From the sequence record PV112478.1: a stretch of 64,000 nt of DNA. One strand, 5' to 3'. Numbering within the stretch: position 1 is the first letter of the stretch; each line of letters begins with the position of its first letter. The notes under the pieces are model-generated. The model had not been told where the DNA came from, did no database searches, and saw only the letters and a program-made list of their open reading frames with translations. Positions 1 through 64,000 of the stretch are shown piece by piece. Position numbers and translations under genes: made by a program.

Positions 1-10
1 TAAACCTCGC

Positions 11-2242
11 TTAAAGGGAAGTCGGTGGATTCAGGACCGCAAATTGATTGTTGGGTAAAGGCATGAAAACTTCTTTGGACCCTAAGTTACAAATAGTACG
101 TCCTACGCGCAGATCGGTGTCCAACGTAGTCATGTCAGCGGTTTCGTCGATCGCCCAAGCGGAACCGGAATATTTATAACTTTGACGAGAGATCACATCG
201 ACAATACTATAAACCAAACCACCGAAGGTAGTAGGCGTAAAGATCAGCGAATCTTTACCATTGACGATAAACCCACCCATGTTCGCAAAAGCGGATGAAC
301 TGAAGGTCACCGAACTCACGTCAACCGTGACGGTCGTAGAGGCTACGGTCACGGACATACTGGTCCCGGATTTCGTACAGGTAACCTGAATAGAGGAACC
401 CGTTAACGCCGCGATTGCAACGTCACTTCCTTTGGTCCAAGTACCGGCGATATACGTACCGAGATAGACCGCACCGTTTTTAAAGAAGATACCGGCGTAA
501 TTGTCATTACCGCTAGTGTCTTGATAGTAACCGAAAATAAACCCAGGTACTGAAGTACCCGTCGCCACATCTACATACCCTTTCTGGGAGTAAGTAGAAG
601 GCGCCGCAATCAACAATGCCGATACTTTATCCGCGGCCTGTAACGGAGAAGTCAACGTACGCAGGGTAGCATCCCACGTTTTGTTAATCCCCGTTGAATA
701 CGTTACCGCCGCATCGAGTAGCCCGCCGGCCGGGAACCCGGTCGTGAGTTTAGCGATATAACTCGGCTGGCAGGAATAATCACGAACGATTACGTTGTTC
801 TTAATAGCCGTCACCACACCTGCGGGATCGACGTATTTCTGAGTGACGGTACCGGCGGCGTTCTCTGCACTTGAGGCAAAGCCGGCATTAACCACGTTTC
901 CTAAGCCTACATCCGCTGCCGTTAAGTTAGTCCCTTGTTCAATCGCTTGGTCGACATAAATTTTCGCAGCATTGGTCCACCAATACGCAATTCCCGCTGG
1001 AGTGGTATAGAGGTTGGCGGCAGTCCCTAAAACGGTTTGGTCGTTCGTTGCCGTTCCGTAGTTCTGAACGTTACCTAACCCGACTTGCGCCGCGGTTACA
1101 CTGTGCGGATTATTTTTATCTAGTAAGTGCGCTGCCAGCGGTTGGTCAGTTGAGTTTGTCAACATCAGGTTGGCCAGATACGGGGTCAGTAAAGTCGTTT
1201 TACTCACACCCGCTAACGCTTCTTCTTCCGTTGCTGTGGTGTAGTTAGGGACATTCCCCAAGCCCACTTGTGCTTTAGTGACGCCATGCGGGTTATTGGT
1301 GTTCGTGGTGTGGAACTCCATGATACCCGGAACCAGCGCGTTTGCCAGAATCCTGCCGCCCGACGGGGTCAGGTACAGGTTATCCGCTACCCCTGCCGAA
1401 GATTCGAGGGTGTTCGCAACACGGTAGTTTTGTACCAGATCTAACCCAACTTGGGCTTTATTCACCTTGTGCGGGTTACTGTCGTCGTTCTCGTGCGCTT
1501 CCAGTAACGGCAAGTAAATTGCCTGGAATTGCTGAGACGTTCTTAAAGACGTCATGTAGTACGTATTATCTGTACCGCCTTCTGCCTGCTCTTTATTCGC
1601 CGGAACCAGATTACCCAGATCGTCAATACCCAAATCGGCCAATGTGATTTTGTGTGGGTTGTTGTGGTCGGCAATGTGTTCTAGCAAAGATTGCATGGCT
1701 TTATTAAAGCCGGCAGATTGTGCATCAGAAAGCGAATAGATCGCAGAAATCACTTCGCTGAAGCCCGTCATGTCATCAACGTCATGACGGTGGGCGATAG
1801 TCGGGAATTCCGTTGGGAGATCAACCACGGCACCCCATTGCAAGGAACGCGGGTCTTGCGCTTTGTTCGCCATGAGCTGGAGAATTTTATTCTCGTCTAA
1901 ACAGAATTCTCCCCCTAGGGTGTGGTATTCAATTTCGATATTGGCGCTGAGTGATTTATCGTTAAAGACAATCGCACCGTAGACCGGTAACTGACTTCCA
2001 GAAACCGTAATTTGGTCGAAACGGAAACCAAAGAAATAATCGACGTCAGGACGTAAGGTGACGCCGGTGGTCGTATTGCGGCAGACAAAGCCGCGACGGA
2101 AAAACGGCGCGTAACGCGGGACAATAAAGTTAAAGTCGGTTCCGTTAGCTGCTGTTATCGTATGAGCCTCACCTGAGATCTGGTTACTTTCATTCTCTTG
2201 GTAAGGATCGAAGTCATATGGGAATACAATTTCGTCGCTCAT
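11..2242 (-). CDS. Tail fibre / virion structural protein with NPH-x-VT-x-AQVGL repeats
   Basis: ORF track starts at 2254, but ATG 2242 follows a GAGGA Shine-Dalgarno. Four full and one partial H-x(3-4)-NPHxVTxAQVGLGNVxNY repeats typical of jumbo-phage fibres; Ser/Thr/Gly-rich beta-type C-terminus. Confidence 0.8.
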   Translation of the reverse strand: MSDEIVFPYDFDPYQENESNQISGEAHTITAANGTDFNFIVPRYAPFFRRGFVCRNTTTGVTLRPDVDYFFGFRFDQITVSGSQLPVYGAIVFNDKSLSANIEIEYHTLGGEFCLDENKILQLMANKAQDPRSLQWGAVVDLPTEFPTIAHRHDVDDMTGFSEVISAIYSLSDAQSAGFNKAMQSLLEHIADHNNPHKITLADLGIDDLGNLVPANKEQAEGGTDNTYYMTSLRTSQQFQAIYLPLLEAHENDDSNPHKVNKAQVGLDLVQNYRVANTLESSAGVADNLYLTPSGGRILANALVPGIMEFHTTNTNNPHGVTKAQVGLGNVPNYTTATEEEALAGVSKTTLLTPYLANLMLTNSTDQPLAAHLLDKNNPHSVTAAQVGLGNVQNYGTATNDQTVLGTAANLYTTPAGIAYWWTNAAKIYVDQAIEQGTNLTAADVGLGNVVNAGFASSAENAAGTVTQKYVDPAGVVTAIKNNVIVRDYSCQPSYIAKLTTGFPAGGLLDAAVTYSTGINKTWDATLRTLTSPLQAADKVSALLIAAPSTYSQKGYVDVATGTSVPGFIFGYYQDTSGNDNYAGIFFKNGAVYLGTYIAGTWTKGSDVAIAALTGSSIQVTCTKSGTSMSVTVASTTVTVDVSSVTFSSSAFANMGGFIVNGKDSLIFTPTTFGGLVYSIVDVISRQSYKYSGSAWAIDETADMTTLDTDLRVGRTICNLGSKEVFMPLPNNQFAVLNPPTSL

Positions 2243-2307
2243 GATTATCCTCAATGTACCATCGGCCGATGGATCAACATACCAATACTCATCAAAAAGG
2301 ACCGGAC

Positions 2308-3552
2308 ATGTATCAGCTTATTCAGGCACAAACACGAACGAAAGGCAGTTTTAATGATTGGGAAGAAAAGGCACTGGGTGAAGTACGACTGATTACCATC
2401 TTCACTTTGTACAGCAATGTTCTGGTTTACCTCTTCGACGCGACTAACGAGAAGAACGGGTGGCTGGATCTCTATAGTCTCCCGGTGTCGGTGCGCGATT
2501 CTGTCGCCACGTTAAATCAATACCTTGAATTAGCATCTGGTCTGACTTTGGTGGAAGACGACCCTCGTGGTCAACGCGGTGACAGTTACGTTCGCTTTCT
2601 GAATGCAATGGCGTACAAGTTCACCTTTAAAGGGACTAACGCTAATTTCAGTACCGACGAAAACCTGTTACCAGATCAACGTATTGACCTTCTGGTGCAA
2701 CGGGACGGGATTACCGATTACAGTACCATTGTTGACCAATCTCTTTGGACAGTCAACGGACTCTGTTTCCGAGCATGGCCGATTGATGGCGAAGGGATTA
2801 CACTGAACCACGCTGGTAAGTTTGCGTCCAAGTTTAACGACTTACGTGTAGGGATTCTGGATTTTAGTTCAATTGGGAAAGTAGAGACTTTCCCAATTTC
2901 GGCGAGTATGATTCAGGGCGGTGGGGAAGCGTTACCATTAGCTAAAGGGTTTTACTTACGTTCTCCGGTGGCGCTGACCGGGAAAACCGTTGGTCTGGTA
3001 GTAGCGGGGAAACTGTATCTTCTCGATAAAGAAGTCTCTGTTACTGGGGAAACCCGTATCCAAGTCCATATGCAGAATATCAACCTGATCAACCACTTTT
3101 TTGAAACGCACCAATATTTGGACTACAGTGACATTCCGCTTTCTAAAGATGAGAATGAAACAGAACAGGTGGTTGCAAATCAGTTCATCACTGACGCAGT
3201 GATCAAAGCGTTTATGACTTCGGTTTATTCTTTCCTGGTAGTGATCGACAGCGTGAACCTCGAGAAAGAATACCTCAGTTTGAAACGGACATTGATTGAC
3301 GGGACTTATCTCTCACCGGGCGAGACTTTACCTGACCTTCCGGCACAGATCGGTAACGGGTATCTGGCGGAGTATACCTTGTGGAAACAAGATGGGTTCT
3401 ACGCACTTCGTCTCCCGCATTCGTTGGTCAGTCGTTGGTTTTACGAAACTATTCCCATGAATGAACGTCAATTGGTTCAGAACCAACGTTACGGGTATAG
3501 ACCGACGTTCTCTTCTGAAGCGCGGTTTCTCTTGATTAAAAAGGTGGCCTGA
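2308..3552 (+). CDS. Conserved hypothetical, probably virion-associated protein
   Basis: Long ORF; likely start ATG 2308 after AAAAGGA; divergent from the tail fibre gene; no catalytic motif recognised. Confidence 0.55.
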   Translation: MYQLIQAQTRTKGSFNDWEEKALGEVRLITIFTLYSNVLVYLFDATNEKNGWLDLYSLPVSVRDSVATLNQYLELASGLTLVEDDPRGQRGDSYVRFLNAMAYKFTFKGTNANFSTDENLLPDQRIDLLVQRDGITDYSTIVDQSLWTVNGLCFRAWPIDGEGITLNHAGKFASKFNDLRVGILDFSSIGKVETFPISASMIQGGGEALPLAKGFYLRSPVALTGKTVGLVVAGKLYLLDKEVSVTGETRIQVHMQNINLINHFFETHQYLDYSDIPLSKDENETEQVVANQFITDAVIKAFMTSVYSFLVVIDSVNLEKEYLSLKRTLIDGTYLSPGETLPDLPAQIGNGYLAEYTLWKQDGFYALRLPHSLVSRWFYETIPMNERQLVQNQRYGYRPTFSSEARFLLIKKVA

Positions 3553-3554
3553 GT

Positions 3555-4154
3555 ATGTGGACTTCATTTTTCAACAACAAGTTAGTTAGGTGGCTTCTGG
3601 TCATTCTCTCTATTTTGCTCTTTATCTACGGTGTATTTAAAGCCGGGGAATACGCACAGAAAAAGATCACTGAAACAATCGCCGACGTCACGAACCAAAT
3701 GACGCAAACCATCCAAAAGAATTTGCAACAGTCGCTTGATGAGCACATGGGCGTGTTACAAAACGAATTGGATAATAACTTGTCTTCAATCAATGGTAAA
3801 TTCGATGAACAACAAAAAGCGATTAAAAATACTCAGTCTAAGCTTGATGGTATTGGTGATGTGTGGTTGCGCGTCGAAAGAGTACGTACCGACCAAAAAC
3901 ACATCGGTAACGCTCAAGGTACCGGAAGTCAAACTCCCGGAAGTTCGGGAGGAAGTGATGGAACCTATTACGCCAAACTTCCAGCTGAGAATGTGCAATT
4001 TCTTAAAGGGGAAGCCTTTAGAGCAGATCAATGCGCCGTGCGATTAAACGCTGCGCAGCAGGTCATCGTTCAGTATAAAGGGGCGTTTGTAAAATACCAG
4101 GAACTCGTGGAAGTTTACCTTAACGCCGCCCAACTTGATGGTAAGACAAAATAA
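3555..4154 (+). CDS. Rz: Inner-membrane spanin (Rz-like)
   Basis: Single N-terminal TM helix (LVRWLLVILSILLFIYGVF), long Q/N/K-rich coiled coil, one C-terminal Cys, and a nested lipoprotein ORF in the +1 frame. Confidence 0.75.
   Translation: MWTSFFNNKLVRWLLVILSILLFIYGVFKAGEYAQKKITETIADVTNQMTQTIQKNLQQSLDEHMGVLQNELDNNLSSINGKFDEQQKAIKNTQSKLDGIGDVWLRVERVRTDQKHIGNAQGTGSQTPGSSGGSDGTYYAKLPAENVQFLKGEAFRADQCAVRLNAAQQVIVQYKGAFVKYQELVEVYLNAAQLDGKTK
3805..4047 (+). CDS. Rz1: Outer-membrane lipoprotein spanin (Rz1-like), embedded in Rz
   Basis: MNNKKRLKILSLSLMVLVMCG-C: basic n-region, hydrophobic h-region, lipobox-like MCGC; Pro-rich mature part with C-terminal Cys residues; entirely inside the Rz-like gene. 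Confidence 0.75.
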   Translation: MNNKKRLKILSLSLMVLVMCGCASKEYVPTKNTSVTLKVPEVKLPEVREEVMEPITPNFQLRMCNFLKGKPLEQINAPCD

Positions 4155-4157
4155 AAT

Positions 4158-4186
4158 AAAGGTAGAGGGTCAAACCCTCTACCTTT
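4158..4186. terminator. Bidirectional intrinsic terminator
   Basis: AAAGGTAGAGGG-tcaaa-CCCTCTACCTTT between convergent genes, with A/T tracts on both sides. Confidence 0.8.
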
Positions 4187-4192
4187 TATATT

Positions 4193-4789
4193 TTATCGTC
4201 TGCTACGTAACGCGGTGATAACGTCTGCTACTACACTGCTGTTGATCTTATCGCCTACCACTGCCGAAAGGATATCTCGGCGCTCTCGGTTAATGATGCC
4301 CATGTAATACCACGTCACCATCATCGTCGGTAAGATAATGATCCCTGCTAACGTCGCCGAGGGGAGTTCTTTTCTATCGATACACACCACGGCCACTACT
4401 GAGGTGAAGATCAAAATAGTGAAGGCCAGTACCATTGCGAACATAGCACCAACCAAACGCCGTGACCTGACTTCGTATTTATCCGGTTTAGCGATCGCAC
4501 CAATCACTTCTGGATGAATACCGGGTACCGTCTTATCTGTTTGGTCATTAACAGGCTCTTCTTTTCCTTGTTCCGGTAAAGGTGCGATTTCCATTTCTAA
4601 CCATATTGTCTTGTTATCGTCATCGGGATGACTGTCCAGGTATTCCCGCAGGTCTTTCACGGTGGCGGTTTCTGGGTGAATAGCGGGCGCAAAAAGATGC
4701 GCGCGATCCGCAAGCGAGATACCATCCTTATCAACGTAATTACCCAGGACGGTATCGTCAGGGAGTGACAGGAGTTCATTTAATGTCAT
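4193..4789 (-). CDS. Two-TM membrane protein, holin candidate
   Basis: Acidic soluble N-terminal half, then two TM helices (LVGAMFAMVLAFTILIFTSVVAVVCI; TLAGIIILPTMMVTWYYMGII), basic C-terminus; next to the spanins. Confidence 0.4.
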   Translation of the reverse strand: MTLNELLSLPDDTVLGNYVDKDGISLADRAHLFAPAIHPETATVKDLREYLDSHPDDDNKTIWLEMEIAPLPEQGKEEPVNDQTDKTVPGIHPEVIGAIAKPDKYEVRSRRLVGAMFAMVLAFTILIFTSVVAVVCIDRKELPSATLAGIIILPTMMVTWYYMGIINRERRDILSAVVGDKINSSVVADVITALRSRR

Positions 4790-5406
4790 TGATAGACCTC
4801 ATCATAACTTGCCATCAGTTGAAGAAAGACCTCGGACAACGGACGGGTGGCATCAATGAGAGCGACCTTTCCGTTAGCCTCTGGCGCAAGGTCATTCAAA
4901 ACCGTTAAGTAACGGTCACGGTAGAAATCAAATTGGGTCGCCAATTCTTCTTCGATGACATCTTTTTTGCGACGCCCTAACCGAGCAACGTGGGTGGCGT
5001 AATCGATATCCAAGAAAAAGATTGAGTGGTGGTGATCGAAGAGTCCTAATCCTTCGTGGAGATTGAAAATCCAATCCCATTCTTCTTTCGGGCTATAGGC
5101 GAAAGTCGAAGGCCATGAGCGGTCAAGAATAACGGTATGTCCACCCTCCAGAGCAAAGTTAACTTGACTGTCGAAGATCTCTTTACGTGCCGAGACGAAC
5201 AACAGAGCACGAGCAGCGGGGGAAGACGGGCGATCTGACGACTGTGTTAATTCGCGGATTTTTTCTGCAGGGACATTGCCGCCAGGCTCACGAAACACCA
5301 CGACAGATTCACCACGTTCTTTCAACGCCTGTCGGAGTAATGAGACTGCTTCTGTTTTCCCTGCGCCATCGAGTCCTTCAATGATCAATAGTTTTGCTCT
5401 TGCCAT
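4786..5406 (-). CDS. tmk: Thymidylate kinase
   Basis: P-loop IIEGLDGAGKT, FREPGG, LLFVSAR and ILDRSWPS motifs. Confidence 0.92.
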   Translation of the reverse strand: MARAKLLIIEGLDGAGKTEAVSLLRQALKERGESVVVFREPGGNVPAEKIRELTQSSDRPSSPAARALLFVSARKEIFDSQVNFALEGGHTVILDRSWPSTFAYSPKEEWDWIFNLHEGLGLFDHHHSIFFLDIDYATHVARLGRRKKDVIEEELATQFDFYRDRYLTVLNDLAPEANGKVALIDATRPLSEVFLQLMASYDEVYQ

Positions 5407-5416
5407 GTTTACCTTC

Positions 5417-5998
5417 TTAAATTATACCCGTTAATTCCCGTTTCCATTTAAGGAACAACCAATACCCGATGGCGATTGAATCGATGCTGTGTTCATCGAG
5501 TTCATCGATATCTATTTCGCTATCAACATACAACGTCTTTTCTGCAATCAATTTTTTCACCGCTTTACGAACGGCTTCTTTGTCCCCGCCTTTACCTGGT
5601 GCACCAACCGCCTTTTTTGCCGTGGGTGGATCAACTAAAAATAACGGTAATGTATTTTTAAAATCCCAGACTGCCTCACGGGCCATCACAATCCCTTCTA
5701 CCAGAGACTGGAAAGCAGAGACAAATTTCAATTTCATGAACGCCGATTCGCAAGAGACTAAGACAGGGTTAAAGTAATGCAAACGTTCGATAAGGAACTC
5801 TCTGCACTTTGCATGTCGCGCACCTCGGTCCCCTAAGACCAATTCCGGACTAACGTCAGTTAAGAAGCGATCAGCGTGGAAAGTCTCAGCGTGACGGAGG
5901 TAAACTTTCCCGGTATCGAGATCGTAATCTAAAATCGAAATCCCAAAACAACGACTCCCTGGGTCAATACCCATGATTCTAAAAAATTGGTCATTCAT
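5417..5998 (-). CDS. ruvC: Holliday junction resolvase, RuvC-like
   Basis: IMGIDPGS start motif, CESAF catalytic Glu, KKAVG..GG.KEAV, and DEHSIDSIAIG. Confidence 0.9.
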   Translation of the reverse strand: MNDQFFRIMGIDPGSRCFGISILDYDLDTGKVYLRHAETFHADRFLTDVSPELVLGDRGARHAKCREFLIERLHYFNPVLVSCESAFMKLKFVSAFQSLVEGIVMAREAVWDFKNTLPLFLVDPPTAKKAVGAPGKGGDKEAVRKAVKKLIAEKTLYVDSEIDIDELDEHSIDSIAIGYWLFLKWKRELTGII

Positions 5999-6045
5999 TG
6001 TCGTTCCTTAACACTATTTCAAAATAAATACATGGTCTATAAAAT

Positions 6046-6073
6046 AAGAAAGGGGACCGAAGCCCCCTTTCTT
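6046..6073. terminator. Intrinsic terminator (TTCG loop on - strand)
   Basis: AAGAAAGGGG...CCCCTTTCTT stem downstream of the 6081..7226 gene. Confidence 0.75.
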
Positions 6074-6080
6074 TTGTCTG

Positions 6081-7226
6081 TTATTCTTCGGTTTCGATAT
6101 CGTAACGCAGTGAAGCCTGACCGACAACAAACGACACCGTAGACGGCGTCACATTGACTGTCTCTGTCCAGCCATGAATAGACCGTTTACGCGTGATCGA
6201 GGTGACTCTGGCGTTAGTGAACGCGGTGGTCAGTTTCGCTTTGTTCGCTTCGGTATTCATTGTAGCCCAGTTTGCGGCAATCATGTTCACAATTGCTTTA
6301 ACCAGACTAGCGTCCGTGATTTCACTACCTACACGGAACTGCTGAATCGCATTCTGATAATCCGAGAAATCCAGAGGGCGAGTCAAGACCAAGGCCGAGT
6401 AACGATTGGTACCGACACCAGTCGGATAATCAAATCCTACCAACGCACCCGTGCGCAGGCTGCTCAGGTCAATCACCGGCGGGTATTCCAAGCCATTGAG
6501 TTCGGAAGTGAAATTATTTAGAGCGATGTCACTTGGGTACTCAAGGCCATTAAGTTCTGTAACCGTGATTAACGTATTGAGGTCCTGACTTCCTGGGTAC
6601 TCCAGACCGTTCAGATCGGTTTCAACGATCACCTTGTCAAGATCAAAGATCGACGGGTAGTATAACCCTTCCATCGCCGTCTGACGAATTGACCACGTAA
6701 TACCCGAGAAACTATTGCCTTTGAAGGCATCCAGATTATCGGTAATAATGCTGCTGAGAGAAGTTTTCGTATTACGGAGGTAAAACTCGACAGAACCTGT
6801 CCAACTCCAGCTGGTTTCTGCAATCGGCCACGAGATGAAGATTTCTTCATCTCCGGCATCAGTGTTCAGATCCAACAAGCCGGCGGCGAAATCGCTGTCC
6901 TCAAATGGTGGTAGACCATACGTTTCACAGAGCGACGCGAGAATTTTCCGGTTATTTAATCCTGAGCCTGCCTGAACGTGTAATTCAATCCCTTTGAACA
7001 ACGTTTGGAAGTTACGTTTAAACAACGAGATATCATCGCGGACACCGTAATACTTGCCTGAGGTGTCTTTAACGATGAACTTCTGACGTGCCTCGAAACC
7101 ATCGTATTCGCCCCTTTCGATCGATAACGTATCAACCGTGAACGCTGCGCCGTGATCCGCGTTAGCTTTGTTGATGAGGCCAACAATTTCAGCTTCAATC
7201 GTAGGGTAACCAAAAACGGTACTCAT
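6081..7226 (-). CDS. Virion structural protein with LNGLEYP repeats
   Basis: Five ~18-20 aa repeats ending in LxG(L/F)xYP; lies in a structural gene cluster. Confidence 0.6.
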   Translation of the reverse strand: MSTVFGYPTIEAEIVGLINKANADHGAAFTVDTLSIERGEYDGFEARQKFIVKDTSGKYYGVRDDISLFKRNFQTLFKGIELHVQAGSGLNNRKILASLCETYGLPPFEDSDFAAGLLDLNTDAGDEEIFISWPIAETSWSWTGSVEFYLRNTKTSLSSIITDNLDAFKGNSFSGITWSIRQTAMEGLYYPSIFDLDKVIVETDLNGLEYPGSQDLNTLITVTELNGLEYPSDIALNNFTSELNGLEYPPVIDLSSLRTGALVGFDYPTGVGTNRYSALVLTRPLDFSDYQNAIQQFRVGSEITDASLVKAIVNMIAANWATMNTEANKAKLTTAFTNARVTSITRKRSIHGWTETVNVTPSTVSFVVGQASLRYDIETEE

Positions 7227-7239
7227 TGGTCACCTCCTG

Positions 7240-8157
7240 TTAAGCCAGTGAACGGATAGTGGCCGTAATGCTGGAAGTTGTAGACAGGGTCGCTACACTA
7301 TTTGAGGTCAGCATCGGTTCGTTAGCGCCCATTTCCAGCGTGATCACAAAGCCTTGGTTATCGAAGGACAGCTGGCGATACGTCGACAGCCAGGTCAATA
7401 CCTGGGCGTAGATCGCTTCATTCATGTTGATTTGCGCGCCGCCCGGACCCACCGCTTGTACGGTGCGCTGGATAGCGGAAACCAAACCGATCTCCGAGAT
7501 AATCGCACGCTTCTGTGAACCGTAGAGAATGCTGGCGACATTATTCAGTTCTGCAACATCGTTCTCGTCGAAAGGTACGTCAACTTCCATACTGGCAGTC
7601 AGGTACTCAGAGTTCGTTGTGGTCGCCTGGGCAGAGGTCAGCGTTGGGCGAGTCGGGAACAGGTTCGATGAGTTCGGGACAAATTCGGTAGTGGTTGCTT
7701 CCCCGTCCACTACAACGGTATGGCGCAAGGTCGGTTTCGCAGCAGAGAGATCAACCTTTTTCAAATAGTAAGAAAAGTAGTTTACGCCGTTCAAATTCTC
7801 TAATTTACGGAGACCGTAGTTCGCCCGTTCAGCAACAGAGAGATCATTGGTTTCCAGACGCATGACAAATGGGATCATGTTGAACGGCCCAAAGTCGGCG
7901 GCGGTGTGTTGCGCAGGTTCGATAATGATTTCGTTATCGGCGGTCGGGACGTTATAATGTCCTTTATCACCGATACAGTAGTAAGCAAACGTAGGACGAT
8001 CAGTGGTAGCAATTTGGGCATCGCTATTTACCGCGAGTCTTTCGTTTAGCGTGGTGTACTTTAATGCAGTCAACGGCAGGCCCGCTAACAGATGGGTCTG
8101 GAGCAGTCCGCTTAACGCCGTCCGGGCGATGAGATTCGTATTTGTGCTGGCACTCAT
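7240..8157 (-). CDS. Virion structural protein (tail/baseplate associated)
   Basis: 305 aa beta-rich ORF with an IISEIGLV motif reminiscent of tail-collar/baseplate proteins; cluster context. Confidence 0.5.
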   Translation of the reverse strand: MSASTNTNLIARTALSGLLQTHLLAGLPLTALKYTTLNERLAVNSDAQIATTDRPTFAYYCIGDKGHYNVPTADNEIIIEPAQHTAADFGPFNMIPFVMRLETNDLSVAERANYGLRKLENLNGVNYFSYYLKKVDLSAAKPTLRHTVVVDGEATTTEFVPNSSNLFPTRPTLTSAQATTTNSEYLTASMEVDVPFDENDVAELNNVASILYGSQKRAIISEIGLVSAIQRTVQAVGPGGAQINMNEAIYAQVLTWLSTYRQLSFDNQGFVITLEMGANEPMLTSNSVATLSTTSSITATIRSLA

Positions 8158-8220
8158 GTTTAAGTCCTATGCGAAAAATTCAATCGAGAAGAAGGTACGC
8201 CGACTCAGGACGGCGAATGT

Positions 8221-8257
8221 CATAAAAAGCGAAGGAGAGCGCTTAGCGCTCTCCTTC
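8221..8257 (-). terminator. Hairpin terminator followed by TTTTTATG
   Basis: 12-bp stem GAAGGAGAGCGC/GCGCTCTCCTTC, T-tract, then TATG on the - strand. Confidence 0.75.
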
Positions 8258-8273
8258 CGTATCTTTTTCTTAT

Positions 8274-8810
8274 TTAGCTACCAAAGCCATCCTGAGTATC
8301 AGGGATGTTGGTGGTGTTCATTCGCGTTTCAGCGGCAGTGATGGTCAGAGTGATCGTACCGAAAAGAGTCAGGTGGTTTTCAGCCATCGTCACTTTAACG
8401 GAAACGGTACTATCTTCATTGGTCACCGGCGCGTCGACGACAATGTCACTCGCTACCATTGAAGAGGAAAACTTATCGACCAGGTACGCTAACGCACTGG
8501 CGGCGGCATCAGCTTCGTCCCAATTAGCCAGGTCATCAGTGATCGCCTTTTCAATAGCGTAACCCGCGATATCTTTACGGAGGTAATACACCGTTTTCGC
8601 TTCACCGTAAACCAGCGTTGAACTGGCCACCGGGGTTAACAGTACTGATGTGTTCGCGCCATCTTCACGTCCAGAAACGGCGGTGATATTGGACGCGGTC
8701 AAATCGGCGTCAGTGAATGCTTCACCGTCAGGGAGAGCGGTAGTTGATTTAGTCAATAAATCATAGAAGGCCGCTTTGGGGGTTTTCGTTAAATCTAATG
8801 AGACCGCCAT
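8274..8810 (-). CDS. Virion structural protein
   Basis: 178 aa, Ala/Thr-rich, GAGGA SD; N-terminal half resembles the neighbouring 8830..9684 protein (..NTSV.L.....S...YGE....YxR.DI). Confidence 0.55.
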   Translation of the reverse strand: MAVSLDLTKTPKAAFYDLLTKSTTALPDGEAFTDADLTASNITAVSGREDGANTSVLLTPVASSTLVYGEAKTVYYLRKDIAGYAIEKAITDDLANWDEADAAASALAYLVDKFSSSMVASDIVVDAPVTNEDSTVSVKVTMAENHLTLFGTITLTITAAETRMNTTNIPDTQDGFGS

Positions 8811-8829
8811 CGTCTATTTTCCTCTTTGA

Positions 8830-9684
8830 TCAACTTAAATTGTAGTGCAGAATTAAATGTCCTGCAACATTAGTACATAAGGTACTGTCTAAATGGATCA
8901 CGACGCAACGCTCGTAGTTAGTGTTGACGTAAACGGGAGCAGAGGTTGTTAGTCCGTTAAAGTACACGGTGGCGCCAGCCATGTTCCATGCGGCGGGTGT
9001 TGGGGTATTAATCCAGGCTTCTGGAGACTTACGGTTGAGGATAGTGAGGAGTTCCCCCTCGATCAAATCACCGTAACCAAACCGCTGCATGTTATCGGCG
9101 TCGTAAGTGTAATCCTGAGCATAGAGGTAGAGCGGGCCCTGAATCTTCACCGACTGGTTTGTCGGGTAAGCCAAACCGTCGAGGTCTTTGTTCCGAATAA
9201 CCGTATCGATGGCCTTTTTCGGATCGCCGATGTTGACTTCCAGAATCCCCGTAAACGCCGGACAGGTTGGGCGAATACGAATCTGGGTCACGGTCGGAAC
9301 AATACTGAGGTTGAGTACTTCGTCGTAAATATCTTCTGCGGCTAATTGAAAACCAAAGTTAAGATTGATCTCCGCTAACAGATCGGATTTCTTAAACTTG
9401 TTGCTGGCAGAGACATAAACGTCAACTTCAGCAAAGATTTCAGCGATATCTGGACGGTTCCAGGTCAGGGCAATTTCCCCTTCGCGGCCCATCCCTAAGA
9501 TCGCAACAAGTTTACCCGCGGTGTTGCGCTTGGGATCCCCGTTTGTATTTTCGGTAAAATTGGTCAGGCGGACCTGATCTTGCGTAAAGTCGCTTTCTGG
9601 GTTCGCTTCTTTGATCAAATCAAAGACGAGTTCGTCGGTGGGTTTATTGTAGTAACCGTTCGGTGTGGCCATTATAGACTCCAA
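8830..9684 (-). CDS. Virion structural protein
   Basis: 284 aa; contains LDGLAYP motif shared with 6081..7226; cluster context. Confidence 0.55.
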   Translation of the reverse strand: MESIMATPNGYYNKPTDELVFDLIKEANPESDFTQDQVRLTNFTENTNGDPKRNTAGKLVAILGMGREGEIALTWNRPDIAEIFAEVDVYVSASNKFKKSDLLAEINLNFGFQLAAEDIYDEVLNLSIVPTVTQIRIRPTCPAFTGILEVNIGDPKKAIDTVIRNKDLDGLAYPTNQSVKIQGPLYLYAQDYTYDADNMQRFGYGDLIEGELLTILNRKSPEAWINTPTPAAWNMAGATVYFNGLTTSAPVYVNTNYERCVVIHLDSTLCTNVAGHLILHYNLS

Positions 9685-9700
9685 GTGAAAACTGTTATGT

Positions 9701-9730
9701 CATAACAAAAAAGGCGGTGACCCGCCTTTT
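9701..9730 (-). terminator. Hairpin terminator followed by TTGTTATG
   Basis: AAAAGGCGG-gtca-CCGCCTTTT then TTGTTATGAC on the - strand. Confidence 0.7.
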
Positions 9731-9746
9731 CCGTAGCACAATCTTT

Positions 9747-12191
9747 TTATTCGAAAGGCAATAAAACCGACGTCGGGAAAAACTCATCGAGTAACAGCGG
9801 CTCAGTGAACCCCAAGAGTCTATCTGGCATAACTTGCCACAACTGAACACGCGGGATCTTCCTTACCCATATACCGTCGAGAGTCGTTTCCCCTAAAACA
9901 ATCTCAGGATCACGTTCGATTTTTTTCACCCAGAGACCGTCCAGATTTCGAACGAGAACTTCCGTTTGAAGCAGGTCGTCGGCTTCCGGCGGGTAAACCC
10001 AAAGACCGGGGAGCGCCAATGTTTTAATGATGTCGTCAAGAGGACGGTAATCGACATGGTACAGCCACAACCCATTGAGCTCGGTGTTCTTCACGTCAAT
10101 AGCGATATCTTCTGTCAGACTTCCTTTAAAGCGTACCTCGGCAATCGGGATTCGATGAATCGTTTTGATCGCTGTATCGCAAAGTAATCCGATACCCCAA
10201 TCCAGTCGGTAATAGTAGTTAGCGTAGATCTCTTTAACATTGAGATCAATCGCTTTAAACGGCGGGATCACCGTACTACTTTTTCCTTTCTGTTTTTGAC
10301 CAATGACCTCTACACGCGAAGGCAGCTGAACTTTACCGTACCCCTTACTTTCCACTTTACCGTAACGGACTGCCAGGTTGTCTAAAACGATACCCGGAGC
10401 AGCGATCGTTTTGTGGACGTACTGAACGCCGTAAGAAGAAAGTTGAGTCATGATCCCGATCATTGCGCTGTGAATATCCGAGATACTGATTGTCGACCGA
10501 AGATCTGAACCCGTCGCAATAGTGAATATACTCAGTGCAAAATCTGACCATTCCTGCGGGGTTGACATGGACAATGTCCAGTTCTTTTCTTTAAACCACG
10601 TCGCGTATGTTGTCGGCTGATCGACCAGTGTACAAGGTTCGTCGCAATAGAATTTCCGACAGAGGACTTCCCATTCACCACGTTGGTAAAGATCTTCCAT
10701 TGACGTATACATCATCCGGTGGGCTGACAAGTTCCCTTGTATAGCGACTGCCGTGGAATAAAAGGCTTCCGTAGAGATGATCGTACTTACTGAGGTCGTC
10801 TCTGTCATTGCCACTTGTATCCCGAGTTCTGTCACGTACGTTTTCTGCGTTGCTTTACGCAGCTCTGAGAACGTTGGACTTGGAATACGTTGCGCGAAGA
10901 AAGCGGTCAGTTTAGGAATGTCCGTGAGCGTTATTTCAAACTGCTGCATCACCGCGTAGACCCAAAGTACCAATGCCTCCTTCACTGACATTGACATCGC
11001 TTCCTGCGAAATAGGGTCAGTTAAGATAATATTGGCAGTGTACTTTCCGTGAGAGGCAAGGTAGATCCATTCCGTTAATAACGTATCGGTCAGCTTCCGC
11101 GGCATGGCATCAGACTGGTCGACCATAACCGATTCGAGTACTTTCGTGGGGAGTATGTTGGTGATCGCGTTTTTAACCATATCCGGCACGGTAGATTTTT
11201 GCGTCTCAAGATAATCGGCATTATCTTTTGCAGAGTCGACTTCATTCTCTAACGCGTCTTCGATCGTGATATACTGAATACCGCTGACAGATTCAGCCAA
11301 GGTATTCTGCGGGATCTTAGCCACGGTACCAGTGCTGTAAATCCCTTCGCCGATACTTGACGTATCTTGTTGTAATTCGTACGCGGTGAGCGGGATACGT
11401 CGCTCCGTCAGGATATTCGCGATAAGATCAACAAAGGTACTGGTTTTCCCGGCGTGCGCCTCGATGTATTCAATGTTACGGTACAGATACAGCGCCTGTT
11501 TGAGACTCGTGTAGTCTTTGAATTTATTGAGTCGGCCATGCGACCCCAGATAACACCAAAGATGATAACTGTGCACTTGGGGCGTTCTTACGTACCGATT
11601 TCGGATATTAATAATTTCGCCAGGAAGGTGAGAAAACATTAAACCAAAAAAGGTCGCCGGATATTGCAGTTGTACACGAGCAGGGAGCGGCATGTACCAG
11701 CGGTTGGTAAAATTATTAATCCACTCTTGCAGGTCGCTGATTAAATACACCTCTTGTGACTCAACGTGCTCTGAATCGTAATAGAGGATTTCCCAACTCT
11801 TCGCGCTCAGAATCGTCTCCATGGGAACCGGGTTGAGAATCCCACGTATCAGCGTTTCTTGATTAGGGTAACGGGAGAGCAGATTCTGATAATAACTTGT
11901 CCCGTACGCGTAGGCTTTACGCGTGGCGCGGTGTAATAGTAAGTTATCATATGTGAACTCGATCGTCTCGAGTGTATCTAAAGAAACAACCGTCATTGGG
12001 GTATCGCTGGCATGGTATTGTCCTGCCAGATTCATATAGTACGCCCATGTGCTAGGTGCACTTGGGTCGACGTTATACCCGATAAGTGAAAGGTATTCGT
12101 TACGCATCGTGGCGGCGGCAGGAAATTTAATCGTCAATGTCTGTGCCAATGCCATAACGCTATCTAAATATAACTTCTGCGTGGTATCCAC
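9747..12191 (-). CDS. Large virion structural protein (baseplate-associated)
   Basis: 814 aa, GTG start after GAGGAG; divergent from the portal gene as in phiKZ-like genomes; C-terminal LxGLW repeats. Confidence 0.6.
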   Translation of the reverse strand: MDTTQKLYLDSVMALAQTLTIKFPAAATMRNEYLSLIGYNVDPSAPSTWAYYMNLAGQYHASDTPMTVVSLDTLETIEFTYDNLLLHRATRKAYAYGTSYYQNLLSRYPNQETLIRGILNPVPMETILSAKSWEILYYDSEHVESQEVYLISDLQEWINNFTNRWYMPLPARVQLQYPATFFGLMFSHLPGEIINIRNRYVRTPQVHSYHLWCYLGSHGRLNKFKDYTSLKQALYLYRNIEYIEAHAGKTSTFVDLIANILTERRIPLTAYELQQDTSSIGEGIYSTGTVAKIPQNTLAESVSGIQYITIEDALENEVDSAKDNADYLETQKSTVPDMVKNAITNILPTKVLESVMVDQSDAMPRKLTDTLLTEWIYLASHGKYTANIILTDPISQEAMSMSVKEALVLWVYAVMQQFEITLTDIPKLTAFFAQRIPSPTFSELRKATQKTYVTELGIQVAMTETTSVSTIISTEAFYSTAVAIQGNLSAHRMMYTSMEDLYQRGEWEVLCRKFYCDEPCTLVDQPTTYATWFKEKNWTLSMSTPQEWSDFALSIFTIATGSDLRSTISISDIHSAMIGIMTQLSSYGVQYVHKTIAAPGIVLDNLAVRYGKVESKGYGKVQLPSRVEVIGQKQKGKSSTVIPPFKAIDLNVKEIYANYYYRLDWGIGLLCDTAIKTIHRIPIAEVRFKGSLTEDIAIDVKNTELNGLWLYHVDYRPLDDIIKTLALPGLWVYPPEADDLLQTEVLVRNLDGLWVKKIERDPEIVLGETTLDGIWVRKIPRVQLWQVMPDRLLGFTEPLLLDEFFPTSVLLPFE

Positions 12192-12255
12192 CGAGCAGTC
12201 TCCTCAATAGAACAATCGATTCCCCTTTTCAGAGTGAGAGAAGGATTCTGAATTT

Positions 12256-15054
12256 ATGAATAGTTACGAAAAGAAAACGGTGAATCCTACCGGGATCAAA
12301 GTTTCCAGTCGTCCACAGGATTGGCTCCAACGCACCCCTTCGGCTACGGCAATTATGTCGAAACTGGTTCAGGATGCGGTACATCGTACGACTACACCTG
12401 GAAATGGTGTCGATGTTCCCGACCCAACGATTTTCGACCGTCTCGTCAGTCGTCGCGCCAGAAAGAACCTGGACGCAGAAACAATCATCTCTTTAGCGCC
12501 CGACATTAAATTGATTAAACAGATGATTGTTTCCACTACCCTTTCTCCGGTCGATATGACCCAAGGGGAGTTAGGATTTAAAACTGATGCGTCAGAGATC
12601 CCACCAAGCGTCCTCAATCAAGTCACGGAGGTCATACGGGATCATTTTGAGTCATACTACCCCTTACGCGATAAACTCCCTGAGATCATCGGAGAGGCGT
12701 TATTTGAAACAGGTGCGTGGGTCGGTGTAATTGTCCCGGAAGCTGTTATCGATGACATCATCAACCTTCGCGAAGTCGGTAGTTATCTGGCCACGGAAAG
12801 TTTCAACGAAAAACTGAAAACGCATTTCGTTGACGGAACCTTAAAATCTGTCGGCATCTTAGGTGACCCAGGAATTACCGATCAGGAAATCCGTGATGCG
12901 AATAAAGGTAAAAAGAACATTCGCAGTAGTGCGCCGGCACCGTCTTTAGAAAGCATGTTCTCCATGCCGGTTATGAACCCTAATCAGGTTCGTATTAATG
13001 ACAGTGCCACCATCACCGATAACCTCGGAATTATGGGTTTGAGCCATATCCGTAACCAGATTAATGAAGAGCGTTTGAGAAACAAATACCGCTACGGACG
13101 TAGCGGAGCAGGGATGGAGGCGTACCGGTCAAGAAACGGTCATAACAACGTCTCGACGGTCGCGAGAACGCTTTACAACTCACGGTCTGGTCAAACTAGC
13201 GTTAACCCTGTTAAAGTTATTCCTGCGGCCTCAGAAGCCAGCAGAAGCAGTATCGGTCATCCGCTGGTCATTAAGTGTCCCTCAGAATCGGTGATTCCGT
13301 GTTACCCGAAAGGCGATGAGCGAAACCACATCGGTTACGTCATTGTCCTGGATGAGCTGGGTAACCCGATCAACTTAACCGATGAACTGAACCAGGCAGC
13401 CACTAATGGTCAGATCGGTACAATGGGTGCTCAGCAACAACTGGACATGACCTCCAGTTTAATCCAGCAAACCCGCATTGCGCAGAACGGTATCTGTATG
13501 GATACCGACAAAATGGCGGCGGAAGAACGTATTCGCGTCTATAACCAGGTCTTAGAGGAAAACATCCTCAACCGTATTAAAAACGGTTTGATCGGTCGTA
13601 ACGTGAAGATGGCCTGGAACGAAGATATCATGCGTATCATGATGTTCCGTCAGTTTGCGAACCAACGTACTAACCTCGTCTTTGTCCCTGCTGAACAAGT
13701 CGCGTATTTCGCTTACGACTACGACAGTAACGGGATGGGGAAATCGTTGCTTGATGACATCAAACAGGTCTCTGCACTGCGAGCCATGACCACTTTCGCT
13801 AACTTTATGGCGGGCGTGAAGAATGCGGTAGGGAGAACCAAAGTAACGATGAACATCGACCCGCGTACACCTGACCCCGAGAAAGCTTATGCGATCTTGA
13901 TTGATGAGTATCAACGAATGACCAGCACCGTTACTCCTACGGATGTCAGTTCTTCGGCGGAAATGTTCCGCGTACTCAGAATGATGGGGACGACGATTGA
14001 GGTACAGGGTAACCCACGTATCCCGAATACCACTGTGGACATTAATGAGTACCAATCTCAGAAACAGATCATTGACGAGAACTTTACCAATGATCTTCGT
14101 CGTCAACAGTATATGGGTCTCTTTGTTACACCGGCGATGGTGGACATGACTGACGAGGCAGACTTTGCTATCACCCGTTGGACGTCTAACCAGCTCTACG
14201 CTAAACGTATCATGATGATTCAAGACGACACCTGTAAGCATGGGAAGAAGCTCGTCAGATCATACGTGAACTCGGATGGTGTTTTAATCGGGCGTATTCA
14301 GAAGATCTTTGCCGAGAACAATGATAAGCTCCCTGAAGAATATCGTCTCGATAAAGAAAGTCAAATCCCGGAAGATTTAAAATACCTCGATGCGATCGAC
14401 GCTTATTTTGACGCATTCTACCTTGAGTTACCTCGTCCGGAAAATAACCGGATTGAGAAACAAAAAGAAGAATTCGACAAAGTGAAAGATATGATTGATG
14501 ACATTGTCGACTGTTACATCTCAAGCGAACTTCTGGGGGCATTTGCACCGGAAGATCAATCTAAGATCGATATGCTCAGGGCACACATGACAGCGTACCT
14601 GAAACGCGACTGGTTACAGAGTCAAGGCTTCGATATGGGCTTTGTGAAGATCCTGTCGCCGGTCACGGAAGAAGATCCATCGCTGGATATGATCAAAGTC
14701 TTTACTACCGACATTGTCAATATGCTGCATAACTTTGGCGATTTCAGCTCGGCATTGGCGGCCACCCGTGACGCGTTACTGAAACGGATGGAAGTAGAGA
14801 ACCCGAAACAGCATGAGATCCTTACAGCCAATAATGACGCTGGCGGCGGTTGGGACAATGACAGTTCCGGAAATGATTGGGACAACAACGATTCCGGTGG
14901 TGGTGACGCCTTTGGTGGTGGCGACTTCGGTTCCTTCGAAGATACCGAGGAAGATCCTTTCGCCACGGACGAGTTAGAAGGAGGAGGAGAAACTTCCACT
15001 GAAGAGGAAGCAGATCCTTTCGCTACACCAGAAGAAACAAACGGACCTGAATAA
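12256..15054 (+). CDS. Portal protein
   Basis: 932 aa with size and synteny of phiKZ-like portals (downstream of the MCP/nvRNAP block on the opposite strand); helical core; acidic low-complexity C-terminus. Confidence 0.7.
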   Translation: MNSYEKKTVNPTGIKVSSRPQDWLQRTPSATAIMSKLVQDAVHRTTTPGNGVDVPDPTIFDRLVSRRARKNLDAETIISLAPDIKLIKQMIVSTTLSPVDMTQGELGFKTDASEIPPSVLNQVTEVIRDHFESYYPLRDKLPEIIGEALFETGAWVGVIVPEAVIDDIINLREVGSYLATESFNEKLKTHFVDGTLKSVGILGDPGITDQEIRDANKGKKNIRSSAPAPSLESMFSMPVMNPNQVRINDSATITDNLGIMGLSHIRNQINEERLRNKYRYGRSGAGMEAYRSRNGHNNVSTVARTLYNSRSGQTSVNPVKVIPAASEASRSSIGHPLVIKCPSESVIPCYPKGDERNHIGYVIVLDELGNPINLTDELNQAATNGQIGTMGAQQQLDMTSSLIQQTRIAQNGICMDTDKMAAEERIRVYNQVLEENILNRIKNGLIGRNVKMAWNEDIMRIMMFRQFANQRTNLVFVPAEQVAYFAYDYDSNGMGKSLLDDIKQVSALRAMTTFANFMAGVKNAVGRTKVTMNIDPRTPDPEKAYAILIDEYQRMTSTVTPTDVSSSAEMFRVLRMMGTTIEVQGNPRIPNTTVDINEYQSQKQIIDENFTNDLRRQQYMGLFVTPAMVDMTDEADFAITRWTSNQLYAKRIMMIQDDTCKHGKKLVRSYVNSDGVLIGRIQKIFAENNDKLPEEYRLDKESQIPEDLKYLDAIDAYFDAFYLELPRPENNRIEKQKEEFDKVKDMIDDIVDCYISSELLGAFAPEDQSKIDMLRAHMTAYLKRDWLQSQGFDMGFVKILSPVTEEDPSLDMIKVFTTDIVNMLHNFGDFSSALAATRDALLKRMEVENPKQHEILTANNDAGGGWDNDSSGNDWDNNDSGGGDAFGGGDFGSFEDTEEDPFATDELEGGGETSTEEEADPFATPEETNGPE

Positions 15055-15059
15055 AAAAA

Positions 15060-15115
15060 AAGAGGGCACAAACCCTCTTCCCTCCCACAGAGAGCGAAAG
15101 CTCTCTGTGGGAGGG
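15060..15115. terminator. Double hairpin at a convergent junction
   Basis: AAGAGGG-cacaaa-CCCTCTT plus a perfect 16-bp stem CCCTCCCACAGAGAGC-gaaa-GCTCTCTGTGGGAGGG. Confidence 0.8.
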
Positions 15116-15125
15116 TTATTACCGA

Positions 15126-17345
15126 TTAGTCTTGACGACGCAGAGCCAGTACAAAGCTATCGGATTTAGCATCCTGATAATCTTTGCGGACTTCTAACCA
15201 GCTGTTATCGGCGAACCAGATATAGTTCAGGCACGCGATATCGCTACCGGCATTAAAGTTCATGGCTTTCAGCGCGTTATGCAGTTTAGGTGAGGTTTCT
15301 TGGGACACGAAGAAGATTTCACCCGGCTGAGCATCAGCACTGATTCTCAGTTTCAGGTCGTTAACCAGCATCGGGGCGATAACCATATTGATACGTTTTA
15401 CCACATAGATGGTACGCGCATCAGTGGTTTCGTTGACACCGGCACCGATAATCCCTGAACCCAATTTAAACATCTGGAAGTTAGCCAGGTGGAACGAGAA
15501 CGCGCCAGCCAGTTTCTTCGCAAACTCAGCGCCACGTGCTTTAGTGACGTCATCCGCCAACGTCGCCAGATCTTCAAAGTTTTCAATGCGCAGACCGCAA
15601 CCCATTTCCAGACGGAAGATTGAGTTCACCAGTTCGACGATATGACGTTTCGCAGCCACTACCAGCGCAACAGGAACGCGGTCGATGACACGCTTCAGGT
15701 TATCGTGGATATCCTGAATATAGCTCAGTTCAATATTGTCATTGAAGTTGAGGCCCGTCATCTCCAGTTGACGCAGCGTGAACCGTGCTTCTTCCGGCGT
15801 AGCGCAAGTGTAAATCGGCTCGTAGGATTCCGCGGCGGTTTGGAACGCATTGAAGTTGGTGTGCAGGTGACCGTTCTGATCGTTGGTCATTTCTTCGGTA
15901 CGAGACATTTCCTGCATACGGATATGACCCAGACCGAACCCCTTCACCGTTTCATCTGAACGGAGAATATTCTCGAACGAGATTGTTCCCGCGTTCGGGG
16001 CTTCAGGAACCACCTTCTGTTCTTCCGGCGGCAGTGCGCTGTTTTCTTCCTTGATACTGGCAACCACGGCTTCGTACTCCTGACGGTCCTGGTCACGAAG
16101 TTCGCGGTTAGCTTTCACGTTAAAACGTGGGCCGGCGATCGCTTTACGGATCTCGGCGTTTTTCGGGTGATAACGATTATCGGCTTCTTTTGCGCCGATG
16201 ACGTTCAGTTCGTGAATTTTACGATCCACTTCTTTTACCTCTTCAGCGGTTAACGGTTCAAACGCCATGTAACGATAACCGTCACTGGTGATGTCCCATA
16301 CAGGGCGAACAGAGTCCACTTCCCATGCGATTGGGCGGTGGTTATTCGCTTCGTTCGGATGGAGCGGGATAGACATGACCACTTCGTAATCGTCTAATTT
16401 GATCAGACCCGATTCAATGTCTTCACGGGTAATAGGACGATTCGCTAAGCGGTTACCTTTTGATGAGTAACCCGGTGCAGGTTCAGCCGGCGCGGCTTTC
16501 TTTTTACTGAATGAAGCGGGGCGAGTGACTTCATGCGGTTCTACTCGCTCGTACGCCGGCGCGGCGTTCGCAGTGCGTGGGTCTGGCATTTCGAAATCGT
16601 CACGTTCGTCACGATTCACTTCATTCCCGTTTGCTTGTTCGCGCATACGGGCGGTGGCGACATACGGGTTAACACGACGGCGATTGTTACGGGCAGCATT
16701 AATATCTACCGCAGGTTCCCGACGAGAGTCGGCACGACCACGAGTAGGGATAGCGCTTTCGTAACGACCTGGACGAGAACCGAAACCACCGGAACTCCGT
16801 CCACGATCATCACGATCTTCGTAACGACCTCTGCGTTCATCACGACCACGGCCTTCATAACGCCCACGACGCTCTTCTTCGCGTCCACGCCCGAAGCCGC
16901 CACTGCTACGACCAAAACCACCACGACGGTCGTCGCGTCCACGGTCACCAAAGCGACGACCACGATCAGCTTCTTCCGCATACTCTTCCAGTGCACGACG
17001 CAGTTTATTAGCATTGTCAGCCAAAAACAGCATGTCGTCTTCTGTACGGCGATCGGGGATATCGACACTACGGTCTTCTTTGATCAGTGCCCCGGCAAAG
17101 AATGAGGCGAGTTCAATTGCTCCTTCCCAAAGGTCATCTGGTTCTTTACGGAGGTCAACTAACATTTCCATGGAGTCGAAAACGAAGTTGATTAAGTTTT
17201 CACGGGTCTGACGACTGCGACGAATCGCATCGTCAAGGTATTCGAAGAACGGATCGTCACGGGACAGTTCGCTGATGCGTTCATCCAGGAAAGCAGCCAG
17301 GTTGCGATCGTTAAAATCCATCTCATTACGACGACGGTTATACAT
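15126..17345 (-). CDS. Hypothetical protein with RG/RGG-rich disordered region
   Basis: 739 aa, AGGAG SD; residues ~128-205 are R/G/D/E low complexity; immediately downstream of the nvRNAP subunit gene. Confidence 0.7.
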   Translation of the reverse strand: MYNRRRNEMDFNDRNLAAFLDERISELSRDDPFFEYLDDAIRRSRQTRENLINFVFDSMEMLVDLRKEPDDLWEGAIELASFFAGALIKEDRSVDIPDRRTEDDMLFLADNANKLRRALEEYAEEADRGRRFGDRGRDDRRGGFGRSSGGFGRGREEERRGRYEGRGRDERRGRYEDRDDRGRSSGGFGSRPGRYESAIPTRGRADSRREPAVDINAARNNRRRVNPYVATARMREQANGNEVNRDERDDFEMPDPRTANAAPAYERVEPHEVTRPASFSKKKAAPAEPAPGYSSKGNRLANRPITREDIESGLIKLDDYEVVMSIPLHPNEANNHRPIAWEVDSVRPVWDITSDGYRYMAFEPLTAEEVKEVDRKIHELNVIGAKEADNRYHPKNAEIRKAIAGPRFNVKANRELRDQDRQEYEAVVASIKEENSALPPEEQKVVPEAPNAGTISFENILRSDETVKGFGLGHIRMQEMSRTEEMTNDQNGHLHTNFNAFQTAAESYEPIYTCATPEEARFTLRQLEMTGLNFNDNIELSYIQDIHDNLKRVIDRVPVALVVAAKRHIVELVNSIFRLEMGCGLRIENFEDLATLADDVTKARGAEFAKKLAGAFSFHLANFQMFKLGSGIIGAGVNETTDARTIYVVKRINMVIAPMLVNDLKLRISADAQPGEIFFVSQETSPKLHNALKAMNFNAGSDIACLNYIWFADNSWLEVRKDYQDAKSDSFVLALRRQD

Positions 17346-17387
17346 GTAGAATTACTCCTGCGAGATTAGTTAATTATTTAAAATGGT

Positions 17388-19004
17388 TCATTCGGTAATT
17401 TCCCGCTGTACCATATCGAGGAGTTCAATGTTTTTCGGATTACGAATAAATTTCCCAGCGTCGTCGGTGTGGGCGTAAACGTTTAGACGTCCACGGCCGT
17501 CGGGGATACCTTTCGCAAAGTTGCACACTGAACCACATTCCATGATACTTGAATGCAGGTGGTAAGCCGTTTCGTTAGGTTTGAAACTTTTTGTCTTACC
17601 TTTACCGATAACAGCATTGACTTGACGGATAGCGATACACGTGTGTTTGAAAATCATGTTATCGCCCGGGTACTGAACAGAGTTAAGTTCGCCGTGTCCC
17701 CGTTGGATACCGAGGAATGCGTTAGTGGTTAGGAAACTAGACAGCTTCCATGTTAACCGCTTCAGTCGCAGCGTTTTCTGTTCTTTTTCTAACTGCCAGG
17801 TAAAGTTAAAGATACTCTCCGTGATGCCCGATAACGCATACCGTTTCACCAGGAGATATTTCCCCCACATGTTACCCGAATTATCGTCTTTCAGTCGATC
17901 CTGGATTGTTTCAAGGATATGGATAAACAACTCGTAAAGGTCATTGGCCATGATCCCTTCTTGACGAAGATTTTTCTTCGTCTCGCCATCGACGTAAGAG
18001 TCGAGCGACTTAAGATGGAGATCAACCTTGTTGAGCAGTTTCCCTTCGTTCTCGTTCCCCTGATGCAGAATAAAACCCATGATAATGCGCCACGTGTCTG
18101 GCATATCGATGTACTGCAAATTGAAGCGTTGCGGGTAACGATCGACGACGTAGAAGAAATGCGTCGCCAGTAACTGAACACCTATGTTGTTCAACACCGC
18201 TTCACGCGGAATGATCAACGCCAGGTTCGTGGGTTTCCAATCGCTGATTGCGCGGCGGCGTTCCGGCGGCGGTAACCCTTGCGTGGTAAAGATCACGTAG
18301 TCTTGCTCTGGGTAATCCTCACGTAAGTTGTGACGGTTCTCTTCGATCACGACGTCAATGTCGTAGAAACGTTTAAAGGTTTCCGTTACGCCATACTTAC
18401 AGAACAGGTAATGACCTAGCGTCGAGTTAAACGACGATTTCTTCCCTTCGTTCCCTGTTTTACCTTGATAGATATTTCCGTAGACTACAAAGGACGGGAT
18501 TGATTCGCCGTCTTGTAGGACACTGTAAATACTCCGTTTCAAAGTGAACTTCGCTCGGAAGAGGATCGTGAACAAATCATTCCCGGCTACCGAGAAAACC
18601 AAATCCGCCAGGATCGGATGAATTGTTGCACGTGAGCCGCCTAACCATAACGTCCCTGCTTCCCTGACAAACGGAATATTGATGTTCCGTGGTAGGATGT
18701 GGATTTTCTGAAAACGCAGTTTCATTTCCGACATCACCGCGTCAGTTTGCGCAATATCAACTTCCCCGCGACGTTCCGCCTTTTCATTCCCTTTAATGAT
18801 CGCCTGAGACTCTTCGTAGGGCGTCAGTCTACGCATCCCCAGGTATTCGACATCGGGAGGAAAGTCCTGTGCCGCACAATGCGCAATTCGATCGATATAC
18901 TGTTCGGCATCCTCTAAATCCTTAACAGCAAATCCACCGGCAATGTCTTTGTTGAACTTGGGTAACGGTTCAACAATGTCATTAAACAATGCTATATCAG
19001 CCAC
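17388..19004 (-). CDS. Non-virion RNA polymerase beta subunit, N-terminal fragment (phiKZ gp123-like)
   Basis: 538 aa, GTG start after AAGGA; beta-like segments (IPFVREAGTLWLGG, KGIPDGRGRLN); position next to MCP matches phiKZ synteny. Confidence 0.7.
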   Translation of the reverse strand: MADIALFNDIVEPLPKFNKDIAGGFAVKDLEDAEQYIDRIAHCAAQDFPPDVEYLGMRRLTPYEESQAIIKGNEKAERRGEVDIAQTDAVMSEMKLRFQKIHILPRNINIPFVREAGTLWLGGSRATIHPILADLVFSVAGNDLFTILFRAKFTLKRSIYSVLQDGESIPSFVVYGNIYQGKTGNEGKKSSFNSTLGHYLFCKYGVTETFKRFYDIDVVIEENRHNLREDYPEQDYVIFTTQGLPPPERRRAISDWKPTNLALIIPREAVLNNIGVQLLATHFFYVVDRYPQRFNLQYIDMPDTWRIIMGFILHQGNENEGKLLNKVDLHLKSLDSYVDGETKKNLRQEGIMANDLYELFIHILETIQDRLKDDNSGNMWGKYLLVKRYALSGITESIFNFTWQLEKEQKTLRLKRLTWKLSSFLTTNAFLGIQRGHGELNSVQYPGDNMIFKHTCIAIRQVNAVIGKGKTKSFKPNETAYHLHSSIMECGSVCNFAKGIPDGRGRLNVYAHTDDAGKFIRNPKNIELLDMVQREITE

Positions 19005-19027
19005 ACATGCATCCTTATTTCAATCAA

Positions 19028-20026
19028 CTATAACACAACCGCGGCCGCGGTCGCACCCAACACCGCCTTCTTCGTCAAGAAAGACAGTAACCATTTTCCG
19101 GCTTTCATCATAGTCGGTAGAATGGATTTAATAAATTCTCCGCCGGCTTTAATCCAGGCTGAGACCACTTTCGCTTTCTTCTCTTTATCTTCGCTTTGCT
19201 TCCCTTCCTTTAACGACGCCTTTTCCATCTCAAGTTCTTTCAAAGCTGCTTCTCGGGACGTATGGAACTTAATCCCTAACGGATTGTTTCCCGATATCGC
19301 ATCTTCGAAAGAAAAGAAGCTTTTGGTCGCTAATAAGCGAAGTCCCTCCTTAATTTTGCCGTAGTTTTGAACAGTGACGCCATCGGGCTCGTTAGACGCA
19401 CGAGAGATATTGACTTTCAATACCTGGTTACCGATGGTGTAATAAAGCCCTTCGACAAATCGTTCTTTGTCGACAGCACTCACGACAATACCTGACACCT
19501 TACTGATTTTACACCCGATATCATCCTGGACAATATCGTGAATGGTTTCTTCACGATCAACCAATGACGCTTTAGAAATCCGCATCCCTAAACCCGGGAC
19601 GCTAATCTCCGACCCTAACGTATCGAAATCGCTTTCGTCTATCAAGAACACCATACGGTATTTGTAATGGTTTCTCGAGCAACGTAGGTCCTCGTCAAAG
19701 TGCACCATGCAGTTACCTTTGACAGCATCATAAAGGCCGAAGCTCGCCTCAGCATAATTATTCTTCGGGTCGTCAATATTGACCGTATCAGTGCAATAGA
19801 GTACGGTAAGGTGGATGATCAAATACCCACGTAACTTTGCCGTTCCGTGAGAAAATACAACATTGTCAGTCCCATCGGATTTCTGTACAGCAAGATCATA
19901 CCGATAGTTGTTAGTGATCTCCATGGTAACGGATAAATCACAATTCCCTGTACGGTAATCATTTGCCATCACTAGAAACTCATGGGGCATCTTTTCTTTT
20001 CGAGGATTATCTCTCTTATAGACCAT
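19028..20026 (-). CDS. Hypothetical protein with basic/amphipathic C-terminus
   Basis: 332 aa ORF between MCP and nvRNAP beta; ends WIKAGGEFIKSILPTMMKAGKWLLSFLTKKAVLGATAAAVVL. Confidence 0.65.
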   Translation of the reverse strand: MVYKRDNPRKEKMPHEFLVMANDYRTGNCDLSVTMEITNNYRYDLAVQKSDGTDNVVFSHGTAKLRGYLIIHLTVLYCTDTVNIDDPKNNYAEASFGLYDAVKGNCMVHFDEDLRCSRNHYKYRMVFLIDESDFDTLGSEISVPGLGMRISKASLVDREETIHDIVQDDIGCKISKVSGIVVSAVDKERFVEGLYYTIGNQVLKVNISRASNEPDGVTVQNYGKIKEGLRLLATKSFFSFEDAISGNNPLGIKFHTSREAALKELEMEKASLKEGKQSEDKEKKAKVVSAWIKAGGEFIKSILPTMMKAGKWLLSFLTKKAVLGATAAAVVL

Positions 20027-20115
20027 CCGTACTTCCTGTTAGTGAATTGAAATGGAACTTTCGTTCCGGCCAGTTTGGATCTTTCTCAAGGATCCTTCTA
20101 TACACTCTCAATAAG

Positions 20116-20122
20116 GTAATAT
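20116..20122 (-). promoter_or_regulatory. Candidate early (virion RNAP) promoter element ATATTAC
   Basis: TATTAC matches the published phiKZ early promoter consensus; lies ~90 nt upstream of the operon carrying the nvRNAP subunit. Confidence 0.4.
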
Positions 20123-20150
20123 AGGTCTGAACATTTTTCGATTTGACGGA

Positions 20151-20186
20151 CATAGACCCAGTCTCCCGCCGAAGCGAGAGACTGGG
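20151..20186 (-). terminator. Major capsid gene terminator followed by TCTATGTCCGT
   Basis: 13-bp stem CCCAGTCTCTCGC-TTCG-GCGGGAGACTGGG (one G-U pair) downstream of MCP. Confidence 0.8.
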
Positions 20187-20220
20187 CTAAGAGTTAGTAA
20201 ACTAACTTACGCGCGTTAAC

Positions 20221-22506
20221 TTAGGACGCAGGAACAACCTGAGTTTCGTTAACGTCGAGCGCGGTACGCTGTGCGATCGCTTCTTCCAGGTTGACCACGT
20301 TGATGACCAGCATGATCGGCAGGAAGTTGAAATAGCGGTAGCGCGGGGTCAGGCGGATTTCTTTACCGATACGTTGGTTACGGATCATGTTGAAATCAAC
20401 CAGGTATTCCGGGATGAAGCCCAGAACGCCGTGCTGCAGCGGATGCGGTTCAGACTCGTTCGGCAGGATGAAAGTCATGACGATCTTGTCTTTCATACGC
20501 AGATCGGAGATACGCGCGATGGTGTAATCGTAACCGATACCCACGGTGCGGTCGTCGCCGTTGATCTGGATGTACTGCGGCAGACGCATGTCAGTACCGA
20601 TCGCTACGTGCGGCTTCGGAGAACGGCCAGAGAAGGCAGCTTCCAGAGCAGCGGTGTAACCGGTCAGCTGATCTGCGGTGTAAACCATTTCGTTGATCTT
20701 GGACACGATCAGGCCCTGAATATCGCTCTGTTTTGCAGCAGAGGTCAGGCTGTTCAGATCGTTCAGAACATCGATGGTCGCTTCGTTGAAGTACGGACGC
20801 ACGTAGTACTGACCAACGCCTTCCAGACCGAGGTTAGATTCGATCGGATGCGGTACACCAACGCCCAGGTAGGACTTCAGGGTGTCGGCGCGGTTCAGCA
20901 GGGTGGTCACGGCGTTGTTACGCATCTGAATGCGGTACGCAGTGGTCAGTGCTTCCAGGCGCGGATAGGTTTTGTCGTCTTCAACCATGGCCGGTTTAAC
21001 GATGACCAGCGGCGGCAGAGTCGGGATCATGAAACCTTGTTTCTGTACGTCGGAGTCAATCAGCAGACCCATTTCCAGCTGGTTGATGTTGGTCAGACGA
21101 GCTTCCAGGCTATAGCCTTCGCCTTTCACTTCCAGACCGGACAGTACCGCAGCAACGCGCGAATCGGTCAGCGCGATTTCTTTACCGTCTTTGTCGAATA
21201 CGCGAGCAACGCGCAGAGAACGCAGAGAGGTGTCGCCATTACCGTTTTCAACGTTCATTTCGCCGTCGATTTTCACGTCCAGCTCAACGCGATAACCCTG
21301 ATCGAACAGAGAACCGAAGAGTTGGGATTCAGCGCCGTTCACCAGACGAGTCTGATCGCCCAGACCGATAGCGGTGTGGAATTTCAGCTGCATCTGACGG
21401 AAGTTGTATTCGCGGGTCGCGGTGTACGCAGCGTACTGGTTCTGGTTAACGTCCAGCGCCAGCAGTTCAGTGGTGCCGCCTTTGGTGACGGAGACCAGCA
21501 GTTGTTTCAGGGCAATACGGCTGTCCAGGGAGTCGGTAAAGGTCATGGAACCTTTTTTCAGACGGGACGGCGTTTGCGCCAGCATCAGCAGGTTGAAGCC
21601 TTCGCCATTTTCGCTGAATTTCAGGAAGTTGGTATCGAAGGTGTCTTTACCCTGTTTCACGGTCTGCGCAGCCAGAACCGACGGGGCGATGAACTGGTCG
21701 TCGTTTTCGCCAGACTGGATAACCGGGATCAGCTCGGTGCTGTTGGTTTCCAGAGTGGTGTAATCCAGCAGACCCTGCAGGATGTTACGCTTGATGATTT
21801 CTTGTTTCTCGCCGCCCAGACCTTCACCGGTCCAGCCTTCCCACACCATGTTACGACGGATAGACAGCTGGAAGCCAGCCTGGTCCGGGGTCACGATATA
21901 GGTGCGATAGAACAGTTCAGCGAACTCGTGCTGTTTCGCTACGATCATGTTGATCGCGTAGGAATGTTCGCGCCATTTTTCGGTTTCTTTCTCATCGAAA
22001 GATTCCAGAGACGGCAGGGAACCGGCCGGCAGGGTCGCGATGGAACCGTTAGCACCCGCAGAAACGAATTCGTTAACACGAACGTCGTTTTCAAAGGACG
22101 GAATGCTGTAACCGTCACGGTAGTAAGCGCGCGGTGCGTTGTGAGACATCGCCAGGACAGCAGCTGCTTCAACCGCAACTTCTTTCTGGTGTTCACGCAG
22201 TTCTTCACCGCCGTCAACAAAGCCTTCGCCTTCGCCGTCTACTGCATCAGCAGATTCGGTGATGGAGCTGATCTGATCGACCGCGTCGTTCAGGGACTCT
22301 TTGACCGCTTCCAGGGTGGATTCTACTTCTTCCGGGTTTACGCCCAGTTCACCGTAGCTTTCCAGCGCAACAGACATGACACCAGCGGCAGCGCCCTGCG
22401 GCAGCAGGGTGTGGTTCTTTTCAACGGACTGGCGAACGCTGTCGACCAGTGATTTAATAGCACCAGCAGCGCCGGCGCCCAGTAGACCTTTTTTAGGACG
22501 TGCCAT
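20221..22506 (-). CDS. Major capsid protein (phiKZ gp120-like)
   Basis: 761 aa, strongly biased codon usage, acidic N-terminal region with ALE/SFE/SLE sites, C-terminal PRYRYFNFLPIM; synteny with DnaB. Confidence 0.9.
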   Translation of the reverse strand: MARPKKGLLGAGAAGAIKSLVDSVRQSVEKNHTLLPQGAAAGVMSVALESYGELGVNPEEVESTLEAVKESLNDAVDQISSITESADAVDGEGEGFVDGGEELREHQKEVAVEAAAVLAMSHNAPRAYYRDGYSIPSFENDVRVNEFVSAGANGSIATLPAGSLPSLESFDEKETEKWREHSYAINMIVAKQHEFAELFYRTYIVTPDQAGFQLSIRRNMVWEGWTGEGLGGEKQEIIKRNILQGLLDYTTLETNSTELIPVIQSGENDDQFIAPSVLAAQTVKQGKDTFDTNFLKFSENGEGFNLLMLAQTPSRLKKGSMTFTDSLDSRIALKQLLVSVTKGGTTELLALDVNQNQYAAYTATREYNFRQMQLKFHTAIGLGDQTRLVNGAESQLFGSLFDQGYRVELDVKIDGEMNVENGNGDTSLRSLRVARVFDKDGKEIALTDSRVAAVLSGLEVKGEGYSLEARLTNINQLEMGLLIDSDVQKQGFMIPTLPPLVIVKPAMVEDDKTYPRLEALTTAYRIQMRNNAVTTLLNRADTLKSYLGVGVPHPIESNLGLEGVGQYYVRPYFNEATIDVLNDLNSLTSAAKQSDIQGLIVSKINEMVYTADQLTGYTAALEAAFSGRSPKPHVAIGTDMRLPQYIQINGDDRTVGIGYDYTIARISDLRMKDKIVMTFILPNESEPHPLQHGVLGFIPEYLVDFNMIRNQRIGKEIRLTPRYRYFNFLPIMLVINVVNLEEAIAQRTALDVNETQVVPAS

Positions 22507-22620
22507 TTTATTACGTTCCTTTAATAACGTTATTTTAGAAACTCTCTCGACAGCGCTGTCAAGAAATTGTCATATGATTCAATAAACACGAATGCAGTAA
22601 TGTTTCATAATATACTACAA

Positions 22621-23181
22621 CTAGCCGGATACCGCTACACGAAGGTAACGTTTAAAGAATTCGTATTGTTTGAATTCCCCGTACTCCAATTTACCACCGA
22701 CGGTTTCCAATAAAGCATTGAAGAAAGCACGCTCATCCTGAAAAACCGGGACACGGCTCCCTATAAGAACTAATGTATCGGAATCCACCAGTAACGGCAG
22801 GTAATACTCTTTCGCCATCAAACCCGTTGCCTGGAATGAGAGCGGCGATTCGTTCTTTTCGGCTAGAGCGTCTGACACATTAACAGAGATACGCACGTTC
22901 TCAACCTTTTTACTGCGATCGGCGAGGAACAGTGCGTTGGCATCGGTCGAAGCAATAGAAGGAATATCTTCGAAAGCGCGATCCGTGAAGGCATTCACGA
23001 AATTCTGCGTCAGCGCATAAATAATGACTTGCTCCTCTGATAATATAGAAGACTTCGTCTCCAACAATTTAGAAAAGCAAAGAAGATCTTGATAGCTGAG
23101 GTCCGGGGATGCGGTGACTACCTCATCCAACCAACTCGGAACCACCGCGACACGAAGACGTTTTATTGGTGTGATCTTCAT
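22621..23181 (-). CDS. Hypothetical protein
   Basis: 186 aa ORF between MCP and DnaB. Confidence 0.65.
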   Translation of the reverse strand: MKITPIKRLRVAVVPSWLDEVVTASPDLSYQDLLCFSKLLETKSSILSEEQVIIYALTQNFVNAFTDRAFEDIPSIASTDANALFLADRSKKVENVRISVNVSDALAEKNESPLSFQATGLMAKEYYLPLLVDSDTLVLIGSRVPVFQDERAFFNALLETVGGKLEYGEFKQYEFFKRYLRVAVSG

Positions 23182-23238
23182 AACGGCCCCTGTGGGTGAA
23201 AAATATTTTTTAACATAAAATTTGAGTGAGATGGAACC

Positions 23239-24798
23239 ATGAATTATAAAATGACGATTGTGAACGCCTTGGCGCTGTTGTTCTGGGAAAACCAGATTAG
23301 TTCAGGAAGCGATAGTAAGGCACTCGTCAAGAATATCATGCAGTATGCTAACCCCGGTAAAAACTCCACCGACAGTGACAGAGTAAAAGAAATTTACGAA
23401 GGGTTACAAGTTCTCATTCTTAAGATGACGTCACGTCAGGATCTTTGTAAGAATAGAGAACTCATTGTACAGAACGTCAGAATGATTGCAGCGGATGAAC
23501 CTTACGTTGTCGACATTGTTGAAGGGGCGCTCGATTTACACTTAGACGAAGCCGCCATCAAAAATCATTGTCGTCTCCTGATTCAGGAGTTAAACGACGT
23601 CATACGTAAAGCAGAGTTTCGCAAACGCTTCCAGGAATTCAGTAAAGATGTGCTTTACGGCGACGGAGAATTTCAGCTGAACGAAGTCGCCAGAAGCATG
23701 ATCACACATTTTGAAGGTTATGCGCACGATAAAAGCGATAAGCCTGAACATACGCCAGGCGTTATGGATTTCGTTGACTTCAACGATGAAGAATCCCTGA
23801 AAGCAATCTTCACTCGAGCTCGTGATCAGATCTCTCCGGACGAGATTATCAAGTTTGGTCTTCAGGGACTCAACCGGATGTTTGGTGAGCAAATGGGTGG
23901 TCGTCGTGGTGAGATGGTTTTAGTCGGTGGTTTACAACACCATTTCAAATCGGGTCTGACAATGATGATGACTCGGGGCGCAGCACTTTATAATATCCCT
24001 AAATTAAAAGACCCGACGAAGAAACCGGCAATCGTACTGATATCGTCTGAGAACGACCTGCCGATCAACATGCAAACCATGTATAAGCAATGTGTTGAAC
24101 CGACGTTAGGACGTCAGATTAAGAAGAACGAAATTGATCCTAATATTGCAGCACAGTTCATGAAAGAGAAGTTTGCCGAGAATGGTTGGCATTTCTTGAT
24201 GTTCCGCATTAACCCGGATGAATTCACTTTCTCTTCACTGCAATCGTTGACGTTAGGTCTCGAAGCAGACGGTTACGAAATTGTCGTCATGACGTTCGAC
24301 TATTTGGCGATGATGTCCAGTAAAGGTTTTGATAACGGTGGAATCACTGGACGTGAGAAACAAGCCATGTTTAAACGCACCCGTAACTTTATGGTCATGC
24401 GTCATGTTCTGTTTATCACGCCTCACCAGTTGTCAACTGAAGCCTTGAGCATCGAACGTGATCGCCCTGGGCAGTTCCTTAATGAGATACTTAACCGAGC
24501 TTACTATAACGAATGTAAAACCATCGCTCAGGAAGTAGACTTTGAAGTCAATATCCAAAAACAAATTGTCGATGGCGTCGCGTATTTAAACTTGGGGCGC
24601 GGTAAACACCGTGGGGTAGATAACACACCAATTCAGGATCAACGTTGTACCTACCGCTTTACGGACATTGGGATTCCTGATGACATTTACACCGAAGACC
24701 AATCGATGAAAAAACCAGGTGCCCAGACCGCAGGACAGGGTGGGGGTGCAGCTTGGTTCCAAACTAACGACCAACTCAACGATTTCGTACTCAACTAA
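23239..24798 (+). CDS. dnaB: Replicative DNA helicase, DnaB-like
   Basis: Walker A variant GGLQHHFKSG, LISSEN, Walker B MTFDYL, PHQLS, and LGRGKHRG arginine finger. Confidence 0.88.
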   Translation: MNYKMTIVNALALLFWENQISSGSDSKALVKNIMQYANPGKNSTDSDRVKEIYEGLQVLILKMTSRQDLCKNRELIVQNVRMIAADEPYVVDIVEGALDLHLDEAAIKNHCRLLIQELNDVIRKAEFRKRFQEFSKDVLYGDGEFQLNEVARSMITHFEGYAHDKSDKPEHTPGVMDFVDFNDEESLKAIFTRARDQISPDEIIKFGLQGLNRMFGEQMGGRRGEMVLVGGLQHHFKSGLTMMMTRGAALYNIPKLKDPTKKPAIVLISSENDLPINMQTMYKQCVEPTLGRQIKKNEIDPNIAAQFMKEKFAENGWHFLMFRINPDEFTFSSLQSLTLGLEADGYEIVVMTFDYLAMMSSKGFDNGGITGREKQAMFKRTRNFMVMRHVLFITPHQLSTEALSIERDRPGQFLNEILNRAYYNECKTIAQEVDFEVNIQKQIVDGVAYLNLGRGKHRGVDNTPIQDQRCTYRFTDIGIPDDIYTEDQSMKKPGAQTAGQGGGAAWFQTNDQLNDFVLN

Positions 24799-24824
24799 TT
24801 CATCCATAACCTTTTCACTCAATA

Positions 24825-24870
24825 ACGGCATAGTGCCGCTCCCATGGATAGCGAAAGCTATCCATGGGAG
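24825..24870. terminator. Convergent-junction hairpin with GCGAAAGC loop; TATGCCGT follows on the - strand
   Basis: 14-bp perfect stem CTCCCATGGATAGC-gaaa-GCTATCCATGGGAG. Confidence 0.8.
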
Positions 24871-24880
24871 GCTTTTTAGC

Positions 24881-25243
24881 TTATACGCTTTTTAGCGGAT
24901 TCAGTTTGTCTACTTCGGGGTTACACGGGTACTGCTGTTTGAGCTTGCGGTAAAGACATCCTTTATACCGTGTCAGGTTATCCTCCACCAACTTCAGTAA
25001 TTCATCGCCGGTATAGTCCGCACCTTCGTCTCCCGTAAAGAAACCGACGTAGATCAGATGGAGACAGATAGCGGCGGTACTGTCCTGCTGTTGATGTTTG
25101 TATTTGAGCAGTTCTAACATTTCACTGGCCGACTTGATCACGAAATGATCTATTTTATCGATGAGTCGGTAGACGTGTTCTATCTGTTCTGTTGTTGTCA
25201 TACGTTCCATACGACGTTCGCCAAGATTAATCAAGTCAGCCAT
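24881..25243 (-). CDS. Hypothetical protein
   Basis: 120 aa, GAAGGA SD. Confidence 0.65.
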   Translation of the reverse strand: MADLINLGERRMERMTTTEQIEHVYRLIDKIDHFVIKSASEMLELLKYKHQQQDSTAAICLHLIYVGFFTGDEGADYTGDELLKLVEDNLTRYKGCLYRKLKQQYPCNPEVDKLNPLKSV

Positions 25244-25246
25244 AGA

Positions 25247-25420
25247 TTATCCTTCAGTTAGTTCTGCATACCGTTGTGCGATTTGATTGTCAGACATATT
25301 GGCCAGTTGAGCTTCGGTATAACCGAAGCGATACTGTAACACGGTTTCCTGGTAGGCACGTGGAGAGAGTTCAACCTCACCGCCAGCGTCGATATGGTAA
25401 GATACCTTATTATCGCTCAT
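25247..25420 (-). CDS. Small hypothetical protein (57 aa, not in the ORF track)
   Basis: Translated by hand: MSDNKVSYHIDAGGEVELSPRAYQETVLQYRFGYTEAQLANMSDNQIAQRYAELTEG; GAGGA SD; stop 3 nt before the next ATG. Confidence 0.75.
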   Translation of the reverse strand: MSDNKVSYHIDAGGEVELSPRAYQETVLQYRFGYTEAQLANMSDNQIAQRYAELTEG

Positions 25421-25452
25421 TCTCGTGATTCCTCATTAAGAAATAAAAAGTC

Positions 25453-25478
25453 CACTGGTGAGGAAACCCTCACCAGTG
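25453..25478 (-). terminator. Intrinsic terminator
   Basis: 11-bp stem CACTGGTGAGG/CCTCACCAGTG followed by GACTTTTTATTT on the - strand. Confidence 0.75.
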
Positions 25479-25501
25479 TAACCAAATGGTTTCTAATCTC
25501 A

Positions 25502-26329
25502 TCAGAAGTCGAAACGTAGGATATACGACAGAACAGGATTGCAGTAAACTGCCGCATCGGTCAATACTGCTAAACGCCGTGACCAGAATTGCTTCGTCAA
25601 TTTCGTTTTATCGGTTAAGGCTTTCGCCATTACCCCATAAAGCGAATAAGCGATGCCTCTGGCCTGCGACTGCATTTCAAATGCAGCACGTTCTTTACCG
25701 AAACTATAACCTTGTCCTGGGAAGTAAAGACTGAAACTTTCTTCCTGATACGGGAAACGATTGACGGCAAAAGCCGACCAATCATCGATCTTCGTTAACC
25801 ACGTTTCAATTTCATAATAATCCTTCCCGCGTAAAAAGAAATCCGGGGATTCATTATTCACTAACGCGGCACGTTCCGCGTAAGTGGGCGGATCGTTACC
25901 GAACAGCACTTTGACACAGATATCTTCCGGATGAACTTTGTCTACCCAGACCAACTCCGTATTCCACGCATAGAGCCATGAAAAGAGTTTTTGAATATGG
26001 GTACGAATGAGTTCATCGCTTTGATCGGTATCAAAACTGACGGTCTCCAAAAAGTTAACAATTTCTTGCGTGGCTTCGATAGCCATAGGGTAACGATCAA
26101 GTAAAGGTTCGTAGACCCCGTCCTTTGGAAACGTCGGCATGATATAACCATCGACCAACGAAACTGCGTAGTTGATCGTGTTGTGTCCCCACGGGTCGCT
26201 AAAACACGGATTCAGTACTTCGTCAATAGTGAGAAGCTGGCGTTGATTGTACGTCTTGGTTCGGGCCAAGGAGTCAGTAATCCATTCCTTGACCTTCGGT
26301 ACCCATTTCTGGTTCTCGGGATAAAGCAT
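25502..26329 (-). CDS. Hypothetical protein
   Basis: 275 aa, AGGAG SD. Confidence 0.7.
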   Translation of the reverse strand: MLYPENQKWVPKVKEWITDSLARTKTYNQRQLLTIDEVLNPCFSDPWGHNTINYAVSLVDGYIMPTFPKDGVYEPLLDRYPMAIEATQEIVNFLETVSFDTDQSDELIRTHIQKLFSWLYAWNTELVWVDKVHPEDICVKVLFGNDPPTYAERAALVNNESPDFFLRGKDYYEIETWLTKIDDWSAFAVNRFPYQEESFSLYFPGQGYSFGKERAAFEMQSQARGIAYSLYGVMAKALTDKTKLTKQFWSRRLAVLTDAAVYCNPVLSYILRFDF

Positions 26330-26909
26330 AAAGACTCCTGTCTGACGACAAAGGCGGGAAAATGATTAAGTGCGTAAAACGAGAAAGATGATCAAAGTCA
26401 ACGAAGCCACCTTGGGCGAGATAGAACCCTAAAGCAACCTTGTCTTTGCGCACAACGATTAACTTGATTGCGTGATTCTTTTTCGCCGCTCGAATCGATT
26501 GGAGTAATTTAGTTCCTAATCCTTGTCCTCGATATTTTTGACCGATGATCAATGTGTCGATGACGGGGTGTTGATCAATCAAACTGACTGCATACCCGAC
26601 GACTCTTCCGCCATCGCGCAGTAACCACAATTCAACCGATTTCTGATGGACGTCCATCACCTCAAGTACGGCTTCAGTAAACGTCTGGATTTGTAACCGA
26701 TGACAATTGACTTTATTAAGATGCTGTTGTAGTTCCGACGTGAGTTTATTCAGCTGGGCGAGTTCACTCCCGTTTAAATTAAATTCTTCGTCTGGATTTA
26801 ATACCCTGTGCTCTACCTGTAGTTCGGTTAAGGTTTCGCCAGGAAAAAGGTGAGTAAAGCGGCTGATACTTGTAATTTTTGCATCAGTCCTGGAGTTTCC
26901 GTGTTCCAC
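26274..26909 (-). CDS. GNAT-family acetyltransferase (start uncertain)
   Basis: Acetyl-CoA-binding motif A LIIGQKYRGQGLGTKLL and motif B VALGFYLAQGG; GRVVGYA beta strand. Confidence 0.75.
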   Translation of the reverse strand: MEHGNSRTDAKITSISRFTHLFPGETLTELQVEHRVLNPDEEFNLNGSELAQLNKLTSELQQHLNKVNCHRLQIQTFTEAVLEVMDVHQKSVELWLLRDGGRVVGYAVSLIDQHPVIDTLIIGQKYRGQGLGTKLLQSIRAAKKNHAIKLIVVRKDKVALGFYLAQGGFVDFDHLSRFTHLIIFPPLSSDRSLYALSREPEMGTEGQGMDY

Positions 26910-28171
26910 TGTTCTTCTGCCCGTATAAGTGTACCTTCAAGGATCGTTGTCACTGACCCATTGTCGTAGTAAACGCGAACTGGCATTCCGGGGGTAAGTA
27001 ACCGGATGTCAGACCGCTCCCATTTCACTGCCATGATCAGCCCGTCGTACGCAGCGATACGCGATTGTTCTCTCGCCAGGTTATCCGTAATAGGATTATC
27101 TGAAACATGAGCAATTGTTAACCCGTCACTACGGGGCTTGCGCATGATATCGACAGAGACCGCTTCACGGTTGTAAACCGCGCGGTTATCACCATCAACC
27201 ACCACCGGACTCTCAAAGAAATTACTGGCTTTCTGGAAGTGAACACCGTTACCAGACGACACGTTACCGGATACAGAGATATCTTGCGTCTTTGCGCCGC
27301 CGGTGGCGATGACCTTTAACGTTGACCCTTCCCATTTATACGTGCAATCTGCCGTGGGGAGTTTTAGCGAATCCGCCACAAAGACCGAGAGGCGTTTTTC
27401 GGTTTTAGTAAACCGTTGCGTGTTGTACAACGGGAAAATAAACCAGCGCTGATTCTCAATAAACGAACCGATACCGTGGTTATACAACCCGCCCTCTTTC
27501 GCCTGAAGATAATGCGGTAAACTCGTCATCTTCACTTGATGGTCAACAATAATCTGTTCACGGATCGCGCTTTCTCCGGTGACGTCAGCATCAACCATCT
27601 CCAGCCCTAAGAGCGGCGGAAGACCCGCTTGCTTGTCCTCGTTCGTTTTCGCAATGATATACGCCCGTAGAACGTCACTGGCGGTACTGAAGCGGAATAC
27701 ACCCTGTGCCGATTTAGCCGACATGCTCAATGCGATCGGGTCGACTAACTGCACATGAAAGATTCGGAGATCATCAGAACCGTCTGTATAAGGCGTCGAT
27801 TGTAATCCGGGTGTCCCGCCTAATGAGGCGATTTCGTTATTCGAAAAGAATGCCCGGTATGTCGTCTGAATAGTAAGGCCATTACTGAACTTCACTTCGG
27901 ACACCGCATCCACCTGTTCCTGGAACAGTGTCAGGTAGAGATTGTCTCTGACTGCAAAGAGCTGGTTAAAGTCTTTTGTAATCATGGCAATCTCAAGGGT
28001 GATATTCGAACAAAAACGCTCACCGTACTCCGATCGGATTCGTTTCCCGATAACAGCCTTTACGGGGTACTGAACGCCTTGTACCGTAAAGATTGCCCGG
28101 AGTTGGTAACGAGGGTTGGCGCCACTCGCCGCTAATGTCATGATTTGCTGGCGAAGTAATTGGGTATTCAT
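26828..28171 (-). CDS. Virion structural protein, possible baseplate hub (gp27-like)
   Basis: 447 aa; C-terminal WERSDIRLLTPGMPVRV resembles hub-type domains; structural cluster. Confidence 0.5.
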   Translation of the reverse strand: MNTQLLRQQIMTLAASGANPRYQLRAIFTVQGVQYPVKAVIGKRIRSEYGERFCSNITLEIAMITKDFNQLFAVRDNLYLTLFQEQVDAVSEVKFSNGLTIQTTYRAFFSNNEIASLGGTPGLQSTPYTDGSDDLRIFHVQLVDPIALSMSAKSAQGVFRFSTASDVLRAYIIAKTNEDKQAGLPPLLGLEMVDADVTGESAIREQIIVDHQVKMTSLPHYLQAKEGGLYNHGIGSFIENQRWFIFPLYNTQRFTKTEKRLSVFVADSLKLPTADCTYKWEGSTLKVIATGGAKTQDISVSGNVSSGNGVHFQKASNFFESPVVVDGDNRAVYNREAVSVDIMRKPRSDGLTIAHVSDNPITDNLAREQSRIAAYDGLIMAVKWERSDIRLLTPGMPVRVYYDNGSVTTILEGTLIRAEEQWNTETPGLMQKLQVSAALLTFFLAKP

Positions 28172-28791
28172 GAACGGTACCTCTTACGTTTCTTGAGGAC
28201 GTCGTAATCAATACGTTCTTCGATAGGGATATAATCCGCCGCACTGCGTTTAGAGACCACCGCTTTTTGACCGAAAGGATCGAGGCCGATCGCGGGTGCA
28301 GCACTCTTGATAACCTTAGCCAATCCAGTGACGTTATCGTCTTTGCCGTGTTGACGGACTTTGTTGTAAATCTGGCGAGCGAATTCGTCCATCTTACGAA
28401 GATCTTCTAAACGCTGCTGTGTGACACTCGGGTCTTCTCTGCGAAGACCGTACTGCTGCGATTGGTGCCAACGCGTACAGTCCGCTAAATGTTCCTGTAT
28501 GATTTTGTTGATCTTCTCGGCATCAACCATACCGTTGACCAACTCCATCGCCACGCCGTCATGCCATAACTCCACCATCTCCGCAATCGTTCGCCAGACC
28601 ACGGTAGGACGTTTTGCTGCCTGTGCATCAATATCCGCATAACCGGTTGTAAACATCCCGCGTGAATGAACATCGTTTTCGTCCATGGCGTCCACAACGG
28701 ACATCCTCACGCTAAACATTTTGTCAAAAATAATTTGACCTGCAGTTTTTGGTTTGGTGCGTGCGGTTTCAATGACCACGGTTGTCGTCAT
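28168..28791 (-). CDS. Hypothetical protein
   Basis: Likely start ATG 28791, overlapping the upstream stop (TAATG), rather than 28869. Confidence 0.65.
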   Translation of the reverse strand: MTTTVVIETARTKPKTAGQIIFDKMFSVRMSVVDAMDENDVHSRGMFTTGYADIDAQAAKRPTVVWRTIAEMVELWHDGVAMELVNGMVDAEKINKIIQEHLADCTRWHQSQQYGLRREDPSVTQQRLEDLRKMDEFARQIYNKVRQHGKDDNVTGLAKVIKSAAPAIGLDPFGQKAVVSKRSAADYIPIEERIDYDVLKKRKRYRS

Positions 28792-30164
28792 TACGATAAC
28801 CCTCTTAAAGCGGCAGGGATCAACGCGTAAAGGATCGGTAAGTAATAGAACTGATTCAAGTCGTCCCAATTGCGTGCGTCGTTAAACAACGCCATAACGT
28901 CCTGTGCCGATACTTGTCCTTTTTCGATGGCCTGCCAAACTAACGTTTCGAGAACGGAAAGTTCCCCTGTCCGACGTCCGTAGAAGTCTTCACTAAAAAT
29001 GTAGTAATCGTCAATCGTAACGTCTTTGATCCCTTTGTTCCATCCCTGGGAATACGGAATGAGCACCCCTTCCGGGAAATACTGCTCAAGGGTATAACGT
29101 ACTTTTGGTCGGGTACGGTAGCCTTGTTTCAACGAAACTGCTTTCGGTTTCACCTCCCAACTGTTCCGATACCGGTCAGACCGATTAGGGAAACAAACAT
29201 ACGGGATACCCATGTACTGTGGGCCACGAAAGAACGGATCATTCAAAAAGAAGTTTGAGGCGACGGCAGGGATCTTCGTCTCGACGATATCCATCATGAT
29301 ATCTTCTTGATCTAATAGCGCATCGAATACGGTTTTGATCTCTCTGATGGTACCGTCCATCACGTTAAGGAAAGCCATCCCGTGAAACGAGCCGATATTT
29401 TCATGGGACCAGAGCGCCGCTACAAAGGTGGTCAGGAAAGGATCGTAAATGATATTCCGTCCTTGACCCGGTAAGGTCAGCGTGGCGTATTCCTTATCGT
29501 AGAACTTGCTGAGATGGAACATCGGGATCTTTTCTCGCCATTCCATCAGACTTTGGTAGTCGCCATGCGCAGAATCTGAAATAACGGGGTTAATCCCGGA
29601 ATCCAGGAAGCTGGGAATAAAGAAGTATTCTTCGACCGTTTTGTCAACGAGCTTCTTTGCGTAATCAGCGTTAAGGAAATCCCGCATGACGTATTCAATG
29701 CGGTACGTGGACTGCATGTAGATAGAGCGTTGCTCCGGTGGCGCTGACACCTGGAAAATCCCTACACGTCCGTCCAACAGGGTTGCCGTGAAAAGGTCTC
29801 CCACGTTTGGCCGTACGCCCGGGTACATGTTCGCTCCACCACGAACAGTGAATTCCTGGATTTCTGGTCGGAATTCTGGACTGACTTGAATAGGTTCTGT
29901 TACTTTCAGTTCAAGGTTATTGATCTTCTTGTACTGTTGGTTGATTTCAAGACGAGAAACCTGTAAGCCCGCTGGCGCGTTATCGCCGTTCAGAATTTGA
30001 CTGTACCACGTCACCGGCCAACGTTTCCCTTCTATCGTCGTCAGGATTGTTCCTACGGGCGTATAGGCGGTATCGATGGCAATATCCCGATACGGGGTTT
30101 TGTTCGCTTTAAACTGGGGAAGGGGCTGTGACGGTGCATCGTCTTCTTCGTTAAACAAGGACAT
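28791..30164 (-). CDS. Virion structural protein (neck / head-tail connector candidate)
   Basis: 457 aa; PNVGDLF motif resembles head-closure proteins; structural cluster. Confidence 0.5.
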   Translation of the reverse strand: MSLFNEEDDAPSQPLPQFKANKTPYRDIAIDTAYTPVGTILTTIEGKRWPVTWYSQILNGDNAPAGLQVSRLEINQQYKKINNLELKVTEPIQVSPEFRPEIQEFTVRGGANMYPGVRPNVGDLFTATLLDGRVGIFQVSAPPEQRSIYMQSTYRIEYVMRDFLNADYAKKLVDKTVEEYFFIPSFLDSGINPVISDSAHGDYQSLMEWREKIPMFHLSKFYDKEYATLTLPGQGRNIIYDPFLTTFVAALWSHENIGSFHGMAFLNVMDGTIREIKTVFDALLDQEDIMMDIVETKIPAVASNFFLNDPFFRGPQYMGIPYVCFPNRSDRYRNSWEVKPKAVSLKQGYRTRPKVRYTLEQYFPEGVLIPYSQGWNKGIKDVTIDDYYIFSEDFYGRRTGELSVLETLVWQAIEKGQVSAQDVMALFNDARNWDDLNQFYYLPILYALIPAALRGLS

Positions 30165-30175
30165 TTACCGTGCTC

Positions 30176-31717
30176 CTATTGAACTGTGAATAAAGTGTTG
30201 AGTTGAGTCGGGAGAAGAATGTACCGGTATTTTGGCGAGTAGAATCTTCTGGCGGTGACGGCCAAATTACGGGCGGCGTCAACGTAGTCCAGTTTCGATA
30301 CCAATCTCCCCGGTTTTGCCGTCGGGTAGCTATATTTCTTACCGTACTCTGGGTCAAGGCCATCAATGGCCATTTTAAGGTACTCAGGACGTTTTCTAAG
30401 AAGATCTACAGCAAAAGGCTGTAATGACATCAATTGTGTAAATAAACCGATTCTGACGTGATACAGGGACCTTAAATCAAGGTCTGTGTCTACCCAGATA
30501 GTCAGGTCTTCATCAATCGTTATTGAACGAGGATCTAAAGGGCGGTCGTTTTGATAGACAGCGACATGGACCCAACTACCCGTACGTTTGGTTAAATACG
30601 CACGAGTTTCCTTCATGTATTCGACCAGTAGCGGATCAAAAGACATCTTAGGGAGATCTGTGAGTGACAAAACCTTCTTCCGATTCGTGGTATCGACTTG
30701 AATCAGGAACTGGGTCAGGTTCGCGGTATCGGCAGCCACCTGTGTCGGCATCCAGTCGTCAAACGAAGGGACAATGTTCCCTCTGTTTAAATTCTTGTAG
30801 AAATACTGCTCCTGGAACAATTTGCGGTAACGCGTCGAACTGATTGACCCGCGACCCGTTAGAGGATCTGCGTCATACCACGAAGTTTGAGTCCGATGGG
30901 TTCTCGGAACAATTTGATTGTGGATAACTAACGGGTGTTTCATCATAAAGCCGATAGGGCGGTCAAAACCAAATCGATAACTGAACTCGATTTCGTACGC
31001 GGTACCGTCATCGACCTTATCTTCAATGGGTGGGGTATCAAACTCAAAGTTCCCTAAGATATCGAGCTGGGTCTCACGGAAAACGAACTGAGGTTTTTCA
31101 GCCCCTTGCGTAACCAGTACGGTGTTGTCAGCCAGTAGTCCTTGTTTGAACCACTCGCTAAAGCTGTCGCCGTAACCTTCGACTCTTTCTCGCATTTTGT
31201 AAAAGAGATCGAAGAAGTCAAACAGTGTGTACGGTAATACGTAATTAAAATCGGCGTAGAACGATTGATCGATAAAATGGTTACGCATTAACTTACGCAT
31301 TCTACTTTGCCAATTCTTGGCTTCGTTTTTATCTTTAGTTCGGTAAGTAAACGTCAGGCGTGCTTTAACCGGTTCACGGAAGGTGGTCAGGTACGTGTTG
31401 ATTTTGGGATCCGCCCAAACAATGTTGTTGTCCGGGTAATAGTACGCACTGGTTAGAATGTTATCTGGTTCTGGTTCTTCGCTGTAGGCGACCTTTACCT
31501 TCCCGTAGAACCCAAACTTTGCAGTATCGGTAGGATCCCATTCTTGTTGGTTGAGCGTGGTTCGCCAAGTGGGGATTCCTCGCTCATCGCCCGCGTATTC
31601 GATAAAGGTGTCTTCGGGCATACCGGTTACACCGATGATCGAGCGAGTGACCGCCATCACGATTGGGCGGGTAATCATGACGTCAACGTCAGGTAACTCA
31701 TATGTGAAACGTGGCAT
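30176..31717 (-). CDS. Virion structural protein (tail terminator / neck candidate)
   Basis: 513 aa, GGAAGA SD; adjacent to the neck-like gene. Confidence 0.5.
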   Translation of the reverse strand: MPRFTYELPDVDVMITRPIVMAVTRSIIGVTGMPEDTFIEYAGDERGIPTWRTTLNQQEWDPTDTAKFGFYGKVKVAYSEEPEPDNILTSAYYYPDNNIVWADPKINTYLTTFREPVKARLTFTYRTKDKNEAKNWQSRMRKLMRNHFIDQSFYADFNYVLPYTLFDFFDLFYKMRERVEGYGDSFSEWFKQGLLADNTVLVTQGAEKPQFVFRETQLDILGNFEFDTPPIEDKVDDGTAYEIEFSYRFGFDRPIGFMMKHPLVIHNQIVPRTHRTQTSWYDADPLTGRGSISSTRYRKLFQEQYFYKNLNRGNIVPSFDDWMPTQVAADTANLTQFLIQVDTTNRKKVLSLTDLPKMSFDPLLVEYMKETRAYLTKRTGSWVHVAVYQNDRPLDPRSITIDEDLTIWVDTDLDLRSLYHVRIGLFTQLMSLQPFAVDLLRKRPEYLKMAIDGLDPEYGKKYSYPTAKPGRLVSKLDYVDAARNLAVTARRFYSPKYRYILLPTQLNTLFTVQ

Positions 31718-31785
31718 TATTCTTCCCTCTGGGGCCCGAAAAAGTCATAGGAATGCAAGGCCAGAAGCCTTGCATTCCGGGTTTC

Positions 31786-32685
31786 TTAGAGGTAGATACG
31801 GCCTGGGACTTCTTTTCCTGGGAGATATTCTTCCCGACCAAACTCGGTGCCTTCCAGCGCGTTGTGGTCCTGTACTGCGGAACGAATCAGGTCCTCGAAA
31901 CGGGACGCTTGTGCCTCAGAGACTGCCAACAGACGACGTCCGTTATCGGCCGTGGTGAGAATACCGTTCTGATCGAGATACCCTTTTAGTGTCTCAGCGA
32001 ATGCAGTGGTCTGAAGACGATGTGCGATAGGGGAACGCAGCACAACTTCAATGATAGGGTTTCCGATCCGACAAACCAGAATCCCTAATTCCTGCATTTT
32101 CTCTTCGCGTTGAGCGGCGACAACAGGGCGACCGTTTTTTACTTCCACCGGCACACGAGGTGCGACTTCAGTCTCAGGAATGAAGAGAGGTTCTGCTGCC
32201 GGTGCTTCTTTTGGTGCCGGAACCACAGCGGTGTCCGCAGGGAAATCGTTACGAACGGAGATCAGGAATTGCTCGAAGATCTCAAACATCGCTCGAGAAC
32301 CTCTGATATAATTCAGGACATGATCGACAGAGTTCTGCGAATTGACTTGACAGGTAAATGAATCGATCCCGCCAACTTTGAACTGGTACGTATAAAGACC
32401 GTTATCTACGCTGGTGTTTCCTTCGAACTGGTCGTTCTTAATTCGAAGAAGACGAGGATCAGCTTTACTGACCAGGTCGAACAGTTTCTTGTACAGCGCC
32501 GACCCACTCACACCAAACTCAGTGGAGATACCTGACGGAGTAACGTTAAAGATGTTTTCCCCGGCTTTGTCGACGTTGACCAAATTACGGATAGTGTAAA
32601 TCCCCCTTTGGAATTCCTCGATGGTACCTTCGTAGGAAAACGATTGCTCAAAGGGAGCGGCGATAAAGTGAATAACAATAGACAT
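31786..32685 (-). CDS. Hypothetical protein
   Basis: 299 aa, AAGGA SD. Confidence 0.65.
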   Translation of the reverse strand: MSIVIHFIAAPFEQSFSYEGTIEEFQRGIYTIRNLVNVDKAGENIFNVTPSGISTEFGVSGSALYKKLFDLVSKADPRLLRIKNDQFEGNTSVDNGLYTYQFKVGGIDSFTCQVNSQNSVDHVLNYIRGSRAMFEIFEQFLISVRNDFPADTAVVPAPKEAPAAEPLFIPETEVAPRVPVEVKNGRPVVAAQREEKMQELGILVCRIGNPIIEVVLRSPIAHRLQTTAFAETLKGYLDQNGILTTADNGRRLLAVSEAQASRFEDLIRSAVQDHNALEGTEFGREEYLPGKEVPGRIYL

Positions 32686-32740
32686 AGTGTTTCCTTATTG
32701 AACGACGTGTCAAATTAAACTGATAAAAAGTCAAAAATAA

Positions 32741-32764
32741 CAGAAGGACCGTTAGGTCCTTCTG
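32741..32764 (-). terminator. Intrinsic terminator
   Basis: 10-bp stem CAGAAGGACC/GGTCCTTCTG then TTATTTTT on the - strand. Confidence 0.75.
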
Positions 32765-32765
32765 C

Positions 32766-33998
32766 TTATGCTTTTAATAGTGACTCTTTTGCAAGCTGTT
32801 GCAAGGTGCGGGAAACATCGAGCAGTAAACTCGACAGTTCTACAGCCGGCGTTTTGACCCAGCGACTATAAGCGATCGGATAATCGATCAGGGTACTTAG
32901 CCGAATGTTCCTCGGTTCCTGAAGACCGTCTAGTTTCCGGTACGCGTCTTTCGTGAATTGTTTCACGCGACGCTCTAACCCAGTGAAGTGTTGATCCTCG
33001 ATAAAACCGAGTACCGATAACCCAACCGACTTCACGTCGTCCATCAAATCGATTACCTCTTGCGGCTGGAAAGGCGTAAAGGCGATCTTTTCTTTATCGA
33101 TATAATCGGGGTCGGAGATCATGGTCACTTTCTGTCGTTGGAGTTCTTTTGCGAGTTCCAGCGTAGAGGCGGCCACAACATCCGTTCGGTCTACGGCTAA
33201 CGAAACACCCCCTAAGAGCGAGAGTGGCGTCTGGAGTTCACGTGGGAGTTTCTTCCAGAGTTCCTTAGCGAGTTCGTTCTGGTGCTCAATTGCGTTCAGT
33301 ACGTTCTCGTGGCCTTCATTGGTGATTTTTTCAACAGACTTTTCACCTTGGTCAGCAACGTCCTTACACCACCCTTTGAGAATATCCAATACGGTTTTTT
33401 GGAGGGTACTATACTGCTTACGGACAGCACCGAAATCCTTAACCGTATTATTGCCAACAGAAAGGTGACGGATTGTTTTACCGGAAACAATCGACAATTT
33501 CTTATTAGAGTAAGGTCGACCGATCTTCTCTTCCGCCATATTACGAATGGCGGTGGAGAGGTTAATCATACCGCGAATACGAATACGGTGGTGTTCCCAA
33601 TAGTCTGTGAGTTTCCCCCAGAGCGTATCGAGTAAAGCAGCAGCGGCTTTCAAGAGCTCCGAAAGCAATGAATTTAGTGACTCTAATGCAGGGTGACCCG
33701 ATAACGCCGATTCTGAAGAAGGCATCACGGCGGCGTACTGTGCACCGGTGCCTTCAGCAAGGGATTCAGTGAATGCGAGGATAATATCCATTTCTTCTTG
33801 GGTAATTTCCTCAGGGGCGATTTGTAATCGCCCCTTCTGTTCTTCCTGGGTCAAATAACGTTGACCCAGTTCTTCGCGTTCACGGATTTCGCTTATTTCA
33901 GAATCAATCTCATCAAGATCACGGCGAGCTTCAACACTGCCTTCGGCAGCGGTGATCTCCTCCTCAAGAGAAGGAGCGCTAAATTGATCTTGCATCAT
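32766..33998 (-). CDS. Internal head protein (phiKZ inner-body paralog family)
   Basis: Acidic propeptide with SLE/SVE/ALE sites, then a Trp-containing amphipathic helix (ALESLNSLLSELL..LWGKLTDYW). Confidence 0.7.
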   Translation of the reverse strand: MMQDQFSAPSLEEEITAAEGSVEARRDLDEIDSEISEIREREELGQRYLTQEEQKGRLQIAPEEITQEEMDIILAFTESLAEGTGAQYAAVMPSSESALSGHPALESLNSLLSELLKAAAALLDTLWGKLTDYWEHHRIRIRGMINLSTAIRNMAEEKIGRPYSNKKLSIVSGKTIRHLSVGNNTVKDFGAVRKQYSTLQKTVLDILKGWCKDVADQGEKSVEKITNEGHENVLNAIEHQNELAKELWKKLPRELQTPLSLLGGVSLAVDRTDVVAASTLELAKELQRQKVTMISDPDYIDKEKIAFTPFQPQEVIDLMDDVKSVGLSVLGFIEDQHFTGLERRVKQFTKDAYRKLDGLQEPRNIRLSTLIDYPIAYSRWVKTPAVELSSLLLDVSRTLQQLAKESLLKA

Positions 33999-34007
33999 AC
34001 CTCCCGA

Positions 34008-35267
34008 TTACGCTGGCGCGTTCAGACGCATCGAAGATGGGACCGCCTCTGGGGCAGTAGACTCAACAGAGGCAGAAATATACCGGAGCGAAGCCCTTAC
34101 TGTTTTAACAACGTAACGGTAGGTTTTAAAACGGTCGCCTTCGATCAGTTTCACCGAAGAACGCATTAAAGAACCCAGTCGAGAGATATTAATACTGGTT
34201 TGACTTTTCTTGTCTTCCAGAGTCTGAATAATAGCTTTAAACTGTTTTTCTACTTTATCGTAGCTACCTGAACTTTCGCGGCTGTTTTTTACGATATTGA
34301 GTAAATTTACCCCTTCGTCAATAATAATTTTTGCTTTGGCGGCGTTCAACGGTGCGCCGGAGAAAGTAATTCCACTTTGATATACTTTCACAAGGTTAGG
34401 TGAGAGCCCATCGAGCATTTTTATTAATGTATCAACAGCATTAACGAAAGAGTCGTCCATGCCCATAAAACCTTGACCGTTGATCTTTTTAACTAAAATA
34501 GAAGTCACTGCATAACCACCCGGTAATGGGAGGGATGCGACGTCTTGTACTTTTTCAAAGTTTCTACCGCCGAAGATAGCTTCGTTATGTGCGCGATTAG
34601 GGCCCGAAAATGTTTTTGATTCATTAGGTTGAGTCAGCACTCTCGAAATAGGTTCAGCGACTTTGGCGTAGCTCTGAATGACTGCGGCGGCTTCTTTCGA
34701 TTCCTGGCCCGTGAAATGATCCTCTGCGTTAATCCATTTTTCAGCGACCGCCATCGCGTTCTCGGCCAAGTCGGACAAACCATCGCGAACGTTAACCATC
34801 ATTTCAAGTACGCCGCGAAGATTTACAAACTTATTCGGGAAGTTTTCATCTAAAGAGCCCTGCACAGCTAACGCCCCTGTCACTGTTGGCAATAACGTAA
34901 TCTTTTCTGTTTTAAAGTTACGATGCTCTGACAGCAGACCTTTTGCGGCTTCAATTTCTTTTTCCGCCTGCTCTACGCCAATCAGATACGTTCTGGCCCA
35001 CTCTTTGAAATCACGGAAACGTTCCATGACCCATTCGATGAGGTTTTTGAGTGTTTCTTTGATTCTACTCGAAATTTTACCGAGTGTGCTATTTTTATCC
35101 CCATCGATTGTCACGGATTCACGGTCGGCTTCGACGGAAACCTCTGAGCGCTCACCCATGAAAATACCCAGAATTTTTTGGGCATCGGTAGGAATAACCT
35201 GACAGGATTCCAAAGAAGCCTTTACTTCGCTGTAAACCGCTAAGTCTTTTAAAAGTTGTTCGCTCAT
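34008..35267 (-). CDS. Internal head protein paralog
   Basis: SLE/SVE sites, then ISSRIKETLKNLIEWVMERF helix. Confidence 0.65.
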   Translation of the reverse strand: MSEQLLKDLAVYSEVKASLESCQVIPTDAQKILGIFMGERSEVSVEADRESVTIDGDKNSTLGKISSRIKETLKNLIEWVMERFRDFKEWARTYLIGVEQAEKEIEAAKGLLSEHRNFKTEKITLLPTVTGALAVQGSLDENFPNKFVNLRGVLEMMVNVRDGLSDLAENAMAVAEKWINAEDHFTGQESKEAAAVIQSYAKVAEPISRVLTQPNESKTFSGPNRAHNEAIFGGRNFEKVQDVASLPLPGGYAVTSILVKKINGQGFMGMDDSFVNAVDTLIKMLDGLSPNLVKVYQSGITFSGAPLNAAKAKIIIDEGVNLLNIVKNSRESSGSYDKVEKQFKAIIQTLEDKKSQTSINISRLGSLMRSSVKLIEGDRFKTYRYVVKTVRASLRYISASVESTAPEAVPSSMRLNAPA

Positions 35268-35284
35268 TTTTTCTACCTTAAGAA

Positions 35285-36724
35285 TTAATTTGGTTTCTGG
35301 CTATTTTCGTTTTCGTCTTGCTTCTCGCCTTCAAGGGAAGCTTTAGCGTATTTCAACGCAGCACGCGAAGTGGAGCCGAAGAAACTCACTAAGCTACTGG
35401 TCACTGAGGATGGCATACTTGCAACGGTAGAAACGATAGAACGTAACGCTGAGGAGATACTTCCGCCGCCTTCGCTGGTTTCGTTAATGTTCATGTTAGC
35501 GATGTTCTGACCAGCCTGATCAACGGCGCGATCGACTTGGGACTTCTTACTTCCCGAGTTCTTCAGTTTTAACATCGCGTTCGCTACCGCCAAGGCACCG
35601 TCTGCGATCTTCGCGGCGTCTGTCGGGGAACAGCGTGAGACTTCTTTGTCCTCAACCTGGTGGTTACGTGAATTCCAGAGTTTATTCTCTGCCGACAGAT
35701 CGACTACGATAACCTTGGAGAACTTATACGCCTTTTCCAGCGCTCTGATTCCTTCGATCGGATTTTCTGTCGGGTTAACGGTGACCACAACTGCCGCTAA
35801 TCGCGCATTACCTAAGAAAGGTTCGGACGCTTCAACGACGGCATTAACAGAATCGTCGCCTTTGAGTAACACTTCATTAGCGTCGCCCGGTAAACGAATG
35901 GTGAGTTCACCCGCAATCGCTTCGGACGGATGTTTTACGCTTTCGGCGAGCGTTTTAAACAATTGATTGAACGAAGCTTCGCCGCCCGGCTGGTAGCTAC
36001 CAATTGCGCTTGCTACCGCCTGTGCGTTGCTGTAGGTATCCTCGATGACATTGTTCAATACCATATCGGAGATACGACCCAGACGCATCATTTCATTCGG
36101 TACATTAGGCCAGTTGCCTTCAATGAGTAGTTTGCCTTTCTCCGAGAATTCAATCTCACCCGAGCCGGGCCTGGCGTGGGTGACTTCTTCTTTGAGTTGT
36201 TCAGCTAAACTCTTGAGCTGTTCAGCGCCGTTAAATGCGTTTTCAAGCCAGTGACCGAACCGACTGCGGGCTTCTTTCAAAAAGGCGGAGAATTTCTGCC
36301 ACCATTCACGAAGGACTTCTTTAATCCCTTCTAGCGCAACTTTTGATTCGTACAGCGAGATATGCGACGCAGACTCATTGGCAACAAAGGCACGGGCAGT
36401 TTGAATACCAATGCTGTTCGAGAAAATATTCAGAATCACAGCGGCTTCGGTAGAGAGAGATTGTCCTGCATTGATCTCTGGCGCGATGGCGTCATAAACC
36501 GCCTGATATTTATTCGTGGTCTCAGTCAAAGACGTCAAACCCATGATGTCGGCATCTACCGGATCAAGGGCGTTATCAATTTCGTCAGGTAGTTCGCTTT
36601 CATTGGAGTCGAAGCCAATAGGACGTTCGTCGAACGATTCGACGGATTGTTTTTCTGGTTCTACAACGGCGGACTCAATCGAGACCTGTGGACGTCGCGC
36701 GAGGACGTTTTTAATCTTGGTCAT
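35285..36724 (-). CDS. Internal head protein paralog
   Basis: Likely start ATG 36724 (AAAGGAA SD); SIE/SVE/STE/ANE/ALE sites; ALEGIKEVLREWWQKF helix. Confidence 0.7.
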   Translation of the reverse strand: MTKIKNVLARRPQVSIESAVVEPEKQSVESFDERPIGFDSNESELPDEIDNALDPVDADIMGLTSLTETTNKYQAVYDAIAPEINAGQSLSTEAAVILNIFSNSIGIQTARAFVANESASHISLYESKVALEGIKEVLREWWQKFSAFLKEARSRFGHWLENAFNGAEQLKSLAEQLKEEVTHARPGSGEIEFSEKGKLLIEGNWPNVPNEMMRLGRISDMVLNNVIEDTYSNAQAVASAIGSYQPGGEASFNQLFKTLAESVKHPSEAIAGELTIRLPGDANEVLLKGDDSVNAVVEASEPFLGNARLAAVVVTVNPTENPIEGIRALEKAYKFSKVIVVDLSAENKLWNSRNHQVEDKEVSRCSPTDAAKIADGALAVANAMLKLKNSGSKKSQVDRAVDQAGQNIANMNINETSEGGGSISSALRSIVSTVASMPSSVTSSLVSFFGSTSRAALKYAKASLEGEKQDENENSQKPN

Positions 36725-36769
36725 TTTAAGTATTCCTTTCCCGGGAGAAGGCGTGTTAGGAAGAAAAGT

Positions 36770-36814
36770 CATACAAACCTACCGTCCACCAGGGACGGTA
36801 GGTTTGGAAGTATG
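36770..36814. terminator. Hairpin flanked by TATG on both strands
   Basis: 14-bp stem CAAACCTACCGTCC/GGACGGTAGGTTTG; CATA at 36770-36773 and TATG at 36811-36814. Confidence 0.7.
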
Positions 36815-36823
36815 CATGTTTAA

Positions 36824-39082
36824 TTACGCAGCGGTTTTCGCTGAGGCTACAGCATAATTCAGTGCTGCATTCACAGTACGAATAGACAGAGAGACCGTAC
36901 TAGAACTGAACGCGTTCAAGAAACTCACGGTGTTTTGGAAATATGCGCGCAGCGCAGTGATTTCCTGTTTAACGTTTTCACCGGTGCCTTCAACGTTGTT
37001 CGACAGTTTCAGTAAACGATCGAGGTCGGGGAGCAGCGCACTCTCAGTTTTGCTGATATCGTCTGCCAGAGAAGAGTTTTTGATTTTCTTCAGAATCTCA
37101 ATAGCGCTCTCGGCAACGGCGTTGATATCAGCCGCAGAAAGCGCTGGCGCTTCTTTGACTTCACTACTTTCAGTGGCGACACGGAAAGCAGGTTCTTTCG
37201 CCCACTCGTGACCAGTGACGATGACAGTAAACACGTTGCCGCCTAACAGATTAGCGGTGTATTTAAACCCTTCGCCATCGACGTCAAACGGGCCGCGTTT
37301 AAGTACGTTGCTGTATTTCTCGTAAAGAGAGCTCAGGACTTCGCGTGTACCGCCATTACCGCTGTAGTCTTCACCGTTCATGACTTTATCAAGAACGTTC
37401 TGACGAACCGCTTTGTGGATTTCGTTAGACGCGTCAATGACAAACCCTACGGTATCGATCATGCCGGTTGATTTGTTTTTGAACTCATTGAACGCTTTAG
37501 CGAAGTTACCGTCAACTTTCCCGCCGGTAGTTAACTGAGAAAGAAACTCGCCTGAGACAGATCCGTTTGGTGTTTTACCCTGGTCGAGACTTTTCAGCGC
37601 TTCTGCTTTACGAATCAAAATGTCAGTGCGGCTAAAGGCGGAACGGATGAATTCTTTCCCTTTGGCCATTTTATCTTTGATGAACGCGATAATACGTTCG
37701 AACCACACTTTCATGTCTTCTTGAATTGACTCAACCGCTAAGCGAGTCTGGGTACGAGAAGTGAAGTTGTAGTTCTCCAGGGAGACATCAGACTGCAGCG
37801 GGTTACCGTCGCGTTTCATGAAGATGTTCAGAATCATCATGGCTTCAACAGAAACACCCTTACCGTCGAGGGATTTTTCCAGGACGTCAACCACCTGAGG
37901 ATAGGTGTCAAGGGCTTCGGTCAGGATACTTTCTTCATCTTCGGTGCCGGTGGTGAAATCTTCAATCACCAGGTCGCCGTCGTCGGATTCCGGTGACAGA
38001 TCAACGGGTTCTTCCGCAACCGCTTCGACAACACCTTCTGCCGGTGCTTCCGCTGCCGGGGTCTCTGCTTCCGGGGTCTCGGTGACGACTTCTTCGACTA
38101 CCGGGACTTCGCCTTCCACAACAGCAGCAACTTCTTCTGGGGTGTTTTCAGACGGCGCATCAACAACCTGCTCTTCCACAACCTCAGCACTTTCAGCGGA
38201 AACAATTTCGCCATCGTGCGTGTTTTCGCCTTTACCTTCGTCCACCACTTCACTTTCGCACGGCAGAGTTTCTTCACCCTGACCTTCTGCGGCAGGTTTT
38301 TCCTGGTCGACTTCGATATCGGATTCACCGGTGCCTTCGTCTACCGGTTTTTCCTGGACGGGTTTAACTTCTTCGCCTTTACCTTCGTCGACTGCAACCT
38401 GTTCAGACGGGAGATGCTGTTCACCCGCACCGGTACCGCCTTCATTCGGCGGATTAGTGCCGTCAGATTCACACGCGCAATCTTCAGAGGAAACTTCTTC
38501 CACAACTTCTTCGGTATCGCCAACCACTTCGTCACTTGAAGGGACTTCGCCTTCTGGGGTGACGTCAGCAACGTCAACTGGCACTTCTTCGGTTTCGGTC
38601 AGTTCTTCGGTGGCTTCTGGGGTGACATCGACTTCGTCGGTTTCCGCCGGTGCTTCCGCTTCGACTTCTTCTGCTTCCTCGATCACTTCTTCAGCAGTGG
38701 TGTCACCGCCTTCTGCGTTGTCGACTTCTGCAACAACTTCAGCAGCTGCTTCTGGGTCACCTGCGGCGATGGCTTCAACCTGATCAACTGTGGCTTCGCC
38801 TGAGTCAGTTACCGGAACCACCTGCGGGGGTTCGATCGGCTCAATACCGTCTACCGGGACATCAGTCGCTACTGGCTCTTCTACGGTGGTTTCTTCCACA
38901 ACTTCTTCGGCAGGGTCTTCGCTAACAACCGTTTCATCAACGGCGACGTCATCGGATACCGGAATATCTTCAGACGGCTGGGCATCGATAACTGCTTGAT
39001 CGACGACTTCTTCCGTGTTCTCATTCTCAAGCGCTGGGCTTGCTTTACGTGAAAGAACACGTTGAGTGTAAGATAATTTCAT
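36824..39082 (-). CDS. Internal head protein with very long acidic propeptide
   Basis: ~430 aa E/V/A/P-rich N-terminus; SLE and AVE sites near residues 437-451; AVESIQEDMKVWFERII helix. Confidence 0.75.
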   Translation of the reverse strand: MKLSYTQRVLSRKASPALENENTEEVVDQAVIDAQPSEDIPVSDDVAVDETVVSEDPAEEVVEETTVEEPVATDVPVDGIEPIEPPQVVPVTDSGEATVDQVEAIAAGDPEAAAEVVAEVDNAEGGDTTAEEVIEEAEEVEAEAPAETDEVDVTPEATEELTETEEVPVDVADVTPEGEVPSSDEVVGDTEEVVEEVSSEDCACESDGTNPPNEGGTGAGEQHLPSEQVAVDEGKGEEVKPVQEKPVDEGTGESDIEVDQEKPAAEGQGEETLPCESEVVDEGKGENTHDGEIVSAESAEVVEEQVVDAPSENTPEEVAAVVEGEVPVVEEVVTETPEAETPAAEAPAEGVVEAVAEEPVDLSPESDDGDLVIEDFTTGTEDEESILTEALDTYPQVVDVLEKSLDGKGVSVEAMMILNIFMKRDGNPLQSDVSLENYNFTSRTQTRLAVESIQEDMKVWFERIIAFIKDKMAKGKEFIRSAFSRTDILIRKAEALKSLDQGKTPNGSVSGEFLSQLTTGGKVDGNFAKAFNEFKNKSTGMIDTVGFVIDASNEIHKAVRQNVLDKVMNGEDYSGNGGTREVLSSLYEKYSNVLKRGPFDVDGEGFKYTANLLGGNVFTVIVTGHEWAKEPAFRVATESSEVKEAPALSAADINAVAESAIEILKKIKNSSLADDISKTESALLPDLDRLLKLSNNVEGTGENVKQEITALRAYFQNTVSFLNAFSSSTVSLSIRTVNAALNYAVASAKTAA

Positions 39083-39107
39083 TTACAAATTCTCCTGGAG
39101 AGGGGGT

Positions 39108-39635
39108 TTACCGGCTACTACCGGCGACGTGACTTATTTCGCCGAAGATGACGTTGACGGTCGCCAAGAGGTCTTCAAAGCCGTTATCGTGCTTCAACCA
39201 ATGATACATATAATCTTTGCCGTCGATATTCAACATCATTTTAAGTTTTGGTGTTGAACGACCACGGCGGTATTTTGGATTGTTCGGTAACTCTCGTTCT
39301 GCTTGTAGGCAGTAAGCGCGAGAGACGATTGCCATCCGGCGACGACCTGTATTAATAAAGGAAAGTGTATCCTCTAAAAAGGCGCGCATATGAGGCGTGA
39401 GTTTTGGGTTTTCTTCTTGCGCCTGTAACCACTCAGGGAAGAAACGGAACAGATCCATCGCCCGGTTAATAACCTTACGGCGAAATTCCCAGGAATTGGC
39501 GTCACCTTTCGGGTCAGTCGTCAACTTTTCCCATGCGGCAGTAATCAGGTCATCCGGCTCCGGTTCGGTTTTACCCCCCTCATAGAGGGGGGAGCGGAAG
39601 CCAATCGGACTGAATTGGTAAGACTGAATGTTCAT
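39108..39635 (-). CDS. Head-associated hypothetical protein
   Basis: Likely start ATG 39635 (MNIQ), 5 nt after the upstream stop. Confidence 0.6.
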   Translation of the reverse strand: MNIQSYQFSPIGFRSPLYEGGKTEPEPDDLITAAWEKLTTDPKGDANSWEFRRKVINRAMDLFRFFPEWLQAQEENPKLTPHMRAFLEDTLSFINTGRRRMAIVSRAYCLQAERELPNNPKYRRGRSTPKLKMMLNIDGKDYMYHWLKHDNGFEDLLATVNVIFGEISHVAGSSR

Positions 39636-39640
39636 CGTAC

Positions 39641-40546
39641 TTACACTCCGTATTCGCGTTCCCATTTGGAAATCTTATAGTTAAGGTCACGGAGCCGTTG
39701 TTCGGTGACTTCAATGACTTTATCCTGTGCAGCGTCGCCTTGACCTTGTTTTGCCGCCATCATCTGTGCCAGACGAAGTTCCAGTGCTCGGCGTTCTTCT
39801 TTGGCACGTTTGAAGCTCTCGGCCTGGTACTCAACGTAATGGGAACCGATGAACCAGATGATGTCAGAGACAACAGGAACGAATCCCATGCGCAGCGGGT
39901 CGACTTTCTGTTTCCCGACCATCGCATTCACGTCGTCTTCTTTACCCGGATCGTAAACGATATCGGGCACGGACTCAAGGGTGTTCAGAACCTGGCGCAT
40001 AGGTTGCGCAAAGACTTTCGCACAACGGCAGAAGTTCACTAGGTGATCTTCGAGCCATTTCACTTCGCCTTTGGTAAACGGTTCAACCGTAGCGCCATAA
40101 TCTTTACCCAGCTCCGGAATCTCTTTACCGTAAGTGTACAGCAGTACCCGGCGCGAGTAGAGACTGAAGAAATTGATCAGACTGACAACGCGCATCAACG
40201 AGATCTTGTTGTACGTCAGACCATTTTTCATAATGGCTTCGGTTTTAAACGACGAATCTAAAGCAGCCTCTAAATTCGGCATCCCTTCAGCCAGGTTACT
40301 GATAACCATCGCCAGTGAATTCACGAAATTAGAGCGCGCACCCGTTTCACGAACGTACAAAGCGTTGATACGTTTGATCGCTGGTGATTTAAACGGGTTG
40401 TTCCCGATGAAGAGTTTGTTCTCTGCGGCTGTTTTATACGGCGGCAGGGTTTCTTCAATAAGGCTCTTTCTGGCCAGCTCATATTCTTCGATAATGCGCG
40501 AGCGCTCGAAGTTAGGGACCAGTGATCTGAAAAAATCTTTCAACAT
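39641..40546 (-). CDS. Internal head protein
   Basis: 301 aa, GGAGAG SD; C-terminal coiled coil; position in the inner-head cluster. Confidence 0.6.
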   Translation of the reverse strand: MLKDFFRSLVPNFERSRIIEEYELARKSLIEETLPPYKTAAENKLFIGNNPFKSPAIKRINALYVRETGARSNFVNSLAMVISNLAEGMPNLEAALDSSFKTEAIMKNGLTYNKISLMRVVSLINFFSLYSRRVLLYTYGKEIPELGKDYGATVEPFTKGEVKWLEDHLVNFCRCAKVFAQPMRQVLNTLESVPDIVYDPGKEDDVNAMVGKQKVDPLRMGFVPVVSDIIWFIGSHYVEYQAESFKRAKEERRALELRLAQMMAAKQGQGDAAQDKVIEVTEQRLRDLNYKISKWEREYGV

Positions 40547-40560
40547 GATTTTGCTCTCCC

Positions 40561-41811
40561 TTAGAAAGTAGGCGCTTTCATTGATTTGTACATCTCGAAA
40601 ATCTTCATGACGTCTGGCCCGGTATTCTTCGAGGCATTTTTCATGGCGTTGATTGACAGCTCAGTAGACCCTTCAATCCCGCGGTGGAAGATTTCAACTT
40701 GTTCGAAACTCCGATCAACGACGACCAATAACATAATACCGGAGTTACGTTCGAGCGTACGGCGACCTGCTAAAGTGGAGAGTTTAATGTTCAGTTCGCG
40801 TTCCAGGATTACGCGCTGTTCCTCTGTGATGACCACGATGTTTGAAGCGGAGGCAACGGACGGACGACCAGAGATCAGACCCGCCAGGGTGTTCTTACGC
40901 TTCTGCTGAATCTGTTTCAGGTAAAGACCGGTTTCATCTTTAATGATGTTTTTACGGTGCTCGTCTAACAGATCGCGGACGCCAATCAGGTCAGCGAAGA
41001 AAGTCAGTTTATCCGCTTTGAATTCGTACCAGCGTTCTTTGAGGCTGCGGTTCTGGGCGCCAGCGGTCAGGAAGAGAGTCATGCTGCGCGTGGGGACCGG
41101 GACAGTCTGCAGACGAACGTTGACCGGAACTTTTATTTGACTCTCGTCAACTGCCACAGTGACTTCGAGCATTTTACCCACTGCCAGGTTACTGTTGTCA
41201 CGTAACGCCTGGAGAGTTTCTTTCGACACCAGTTCAGCGGAAATCGGTTTAGCGCCGCGGGCTGGTTTGTCGTTTTGTTCGTCGATACCCTCATTACTCA
41301 TCGGATTAGGGTTGTGACCGACGCGCATTGCCTCGGTACTATGAACCGACCAGTTAATGGCCCCGACTTGATTGGCCTTAGCCAAGACATTCATGTTCTC
41401 TAAAGACGGCAAACCAAACTTGGTACCGTCCTCAAGCGCGACGGCACCGATGACAGCGTCAGCGAGGTTGTTCAACGGATCACGTTTCGGATTAAAACGT
41501 TCTAAACGTTTGGTGACCGAGATCCCTTTGATTTCGGCAGCAAGGGCGACAGCCTGCATGTAATACCCAGAGAAGATGTTGAGCAGGGTCTGCATCAGAT
41601 CTTCCATATACGGTTCACGCCAGAGATTTTGTTCTACTAACGTGAGTGGCTCAATACGGGTCGGCTGAGTGTATTCAATGAGTGAATCAGAAAAAACATC
41701 ACTGGCTCGGTTATTTTTGGCTTCTGCCTTCCAGTTACTACCCGCTGCACCCACTGCAGTCATCACCGCGGTCATAGTAGGAATGGCAATACTTTCTACT
41801 GACAGTTTCAT
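40561..41811 (-). CDS. Internal head protein
   Basis: 416 aa with SVE, ALE, SLE, STE and SNE sites in the N-terminal half. Confidence 0.65.
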   Translation of the reverse strand: MKLSVESIAIPTMTAVMTAVGAAGSNWKAEAKNNRASDVFSDSLIEYTQPTRIEPLTLVEQNLWREPYMEDLMQTLLNIFSGYYMQAVALAAEIKGISVTKRLERFNPKRDPLNNLADAVIGAVALEDGTKFGLPSLENMNVLAKANQVGAINWSVHSTEAMRVGHNPNPMSNEGIDEQNDKPARGAKPISAELVSKETLQALRDNSNLAVGKMLEVTVAVDESQIKVPVNVRLQTVPVPTRSMTLFLTAGAQNRSLKERWYEFKADKLTFFADLIGVRDLLDEHRKNIIKDETGLYLKQIQQKRKNTLAGLISGRPSVASASNIVVITEEQRVILERELNIKLSTLAGRRTLERNSGIMLLVVVDRSFEQVEIFHRGIEGSTELSINAMKNASKNTGPDVMKIFEMYKSMKAPTF

Positions 41812-41846
41812 CTAGTTTCCTCTGTGTTAAATAAAGGAGTGGAGTA

Positions 41847-43022
41847 ATGGCTTCATATAACCAAATCATGCAAGACAACCTGGACCTCGTTTTTCGTGCG
41901 GGTGGTCTGGGTTCTCGTCGTGCTGCGGCCTATGAAATGTTGTTCGGGTTAAATTATCGAGCAAGAGGACAGGTCGTTCCGGCGCAACGAGATCAGGTAG
42001 GTCTCACATTTTTTACTCGTCCAGACCTGAACTTACACAGGGACAACGTTACACAAGATAGGACGCTGACCGATTTGATTTCCACTGACGAGATCACGTA
42101 TCCTCGTGCGATTCGTGCGATTCTCGACCCTGTAGGCTCAAGTGATCCTAACTTTGATTACAGTTGTAAGCTGGTCAATCCACGTAACCCTTTCATGTGC
42201 GTTTTAACGAATACCTTAAAAAGCGTTTCGGGTTTCCCTGACAACGCCATTGGTAAATACACCAGTAATGAAGGGATTGCCGGTGAACAATGGGGGATGG
42301 CGGACGGCTATTACAACATCCGTGGTAACTATCAATTGACAGCTTCATTCGCTAACGTTGACGGTTCCCCGGTTCTCAGACTCTTCGATGTCTGGGAACG
42401 CTATATGGAAAATATCCGCACCAAAAAGATGAAGCCGTGGAGCCGAAATATTTACCGTAATCGAATGGATTACACCACGCGTATTTATCGTCTGATATTG
42501 GACCCCGGTCGCCGCTTTGTTCAGCAGATTGGGGCCACCGGTTACGCGTTCCCTATCACTAACCCACGTGGTGGTGTCATGAACTTTGACGCGGACGATA
42601 ACTACGACCGCAGTACGGATCTGATTTCCATTCAGTTTGACGCTTACGGTGCGATTTATGACGACCCGTTATTGATTCGTCAATTTAATAAAGTCGTGGC
42701 CATGTTTAACCCGGATCTGCGTATCATCAATGAAACCAGTTTAAACAAAAGTAATATCGCGGTGAAGAGTAACAACTATTATCGTGTCACTCCTGATCAA
42801 CGAGAATACCTGAACTATTATTGCTACCCTCTCATTCATCCGTATACTCGAGAACTCTGCTGGTTTATCGAGAAACCGATTTACGACTTAATCATGGCGA
42901 ACAATTACGCTGTTCCTAACTACGACTATAACGCACTCCCTAACGACACCGATGACACTTATACCGGTTATCAGTCTAATGTTTGGGATACCCTTGACCT
43001 CACGAAATCAGGAGACAATTAA
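41847..43022 (+). CDS. Tail-tube-fold baseplate protein (tube initiator-like)
   Basis: Tube-fold pattern: LTASFAN..PVLRLFDVWERY..DYTTRIYRLILD..AFPI; precedes the baseplate wedge gene. Confidence 0.55.
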   Translation: MASYNQIMQDNLDLVFRAGGLGSRRAAAYEMLFGLNYRARGQVVPAQRDQVGLTFFTRPDLNLHRDNVTQDRTLTDLISTDEITYPRAIRAILDPVGSSDPNFDYSCKLVNPRNPFMCVLTNTLKSVSGFPDNAIGKYTSNEGIAGEQWGMADGYYNIRGNYQLTASFANVDGSPVLRLFDVWERYMENIRTKKMKPWSRNIYRNRMDYTTRIYRLILDPGRRFVQQIGATGYAFPITNPRGGVMNFDADDNYDRSTDLISIQFDAYGAIYDDPLLIRQFNKVVAMFNPDLRIINETSLNKSNIAVKSNNYYRVTPDQREYLNYYCYPLIHPYTRELCWFIEKPIYDLIMANNYAVPNYDYNALPNDTDDTYTGYQSNVWDTLDLTKSGDN

Positions 43023-45928
43023 TGTCTGATTACGACGTTAGTGCGGCGTTAGCGCGCGCACCGATTAACCCGGAATCCTTTCAGCGTGTAGGGATCGAAT
43101 TCCTGACGAGCAAATTGAACGGTGACTCGTTAGTGGATGTAAATGCGCCCGCCATTCACTTGCTCGAAGCGAGCAGTTCGATGGCAGCTTATCATATCCA
43201 AGAAAACTTTGCGTTAGACCGTCGCCATTATCGTTTACTTGCGCAGAACTACATGGACCTTTATGGCCATCTTTCTGACGTTGATTACCTCGGCCGTTTT
43301 AGTTCACCGGGGAAAGTCACCATGCGCTACACTGTGAGCTACGATGACATTATCGCCAGCATGATTGAGGTTCCTGACACCAACCTGAAACGCGTGGTGA
43401 TTCCGCGTTACACCGAAGTCAGACCAGGCGGTGATTATCCGTTAACGCTTCTCTACCCGATTGAGATTCGACAGCTTCCGCATGACGGTTTACAGGTGGT
43501 GTTCAACACCGACGAGACCAGTCCGATTCAAACTTTGACCGATAACGTTCTGAACTGGCAGTTCTTAAAAGACGCCACGAGCGATCAAGCAACTTATTTG
43601 CAGATTGAAATCCCCATGTTCCAGTTGGCCAGGAACAGTATCATCGAACAGATCTCCGACGGTAACTCTCGTTTCGCGGTACCGTTCACTGACAAATATT
43701 ACTACGCCCGTGTTTTCCAGGGAACAAGCGGAAATTGGAAAGAACTTGGCACTACGCACTCTCTTCAGGTTTACGACGCATCATCTCCCACGGCGGTTTT
43801 GCAAGTAGGCGACGGGGTTCTTAACGTTACGATTCCGCCTATCTATTACACAGCGGGCTTAGTCTCCGGTAACCTTCGCATCGACGTCTATACCACGCAA
43901 GGCGAGATCTACGAAGACCTGACCAACTTCGCAACCGAGAAGTTTCAGATCACCTGGGGAAAAGACGCCGAGATTCCCGATCTCGACAACTACTCATCGA
44001 GTATCCCTAACCTCCCTTATGCGTGGACGTCAACAGAAGCGATCACTGGGGGATCAGACGGTTTGACGTTTGAGGAACTTCGTGAAAGAAGTATTTTTAA
44101 CGTTTCCAACAGCGTGGATAATACTCCTATTACTCCGGCACAAATTTCTGCACGCTTGAATTTGTTAGGGTTTGATATTGTCAAATCCAGAGATGACATT
44201 GTTGATCGTCTTTATCTGGCGACCACGAATATGCCTACTGCACCGGAATCAATTCTCAATGCAGGGATTCCCGCAGCGATGACGACGCTTCAAACCAGTA
44301 TTGAAAAGTTAACGAAAGTCCAGGGTGTTTACGATAACGGTGATCGTATTACGTTATCGCCGGAAGTGCTCTTCTCGTTAACGAACGGGGTGTTATCACT
44401 GGTCGATAATAACATGCGACCGGAAGTACTGTATAAAACCCCGGAAACGTTTGTCAACGGAATCAACCAAGCGAACTACGCGTTTACCCCGTTCCATTAC
44501 GTATTAGATACGAGTTCGAATGCGTTCTCATTACGACCGTATTACCTGCAAAACCCGGAACAAACCAAACGCCGTTTTATCCGTGACAACGCCACGCTGC
44601 TGATTGATGTCAGTACAACCGGTTTCAACATCACCCGTACGACGACAGGCTACCGACTGACCATTGCTTGCACAGTGGGGCAGAGTTACTTAAACATCGA
44701 GGCAAGCAACCGCCATGTTCAGTTGGCCTTTATCCCTGCCGGGGAAAACGCTTATGCTTATCTGAACGGAACCTTTATGGGGATTACCGGGAAAACGGCA
44801 GTCTGGGCGTTTGACTTTAAAACCAACTTCGATCTGGACAGTGACAACAATCTTATTATCACCAACTTCAGTATCTTTGAGGAAGAGCCGCGTAAACTGG
44901 CATTACCGTTAGAAACGGAGTTTATGTTATTACATGCGGTCAGTGGTGACGTTGACGACGGTTATCAGTATTCTGCGATCGATGGATTACTCGGTGAGTT
45001 TTTACTCCCTGACGACACGAAAGGAATCTCGCAAGAGTTTGTCACGCTGAAATTTGGTACAGCGTTAGAACGACTCTGGCACGGTGCGCGTAACGTAGCC
45101 GGTTCTTACGTTTATCAGACCTACGCAAGTGACGTCTACGATTATTACACCACGGACATCCCGGAATACGATGCAAACGGTGTCCCGGTCTTTGTCATTG
45201 AAAATGGTCAACCGGTGATCTCTTATGCTCACAAAGCAGGGGATCAAAAAGTGGATAGTTCGGGTAACCCGATTGTCTTACATAAGGCAGGCGACCCCGT
45301 TTTAGACAGTGGCGGTAATCCGGTTCCCGTATCCGCAAGACCGGTACTTCGTCTCATCGATCTCTTGATCTTTGACGGTAACTACGCATACGTCTCTCAG
45401 GATACGGATTTGACAGATTTGAAATGGACAGCAAATAATCTGGCTAATACGCAACTCGAGAAGTTAGCGGAATTAGGAAACGCAGTCCTGGAGAAAACCA
45501 ATATCTATCTCTACCCGAAACGCGGCTTCGGTCCAATTTCGGTTGTTGTCGATGACGGCGTGGAGAAGGTTATTGACTCGTCACTGACTTTTTCCGTGAA
45601 GTTCTATTTAACTGGGACGGCGTATCGTGATATGGACTACCGGGCTGCGTTACAGACGTTGACCGCGAAGATTCTGAACGACGGTATCCGAAACGAAACG
45701 GTTTCTGTCTCAACGCTGGTTACGTTGTTGAAACCACAGCTCGATGAGAACGTAGTCGGCTTTGATATCAACATGTACGCACAAGGGACGGAGATGACCA
45801 CCTTCACGCTTTCTGACGCGTCGGTTCAACCTACCATTGATCGGGTGATTGAATACACCGAGGACGGTAAATACGCCGTGAAAGAAAACATTGAGTTTCT
45901 GTTTAAAAACCATACGGTAAGTAACTAA
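43022..45928 (+). CDS. Baseplate wedge protein (T4 gp6 / baseplate J-like)
   Basis: 968 aa; GGSDGLTFEELRERS..ITPAQI matches the GGxDxExxEELRxR baseplate J/gp6 motif. Confidence 0.7.
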   Translation: MSDYDVSAALARAPINPESFQRVGIEFLTSKLNGDSLVDVNAPAIHLLEASSSMAAYHIQENFALDRRHYRLLAQNYMDLYGHLSDVDYLGRFSSPGKVTMRYTVSYDDIIASMIEVPDTNLKRVVIPRYTEVRPGGDYPLTLLYPIEIRQLPHDGLQVVFNTDETSPIQTLTDNVLNWQFLKDATSDQATYLQIEIPMFQLARNSIIEQISDGNSRFAVPFTDKYYYARVFQGTSGNWKELGTTHSLQVYDASSPTAVLQVGDGVLNVTIPPIYYTAGLVSGNLRIDVYTTQGEIYEDLTNFATEKFQITWGKDAEIPDLDNYSSSIPNLPYAWTSTEAITGGSDGLTFEELRERSIFNVSNSVDNTPITPAQISARLNLLGFDIVKSRDDIVDRLYLATTNMPTAPESILNAGIPAAMTTLQTSIEKLTKVQGVYDNGDRITLSPEVLFSLTNGVLSLVDNNMRPEVLYKTPETFVNGINQANYAFTPFHYVLDTSSNAFSLRPYYLQNPEQTKRRFIRDNATLLIDVSTTGFNITRTTTGYRLTIACTVGQSYLNIEASNRHVQLAFIPAGENAYAYLNGTFMGITGKTAVWAFDFKTNFDLDSDNNLIITNFSIFEEEPRKLALPLETEFMLLHAVSGDVDDGYQYSAIDGLLGEFLLPDDTKGISQEFVTLKFGTALERLWHGARNVAGSYVYQTYASDVYDYYTTDIPEYDANGVPVFVIENGQPVISYAHKAGDQKVDSSGNPIVLHKAGDPVLDSGGNPVPVSARPVLRLIDLLIFDGNYAYVSQDTDLTDLKWTANNLANTQLEKLAELGNAVLEKTNIYLYPKRGFGPISVVVDDGVEKVIDSSLTFSVKFYLTGTAYRDMDYRAALQTLTAKILNDGIRNETVSVSTLVTLLKPQLDENVVGFDINMYAQGTEMTTFTLSDASVQPTIDRVIEYTEDGKYAVKENIEFLFKNHTVSN

Positions 45929-45932
45929 AGCA

Positions 45933-45965
45933 CATAGACTGAGAGGCGAATGCCTCTCAGTCTAT
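45933..45965. terminator. Bidirectional hairpin at a convergent junction
   Basis: 14-bp perfect stem ATAGACTGAGAGGC-gaat-GCCTCTCAGTCTAT. Confidence 0.78.
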
Positions 45966-45968
45966 TTA

Positions 45969-47204
45969 TCACGCATCGGTAGATTCGGGTTGTGCACTAA
46001 CCATGTAGATGTAAAGCCGTTTCAACCAGCGGCGGTTGTCATCGTAAAAATCCAGTGAGACGTCCGTCACAAATTGCAGAATGGTCAAACATTCATGGAC
46101 ATGTTCACTGACGTGACGGATCTGCTGAACAACGGTTTTATCACGGTCGTTATACTTCGACTGCTCAACTAATTTCTCGGTCGCTGACAATGAAGCATGT
46201 ACCCGTTTTGAAACCGCAATGATTCGATCACCATCGGCATCGCTGAACAGTAACGGGGAGGTTTCGACTTTTAAGTTATCGTACGCATGTTTACAAAGGT
46301 CGGCGATCTTGGTGCTGTCAAAAGCAATATCATTATTGACGGCGACTTCTTTAAGATCGGCCAACGTTTGATAACCGCTTTTGATTTTTTCCAGCGTACT
46401 ATCACCTTCTGCGTTCAACAACTTAAAGATCTTCTCGAGATCCGTTGACTTAAACCCGGTGCTCTCTGCGGAAGTGATCTCGTGACCCTCGTCCCACTTC
46501 CCAGTTACTGCAGCCTTCACTAACGCTTCAAGGCGGTCCACGTTCGTCTCGAGATAGTCAACGATTTTACCCGGATGTCTAATAAAGGCACCGAGTGCTT
46601 TGTGCAAGTTTGTATCTGTGATCGCTCTGGCGCTATATTGGCTGTAGTTATCGTTGATGGCAGCAGCGATAGGAGAAAGCTTTTCGTCGTTAACGATTTC
46701 TTCTTTGCTGCGCATCTTAAATTGGAAGCCCAGTTCGTCAACCTTTTTCAGAAACGCATCGGTCTCTTCCCGCTTGACCTTCCCGAGTGCCTTGTTAAAA
46801 AATTCACCAAAGGCTTTGATTTTCTCACCCACCCATTTTAACGCCCGTTTGATCATGCTTAAAATAGAATGGCCGATCTGTTTAATGATCTCTTCACAGG
46901 CGACGTTCTGTTGTGTTTTGGAACGCTTCAGGGTATAAGAGTTAGTCGGGTAATGATCGGGGAAGGGGAGAATATTCAGAGCTTCCACTGCCGCCATACT
47001 GGCACGATCAACACCGTTCTTCTCCACATCTTCGAGTGTCTCTTCCAGTGCCTCAAGTTGCGCATCGTCACCCACACGTTTCACCATGTAAAACGACCAC
47101 TGGTTATTTAACTCCATGACGATATCGCGGAGATTTTTACCGTCCTCACCGACAAACGTGAATACACCGGGTACCGGCTTCACAATTTGATTATTCGTTT
47201 CCAT
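45969..47204 (-). CDS. Internal head protein paralog
   Basis: ALE/AVE/ACE sites, then IIKQIGHSILSMIKRALKWVGEK helix. Confidence 0.65.
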   Translation of the reverse strand: METNNQIVKPVPGVFTFVGEDGKNLRDIVMELNNQWSFYMVKRVGDDAQLEALEETLEDVEKNGVDRASMAAVEALNILPFPDHYPTNSYTLKRSKTQQNVACEEIIKQIGHSILSMIKRALKWVGEKIKAFGEFFNKALGKVKREETDAFLKKVDELGFQFKMRSKEEIVNDEKLSPIAAAINDNYSQYSARAITDTNLHKALGAFIRHPGKIVDYLETNVDRLEALVKAAVTGKWDEGHEITSAESTGFKSTDLEKIFKLLNAEGDSTLEKIKSGYQTLADLKEVAVNNDIAFDSTKIADLCKHAYDNLKVETSPLLFSDADGDRIIAVSKRVHASLSATEKLVEQSKYNDRDKTVVQQIRHVSEHVHECLTILQFVTDVSLDFYDDNRRWLKRLYIYMVSAQPESTDA

Positions 47205-48210
47205 TGTCTTGGTTCTCGCTTAAAATGGGTTTCAACTTAATCATAATGACGGCTTTGAGAGCGGTATCTTTCTCTGCGTCTAATTGTAATTTTAGATATT
47301 GACGCTGGATCGTTAAAGCGCTCTCTTGGACAGAAAGGTGTGTATCCAAAAGGAACATTAAAAGACGAATCTGTTCGGCTGTCCGTGTCCAAGCTTGGAG
47401 TAACGGTGTTTTCGCTTCGGCCAGTAAAGTTTTAATTAGCGTGTTTTTTACAATATTGAAACGAAGCGCCAAAACCTGGGATTTAACTTCATCTACGCCT
47501 TCTCGAATAACTTCCGGGATAAACTCTCTGAGGTTCTGAATAGGGTCATTGGTCAAATAACTGTTTGGCCAACAGACTTCGTTACCTGAGGTTGGGATGA
47601 AGTTTTCTTCGATAGTAGGGAGAAGCGATTCGCTGACGTCACGGTTACGTAACTGACGGCAATGTAAATCAAAATGTTTGTGATAATTCTGGTCGCGGCA
47701 TTTCTCTAAATTCGAGAAGGTTTCCGCAATGAGTTCTGGGTCGTTATCGAGTAACGGATGGATTACCCCGGAAGAAAAACTTCGTGTTCCTTGAATAAGG
47801 TCAGGGAGATCCATGTAGATCGTTTTAACGGCCGAAAAATACTCTTCAACCAAAACACCGTTACGATAAAATTGATCAGTGAACCCAGTGCGTTTCGCAT
47901 TGAGTGCCTGAATCGCAACTTTTAAACCCGGGTCATCAATCGGCGTATGCGGGCGAACCGTTCGCATGTACACCAGACAATCATTGATTAAGGTATTCTG
48001 TTCGATAAGATTATCGAGTGCTTTCTTGGCGCTAAAGAATAACGCAAGTCCCTCATCTACGTAATGTATCTTCGGTAAAAAGACATCGAGCACTGAAGCG
48101 CTCGATTGCGCTTCAGTATCCGTAGATTTATCACTGACCATCTCCGCGATTCGACAACGAAGACCAGGAGGGAAATGCGGGCGCTGATATTCCAACGTAG
48201 TGATGGTCAT
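47191..48210 (-). CDS. Hypothetical (probably head) protein
   Basis: 339 aa in the head-gene operon. Confidence 0.55.
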   Translation of the reverse strand: MTITTLEYQRPHFPPGLRCRIAEMVSDKSTDTEAQSSASVLDVFLPKIHYVDEGLALFFSAKKALDNLIEQNTLINDCLVYMRTVRPHTPIDDPGLKVAIQALNAKRTGFTDQFYRNGVLVEEYFSAVKTIYMDLPDLIQGTRSFSSGVIHPLLDNDPELIAETFSNLEKCRDQNYHKHFDLHCRQLRNRDVSESLLPTIEENFIPTSGNEVCWPNSYLTNDPIQNLREFIPEVIREGVDEVKSQVLALRFNIVKNTLIKTLLAEAKTPLLQAWTRTAEQIRLLMFLLDTHLSVQESALTIQRQYLKLQLDAEKDTALKAVIMIKLKPILSENQDNGNE

Positions 48211-48222
48211 CTTTTTAAACCC

Positions 48223-48684
48223 TTATTTCACTGCCGCTCCCGGACGCGACATATCGAGAATAACCGGGGTGATCTTGTCCTTCAATAAGAAGGCGGCATT
48301 TGCAACAACCGAGTAGTCCATCCCGTCACCTGCGTATTGCGCCAGGAATACCGCAGCAGGCGTATTACCGGTCAGTACCGCTTCCACCTCGGCTTGGGTA
48401 TGGACATGACAGGCACGGTAGCGCCCTAACCACACTTCGTGAACGCCGGCCTGTACCAGATTAATATCCACCAGGAAACGTTCGTTAAATTCAGAAACAA
48501 ACTGGGTGACCTTCCAACGGTATTGTTCCTGGTACCAAACTGCCGGGTTTTCAACGGCGGCATTAGGTAAAGGTAAGGCGTACCCCAAACCGATAGCCAG
48601 CGCCAGAGAAAGTCTGACTTTGTCGACACCGACCACTTTAGTCAGCGGTTCAACGATGTCTTGGACGAATTGACGATTCATCAT
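48223..48684 (-). CDS. Hypothetical (probably head) protein
   Basis: 153 aa, AAGGA SD. Confidence 0.6.
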   Translation of the reverse strand: MMNRQFVQDIVEPLTKVVGVDKVRLSLALAIGLGYALPLPNAAVENPAVWYQEQYRWKVTQFVSEFNERFLVDINLVQAGVHEVWLGRYRACHVHTQAEVEAVLTGNTPAAVFLAQYAGDGMDYSVVANAAFLLKDKITPVILDMSRPGAAVK

Positions 48685-48690
48685 TAATCC

Positions 48691-49995
48691 TTATTTCAAC
48701 GTGTTGAGTAAATTCGCAGCAGCGAAGAGATTGTTATTCGCCACGGCTTGGAGATCTTGCAGTAAGATACGTTTTTCTTTTTGGTCGCGTGACTTACTCG
48801 AGAAGAACAACCAGAGTTTTTCGGAATAATCTTCTTTGTCGCTGGTCCCTTTGATGAGACTGGTAATCGTTTCGAGGTTTTTATTTAGAATTATTCGTTG
48901 TTCAGGTAAAATGTCTTTAAGTTTCATTTGCTGAACTATCTCTTGGCGGAGCCGTTCTAAACGTTCACCGGGGCGATCATATACGCGTTTAAATGGGTTA
49001 AATAACAGTGAAAGCAGTTCAATGAAAATGAAGATACTGAACGCAGGGTGAACAAGTATTGCGGCGACACTAATAACCCATCTGAGTATGTTACCTGTCC
49101 ATAAGTGGAAATTTGACTCGTAGGAAATGTCATGGCTGTACCGCATCAATTTATCAAGGGCAGTGGCCAGTTGGACGGTCATCCCCATTCTTGACGAGAA
49201 CTGATCAGAAAGAGATTCCCATGAACGCATATCGTAGATACTGGAACCAAATTCAGATTTACTTTCGTTGTAAATATCAGAGAAGATTGACATCGCTACA
49301 GTGTCATTGTCTTCGCACTCTGCTATAAAGTCTTGGTTACTGACTTTAATGTTTGTGTTTGTTTCAAGGTCTTTGAAAATCTTAATTTTCTCCTCGACTT
49401 TATTTGTTTTTTCGAGTCTGTTAACTGTGTCTATCAAAATGTAACAGGTGCTGAATGTAAACGATAGCGTTTCCAGATAGGAGAAAATATGACCAACTTC
49501 ATGAAGTAAGGCAGCGACGACTTCTTCATTAGTGAATTCTTTACTTCTGGCCATGCCCAACGTGATACCTACCGTACACGGGGTTTCTTGGAAAAATCCA
49601 CTAACCGTAGCATTAGAGCGATTCACTGATGCCACCGCGCTCGAGACTCCATCCTTAAAAACCTTTTTACCGTCTTCCGCTTTTTGTAACCAATCACCGT
49701 ACGTTTTCACCATCGGGCTATTTTTGGTGATGTCCGGCGGGAGCGCAAAAGCATTGATAAAAGTCTGTGGGAATACTTTAAATTCAAGGGCCTTTAACTT
49801 AAATCTGTCGCGAAGAATTTTCTCTATAATTTTAGAGAACGCATTCATTTCTTTTTCGCTAACGTCCTTTTCATTAAAGCGCTCTCTGAATTCTTCAAAC
49901 GCGATAACCAATTTCTTACAAACAGGGTCATAACCCTGAAAGTCAATTGACTCAAATGCAGGCAGTGAGAGTCGGGTAATTTTTTCATCTAACAT
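48691..49995 (-). CDS. Head protein with HExxH / M48-like metallopeptidase signature
   Basis: N-terminal AFE site; LLHEVGH; ESLSDQFSSRMG..LATALDKL; C-terminal hydrophobic helix. Confidence 0.6.
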   Translation of the reverse strand: MLDEKITRLSLPAFESIDFQGYDPVCKKLVIAFEEFRERFNEKDVSEKEMNAFSKIIEKILRDRFKLKALEFKVFPQTFINAFALPPDITKNSPMVKTYGDWLQKAEDGKKVFKDGVSSAVASVNRSNATVSGFFQETPCTVGITLGMARSKEFTNEEVVAALLHEVGHIFSYLETLSFTFSTCYILIDTVNRLEKTNKVEEKIKIFKDLETNTNIKVSNQDFIAECEDNDTVAMSIFSDIYNESKSEFGSSIYDMRSWESLSDQFSSRMGMTVQLATALDKLMRYSHDISYESNFHLWTGNILRWVISVAAILVHPAFSIFIFIELLSLLFNPFKRVYDRPGERLERLRQEIVQQMKLKDILPEQRIILNKNLETITSLIKGTSDKEDYSEKLWLFFSSKSRDQKEKRILLQDLQAVANNNLFAAANLLNTLK

Positions 49996-50121
49996 TTCGT
50001 GGCTCCTCAGGGGAAAGCGCTACCATAAAGGAAGGGTTACACAAGAAAGCGACACGCTCCAAAAAGAAGACGCTATCTATTCCTGTAGACCTTGAAAGTT
50101 TGACTCAGGAACCAGCCCGTT

Positions 50122-51858
50122 ATGAAAAATATTAAGCGCGATGACATTGAAGGTTATGAGTTTAAAAACTCCTTTTTTGTTCAGTCTGCCAATACGCCTG
50201 GAAGCGACCTATTAGTCGTTAAAGAAATTATTCATCTTAAAAATAAAGAACAAGTCCCTAATCTTCGTTTTATCAAAGACTTTAAACGTCCTTATTACGT
50301 TACTCGTGAGAGCCAACGTAAGTACAAAGAAAAACGTGTTTGGGAAAGCCTTGATAATCTGCGCCGTTACGAGTGCACGCAATCATCCTTAGCCTCTGAT
50401 ATTCAACGCAAATTAAAAACTGGTAGAGGCGGCGTAAAAACACTCAATCGCAACCCATATCTTTTTGGTACTGATATCACTAGTTCTGTTCTGATCAAAC
50501 ATCAGTACATGACGAAATTCCCGCACCTTAAAAGTTTATACCGTGTCGCGCATCTCGATATTGAATTTGACGTGGTCGACGGAACGAACAGTATCAACAT
50601 GATCTCGGTGTCCTGTGGTGACCGTGTCTTTCAGGCGATCACTAAAGCCTATATCGGAACGAGTATTGATTTCGTTGAGAAAGTCAAACAATGCTACGAA
50701 AGGGAAGTTGTCCCTATCCTTCGCGAAGTCGATCAGAAGATAAAGCAGTTTAAAGATAAAAAGATTCATCACCATTTTGACCTCGAAATCTACGAAGCCG
50801 CTGACGAAGCTGATGCGGTACAATGGATCTTTAATATTCTCCACAATGTCTTAAAACCTGATATGCTATCGATTTGGAACCTGCCTTACGATACCAAAAA
50901 GATGATGCAGGCATTAGACCGGAGGAATATCCCACGTGAGTACGTTTTCAATGATCCTTCTATCCCTGACGAGTTTAAGTTCTTTAACCTCAAAGAAGGC
51001 GAAGCGAAGATCTTTGACGCGAACGGCGTAGGGGAATCAAAAGACCCATGTGACCGTTGGCACCGTGTTCAATCTCCAGGGCACTTCTTCTGGGTTGACC
51101 AGATGTCTGTTCGTCGTGCTGTTCGTAAACACCTGAACAAAGAACCCTCTTATGCCTTAGGCGACATTCTGTACAAGGAATTGGGTTTTGGTAAGTTGAA
51201 AGGCGATAAGGGCGTTCGTTCCACCGGGATCGACTGGCACAAACACATGCAGCGCGAAGAAAAAGTTTTCTACTGCGTTTACAACATGTTCGATAACATC
51301 GGTGCCCAACTCCTCGACGAGAAAACAGAAGACTTACGTTCTACGTTTCCTGCTCAATGCGGATTCAGTGAACTACAGTCGTACGGTTCTCAAGGTCGTA
51401 AACTTGCTGATGACTTTTACTTTGATCTCTTAGAGAAAGGGTACGTCTTAACGGGTACGTCCGATAAGATGGAGAAAGAGCTCGACAAGCATCTGGTTCC
51501 ACTCGATGGTTGGATCTCTACGTTAGCAGCGCATCTTATTCACGAAGAGATGGGGAACAAAGTCCTTAAAGAGCACCCGGGTACATTCACTAAGATCGTT
51601 AAGTGGGTATTGGACATCGACGTTAAGTCTTCCTATCCTTCTACTGGGGTATGGATGAACCTGTCGCAAGAAACCACGAAACGAGCGATGTGTAAAATCA
51701 TTGGGGTCGATTTCGAGGAACAAAGACGGGCAGGGTTGAACTTGTGTGCAGGGAGGGTCAACTCCGTCGAAATTGTGACAAAGCTCTGTAAAGCGCCTAC
51801 TCAATTACAGATGCTTCAGCGCTTCTGTAAGGCGAAGGGAATTGAACTTGAGGATTGA
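50122..51858 (+). CDS. Split family-B DNA polymerase, exonuclease plus motif A subunit (phiKZ gp82-like)
   Basis: ExoI AHLDIEFD, ExoII WNLPYD, ExoIII YNMFD, and polymerase motif A LDIDVKSSYPS; ORF ends before motifs B and C. Confidence 0.85.
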   Translation: MKNIKRDDIEGYEFKNSFFVQSANTPGSDLLVVKEIIHLKNKEQVPNLRFIKDFKRPYYVTRESQRKYKEKRVWESLDNLRRYECTQSSLASDIQRKLKTGRGGVKTLNRNPYLFGTDITSSVLIKHQYMTKFPHLKSLYRVAHLDIEFDVVDGTNSINMISVSCGDRVFQAITKAYIGTSIDFVEKVKQCYEREVVPILREVDQKIKQFKDKKIHHHFDLEIYEAADEADAVQWIFNILHNVLKPDMLSIWNLPYDTKKMMQALDRRNIPREYVFNDPSIPDEFKFFNLKEGEAKIFDANGVGESKDPCDRWHRVQSPGHFFWVDQMSVRRAVRKHLNKEPSYALGDILYKELGFGKLKGDKGVRSTGIDWHKHMQREEKVFYCVYNMFDNIGAQLLDEKTEDLRSTFPAQCGFSELQSYGSQGRKLADDFYFDLLEKGYVLTGTSDKMEKELDKHLVPLDGWISTLAAHLIHEEMGNKVLKEHPGTFTKIVKWVLDIDVKSSYPSTGVWMNLSQETTKRAMCKIIGVDFEEQRRAGLNLCAGRVNSVEIVTKLCKAPTQLQMLQRFCKAKGIELED

Positions 51859-51876
51859 TATCAAAAAAGAAAAGTA

Positions 51877-51930
51877 ACGGCACAGAGAGGCTACTGGAAC
51901 CCTTAACGGGGTTCCAGTAGCGATTGTGTC
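51877..51930. terminator. Convergent-junction hairpin; TGTGCCGT follows on the - strand
   Basis: 13-bp stem GCTACTGGAACCC/GGGTTCCAGTAGC. Confidence 0.75.
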
Positions 51931-51967
51931 TTTAGTATCGACAAAGAACCGTCTTTCTATTGCGGGT

Positions 51968-53341
51968 TTACTTCAATGCACTCTTCCAGTCGAACTTCTC
52001 CACTTTCAATGACCTTCCATGCATCGCACTCATCTGGATACCCATAATTATCGATCCGACCTCCGTAGCCAATGCCCCTAAAGCGGTCTTCGTATTCTCG
52101 AAACGTTTCCCGATACACTTCACGCAGAAGTTACCGTCGGTCGTGTGGCAAAAAAGCGGTGAGCGGAACAAATAACGTTTCCCGTGTGAGGCAGCAGCGA
52201 TCTCTGGCGTCATGAGAGTGAGTACGTTCTTCTCATCAAAGAAGTAAGACCAATGAAAACCTTCCTCATTCTCTTTCGTTACCGTGTGCTCCAGCCCAAG
52301 TCTGGAACCGCAATCGTCTTCTGCAATAGCCGTGTTCATGAAGAAGCGACCAATGAACTTAGCGGCCTCGCCCCCTAAGGCGGTCATAGCGCCTCGGTTG
52401 AAGGAACCGTCGATAAGGGAGTTCGCCATCTCCGGAAGTTTATTGATATCCCATTGCTCTGACAGCGGGTTTTGAATAACCGTGATTTTGTTTCGGTTTT
52501 CAAAATCGTATTCGATAGCGTGGGAGATATAAGCCTTAGCACGGACGACATCGAAGTCTTTAGAACCGGGTCTCAGGAATCCTTTCTCGGGGTCTTGTGA
52601 CTGGAATTCGATATCGTACTTGATCAGTTCGGACATGATTTTGGCGACAATCGCAGGATCGTCAAGTTGGTCCTTATACTGTTCGTACAGTGCCGTACGG
52701 CGTTTTGCCATGTCAGGAGCAGTAACGATCGTGTAGGGTGTTGCAGCGGGTGTTGCGAGCTGACACCAGCCCGTTAAAGAGAAAGCGGCCGGATAGTATT
52801 TACTTTCCAGTTCATCGGTGTAGATCTTCTGTGGATCGCGTTCACTGGGGTCTTCCGGGGGTGTTTCTAACAGTTCAGCAATCTTATCTTCAATCTTGCC
52901 TATTTTGATCTCACCCGCTATAAAAGGGATACGGTCTTTGAAAGGGTAACAAAGTACCGTTTGGTTAACCATGACATTCCCTACAAGCGTAGTGACTTTC
53001 TCTTTTACGTTGACGAGGTCGCCTGGTTCTAAATCAATTTTGTCTTTGAACCGGAAGGGGGCGATACCTGGTTCAGCACCTTGAAGGACTTCCCATTCTT
53101 TACTGAAGGGATTAAAGAAGACTACCTGACCGTCTTCCTGGAAAAGTTGAAAGGGGTATTCCTCGAAATCTTCGCGCCGGGGTTCATCTTTAAAGTAAAG
53201 CGGGTACTTCCCGTTCGGTCTGCGCTCAGGGTCTTTCTCCGGGTAGTTGACGATACCAAAAGCATCGATGACCCATCCTTTATAAAGGAAACTGCCGTAG
53301 TTCAAAGCAGTTAATAAATAATCGCGTTTAAGCATGGTCAA
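51968..53341 (-). CDS. Virion RNA polymerase beta' subunit, middle fragment (phiKZ gp80-like)
   Basis: EDDCGS and RSPLFC...CVKCIG zinc site; ALGALATEVGSIIMGIQMSAMHG aligns with the beta' region preceding the trigger loop. Confidence 0.85.
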   Translation of the reverse strand: MTMLKRDYLLTALNYGSFLYKGWVIDAFGIVNYPEKDPERRPNGKYPLYFKDEPRREDFEEYPFQLFQEDGQVVFFNPFSKEWEVLQGAEPGIAPFRFKDKIDLEPGDLVNVKEKVTTLVGNVMVNQTVLCYPFKDRIPFIAGEIKIGKIEDKIAELLETPPEDPSERDPQKIYTDELESKYYPAAFSLTGWCQLATPAATPYTIVTAPDMAKRRTALYEQYKDQLDDPAIVAKIMSELIKYDIEFQSQDPEKGFLRPGSKDFDVVRAKAYISHAIEYDFENRNKITVIQNPLSEQWDINKLPEMANSLIDGSFNRGAMTALGGEAAKFIGRFFMNTAIAEDDCGSRLGLEHTVTKENEEGFHWSYFFDEKNVLTLMTPEIAAASHGKRYLFRSPLFCHTTDGNFCVKCIGKRFENTKTALGALATEVGSIIMGIQMSAMHGRSLKVEKFDWKSALK

Positions 53342-54167
53342 ACTCCGGGAGTGGTAATTTAGTCACAATTCTTGAAATTGTTAATAGCGTTTTCGGGTCG
53401 ATGAAATAATGCGGCAGTTCTTCACCAATACGCTCTTTGATTTTATCGTTCGGAATACCAGCAGCAATCGCAGAGAAAACTGCTAACTTACCGATAACCT
53501 CCGGTGTATTCTTTTCCTCTGAAAAGTAATAATCCAGGAAATTAGTTAATGGCTCACCTACACTACCGCCGTCTTTGAAGAAACGCACTGCTCGTTCGAT
53601 CCCGTAGAAATTCAGGGCGTTCTTTGTTCTTTCAACCAGAGCAGTGTCAATCGAATCGTCTTCGGGGAAACGATAGGTCATTTCGTTGAGATAATCTCGG
53701 AGGCGATAAAGTAATGAAGGTGAGACTTCGGCGGTGAGTTCAAGAATCTGATTAGGGTCAAGTGTATTGTCCACCACGTGCAGTACTTCGGCGATTTTTT
53801 CTTTGGGGTCTTCAGCGATTTCTAATGCGTATTTAACCGACTGAAGATCCTCATGCGAATCGACGTGGTATAACGCTTGACAGATCTTTGCGAGGAGCTC
53901 GAGTTTACCGTAAAGCGGCTGGTCGTCGCTTAGATATAGACCGAACTCCTCAATGCCTTCTGCCAACAGGTCGGTGACGATCTGATCGAATTGCGCGACG
54001 TTGTCTACCGTCGTAAACTCATCGAGGTAGGTGGTAAACTGGTTAAATTGTAGCTCGAACGTACCCGGGTCTAAACGATACAAAAACGGCAGTACAACTT
54101 TATATGTTGAAACTCTGGCTTCTGACACCGTACGTGTCAGATAGTTGAGTAAATTGTCGATCAGCAT
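53328..54167 (-). CDS. Hypothetical protein
   Basis: 279 aa, overlaps the vRNAP gene start. Confidence 0.65.
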   Translation of the reverse strand: MLIDNLLNYLTRTVSEARVSTYKVVLPFLYRLDPGTFELQFNQFTTYLDEFTTVDNVAQFDQIVTDLLAEGIEEFGLYLSDDQPLYGKLELLAKICQALYHVDSHEDLQSVKYALEIAEDPKEKIAEVLHVVDNTLDPNQILELTAEVSPSLLYRLRDYLNEMTYRFPEDDSIDTALVERTKNALNFYGIERAVRFFKDGGSVGEPLTNFLDYYFSEEKNTPEVIGKLAVFSAIAAGIPNDKIKERIGEELPHYFIDPKTLLTISRIVTKLPLPEFDHA

Positions 54168-54245
54168 TATTGAGCCCTTATGTAAATTTTAATTCACAGT
54201 AAGCGTAATTTGAATGAAAATCTTTTTCTAACTGAGGCAAATGAC

Positions 54246-54674
54246 ATGTCTAAAGCACGTAAGAAGAAACCCACTAAAAAGCCCGGTTACATGAAGTTAC
54301 ACGGGTTTCAATACATCAATGACATTATTCGGAAATCACCGAAGTTACTCTCCGAAGCCGCCACTATAGTAGTGCAGTTCGACGCCTTAGATGAAAAAAC
54401 TCTTTCTTTAGGGGAAATCCTGAAAGGGAAAGAAGAGATCAAGAAGATAGCAGAGAAAGCACCCTCTATTCGAACGACGCTCGAAGAACTGAAAACCGAT
54501 TTCGAAACGCTGGTTGCGACACCGGGTAAAAAGGAAGAAGAGCACTTCGCCGATTTGGTTGGACGTGCTGCTGAATTTATTTCAATGATCACTGAAGACG
54601 TGATTGCGCCGATGGCAGAGATCGCGGAGATTGTAGAAAAACGCATTAACCAAAAGGAAACTGTCAATGTCTGA
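54246..54674 (+). CDS. Hypothetical helical protein
   Basis: Likely start ATG 54246 after GAGG; basic N-terminus. Confidence 0.65.
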   Translation: MSKARKKKPTKKPGYMKLHGFQYINDIIRKSPKLLSEAATIVVQFDALDEKTLSLGEILKGKEEIKKIAEKAPSIRTTLEELKTDFETLVATPGKKEEEHFADLVGRAAEFISMITEDVIAPMAEIAEIVEKRINQKETVNV

Positions 54675-56391
54675 TTTTGAAAACGAACAGTCCGGTACTG
54701 AAGAAACCCCTACTATTCCTACCACGGGTGTAGGTATTCCGGTCACCAAACACGTTATCACTGACGACGTGTTTGAGGAAGCGCCGGTAGCAGTCTCCGA
54801 TGAGACTGTTCAGGAAGACACTGTCACTCCGGCGGAAGAAGAAACCAAACCGGAAGAAGAGACGGAAGAGAAAGAAGAAGAAGAACATCTTCTCTTTGAC
54901 GTCGAACCGAATAAAATCGTGATTGATCCGACTCGCCCTATCTTTGTCAGGATCGATCCTAATCAACGCGGCATTGCAGCGTTAAGTGTATTGCCCACGA
55001 CGCGTGCTGACGCAGAGACGTTTGAAGAAAGTTTGAATAACGTCACTAACGAAGACCTTGAATGGATTCTCTCGACTCGTAACGCGACGGATTCAGCGTA
55101 TCCCGGAAACGGTCTTCTGAAAGCGGCGATCCGTAACGGAGCAAAGTGGAAGACTCAGATCGAGAACCCGGCGACACCGATCCCGCTTTGTGATTACCGC
55201 AGTGCGTATAAGATCTTTGATCAACCGGCTACCAAAATTTCGGGTATTGATGCAATCGATATGTTCACGGCCGGGACTAACTTGGGTCGTCCTGTCACGG
55301 TACCGCTGTGGCACTCTGGTTTCTGGGTGAAACTCCGTGCACCGTCGGCTGCATTCTTAGCGGATATCGACCGTGCCTTAGCCTTTTCACGTGAAGAGCT
55401 CGGACTAGAAGTCTTCGGGGCGATCGGGGCCAATGACCGTTTGATCTTTGACGAGATTCTCGTTGACGCGGCGTTGAAACTCGTTGTAGAAACCAATATC
55501 CCGATTGCGAAATCCCCGATGGAATTAAAAGAGGTTATTGACTTCTTTGATATCGACAACCTGATCTGGGGTATGGCATTAGCAGCATTCCCGGACGGTT
55601 GCGAGATCGCCATTCCGTGCCCGAGCTGTCGCGGTGTGAGTCACGTCAAAGCAAACCTTCTCCGTATGCGTTTCGTTGATGAGTCGCGTTTGACGCAGGT
55701 TCAGATCCGTCAGATGGCCAAAGGGATTAGCCATAAGACAACGCTGGAAGAATTGAAGAAATATAAGGAAGAGTTCCAAATCCTCAATACTCAGAAATGG
55801 GAATGGAACAAACGTACTTTCACCTTCCGTTCACCAACGATCGAAGAGTACTTAACTTCAGGTCGGGAATATATCACTTCGGTTTCCCGTGCGTTAACAG
55901 AAACGCTGCGTGACGACATTACTGACGACTACCGCCGTGGCCAGAGCATGAAGTCAATCCTTAACACGGAAGAGACAGCGCGGTTCATGCACTTCATTCG
56001 TGAGATTCGTATCCCGAACACCAACGAAAAAGGTAACCCGGATAACTACGGGATTGTTACCGATTCCCATGCTATCCTCGATATCATGCGTTATATTTCG
56101 GGTGACTTCGAAGCCAGTGACGGTTTAATCGTGGCAATCAATGATTTCATCAATGACGCCATCTGCACTATCATTGGATTCCCTAACGTCAATTGCCCGG
56201 CTTGTGGTAAATTCTATCTCTCGAAGACCGGGGAAGCGACAATTATTGTTCCGTTTAACCCTGCTGTGGGTTTTTTTATCCTTGCGCAACACAAGATTAC
56301 GGAAGCGGGGTCGGAGCCACTGACGAATTTAATGACGTTAGGTCTGACCGGTTTGCTATCCAAGGTATCGGCCAGCGAGGCTCAGGGTTAA
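54667..56391 (+). CDS. T4 gp26-like baseplate hub / tail assembly chaperone
   Basis: FDIDNLIWGMALAAFPDGCEIAIPCPSC..KANL, TFRSPTIEEY and C-terminal CPACG..PFNPAVGFF follow the gp26-family pattern (recognised by eye). Confidence 0.6.
   Translation: MSDFENEQSGTEETPTIPTTGVGIPVTKHVITDDVFEEAPVAVSDETVQEDTVTPAEEETKPEEETEEKEEEEHLLFDVEPNKIVIDPTRPIFVRIDPNQRGIAALSVLPTTRADAETFEESLNNVTNEDLEWILSTRNATDSAYPGNGLLKAAIRNGAKWKTQIENPATPIPLCDYRSAYKIFDQPATKISGIDAIDMFTAGTNLGRPVTVPLWHSGFWVKLRAPSAAFLADIDRALAFSREELGLEVFGAIGANDRLIFDEILVDAALKLVVETNIPIAKSPMELKEVIDFFDIDNLIWGMALAAFPDGCEIAIPCPSCRGVSHVKANLLRMRFVDESRLTQVQIRQMAKGISHKTTLEELKKYKEEFQILNTQKWEWNKRTFTFRSPTIEEYLTSGREYITSVSRALTETLRDDITDDYRRGQSMKSILNTEETARFMHFIREIRIPNTNEKGNPDNYGIVTDSHAILDIMRYISGDFEASDGLIVAINDFINDAICTIIGFPNVNCPACGKFYLSKTGEATIIVPFNPAVGFFILAQHKITEAGSEPLTNLMTLGLTGLLSKVSASEAQG
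56268..56277 (+). promoter_or_regulatory. Candidate -1 ribosomal frameshift slippery site G GGT TTT TTT
   Basis: In-frame X XXY YYZ heptamers (G GGT TTT and T TTT TTT); -1 frame is stop-free from 56259 to 56792. Confidence 0.7.
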
Positions 56392-56795
56392 TTGAGAAGA
56401 CAGGCGGATTGGGGAACCTTTCCGCCAAAGTGGCGTTGCGCAGGGCGTACGACCTCGATAACGGGATTTACTCTGAAGCAGTAGATGCCAAAGTCCCTTT
56501 CTCTCTTATTGCGATGCATGAACCCGAAGCGGCTGCAAACAAAGGGAAATGGGATGAGTTACTCGAAAAATATCACACGCACCAGATTAAAGATTACTTC
56601 AACTTTACGTTTACAGATTGGGTGAGTCAACCTAATGATATGGTTGAAAAGCAAATCAACACTTCTATTCGGTGGCGTGAACGAGAAGTCAATGCTAAAT
56701 CAGAAGAAACGAAAGAGTTAGAGGCACAACTTTCCCAACAGGGTATTACGGTCCCTAACGTTCAAATGATGAAGGAAAAAGGCCATGGCCAATAA
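56277..56795 (+). CDS. gp51/gpT-like domain, probably made as a -1 frameshift extension of 54667..
   Basis: Track ORF begins at a TTG (56409), but the frame is open back to 56259 with no ATG/GTG/TTG; KYHTHQIKDYFNFTFTDWVSQP resembles chaperone T-type helices. Confidence 0.6.
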   Translation, partial: YPCATQDYGSGVGATDEFNDVRSDRFAIQGIGQRGSGLIEKTGGLGNLSAKVALRRAYDLDNGIYSEAVDAKVPFSLIAMHEPEAAANKGKWDELLEKYHTHQIKDYFNFTFTDWVSQPNDMVEKQINTSIRWREREVNAKSEETKELEAQLSQQGITVPNVQMMKEKGHGQ

Positions 56796-57423
56796 GTTTG
56801 ATAAAATCCAAAAGAAATCTCAGGAACTCTCTGACGCAGCAGATGCGGTAGCAGAGACGGCTGCTTCGGGTGAGAACGACAACGCTCCTGTTGCAGCAAC
56901 CGTGGCAACCGAGTCTGCGGTAGGTGGCAGCGTGAAAGTAAGCACAGTCTCTGAAACTGCGGCTAAAACTTCGGCCGATGTTTACGCCGGGGAAAGTGAT
57001 GCGGTCAAATTGATCATTGCACACCTCGAAGACTACGTTCTGAAAATGGCACCGGAAAAAGCGCAGACTGAATCTTCACTGAAAGAAAATCAGAGTGTGC
57101 TCTATCGGACACTGGAGCAACTGGTTAATCTGGACAATGTTGCGGATTTTGCGGTCTGCATGAAACGTCTGTTTGCGCTGGTTCGCAAATACGAAGACGG
57201 AGCCTTTGCGCCCAATATGCGTTTTCGTCGCCTGAGCCTTTTAGCGAAGGGTGATAAACAACTCGACAAATACATCGCGTTCGTCGACATGGTTTGCGCC
57301 TTTGCTACTCCCGCAGTGCGTAAAACTATCATTCAACGCTACAACCTGGCACGAGCGGCAGAATTCGCTAAACCGGAATATCGTGAGCGTCTGATTGAAT
57401 TCGTGAAGGCGATCAGCGGTTAA
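56785..57423 (+). CDS. Hypothetical protein
   Basis: 212 aa, AAGG SD, Ala-rich N-terminus; last gene of the operon. Confidence 0.7.
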   Translation: MANKFDKIQKKSQELSDAADAVAETAASGENDNAPVAATVATESAVGGSVKVSTVSETAAKTSADVYAGESDAVKLIIAHLEDYVLKMAPEKAQTESSLKENQSVLYRTLEQLVNLDNVADFAVCMKRLFALVRKYEDGAFAPNMRFRRLSLLAKGDKQLDKYIAFVDMVCAFATPAVRKTIIQRYNLARAAEFAKPEYRERLIEFVKAISG

Positions 57424-57426
57424 TTA

Positions 57427-57469
57427 CATAAACACTCCTCTCTCCGCCTAGGCGGAGAGAGGAGCTATG
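57427..57469. terminator. Perfect 30-bp palindrome with TATGTA on both sides
   Basis: CTCCTCTCTCCGCCTAGGCGGAGAGAGGAG (57435-57464) between convergent genes. Confidence 0.75.
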
Positions 57470-57471
57470 TA

Positions 57472-58425
57472 TTATTTTACCCAGACCTTTTCCCAGTTAC
57501 TAAAGATCTCTCTAGTAATAGCTTCTTTAAGTTCTTTATCCGTTATATTACCAAGATAAAAATAAATAAAATCTTCCATCATGACGCGTCTGCCGCTGTC
57601 GATTGCAGGGATCTTTTGCGCTGTTTGAACAACGTCAGTTTTAGGGAGATGTTCGCTTAAACTATTTTCTCCATTGAGGCGAGTAAAAGCTTCTTGTAAC
57701 TTAGATAATTCTTCGGGATTATCCAAATCGATAATAAGCGTTTGACGTCCGACTGGGGTAGGCGTGAAATTAGGGTCTTGGCGTTCTGCTGGGTATAACG
57801 GTTGAATTGAGTACTGGGGAGCGTGGCGCCGGAAGTGATCTTCACTTATGTCTTTATGCACACCAGGAAACATTTCATCTATCCGTTCTTTAATGTCTAC
57901 GGGTACGTATTCTTCCCCGTCGCCATTATCGTTAAAAAGTAAATCAAAGCCAATGATAGAAACGGATCCCGGTTGGATTTCTTCACGGTCTGCTTCTGGG
58001 TCGAACTGATCATGTGGCTTAGGATATAAATATCGGCCGTTAGATAACAACCGAGGTACGAAAGTATATTCCCCTTTGACAATACCTTCTTGGTAACAGA
58101 GCAAATGATCACGAGGGGTATTGGTATTTATCAGTGTTATTTTACAGGAAATAATCGTGCGGGAAATATCTAGTTTGAGTAATCCTGTGTTAGCGGTGAA
58201 TTTTGCTTCGTTCAGTAATGGGAAGAAGCTATCGTCACGGTCATGCTTTTTGGCATCACTACGATTGATTACACTGACGTAAGCTAACCCGGATGATGGG
58301 CCGGTGATATCCCCGATCGCTTTCATCAGTTCTTTAATGGGAACACCTGTACTTTGTGACAACTCATGCAATGAAAAGTATACAACGATACTCTCGTTAT
58401 TGACGATTTTTGCTTGATGATTCAT
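57472..58425 (-). CDS. Hypothetical protein
   Basis: 317 aa, AAAGG SD. Confidence 0.65.
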   Translation of the reverse strand: MNHQAKIVNNESIVVYFSLHELSQSTGVPIKELMKAIGDITGPSSGLAYVSVINRSDAKKHDRDDSFFPLLNEAKFTANTGLLKLDISRTIISCKITLINTNTPRDHLLCYQEGIVKGEYTFVPRLLSNGRYLYPKPHDQFDPEADREEIQPGSVSIIGFDLLFNDNGDGEEYVPVDIKERIDEMFPGVHKDISEDHFRRHAPQYSIQPLYPAERQDPNFTPTPVGRQTLIIDLDNPEELSKLQEAFTRLNGENSLSEHLPKTDVVQTAQKIPAIDSGRRVMMEDFIYFYLGNITDKELKEAITREIFSNWEKVWVK

Positions 58426-58528
58426 CTTCTATTTACCTTTTGTTAGTTAAGACCTCATGTTGGGTCAATAAGATAAAAGAGAAGCGTATTTTTTGTTATG
58501 AGATCAATTTATCACGAAGGGTCAGATT

Positions 58529-60493
58529 ATGTTTAATTTTGCCAAAGCCGCGTTTGGAATGGTTGAAGTAGAAGAAGCGAACGGAAAGATTAAGATCACC
58601 GCTATTCGTTCTAAGGACGCACTGAATGAAATCTATAATACCTGGCGTACCTCTCGTATCGAACAAAGTATGTTCACTAAGATTACGCCTTACAGTATCG
58701 AATTTTACAGTTTCTTCGCGGTAGAGTTTGTTTACATTCTCGATCAGATTATCGCCAAACAGGGGCGAAGTATGATTGCGAAGAAAACATTGAAACAAGT
58801 GAAAGAAGGTATTCTCACTAATACTTGGATGCGGTCTACTCAGGTAGATCACGACCCTATTTTGGATCGCAGTAAACTGAGCCTGTTTACCAAAAGCCCG
58901 CTGCGCCATCAAATGGAATTCATCGATCATTACGATACTGTTGTTCCTAAATGGCAGCTCAGCGGTTACTGTATGGCTATGAATACTGGGTCCGGGAAAA
59001 CCTTGTCTTCGTTAATGATCGCAGAAATGCTCAATGTTGATATCATTATCATGGTATCATTAAAAGCGTCTATTTATCGTGTCTGGGAAGATGCGATGCA
59101 AAATGATTACAAAAAGACGCCTGAGTACTGGGTTCAGGCACGAGATGGATCATTGCCCTCGGGAACATTACCGAAGTATTTAATCTACCATATGGAAGCC
59201 ATTGGTAAATTACTGGAAGATTCTGGGCGATTCACCGGTAAGAAAATTGCATTAATACTCGACGAATCTCACAAACTGAATGAGCTTAGTTCTCAGCGCA
59301 CTCAAGATATTTTACAATTTTGTAAGCGTATACAACCCGTTACAACGCTATGGGCTTCCGCAACACCGATCAAAGCGTATGGTTCAGAAGCTATCCCAAT
59401 GCTGGCGACGTTTGATAAGATGATGACGCTAGAGGCCATGGAAGCCTTTAAGAAACTATACGGGAAGTCAAGTAAGAAATGTTTTGACATCATACGTCAT
59501 CGTATGGGTAATGTCATGTTTAAAGTGGAAATTGTTAAAACCAACCCAATCATCGAGAATGTTCCGATCAAACTGAAAGACCCGGAAAGGTTTTTACTGT
59601 CTACGTTGAAAATGGACATGAAAGACTATATTCTGGAGCGGATTGAGTATTGGAAAAAACTTGAGCCGCAAGTTAAGTTAGGTTACTATTCTGGCGTAGA
59701 CAAATATGCTCGTACTGTTAAGACTAAAGAACAAGAAGCTCAATTAAAACAATATCGACGTTTTGTTGAGCAAATCTCTAAAACCACCGATTACCAAATG
59801 GTGAAAGAAGAGATGATGTTCTGTAATAAGTTTGAAAAGAATTTAATCGAGCCTTTGCTGCGCGGGGAAGAGTTAAAGAATTTCCGCAGTTATAAATCAG
59901 TGATCAAATATTTACCGTTAAAAGTTCGTGGTGAGTGTTTAGGTAACGTCGTAGGGAAGCGCAGAGAAGAAGTTACACTTGCTTTAATCGCGGAGTGTGA
60001 TCTTCCTAAATACATTAAAGCGGCAGAGAAGAAAACTATCATTTTTACTAGCTACGTGAAAGCGGTAGAAATGACAGAAAACTATCTGGTGTCGAAAGGA
60101 TTCAAACCTGTAACCGTTTACGGGGAAGGTGAGGATTTAACTAAACAAGTAAAACGGTTCTTTGATGACAGCGGCATCAACCCATTAATTGCAACCTATC
60201 AAAGTTTGTCTACTTCGGTTCCCTTGATCGCAGCGAACGTTATTTTAGCCATCAACGCGCCATTCCGCGATTACATCATGGAACAGGCTATCGGTCGTAT
60301 CGACCGTATTAACCAAAGCGCCCAAACCTATGTCTTTAAATTCTATTTGGAGACATCGGAACCTAACATCAGTAGTCGAACACTTGATATCTTAACCTGG
60401 TCGGAAGAACAAGTGAACCAAATACTTGGTGTGAAAGAGGAGGCGGTAGCCCTGGAAGCTTGGTCACTTGAAGCCATTCCGCAATACACGTAG
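58529..60493 (+). CDS. Superfamily 2 helicase
   Basis: Motif I MNTGSGKT, motif II ILDESH, motif III SATP, motif VI QAIGRIDR. Confidence 0.9.
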   Translation: MFNFAKAAFGMVEVEEANGKIKITAIRSKDALNEIYNTWRTSRIEQSMFTKITPYSIEFYSFFAVEFVYILDQIIAKQGRSMIAKKTLKQVKEGILTNTWMRSTQVDHDPILDRSKLSLFTKSPLRHQMEFIDHYDTVVPKWQLSGYCMAMNTGSGKTLSSLMIAEMLNVDIIIMVSLKASIYRVWEDAMQNDYKKTPEYWVQARDGSLPSGTLPKYLIYHMEAIGKLLEDSGRFTGKKIALILDESHKLNELSSQRTQDILQFCKRIQPVTTLWASATPIKAYGSEAIPMLATFDKMMTLEAMEAFKKLYGKSSKKCFDIIRHRMGNVMFKVEIVKTNPIIENVPIKLKDPERFLLSTLKMDMKDYILERIEYWKKLEPQVKLGYYSGVDKYARTVKTKEQEAQLKQYRRFVEQISKTTDYQMVKEEMMFCNKFEKNLIEPLLRGEELKNFRSYKSVIKYLPLKVRGECLGNVVGKRREEVTLALIAECDLPKYIKAAEKKTIIFTSYVKAVEMTENYLVSKGFKPVTVYGEGEDLTKQVKRFFDDSGINPLIATYQSLSTSVPLIAANVILAINAPFRDYIMEQAIGRIDRINQSAQTYVFKFYLETSEPNISSRTLDILTWSEEQVNQILGVKEEAVALEAWSLEAIPQYT

Positions 60494-60515
60494 CAAAAAA
60501 AAGAATATAGCGGAT

Positions 60516-60549
60516 AGTTTCCCTACTGCCTAGTGGCAGTAGGGAAACT
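60516..60549. terminator. Bidirectional hairpin at a convergent junction
   Basis: 15-bp stem AGTTTCCCTACTGCC-tagt-GGCAGTAGGGAAACT. Confidence 0.78.
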
Positions 60550-60553
60550 TATA

Positions 60554-60937
60554 TTAGTTTGCGTCTGTCAGATCAAGGAATTCAATTCCCATGAAAACAC
60601 AGAGAGAAGGGTCAGTGGTCGAAGAGTTAGCGTACATGACCCGTATACGCGTATCATTGAATCGTGAGACGGCCGCGGTAAACTCGATAGGGTGAATGTA
60701 TTGCTCTGGACGAACCGGGTTCTTGAACGCTTTAGGGAACGCTGGGGGAAGGTTATCAACCTGATCGTAATTCCATTCTCCCATCGCCGCGTATGTCTTG
60801 AGCATGATCGCCGCTTTTTGTTTGGCTTCCGCGACACACGGCTTAGCGTATTTAACATCAGGGGAGTTGTACCCTTCTGCTGCAAAGGAGGTGGCGGAAA
60901 TGGCGGAGAGAATCAATGCGATAAAAATGTTTTTCAT
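60554..60937 (-). CDS. Secreted / periplasmic protein
   Basis: Sec signal peptide MKNIFIALILSAISATSFA-A; two Cys in the mature chain. Confidence 0.75.
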   Translation of the reverse strand: MKNIFIALILSAISATSFAAEGYNSPDVKYAKPCVAEAKQKAAIMLKTYAAMGEWNYDQVDNLPPAFPKAFKNPVRPEQYIHPIEFTAAVSRFNDTRIRVMYANSSTTDPSLCVFMGIEFLDLTDAN

Positions 60938-60949
60938 TTTCTTTTCCTT

Positions 60950-61291
60950 TTAAATGTTTTTGACTGTGCAGTAAAACCCAGGGATGATCTCAACTTTCTC
61001 TTCGCTGCGGCTTAGATAGCTGGCGCGCATTGATTTAAAAAATAACTTTTTAAATTCACTGTGAGAAAGAATAAGATACGACATTTTATTGTCTTCATTC
61101 TCTACGTAAGGAATGAAATCAACATCGGTAATTGATTTCAAAGATTTATTGATAGATGATTTACTTTCATCGTCAATCTGGGCTTCAAGATTAATTTCAG
61201 TGAAGTAATCATTCTTTTTATTTTTAGGGGAGTTTTTGTAGGACAGTTTATAATGCCTGTCGGTTGTGATTGAACAACGTATTCTTTTCAT
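60950..61291 (-). CDS. Hypothetical protein (AT-rich)
   Basis: 113 aa, AAGG SD, K/N/S-rich. Confidence 0.6.
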   Translation of the reverse strand: MKRIRCSITTDRHYKLSYKNSPKNKKNDYFTEINLEAQIDDESKSSINKSLKSITDVDFIPYVENEDNKMSYLILSHSEFKKLFFKSMRASYLSRSEEKVEIIPGFYCTVKNI

Positions 61292-61316
61292 TTTAATACC
61301 TTATTGACAGTATTGT

Positions 61317-61853
61317 TTAAGCGTTGTACTCAATGGAGGTGATACCAAGATCTCGATAGAGACTGGCCGCTTTAAGCGCTTCAAAATACGTTAAGGTATC
61401 AAACCTTTCGCCGAGATCGTGAGCAAATTCGGTCGCAGAAGCGTAGCGCTGTGGACAGAACTCTTTGTAGAATAACCGTTGCTGTTCTGTGATATCGAAA
61501 TGACTCGCGGCACAATTACGAAGATACGGTTCGGTGAATAATTCCCGTATCGTAACTATCGCGGTTGTATTGACTCGATGTGACGGAGCTTCGCTAATGA
61601 TCGGGCTGATAAAGTAAAGTTCATTGCGGTCAAAACAGTAACTGAAACCTTTGACGCCGATGAGATTAAGGTAGTAAAGAAAGTTTTCCCAGGGTGTCTT
61701 TTCACCTGGGGTTGGTACAGACGTCGACTGGAACTTAAAGTCGTACATGTTGGTGTAATAAAAATTACATGCAGTGACGTTCTCAGATAAAAATCTTTTC
61801 GCGGCGAGTTCAACATGTTTCTTAACTTGGTCTTCTGTCAGGACAGTGTTCAT
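61317..61853 (-). CDS. Hypothetical protein
   Basis: 178 aa, GAGGT SD, TAATG overlap with the upstream stop. Confidence 0.65.
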   Translation of the reverse strand: MNTVLTEDQVKKHVELAAKRFLSENVTACNFYYTNMYDFKFQSTSVPTPGEKTPWENFLYYLNLIGVKGFSYCFDRNELYFISPIISEAPSHRVNTTAIVTIRELFTEPYLRNCAASHFDITEQQRLFYKEFCPQRYASATEFAHDLGERFDTLTYFEALKAASLYRDLGITSIEYNA

Positions 61854-62731
61854 TATTTTACCTCATTTAATTTTTTGAAATAGCTTTTTATCAGGGCGCC
61901 TTCTTCGTTCAATTCAGTTTCAGAACATAAACTTTCTTTACGGTTCCGATTACTGACCTCATTAATTCTTCGTTCGATACCCTTCTCATCGATATAATGC
62001 GGATATTTAAAATCTCGGTACCCGAATGCATCCAGTTGGCGAGCACGTTCATTAGTGATGTCTAAAGCCAATCCGATCTTTGCAAACGTTGCGCCTTTAG
62101 CTCTGGCCAGTGTAGCAAACATTCGACGTACTTTCGTAATATCTAATTTAACTATATTAGTTATTTCGCCTTTTGCTATAGCTTTCCCAACAGCAGACTT
62201 TTTATCATGATAAATCTTTTCCAATTCTTCCATCACTGTAGATTTATCGCGTAATTCTTCTTTTGTTTTGCTAAAGGTGTTTGGGGCATTATACATCGGC
62301 CAGATGGAATAATAAGCATCCTGATAACCTTTTAACAGTTTCTGGTCTTCTTTAAACTGTTCCATTGCATCGGAGAGTTGACCCTCTTCGAAATAAACAT
62401 GTACAGCAATAAGTGCAAAAAAGAGATCTTGTTTTTCTCGGTTTCTCGGGAACCTTGAATTACAGAAGAACCGCGCGCCTTTCAATGTGCGCTCTCTAAC
62501 CGCCTGAGGGCCTACGCCCAGTAATCTCCCAGTAAGTCCGTAACTGAACCCCCGCAGTCTAACGAGTAATAGATAGTACCATTCTGCTCTCCGTATTGTT
62601 ATTTGTAATTGTTTCTTATTAACCGATTCTGTCGAACATATACGTGCTAATAAAAGCTGAGTTTCGATTTCATAGAGCAATTTACTGAACTGCTTGACAA
62701 GTATTGTAACGAAATAAATTTTATCGTTCAC
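61853..62731 (-). CDS. Protein with two sigma70-region-4-like HTH motifs
   Basis: GTG start after GGAGG; RLRGFSYGLTGRLLGVGPQAVRER and RAKGATFAKIGLALDITNERARQL. Confidence 0.6.
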   Translation of the reverse strand: MNDKIYFVTILVKQFSKLLYEIETQLLLARICSTESVNKKQLQITIRRAEWYYLLLVRLRGFSYGLTGRLLGVGPQAVRERTLKGARFFCNSRFPRNREKQDLFFALIAVHVYFEEGQLSDAMEQFKEDQKLLKGYQDAYYSIWPMYNAPNTFSKTKEELRDKSTVMEELEKIYHDKKSAVGKAIAKGEITNIVKLDITKVRRMFATLARAKGATFAKIGLALDITNERARQLDAFGYRDFKYPHYIDEKGIERRINEVSNRNRKESLCSETELNEEGALIKSYFKKLNEVK

Positions 62732-62764
62732 AATTTAATCCTCCAGATTACGTTATTCCTTACA

Positions 62765-62810
62765 GTGATATATGCATAAAACCGAGTGGAGACCTAGGTC
62801 TCCACTCGGT
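62765..62810 (-). terminator. Perfect 30-bp palindrome followed by TTTTATG and ATATCAC
   Basis: ACCGAGTGGAGACCTAGGTCTCCACTCGGT (62781-62810); on the - strand continues TTTATGCATATATCAC. Confidence 0.7.
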
Positions 62811-62813
62811 AAT

Positions 62814-63086
62814 TCAGTCATCGAAACGAATTGTTGAACCTTTGACAATCCCTTTACAAACTGTCCCTGTTACAAATTTACCGGCGGGTGATAACGCTTC
62901 GAAGTGAGTGCGATAAATTTCATTTTTGGCGCAGCCTAAAGTAAAGTCATCCGAAACTTTTACTTCAGTATAGCCATTATTTTCAAGTATTCGTTTAGCC
63001 CCGTCGGTATCACGTAAACCCATAAAAGACAATGCGCCCGCACCTAGTAATAGCACACAAACAATGGTATATAAAATATTTTTCAT
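62814..63086 (-). CDS. Small membrane-anchored protein
   Basis: N-terminal TM; A.RILE..GYT...GC....Y.T.F......GTVC.G..KG.TIRF pattern with a likely disulfide. Confidence 0.75.
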   Translation of the reverse strand: MKNILYTIVCVLLLGAGALSFMGLRDTDGAKRILENNGYTEVKVSDDFTLGCAKNEIYRTHFEALSPAGKFVTGTVCKGIVKGSTIRFDD

Positions 63087-63596
63087 TATTTTCTCTCAAG
63101 AAAAGGTTTAACTACAGAAAGTCTTTCTTCTTCTGTTAGTTCGTCTAAATCACGACTAGTCGACCCTCTGCGGAAGTTACGACTAAACTTCTCACCTGCT
63201 TTATCATCGTCCCCCAAACAAACAAATTCGTAAGGGAGTAATAATAGTTGTTGTTTCAGTTGAGGGGAAAGGTCAGAACCTAATGCGCTCCAGCTATTTA
63301 AGTCCAGGACATGAAGACTGGCTGATTTAAAGACAGACTCCGTTAAGAATACGGGACCGGGTTTCAGTTCTAATTTCTAAACCAAAAACACCAACATTAC
63401 CAAGAAGTCTCGTGAAATAACGGGCTTCTTTAGGGTTCTTTGTTTTCTTAGGGGCATCGGGTGTATAAACCTGATAACCGCGCAGTTTATAGTCGAAACC
63501 AAACAAAGGTACGGTAAGACTGGTTTCTGTTAACCAATTAGTCGGGTAGCGGTTTACGTCGTAATGACGTTCGAGCAAGTGTTCGGTTAAGTTCAT
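63086..63596 (-). pseudogene. Toprim-domain (primase-like) gene split by a frameshift at ~63368-63380
   Basis: Track ORF 63327..63596 continues in the +1 frame as LKPGPVFLTESVFKS...VCLGDDDKAG...PFLERK*, with its stop overlapping the next ATG. Confidence 0.7.
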
Positions 63597-63714
63597 GACT
63601 TGGTCTCTCTTTTATCTTGAGCTGAGTATTTTCATACGGGTTTGCAGTAACTGCGGAAAACAGATTTAATCTTTGCATCCCGATAAAAATAGTAAGTGTG
63701 TTCTTAGCGAACAT
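63538..63714 (-). CDS. Possible small ORF (58 aa)
   Basis: Strong AAAGGAGG SD before ATG 63714, but the ORF overlaps the next gene by 59 nt. Confidence 0.3.
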   Translation of the reverse strand: MFAKNTLTIFIGMQRLNLFSAVTANPYENTQLKIKERPSHELNRTLARTSLRRKPLPD

Positions 63715-63892
63715 AATTCCTCCTTTGGTTTAATTCTGTTCTGGTCGGTTTTTCAGCATCGATAGGTTCTAGCCAAAAATGTTTACATTCCCTACATTCC
63801 CAAGTTATTTCATTGTCGTCCTCATCGTATACTTGAGAACAGTGCATAGCTTGGCACATAGGGCAATCCATCCCGGTCCACTGGAACGTCAT
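63704..63892 (-). CDS. Small zinc-ribbon protein
   Basis: CPMC...CREC; ATG 63892 overlaps the upstream TGA (ATGA). Confidence 0.7.
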   Translation of the reverse strand: MTFQWTGMDCPMCQAMHCSQVYDEDDNEITWECRECKHFWLEPIDAEKPTRTELNQRRNYVR

Positions 63893-63999
63893 GGTTTTAC
63901 ACACATGTATTTGGTTTGTTCCAGAAAACCCTGCGACTCATAGAATTTCTGGGCATTTACGTTAGAGACGTGGACAGAGAGACTAACTTGGTCAACTGA
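63889..63999 (-). CDS. GNAT acetyltransferase C-terminus (partial, runs off the window)
   Basis: Translated by hand: SVDQVSLSVHVSNVNAQKFYESQGFLEQTKYMCVKP*, containing GNAT motif B (N..A..FY...GF). Confidence 0.7.
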   Translation of the reverse strand, partial: SVDQVSLSVHVSNVNAQKFYESQGFLEQTKYMCVKP

Positions 64000-64000
64000 G

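Follow-up and report, generated by a model that had tools for sequence, protein, structure and literature searches.

The DNA analysed here (the window, 64,000 nucleotides of record PV112478.1) is from Klebsiella phage LPKP23, a member of the Chimalliviridae. Toward its 3' end lies a 574-codon gene (ORF1), which belongs to the family of phiKZ gp77, 201phi2-1 gp136 and Chimalliviridae core gene cg18 and is shared by all nucleus-forming jumbo phages. Its 3' part overlaps a second open frame displaced by -1. The features of the locus are as follows.

54667..56391 (+): the frame-0 gene (ORF1, 574 aa); residues 1-85 are acidic and disordered, the folded core has four invariant Cys in two pairs, and the 37-residue frame-0 tail after the slippery site is conserved.
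56256..56258 (+): TAA in the -1 frame, 13 nt ahead of the heptamer, which is the upstream bound of the -1 reading frame.
56268..56277 (+): slippery run G_GGT_TTT_TTT, in register with frame 0; the core heptamer T_TTT_TTT lies at 56271-56277 and covers the two invariant Phe codons 536-537.
56277..56795 (+): the -1-frame extension, 172 codons plus the stop, consisting of a disordered linker of about 46 residues and a helical core of about 100 residues; it forms one protein family across 64 loci.
56277..56391 (+): the dual-coding overlap, where the frame-0 tail and the start of the -1 extension are both conserved as protein.
56409..56795 (+): the ORF as annotated in public records (TTG start, 128 aa), which is the 3' part of the -1 extension.

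Frame 0 reads GTG GGT TTT TTT ATC at 56266-56280, so that two heptamers, G_GGT_TTT (56268-56274) and T_TTT_TTT (56271-56277), are in register with ORF1. The -1 frame is open from 56259 to its stop at 56793-56795, and holds no ATG, GTG or TTG between 56259 and 56408, the first being the TTG at 56409. Given that 537 residues are counted up to the second Phe and that the -1 stretch from 56277 adds 172 codons, the two products would be 574 and 709 residues long. Thus, every statement on the sequence made in the initial annotation, including both product sizes, was found to be correct. There are no tRNA genes in the window.

To determine whether the site is a chance feature, 64 distinct related loci, which fall into 52 clusters and are 22-85% identical in ORF1, were fetched from IMG/VR and GenBank phage records; they include phiKZ gp77, 201phi2-1 gp136, SPN3US, Moabite, PCH45 and a Bacillus phage. 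A lack of the slippery site in orthologues, or stops in the -1 overlap, had been named beforehand as grounds for rejecting the frameshift. Neither was observed: every one of the 64 loci has a run of at least five T's at the homologous Phe-Phe position, and in each the -1 frame stays open for 150-192 codons past the run, while the +1 frame is mostly open for only 1-70. In relatives the heptamer is T_TTT_TTT in 40, T_TTT_TTC in 18, G_TTT_TTY in 5, and a five- or six-T run in 6; some heptamers are non-canonical at the first position. By cluster, the run length is 5 in 4 clusters, 6 in 8, 7 in 31 and 8 in 9. The site is far more than a chance feature: across the 64 ORF1 homologues (100.6 kb) there is no other in-register T_TTT_TTY, and only 3 other runs of six or more T's.

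Selection acts on the bases of the site and not only on the protein. In the 49 clusters with Phe-Phe, the first Phe codon is TTT in 49 of 49, where 20 are expected from each gene's own Phe codon use (log10 P = -25.5), and this includes 15 genes that use TTT for under 20% of their other Phe codons. The preceding third-position base is T in 46 of 49, against 14.4 expected (P = 6e-23).

The -1 stretch ahead of any start codon is likewise conserved as protein. A conserved His column (50 of 64) and Phe column (61 of 64) in the -1 frame lie ahead of any ATG, GTG or TTG in 52 of 64 loci, and beyond the frame-0 stop in 49 of 64; six loci, phiKZ among them, have no start codon at all before the core domain. 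In the stretch beyond the frame-0 stop and before any -1-frame start codon, differences between related pairs fall 85/48/162 on codon positions 1/2/3 of the -1 frame, and codons with a single change are 85 synonymous against 30 non-synonymous. The frame-0 tail is conserved as protein as well, and nucleotide identity to FBKp24 peaks in the overlap at 0.93-0.97, against 0.6-0.85 elsewhere. Furthermore, a profile of the extension, searched against 1.84 billion representative proteins, gave 201 hits. The 150 that were listed are all 77-186 residues long; none of them is fused in frame to an ORF1-like protein, and many begin inside the conserved core.

In contrast, no conserved stimulatory RNA structure was found. 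Folding on both sides of the site across the 64 loci, by a procedure that does not model pseudoknots, gave a median percentile of folding energy among same-gene windows of 0.59 downstream and about 0.5 upstream; at the LPKP23 site itself the z-scores are -0.8 and -0.3. An Rfam scan of 56100-56600 gave only chance-level hits. A small terminator-like hairpin just 5' of the T run is kept in FBKp24 but is not conserved. The efficiency of a shift may therefore be low, or it may depend on something not visible to these analyses.

Taken together, these results are best explained by a programmed -1 ribosomal frameshift at T_TTT_TTT (56271-56277), a reading to which we assign a probability of about 0.75. 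In this view, most ribosomes read on in frame 0 and make the 574-residue protein with its conserved 37-residue tail, while a fraction slip back one base as the Phe tRNA(s) sit on the T run, continue in the -1 frame for 172 codons, and make a protein of about 709 residues that has the same first 537 residues followed by a flexible linker and a helical domain of about 100 residues. The downstream 'gene' would then not be a gene of its own but the alternative C-terminus of ORF1. What our comparisons establish is the site, the relation of the two frames, and the conservation of both. On the other hand, that the long product is made, that the slip is made by the ribosome, that it is the minority event, and that a fixed ratio of the two products matters are all inferred from comparative evidence alone.

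The strongest alternative, although an unlikely one, is transcriptional slippage, in which the phage or host RNA polymerase stutters on the T run and adds one U in a fraction of transcripts, whose ordinary translation gives the same long product. The conserved element is indeed a homopolymer, with seven or eight T's in 40 of 52 clusters, no RNA structure that would stimulate a ribosomal shift was found, and the Chimalliviridae transcribe with their own unusual multisubunit polymerases, whose slippage threshold is not known. Nevertheless, 12 of 52 clusters have runs of only five or six T's, which is shorter than the runs on which bacterial polymerases are known to slip appreciably. The run is also always in the register that lets Phe tRNAs re-pair, with the last codon TTT or TTC and T's before it, a register that polymerase slippage would not require.

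Less likely still is that no recoding occurs, and that the downstream ORF is a separate small gene translated from its own start or by termination-reinitiation after the ORF1 stop, the open -1 frame upstream of it being incidental. All public annotations treat the ORF as a separate gene. In the window and some relatives a start codon lies shortly after the frame-0 stop (the TTG at 56409, 18 nt after it, with which an ATG is aligned in FBKp24), and some independent initiation or re-initiation cannot be excluded. However, start positions are not conserved among relatives, many of the annotated starts cut into the conserved core, and this reading does not account for the six loci without a start codon, the synonymous evolution of the start-less stretch, or the retention of the T run against codon bias. 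Finally, a homopolymer sequencing error or a real frameshift mutation splitting one long gene, although such runs are error-prone and the split falls exactly at one, can be all but dismissed, since the same -1 relation is seen in all 64 loci, from many laboratories, platforms and metagenomes and with run lengths of five to eight, no in-frame fused form appears among the 150 listed of 201 hits, and the frame-0 tail is itself conserved as protein.

The interpretation offered in the initial annotation, a frameshifted gp26/gp51-like chaperone pair of the G/GT type, is supported in part. Its central claim, a programmed -1 frameshift giving a short and a long product from one gene in a phiKZ-like jumbo phage, is strongly supported by the comparative evidence, whereas the comparison of the upstream protein with T4 gp26 (Pfam PF12322; NCBI name 'gp26 family baseplate hub assembly chaperone') is only weakly supported. 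Both families have four invariant Cys in two pairs and an invariant Phe close to the C-terminus, in the same order, as seen in the invariant alignment columns and in the T4 gp26 translation, and T4 gp26 ends three residues after its own Phe-Phe. Foldseek matched the ORF1 model to predicted structures in BFVD named 'Baseplate hub assembly protein, bacteriophage T4-like' (E 1.9e-4 and 5.6e-3, TM 0.49-0.54 by target length), while no solved gp26 structure turned up in the PDB search. However, none of 14 members hit PF12322 at E <= 1, and profile-profile comparison with hhalign was not significant, either against a gp26 alignment (probability 0.7%) or against T4 gp26 alone (15%). ORF1 is also nearly three times longer, the Phe-Phe codons of T4 are not slippery, and the next T4 gene in the -1 frame is gene 25, a wedge protein with its own start.

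The proposed likeness of the extension to gp51 or gpT is not supported. No similarity to T4 gp51 was found (hhalign probability 0.1%), and T4 genes 26 and 51 are divergently transcribed, hence they are not a frameshift pair. The model of the extension is of low confidence (pLDDT 54), and its fold hits are only its own uncharacterised family.

Membership in the lambda G/GT family of tail assembly chaperones, whose -1 frameshift is conserved in long-tailed phages, is not supported either. As in that system, a -1 slip near the 3' end would give a short product and a C-terminally extended one sharing their N-terminal part, the arrangement is conserved across a whole virus group, and the two parts are not fused in frame in any locus or listed hit; the protein is also apparently non-virion, as neither the phiKZ nor the Goslar virion structure papers mention it. 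However, searches of Pfam, NCBIfam and PHROGs gave no chaperone hit and no named function, and the PDB gave no match by sequence or by fold. The upstream part is about 540 residues rather than about 100-150, and the gene lies among DNA polymerase, RNA polymerase beta subunit and helicase genes, not between a tail tube gene and a tape-measure gene; the absence of an adjacent tape-measure gene had been pointed out in the initial annotation. In addition, the phiKZ homologue is listed among early-expressed proteins (PMC11849849). Coliphage T7 gene 10A/10B and E. coli dnaX tau/gamma are also -1 shifts late in a gene that set a fixed ratio of two products differing only at the C-terminus, although those sites depend on flanking stimulators, none of which was found here, and the protein families are unrelated.

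By the weak likeness to T4 gp26, the protein may act as an assembly chaperone whose long form carries an extra binding domain, but this is speculation. A further possibility, which we consider unlikely but not excluded, is that the two forms are the functional counterpart of the G/GT pair in a lineage where none has been recognised, acting together in hub or tail assembly with the extension as the adaptor domain, the same recoding logic having evolved independently in an unrelated protein family. In a bolder variant, because the site has no RNA stimulator, the ratio of the two forms would be set or tuned by the phage's own ribosome-binding proteins.

While -1 frameshifts of this general type are established in other phages, public annotations miss the one inferred here, and among the papers we could search none describes recoding in phiKZ gp77 or in the Chimalliviridae; a 2025 review of nucleus-forming phages mentions no frameshift, recoding or slippage. 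The gene is core gene cg18 (Prichard et al. 2023, Table S3) of a family that includes heavily studied model phages such as phiKZ, 201phi2-1, PhiPA3, Goslar, SPN3US and PCH45. If the frameshift is real, every one of these phages makes an unrecognised protein of about 700 residues, and the small 'hypothetical' ORF downstream is mis-annotated in hundreds of genomes, with inconsistent starts that are often truncated. The extension domain is as widely conserved as the core genes but is missing from the core gene list. The frameshift would add a recoding event to a virus family whose control of translation is under active study, and the possible gp26-like, two-form assembly factor gives a first lead to the function of a core gene of unknown role.

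The region under study, from Klebsiella phage LPKP23 (PV112478.1, about 300 kb), is about 80% identical to vB_KpM_FBKp24, whose genus Maaswegvirus belongs to the Chimalliviridae, the nucleus-forming 'phiKZ-like' jumbo phages. Public records annotate two separate hypothetical genes here, the first of which is called a 'baseplate hub' in one record. It should also be noted that, among the sequences matching this region, several near-identical genomes (GenBank records MN871447-MN871453) are named 'Serratia phage Kp...' although the stated host is Klebsiella pneumoniae, and that they carry no annotation. Examination of the reading frames gave the following features:

54667-56391, ORF1, the frame-0 gene (574 aa).
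54667-54921, the N-terminus of ORF1 (residues 1-85), which is acidic and rich in Glu, Thr and Pro, and highly variable in length and sequence among relatives.
56266-56280, where frame 0 reads GTG GGT TTT TTT ATC, so that G_GGT_TTT and T_TTT_TTT are both in register.
56256-56258, a TAA in the -1 frame, after which that frame stays open to 56795.
56259-56408, a stretch of the -1 frame without ATG, GTG or TTG.
56409, the TTG at which the annotated downstream ORF starts.
54246-54674, a small gene of about 142 aa that overlaps the ORF1 start by 8 nt.

The initial annotation had described this slippery run, the start-less open -1 frame and the two product sizes, and its observation is correct in each of these respects. 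The products would be 574 residues, and 537 + 172 = 709 residues. A small gene of about 130-200 aa directly upstream of the ORF1 homologue, corresponding in position to that at 54246-54674, is present in every relative whose record was inspected, for example phiKZ gp78 and 201phi2-1 gp137.

To determine if this layout is conserved, relatives were collected in three ways. A tblastn search with ORF1 found 212 phage records; a tblastn search with the -1-frame piece alone found relatives whose alignments begin at residues 1-5 of that piece, that is, ahead of any start codon; and a scan of IMG/VR gave 58 further loci, mostly 22-27% identical in ORF1. In all 64 distinct loci, the ORF1 homologue has a run of at least five T's at the same place near its end. 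From there the -1 frame runs on for 150-192 codons, whereas the +1 frame is usually closed within 1-70 codons. The set includes phiKZ gp77, 201phi2-1 gp136, Moabite, PCH45, SPLA10 and Ea277G, and four further named phages that were checked separately (SPN3US, PS119XW, Deimos-Minion and Bacillus phage AgentSmith) show the same layout. Among loci with the Phe-Phe dipeptide, the heptamer is T_TTT_TTT in 40, T_TTT_TTC in 18 and G_TTT_TTY in 5, while six loci with a single Phe have a five- or six-T run in the same register.

To investigate whether selection acts on the bases themselves, the loci were grouped into 52 clusters (under 60% identity), and the 49 clusters with Phe-Phe were examined. The first Phe codon is TTT in 49 of 49, where twenty are expected from each gene's own Phe codon use (log10 P = -25.5), and this holds even in 15 genes that otherwise use TTT for under 20% of Phe codons. 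Furthermore, the third base of the preceding codon is T in 46 of 49, against 14.4 expected (P = 6e-23). Elsewhere in the 64 homologues (100.6 kb), there is no other in-register T_TTT_TTY and only three runs of six or more T's.

Comparison of the extensions indicates that the -1 frame is coding where it has no start. The 64 extensions align as one family, with a short conserved beginning, a variable linker, a His column (50 of 64) followed six columns later by a Phe column (61 of 64), another linker, and a core of about 100 residues. The His/Phe motif precedes every ATG, GTG or TTG of the -1 frame in 52 of 64 loci, and there is no ATG before it in 61 of 64. It lies beyond the frame-0 stop in 49 of 64, so it is not a shadow of frame-0 coding. 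Six loci, phiKZ among them, have no start codon at all before the core. In the stretch beyond the frame-0 stop and before the first possible start, differences between related pairs, which are not independent of one another, fall 85/48/162 on codon positions 1/2/3 of the -1 frame, and single-change codons are 85 synonymous against 30 non-synonymous. Annotated starts of the downstream ORF differ between close relatives, and some remove conserved residues. Indeed, public gene calls for it (Deimos-Minion gp272, at 3101-3649 of the Deimos-Minion locus L073, and the proteins P0026, P0028, P0035 and P0036) use very different starts, of which one overlaps the upstream gene by 136 nt and others begin inside the conserved core domain. 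Finally, a profile search of 1.84 billion representative proteins gave 201 hits; the 150 listed are all 77-186 residues long, many begin inside the core, and none is fused in frame to an ORF1-like protein.

On the same comparative evidence, both C-termini are real. In the clade of LPKP23, the frame-0 tail after Phe-Phe (37-44 residues) is well conserved as protein. Because both frames are constrained, nucleotide identity to FBKp24 peaks at 0.93-0.97 in 56317-56406, against 0.6-0.85 over the rest of the 2.7 kb compared. In phiKZ-like and metagenomic relatives, the frame-0 tail is only 8-19 residues.

The register of the run always allows a Phe tRNA, and usually two, to re-pair one base back, which fits a -1 ribosomal frameshift. 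The site, the frame relation and the conservation of both are shown by the sequences, while the slip by the ribosome and the resulting long protein are inferred from comparison alone. No stimulatory element was found. In folding that did not model pseudoknots, energies downstream and upstream are ordinary in the LPKP23 sequence (z = -0.8 and -0.3), and they are also ordinary across the 64 loci, with median percentiles of 0.59 and about 0.5; a search of Rfam gave nothing. A 5-bp hairpin at 56257-56272, immediately 5' of the T run, gives an intrinsic-terminator-like pattern inside ORF1, and is kept in FBKp24 but not across the 64 related loci. In the same scan, a perfect GC-rich palindromic hairpin of 13-14 bp was seen at 57434-57465, between the convergent genes 56785-57423 (+) and 57472-58425 (-), and it looks like a terminator on both strands.

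Polymerase slippage on the T run would give the same long protein and cannot be excluded, although the five- and six-T runs in 12 of 52 clusters, and the fixed codon register, argue for the ribosome. Separate initiation at 56409 may add some free extension domain, but it cannot explain the conserved start-less stretch. An assembly artefact is excluded by the number and diversity of sources and by the conserved frame-0 tail.

The identity of the protein was then examined. The phiKZ homologue is listed among early-expressed proteins (PMC11849849). It is not mentioned in the phiKZ structural atlas of 40 virion proteins (PMC13250141), nor in the Goslar virion paper. No Pfam, NCBIfam or named PHROG family matches, and no PDB entry matches by sequence. 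The AlphaFold model of ORF1 has pLDDT 70 and pTM 0.72, with a confident core at about 160-550; residues 1-85 are disordered in the model, and Phe-Phe lies at the start of the last long helix. The model has no PDB fold match. In the viral model library, it matches its jumbo-phage homologues and, more weakly, models named 'Baseplate hub assembly protein, bacteriophage T4-like' (E 1.9e-4 and 5.6e-3, TM 0.49-0.54). The model of the extension is poor (pLDDT 54, with a disordered first 46 residues and a helical core) and matches only its own uncharacterised family.

The initial annotation had likened ORF1 to T4 gp26 and the extension to gp51 and gpT, as a G/GT-type chaperone pair, and the T4 genome (NC_000866; the accession is given in PMC2993671) was compared directly. 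T4 gp26 has a Trp-containing motif, a first Cys pair, a second Cys pair and a Phe-Phe three residues before its stop, in the same order as ORF1. However, its Phe codons are not slippery, and profile comparisons are not significant. In T4 (locus L074, 7405-8429, genes 25 and 26), gene 25 follows gene 26 in the -1 frame with a one-base overlap, whereas genes 26 and 51 are divergent, and the extension shows no similarity to gp51. Hence, the proposed interpretation is supported only in part: the comparative evidence strongly supports the proposed frameshift, 'gp26-like' is a reasonable but unproven lead, and 'gp51-like' and 'G/GT family' are not supported.

Searches of the literature, which did not cover all of it, together with look-ups in the most relevant papers, including a 2025 review of nucleus-forming phages and a paper on a tool that predicts programmed frameshifts, found no description of recoding in this gene or family, and none of the annotated records inspected carries a joined coding feature. 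The gene is core gene cg18 of the Chimalliviridae (phiKZ gp077 = Goslar gp081 = RAY gp267, 'hypothetical protein'), while the downstream ORF is not in that core list (PMC10299810, Table S3). Taken together, what is proposed here is an ordinary type of -1 frameshift, inferred from sequence comparison, in a new and prominent gene family.
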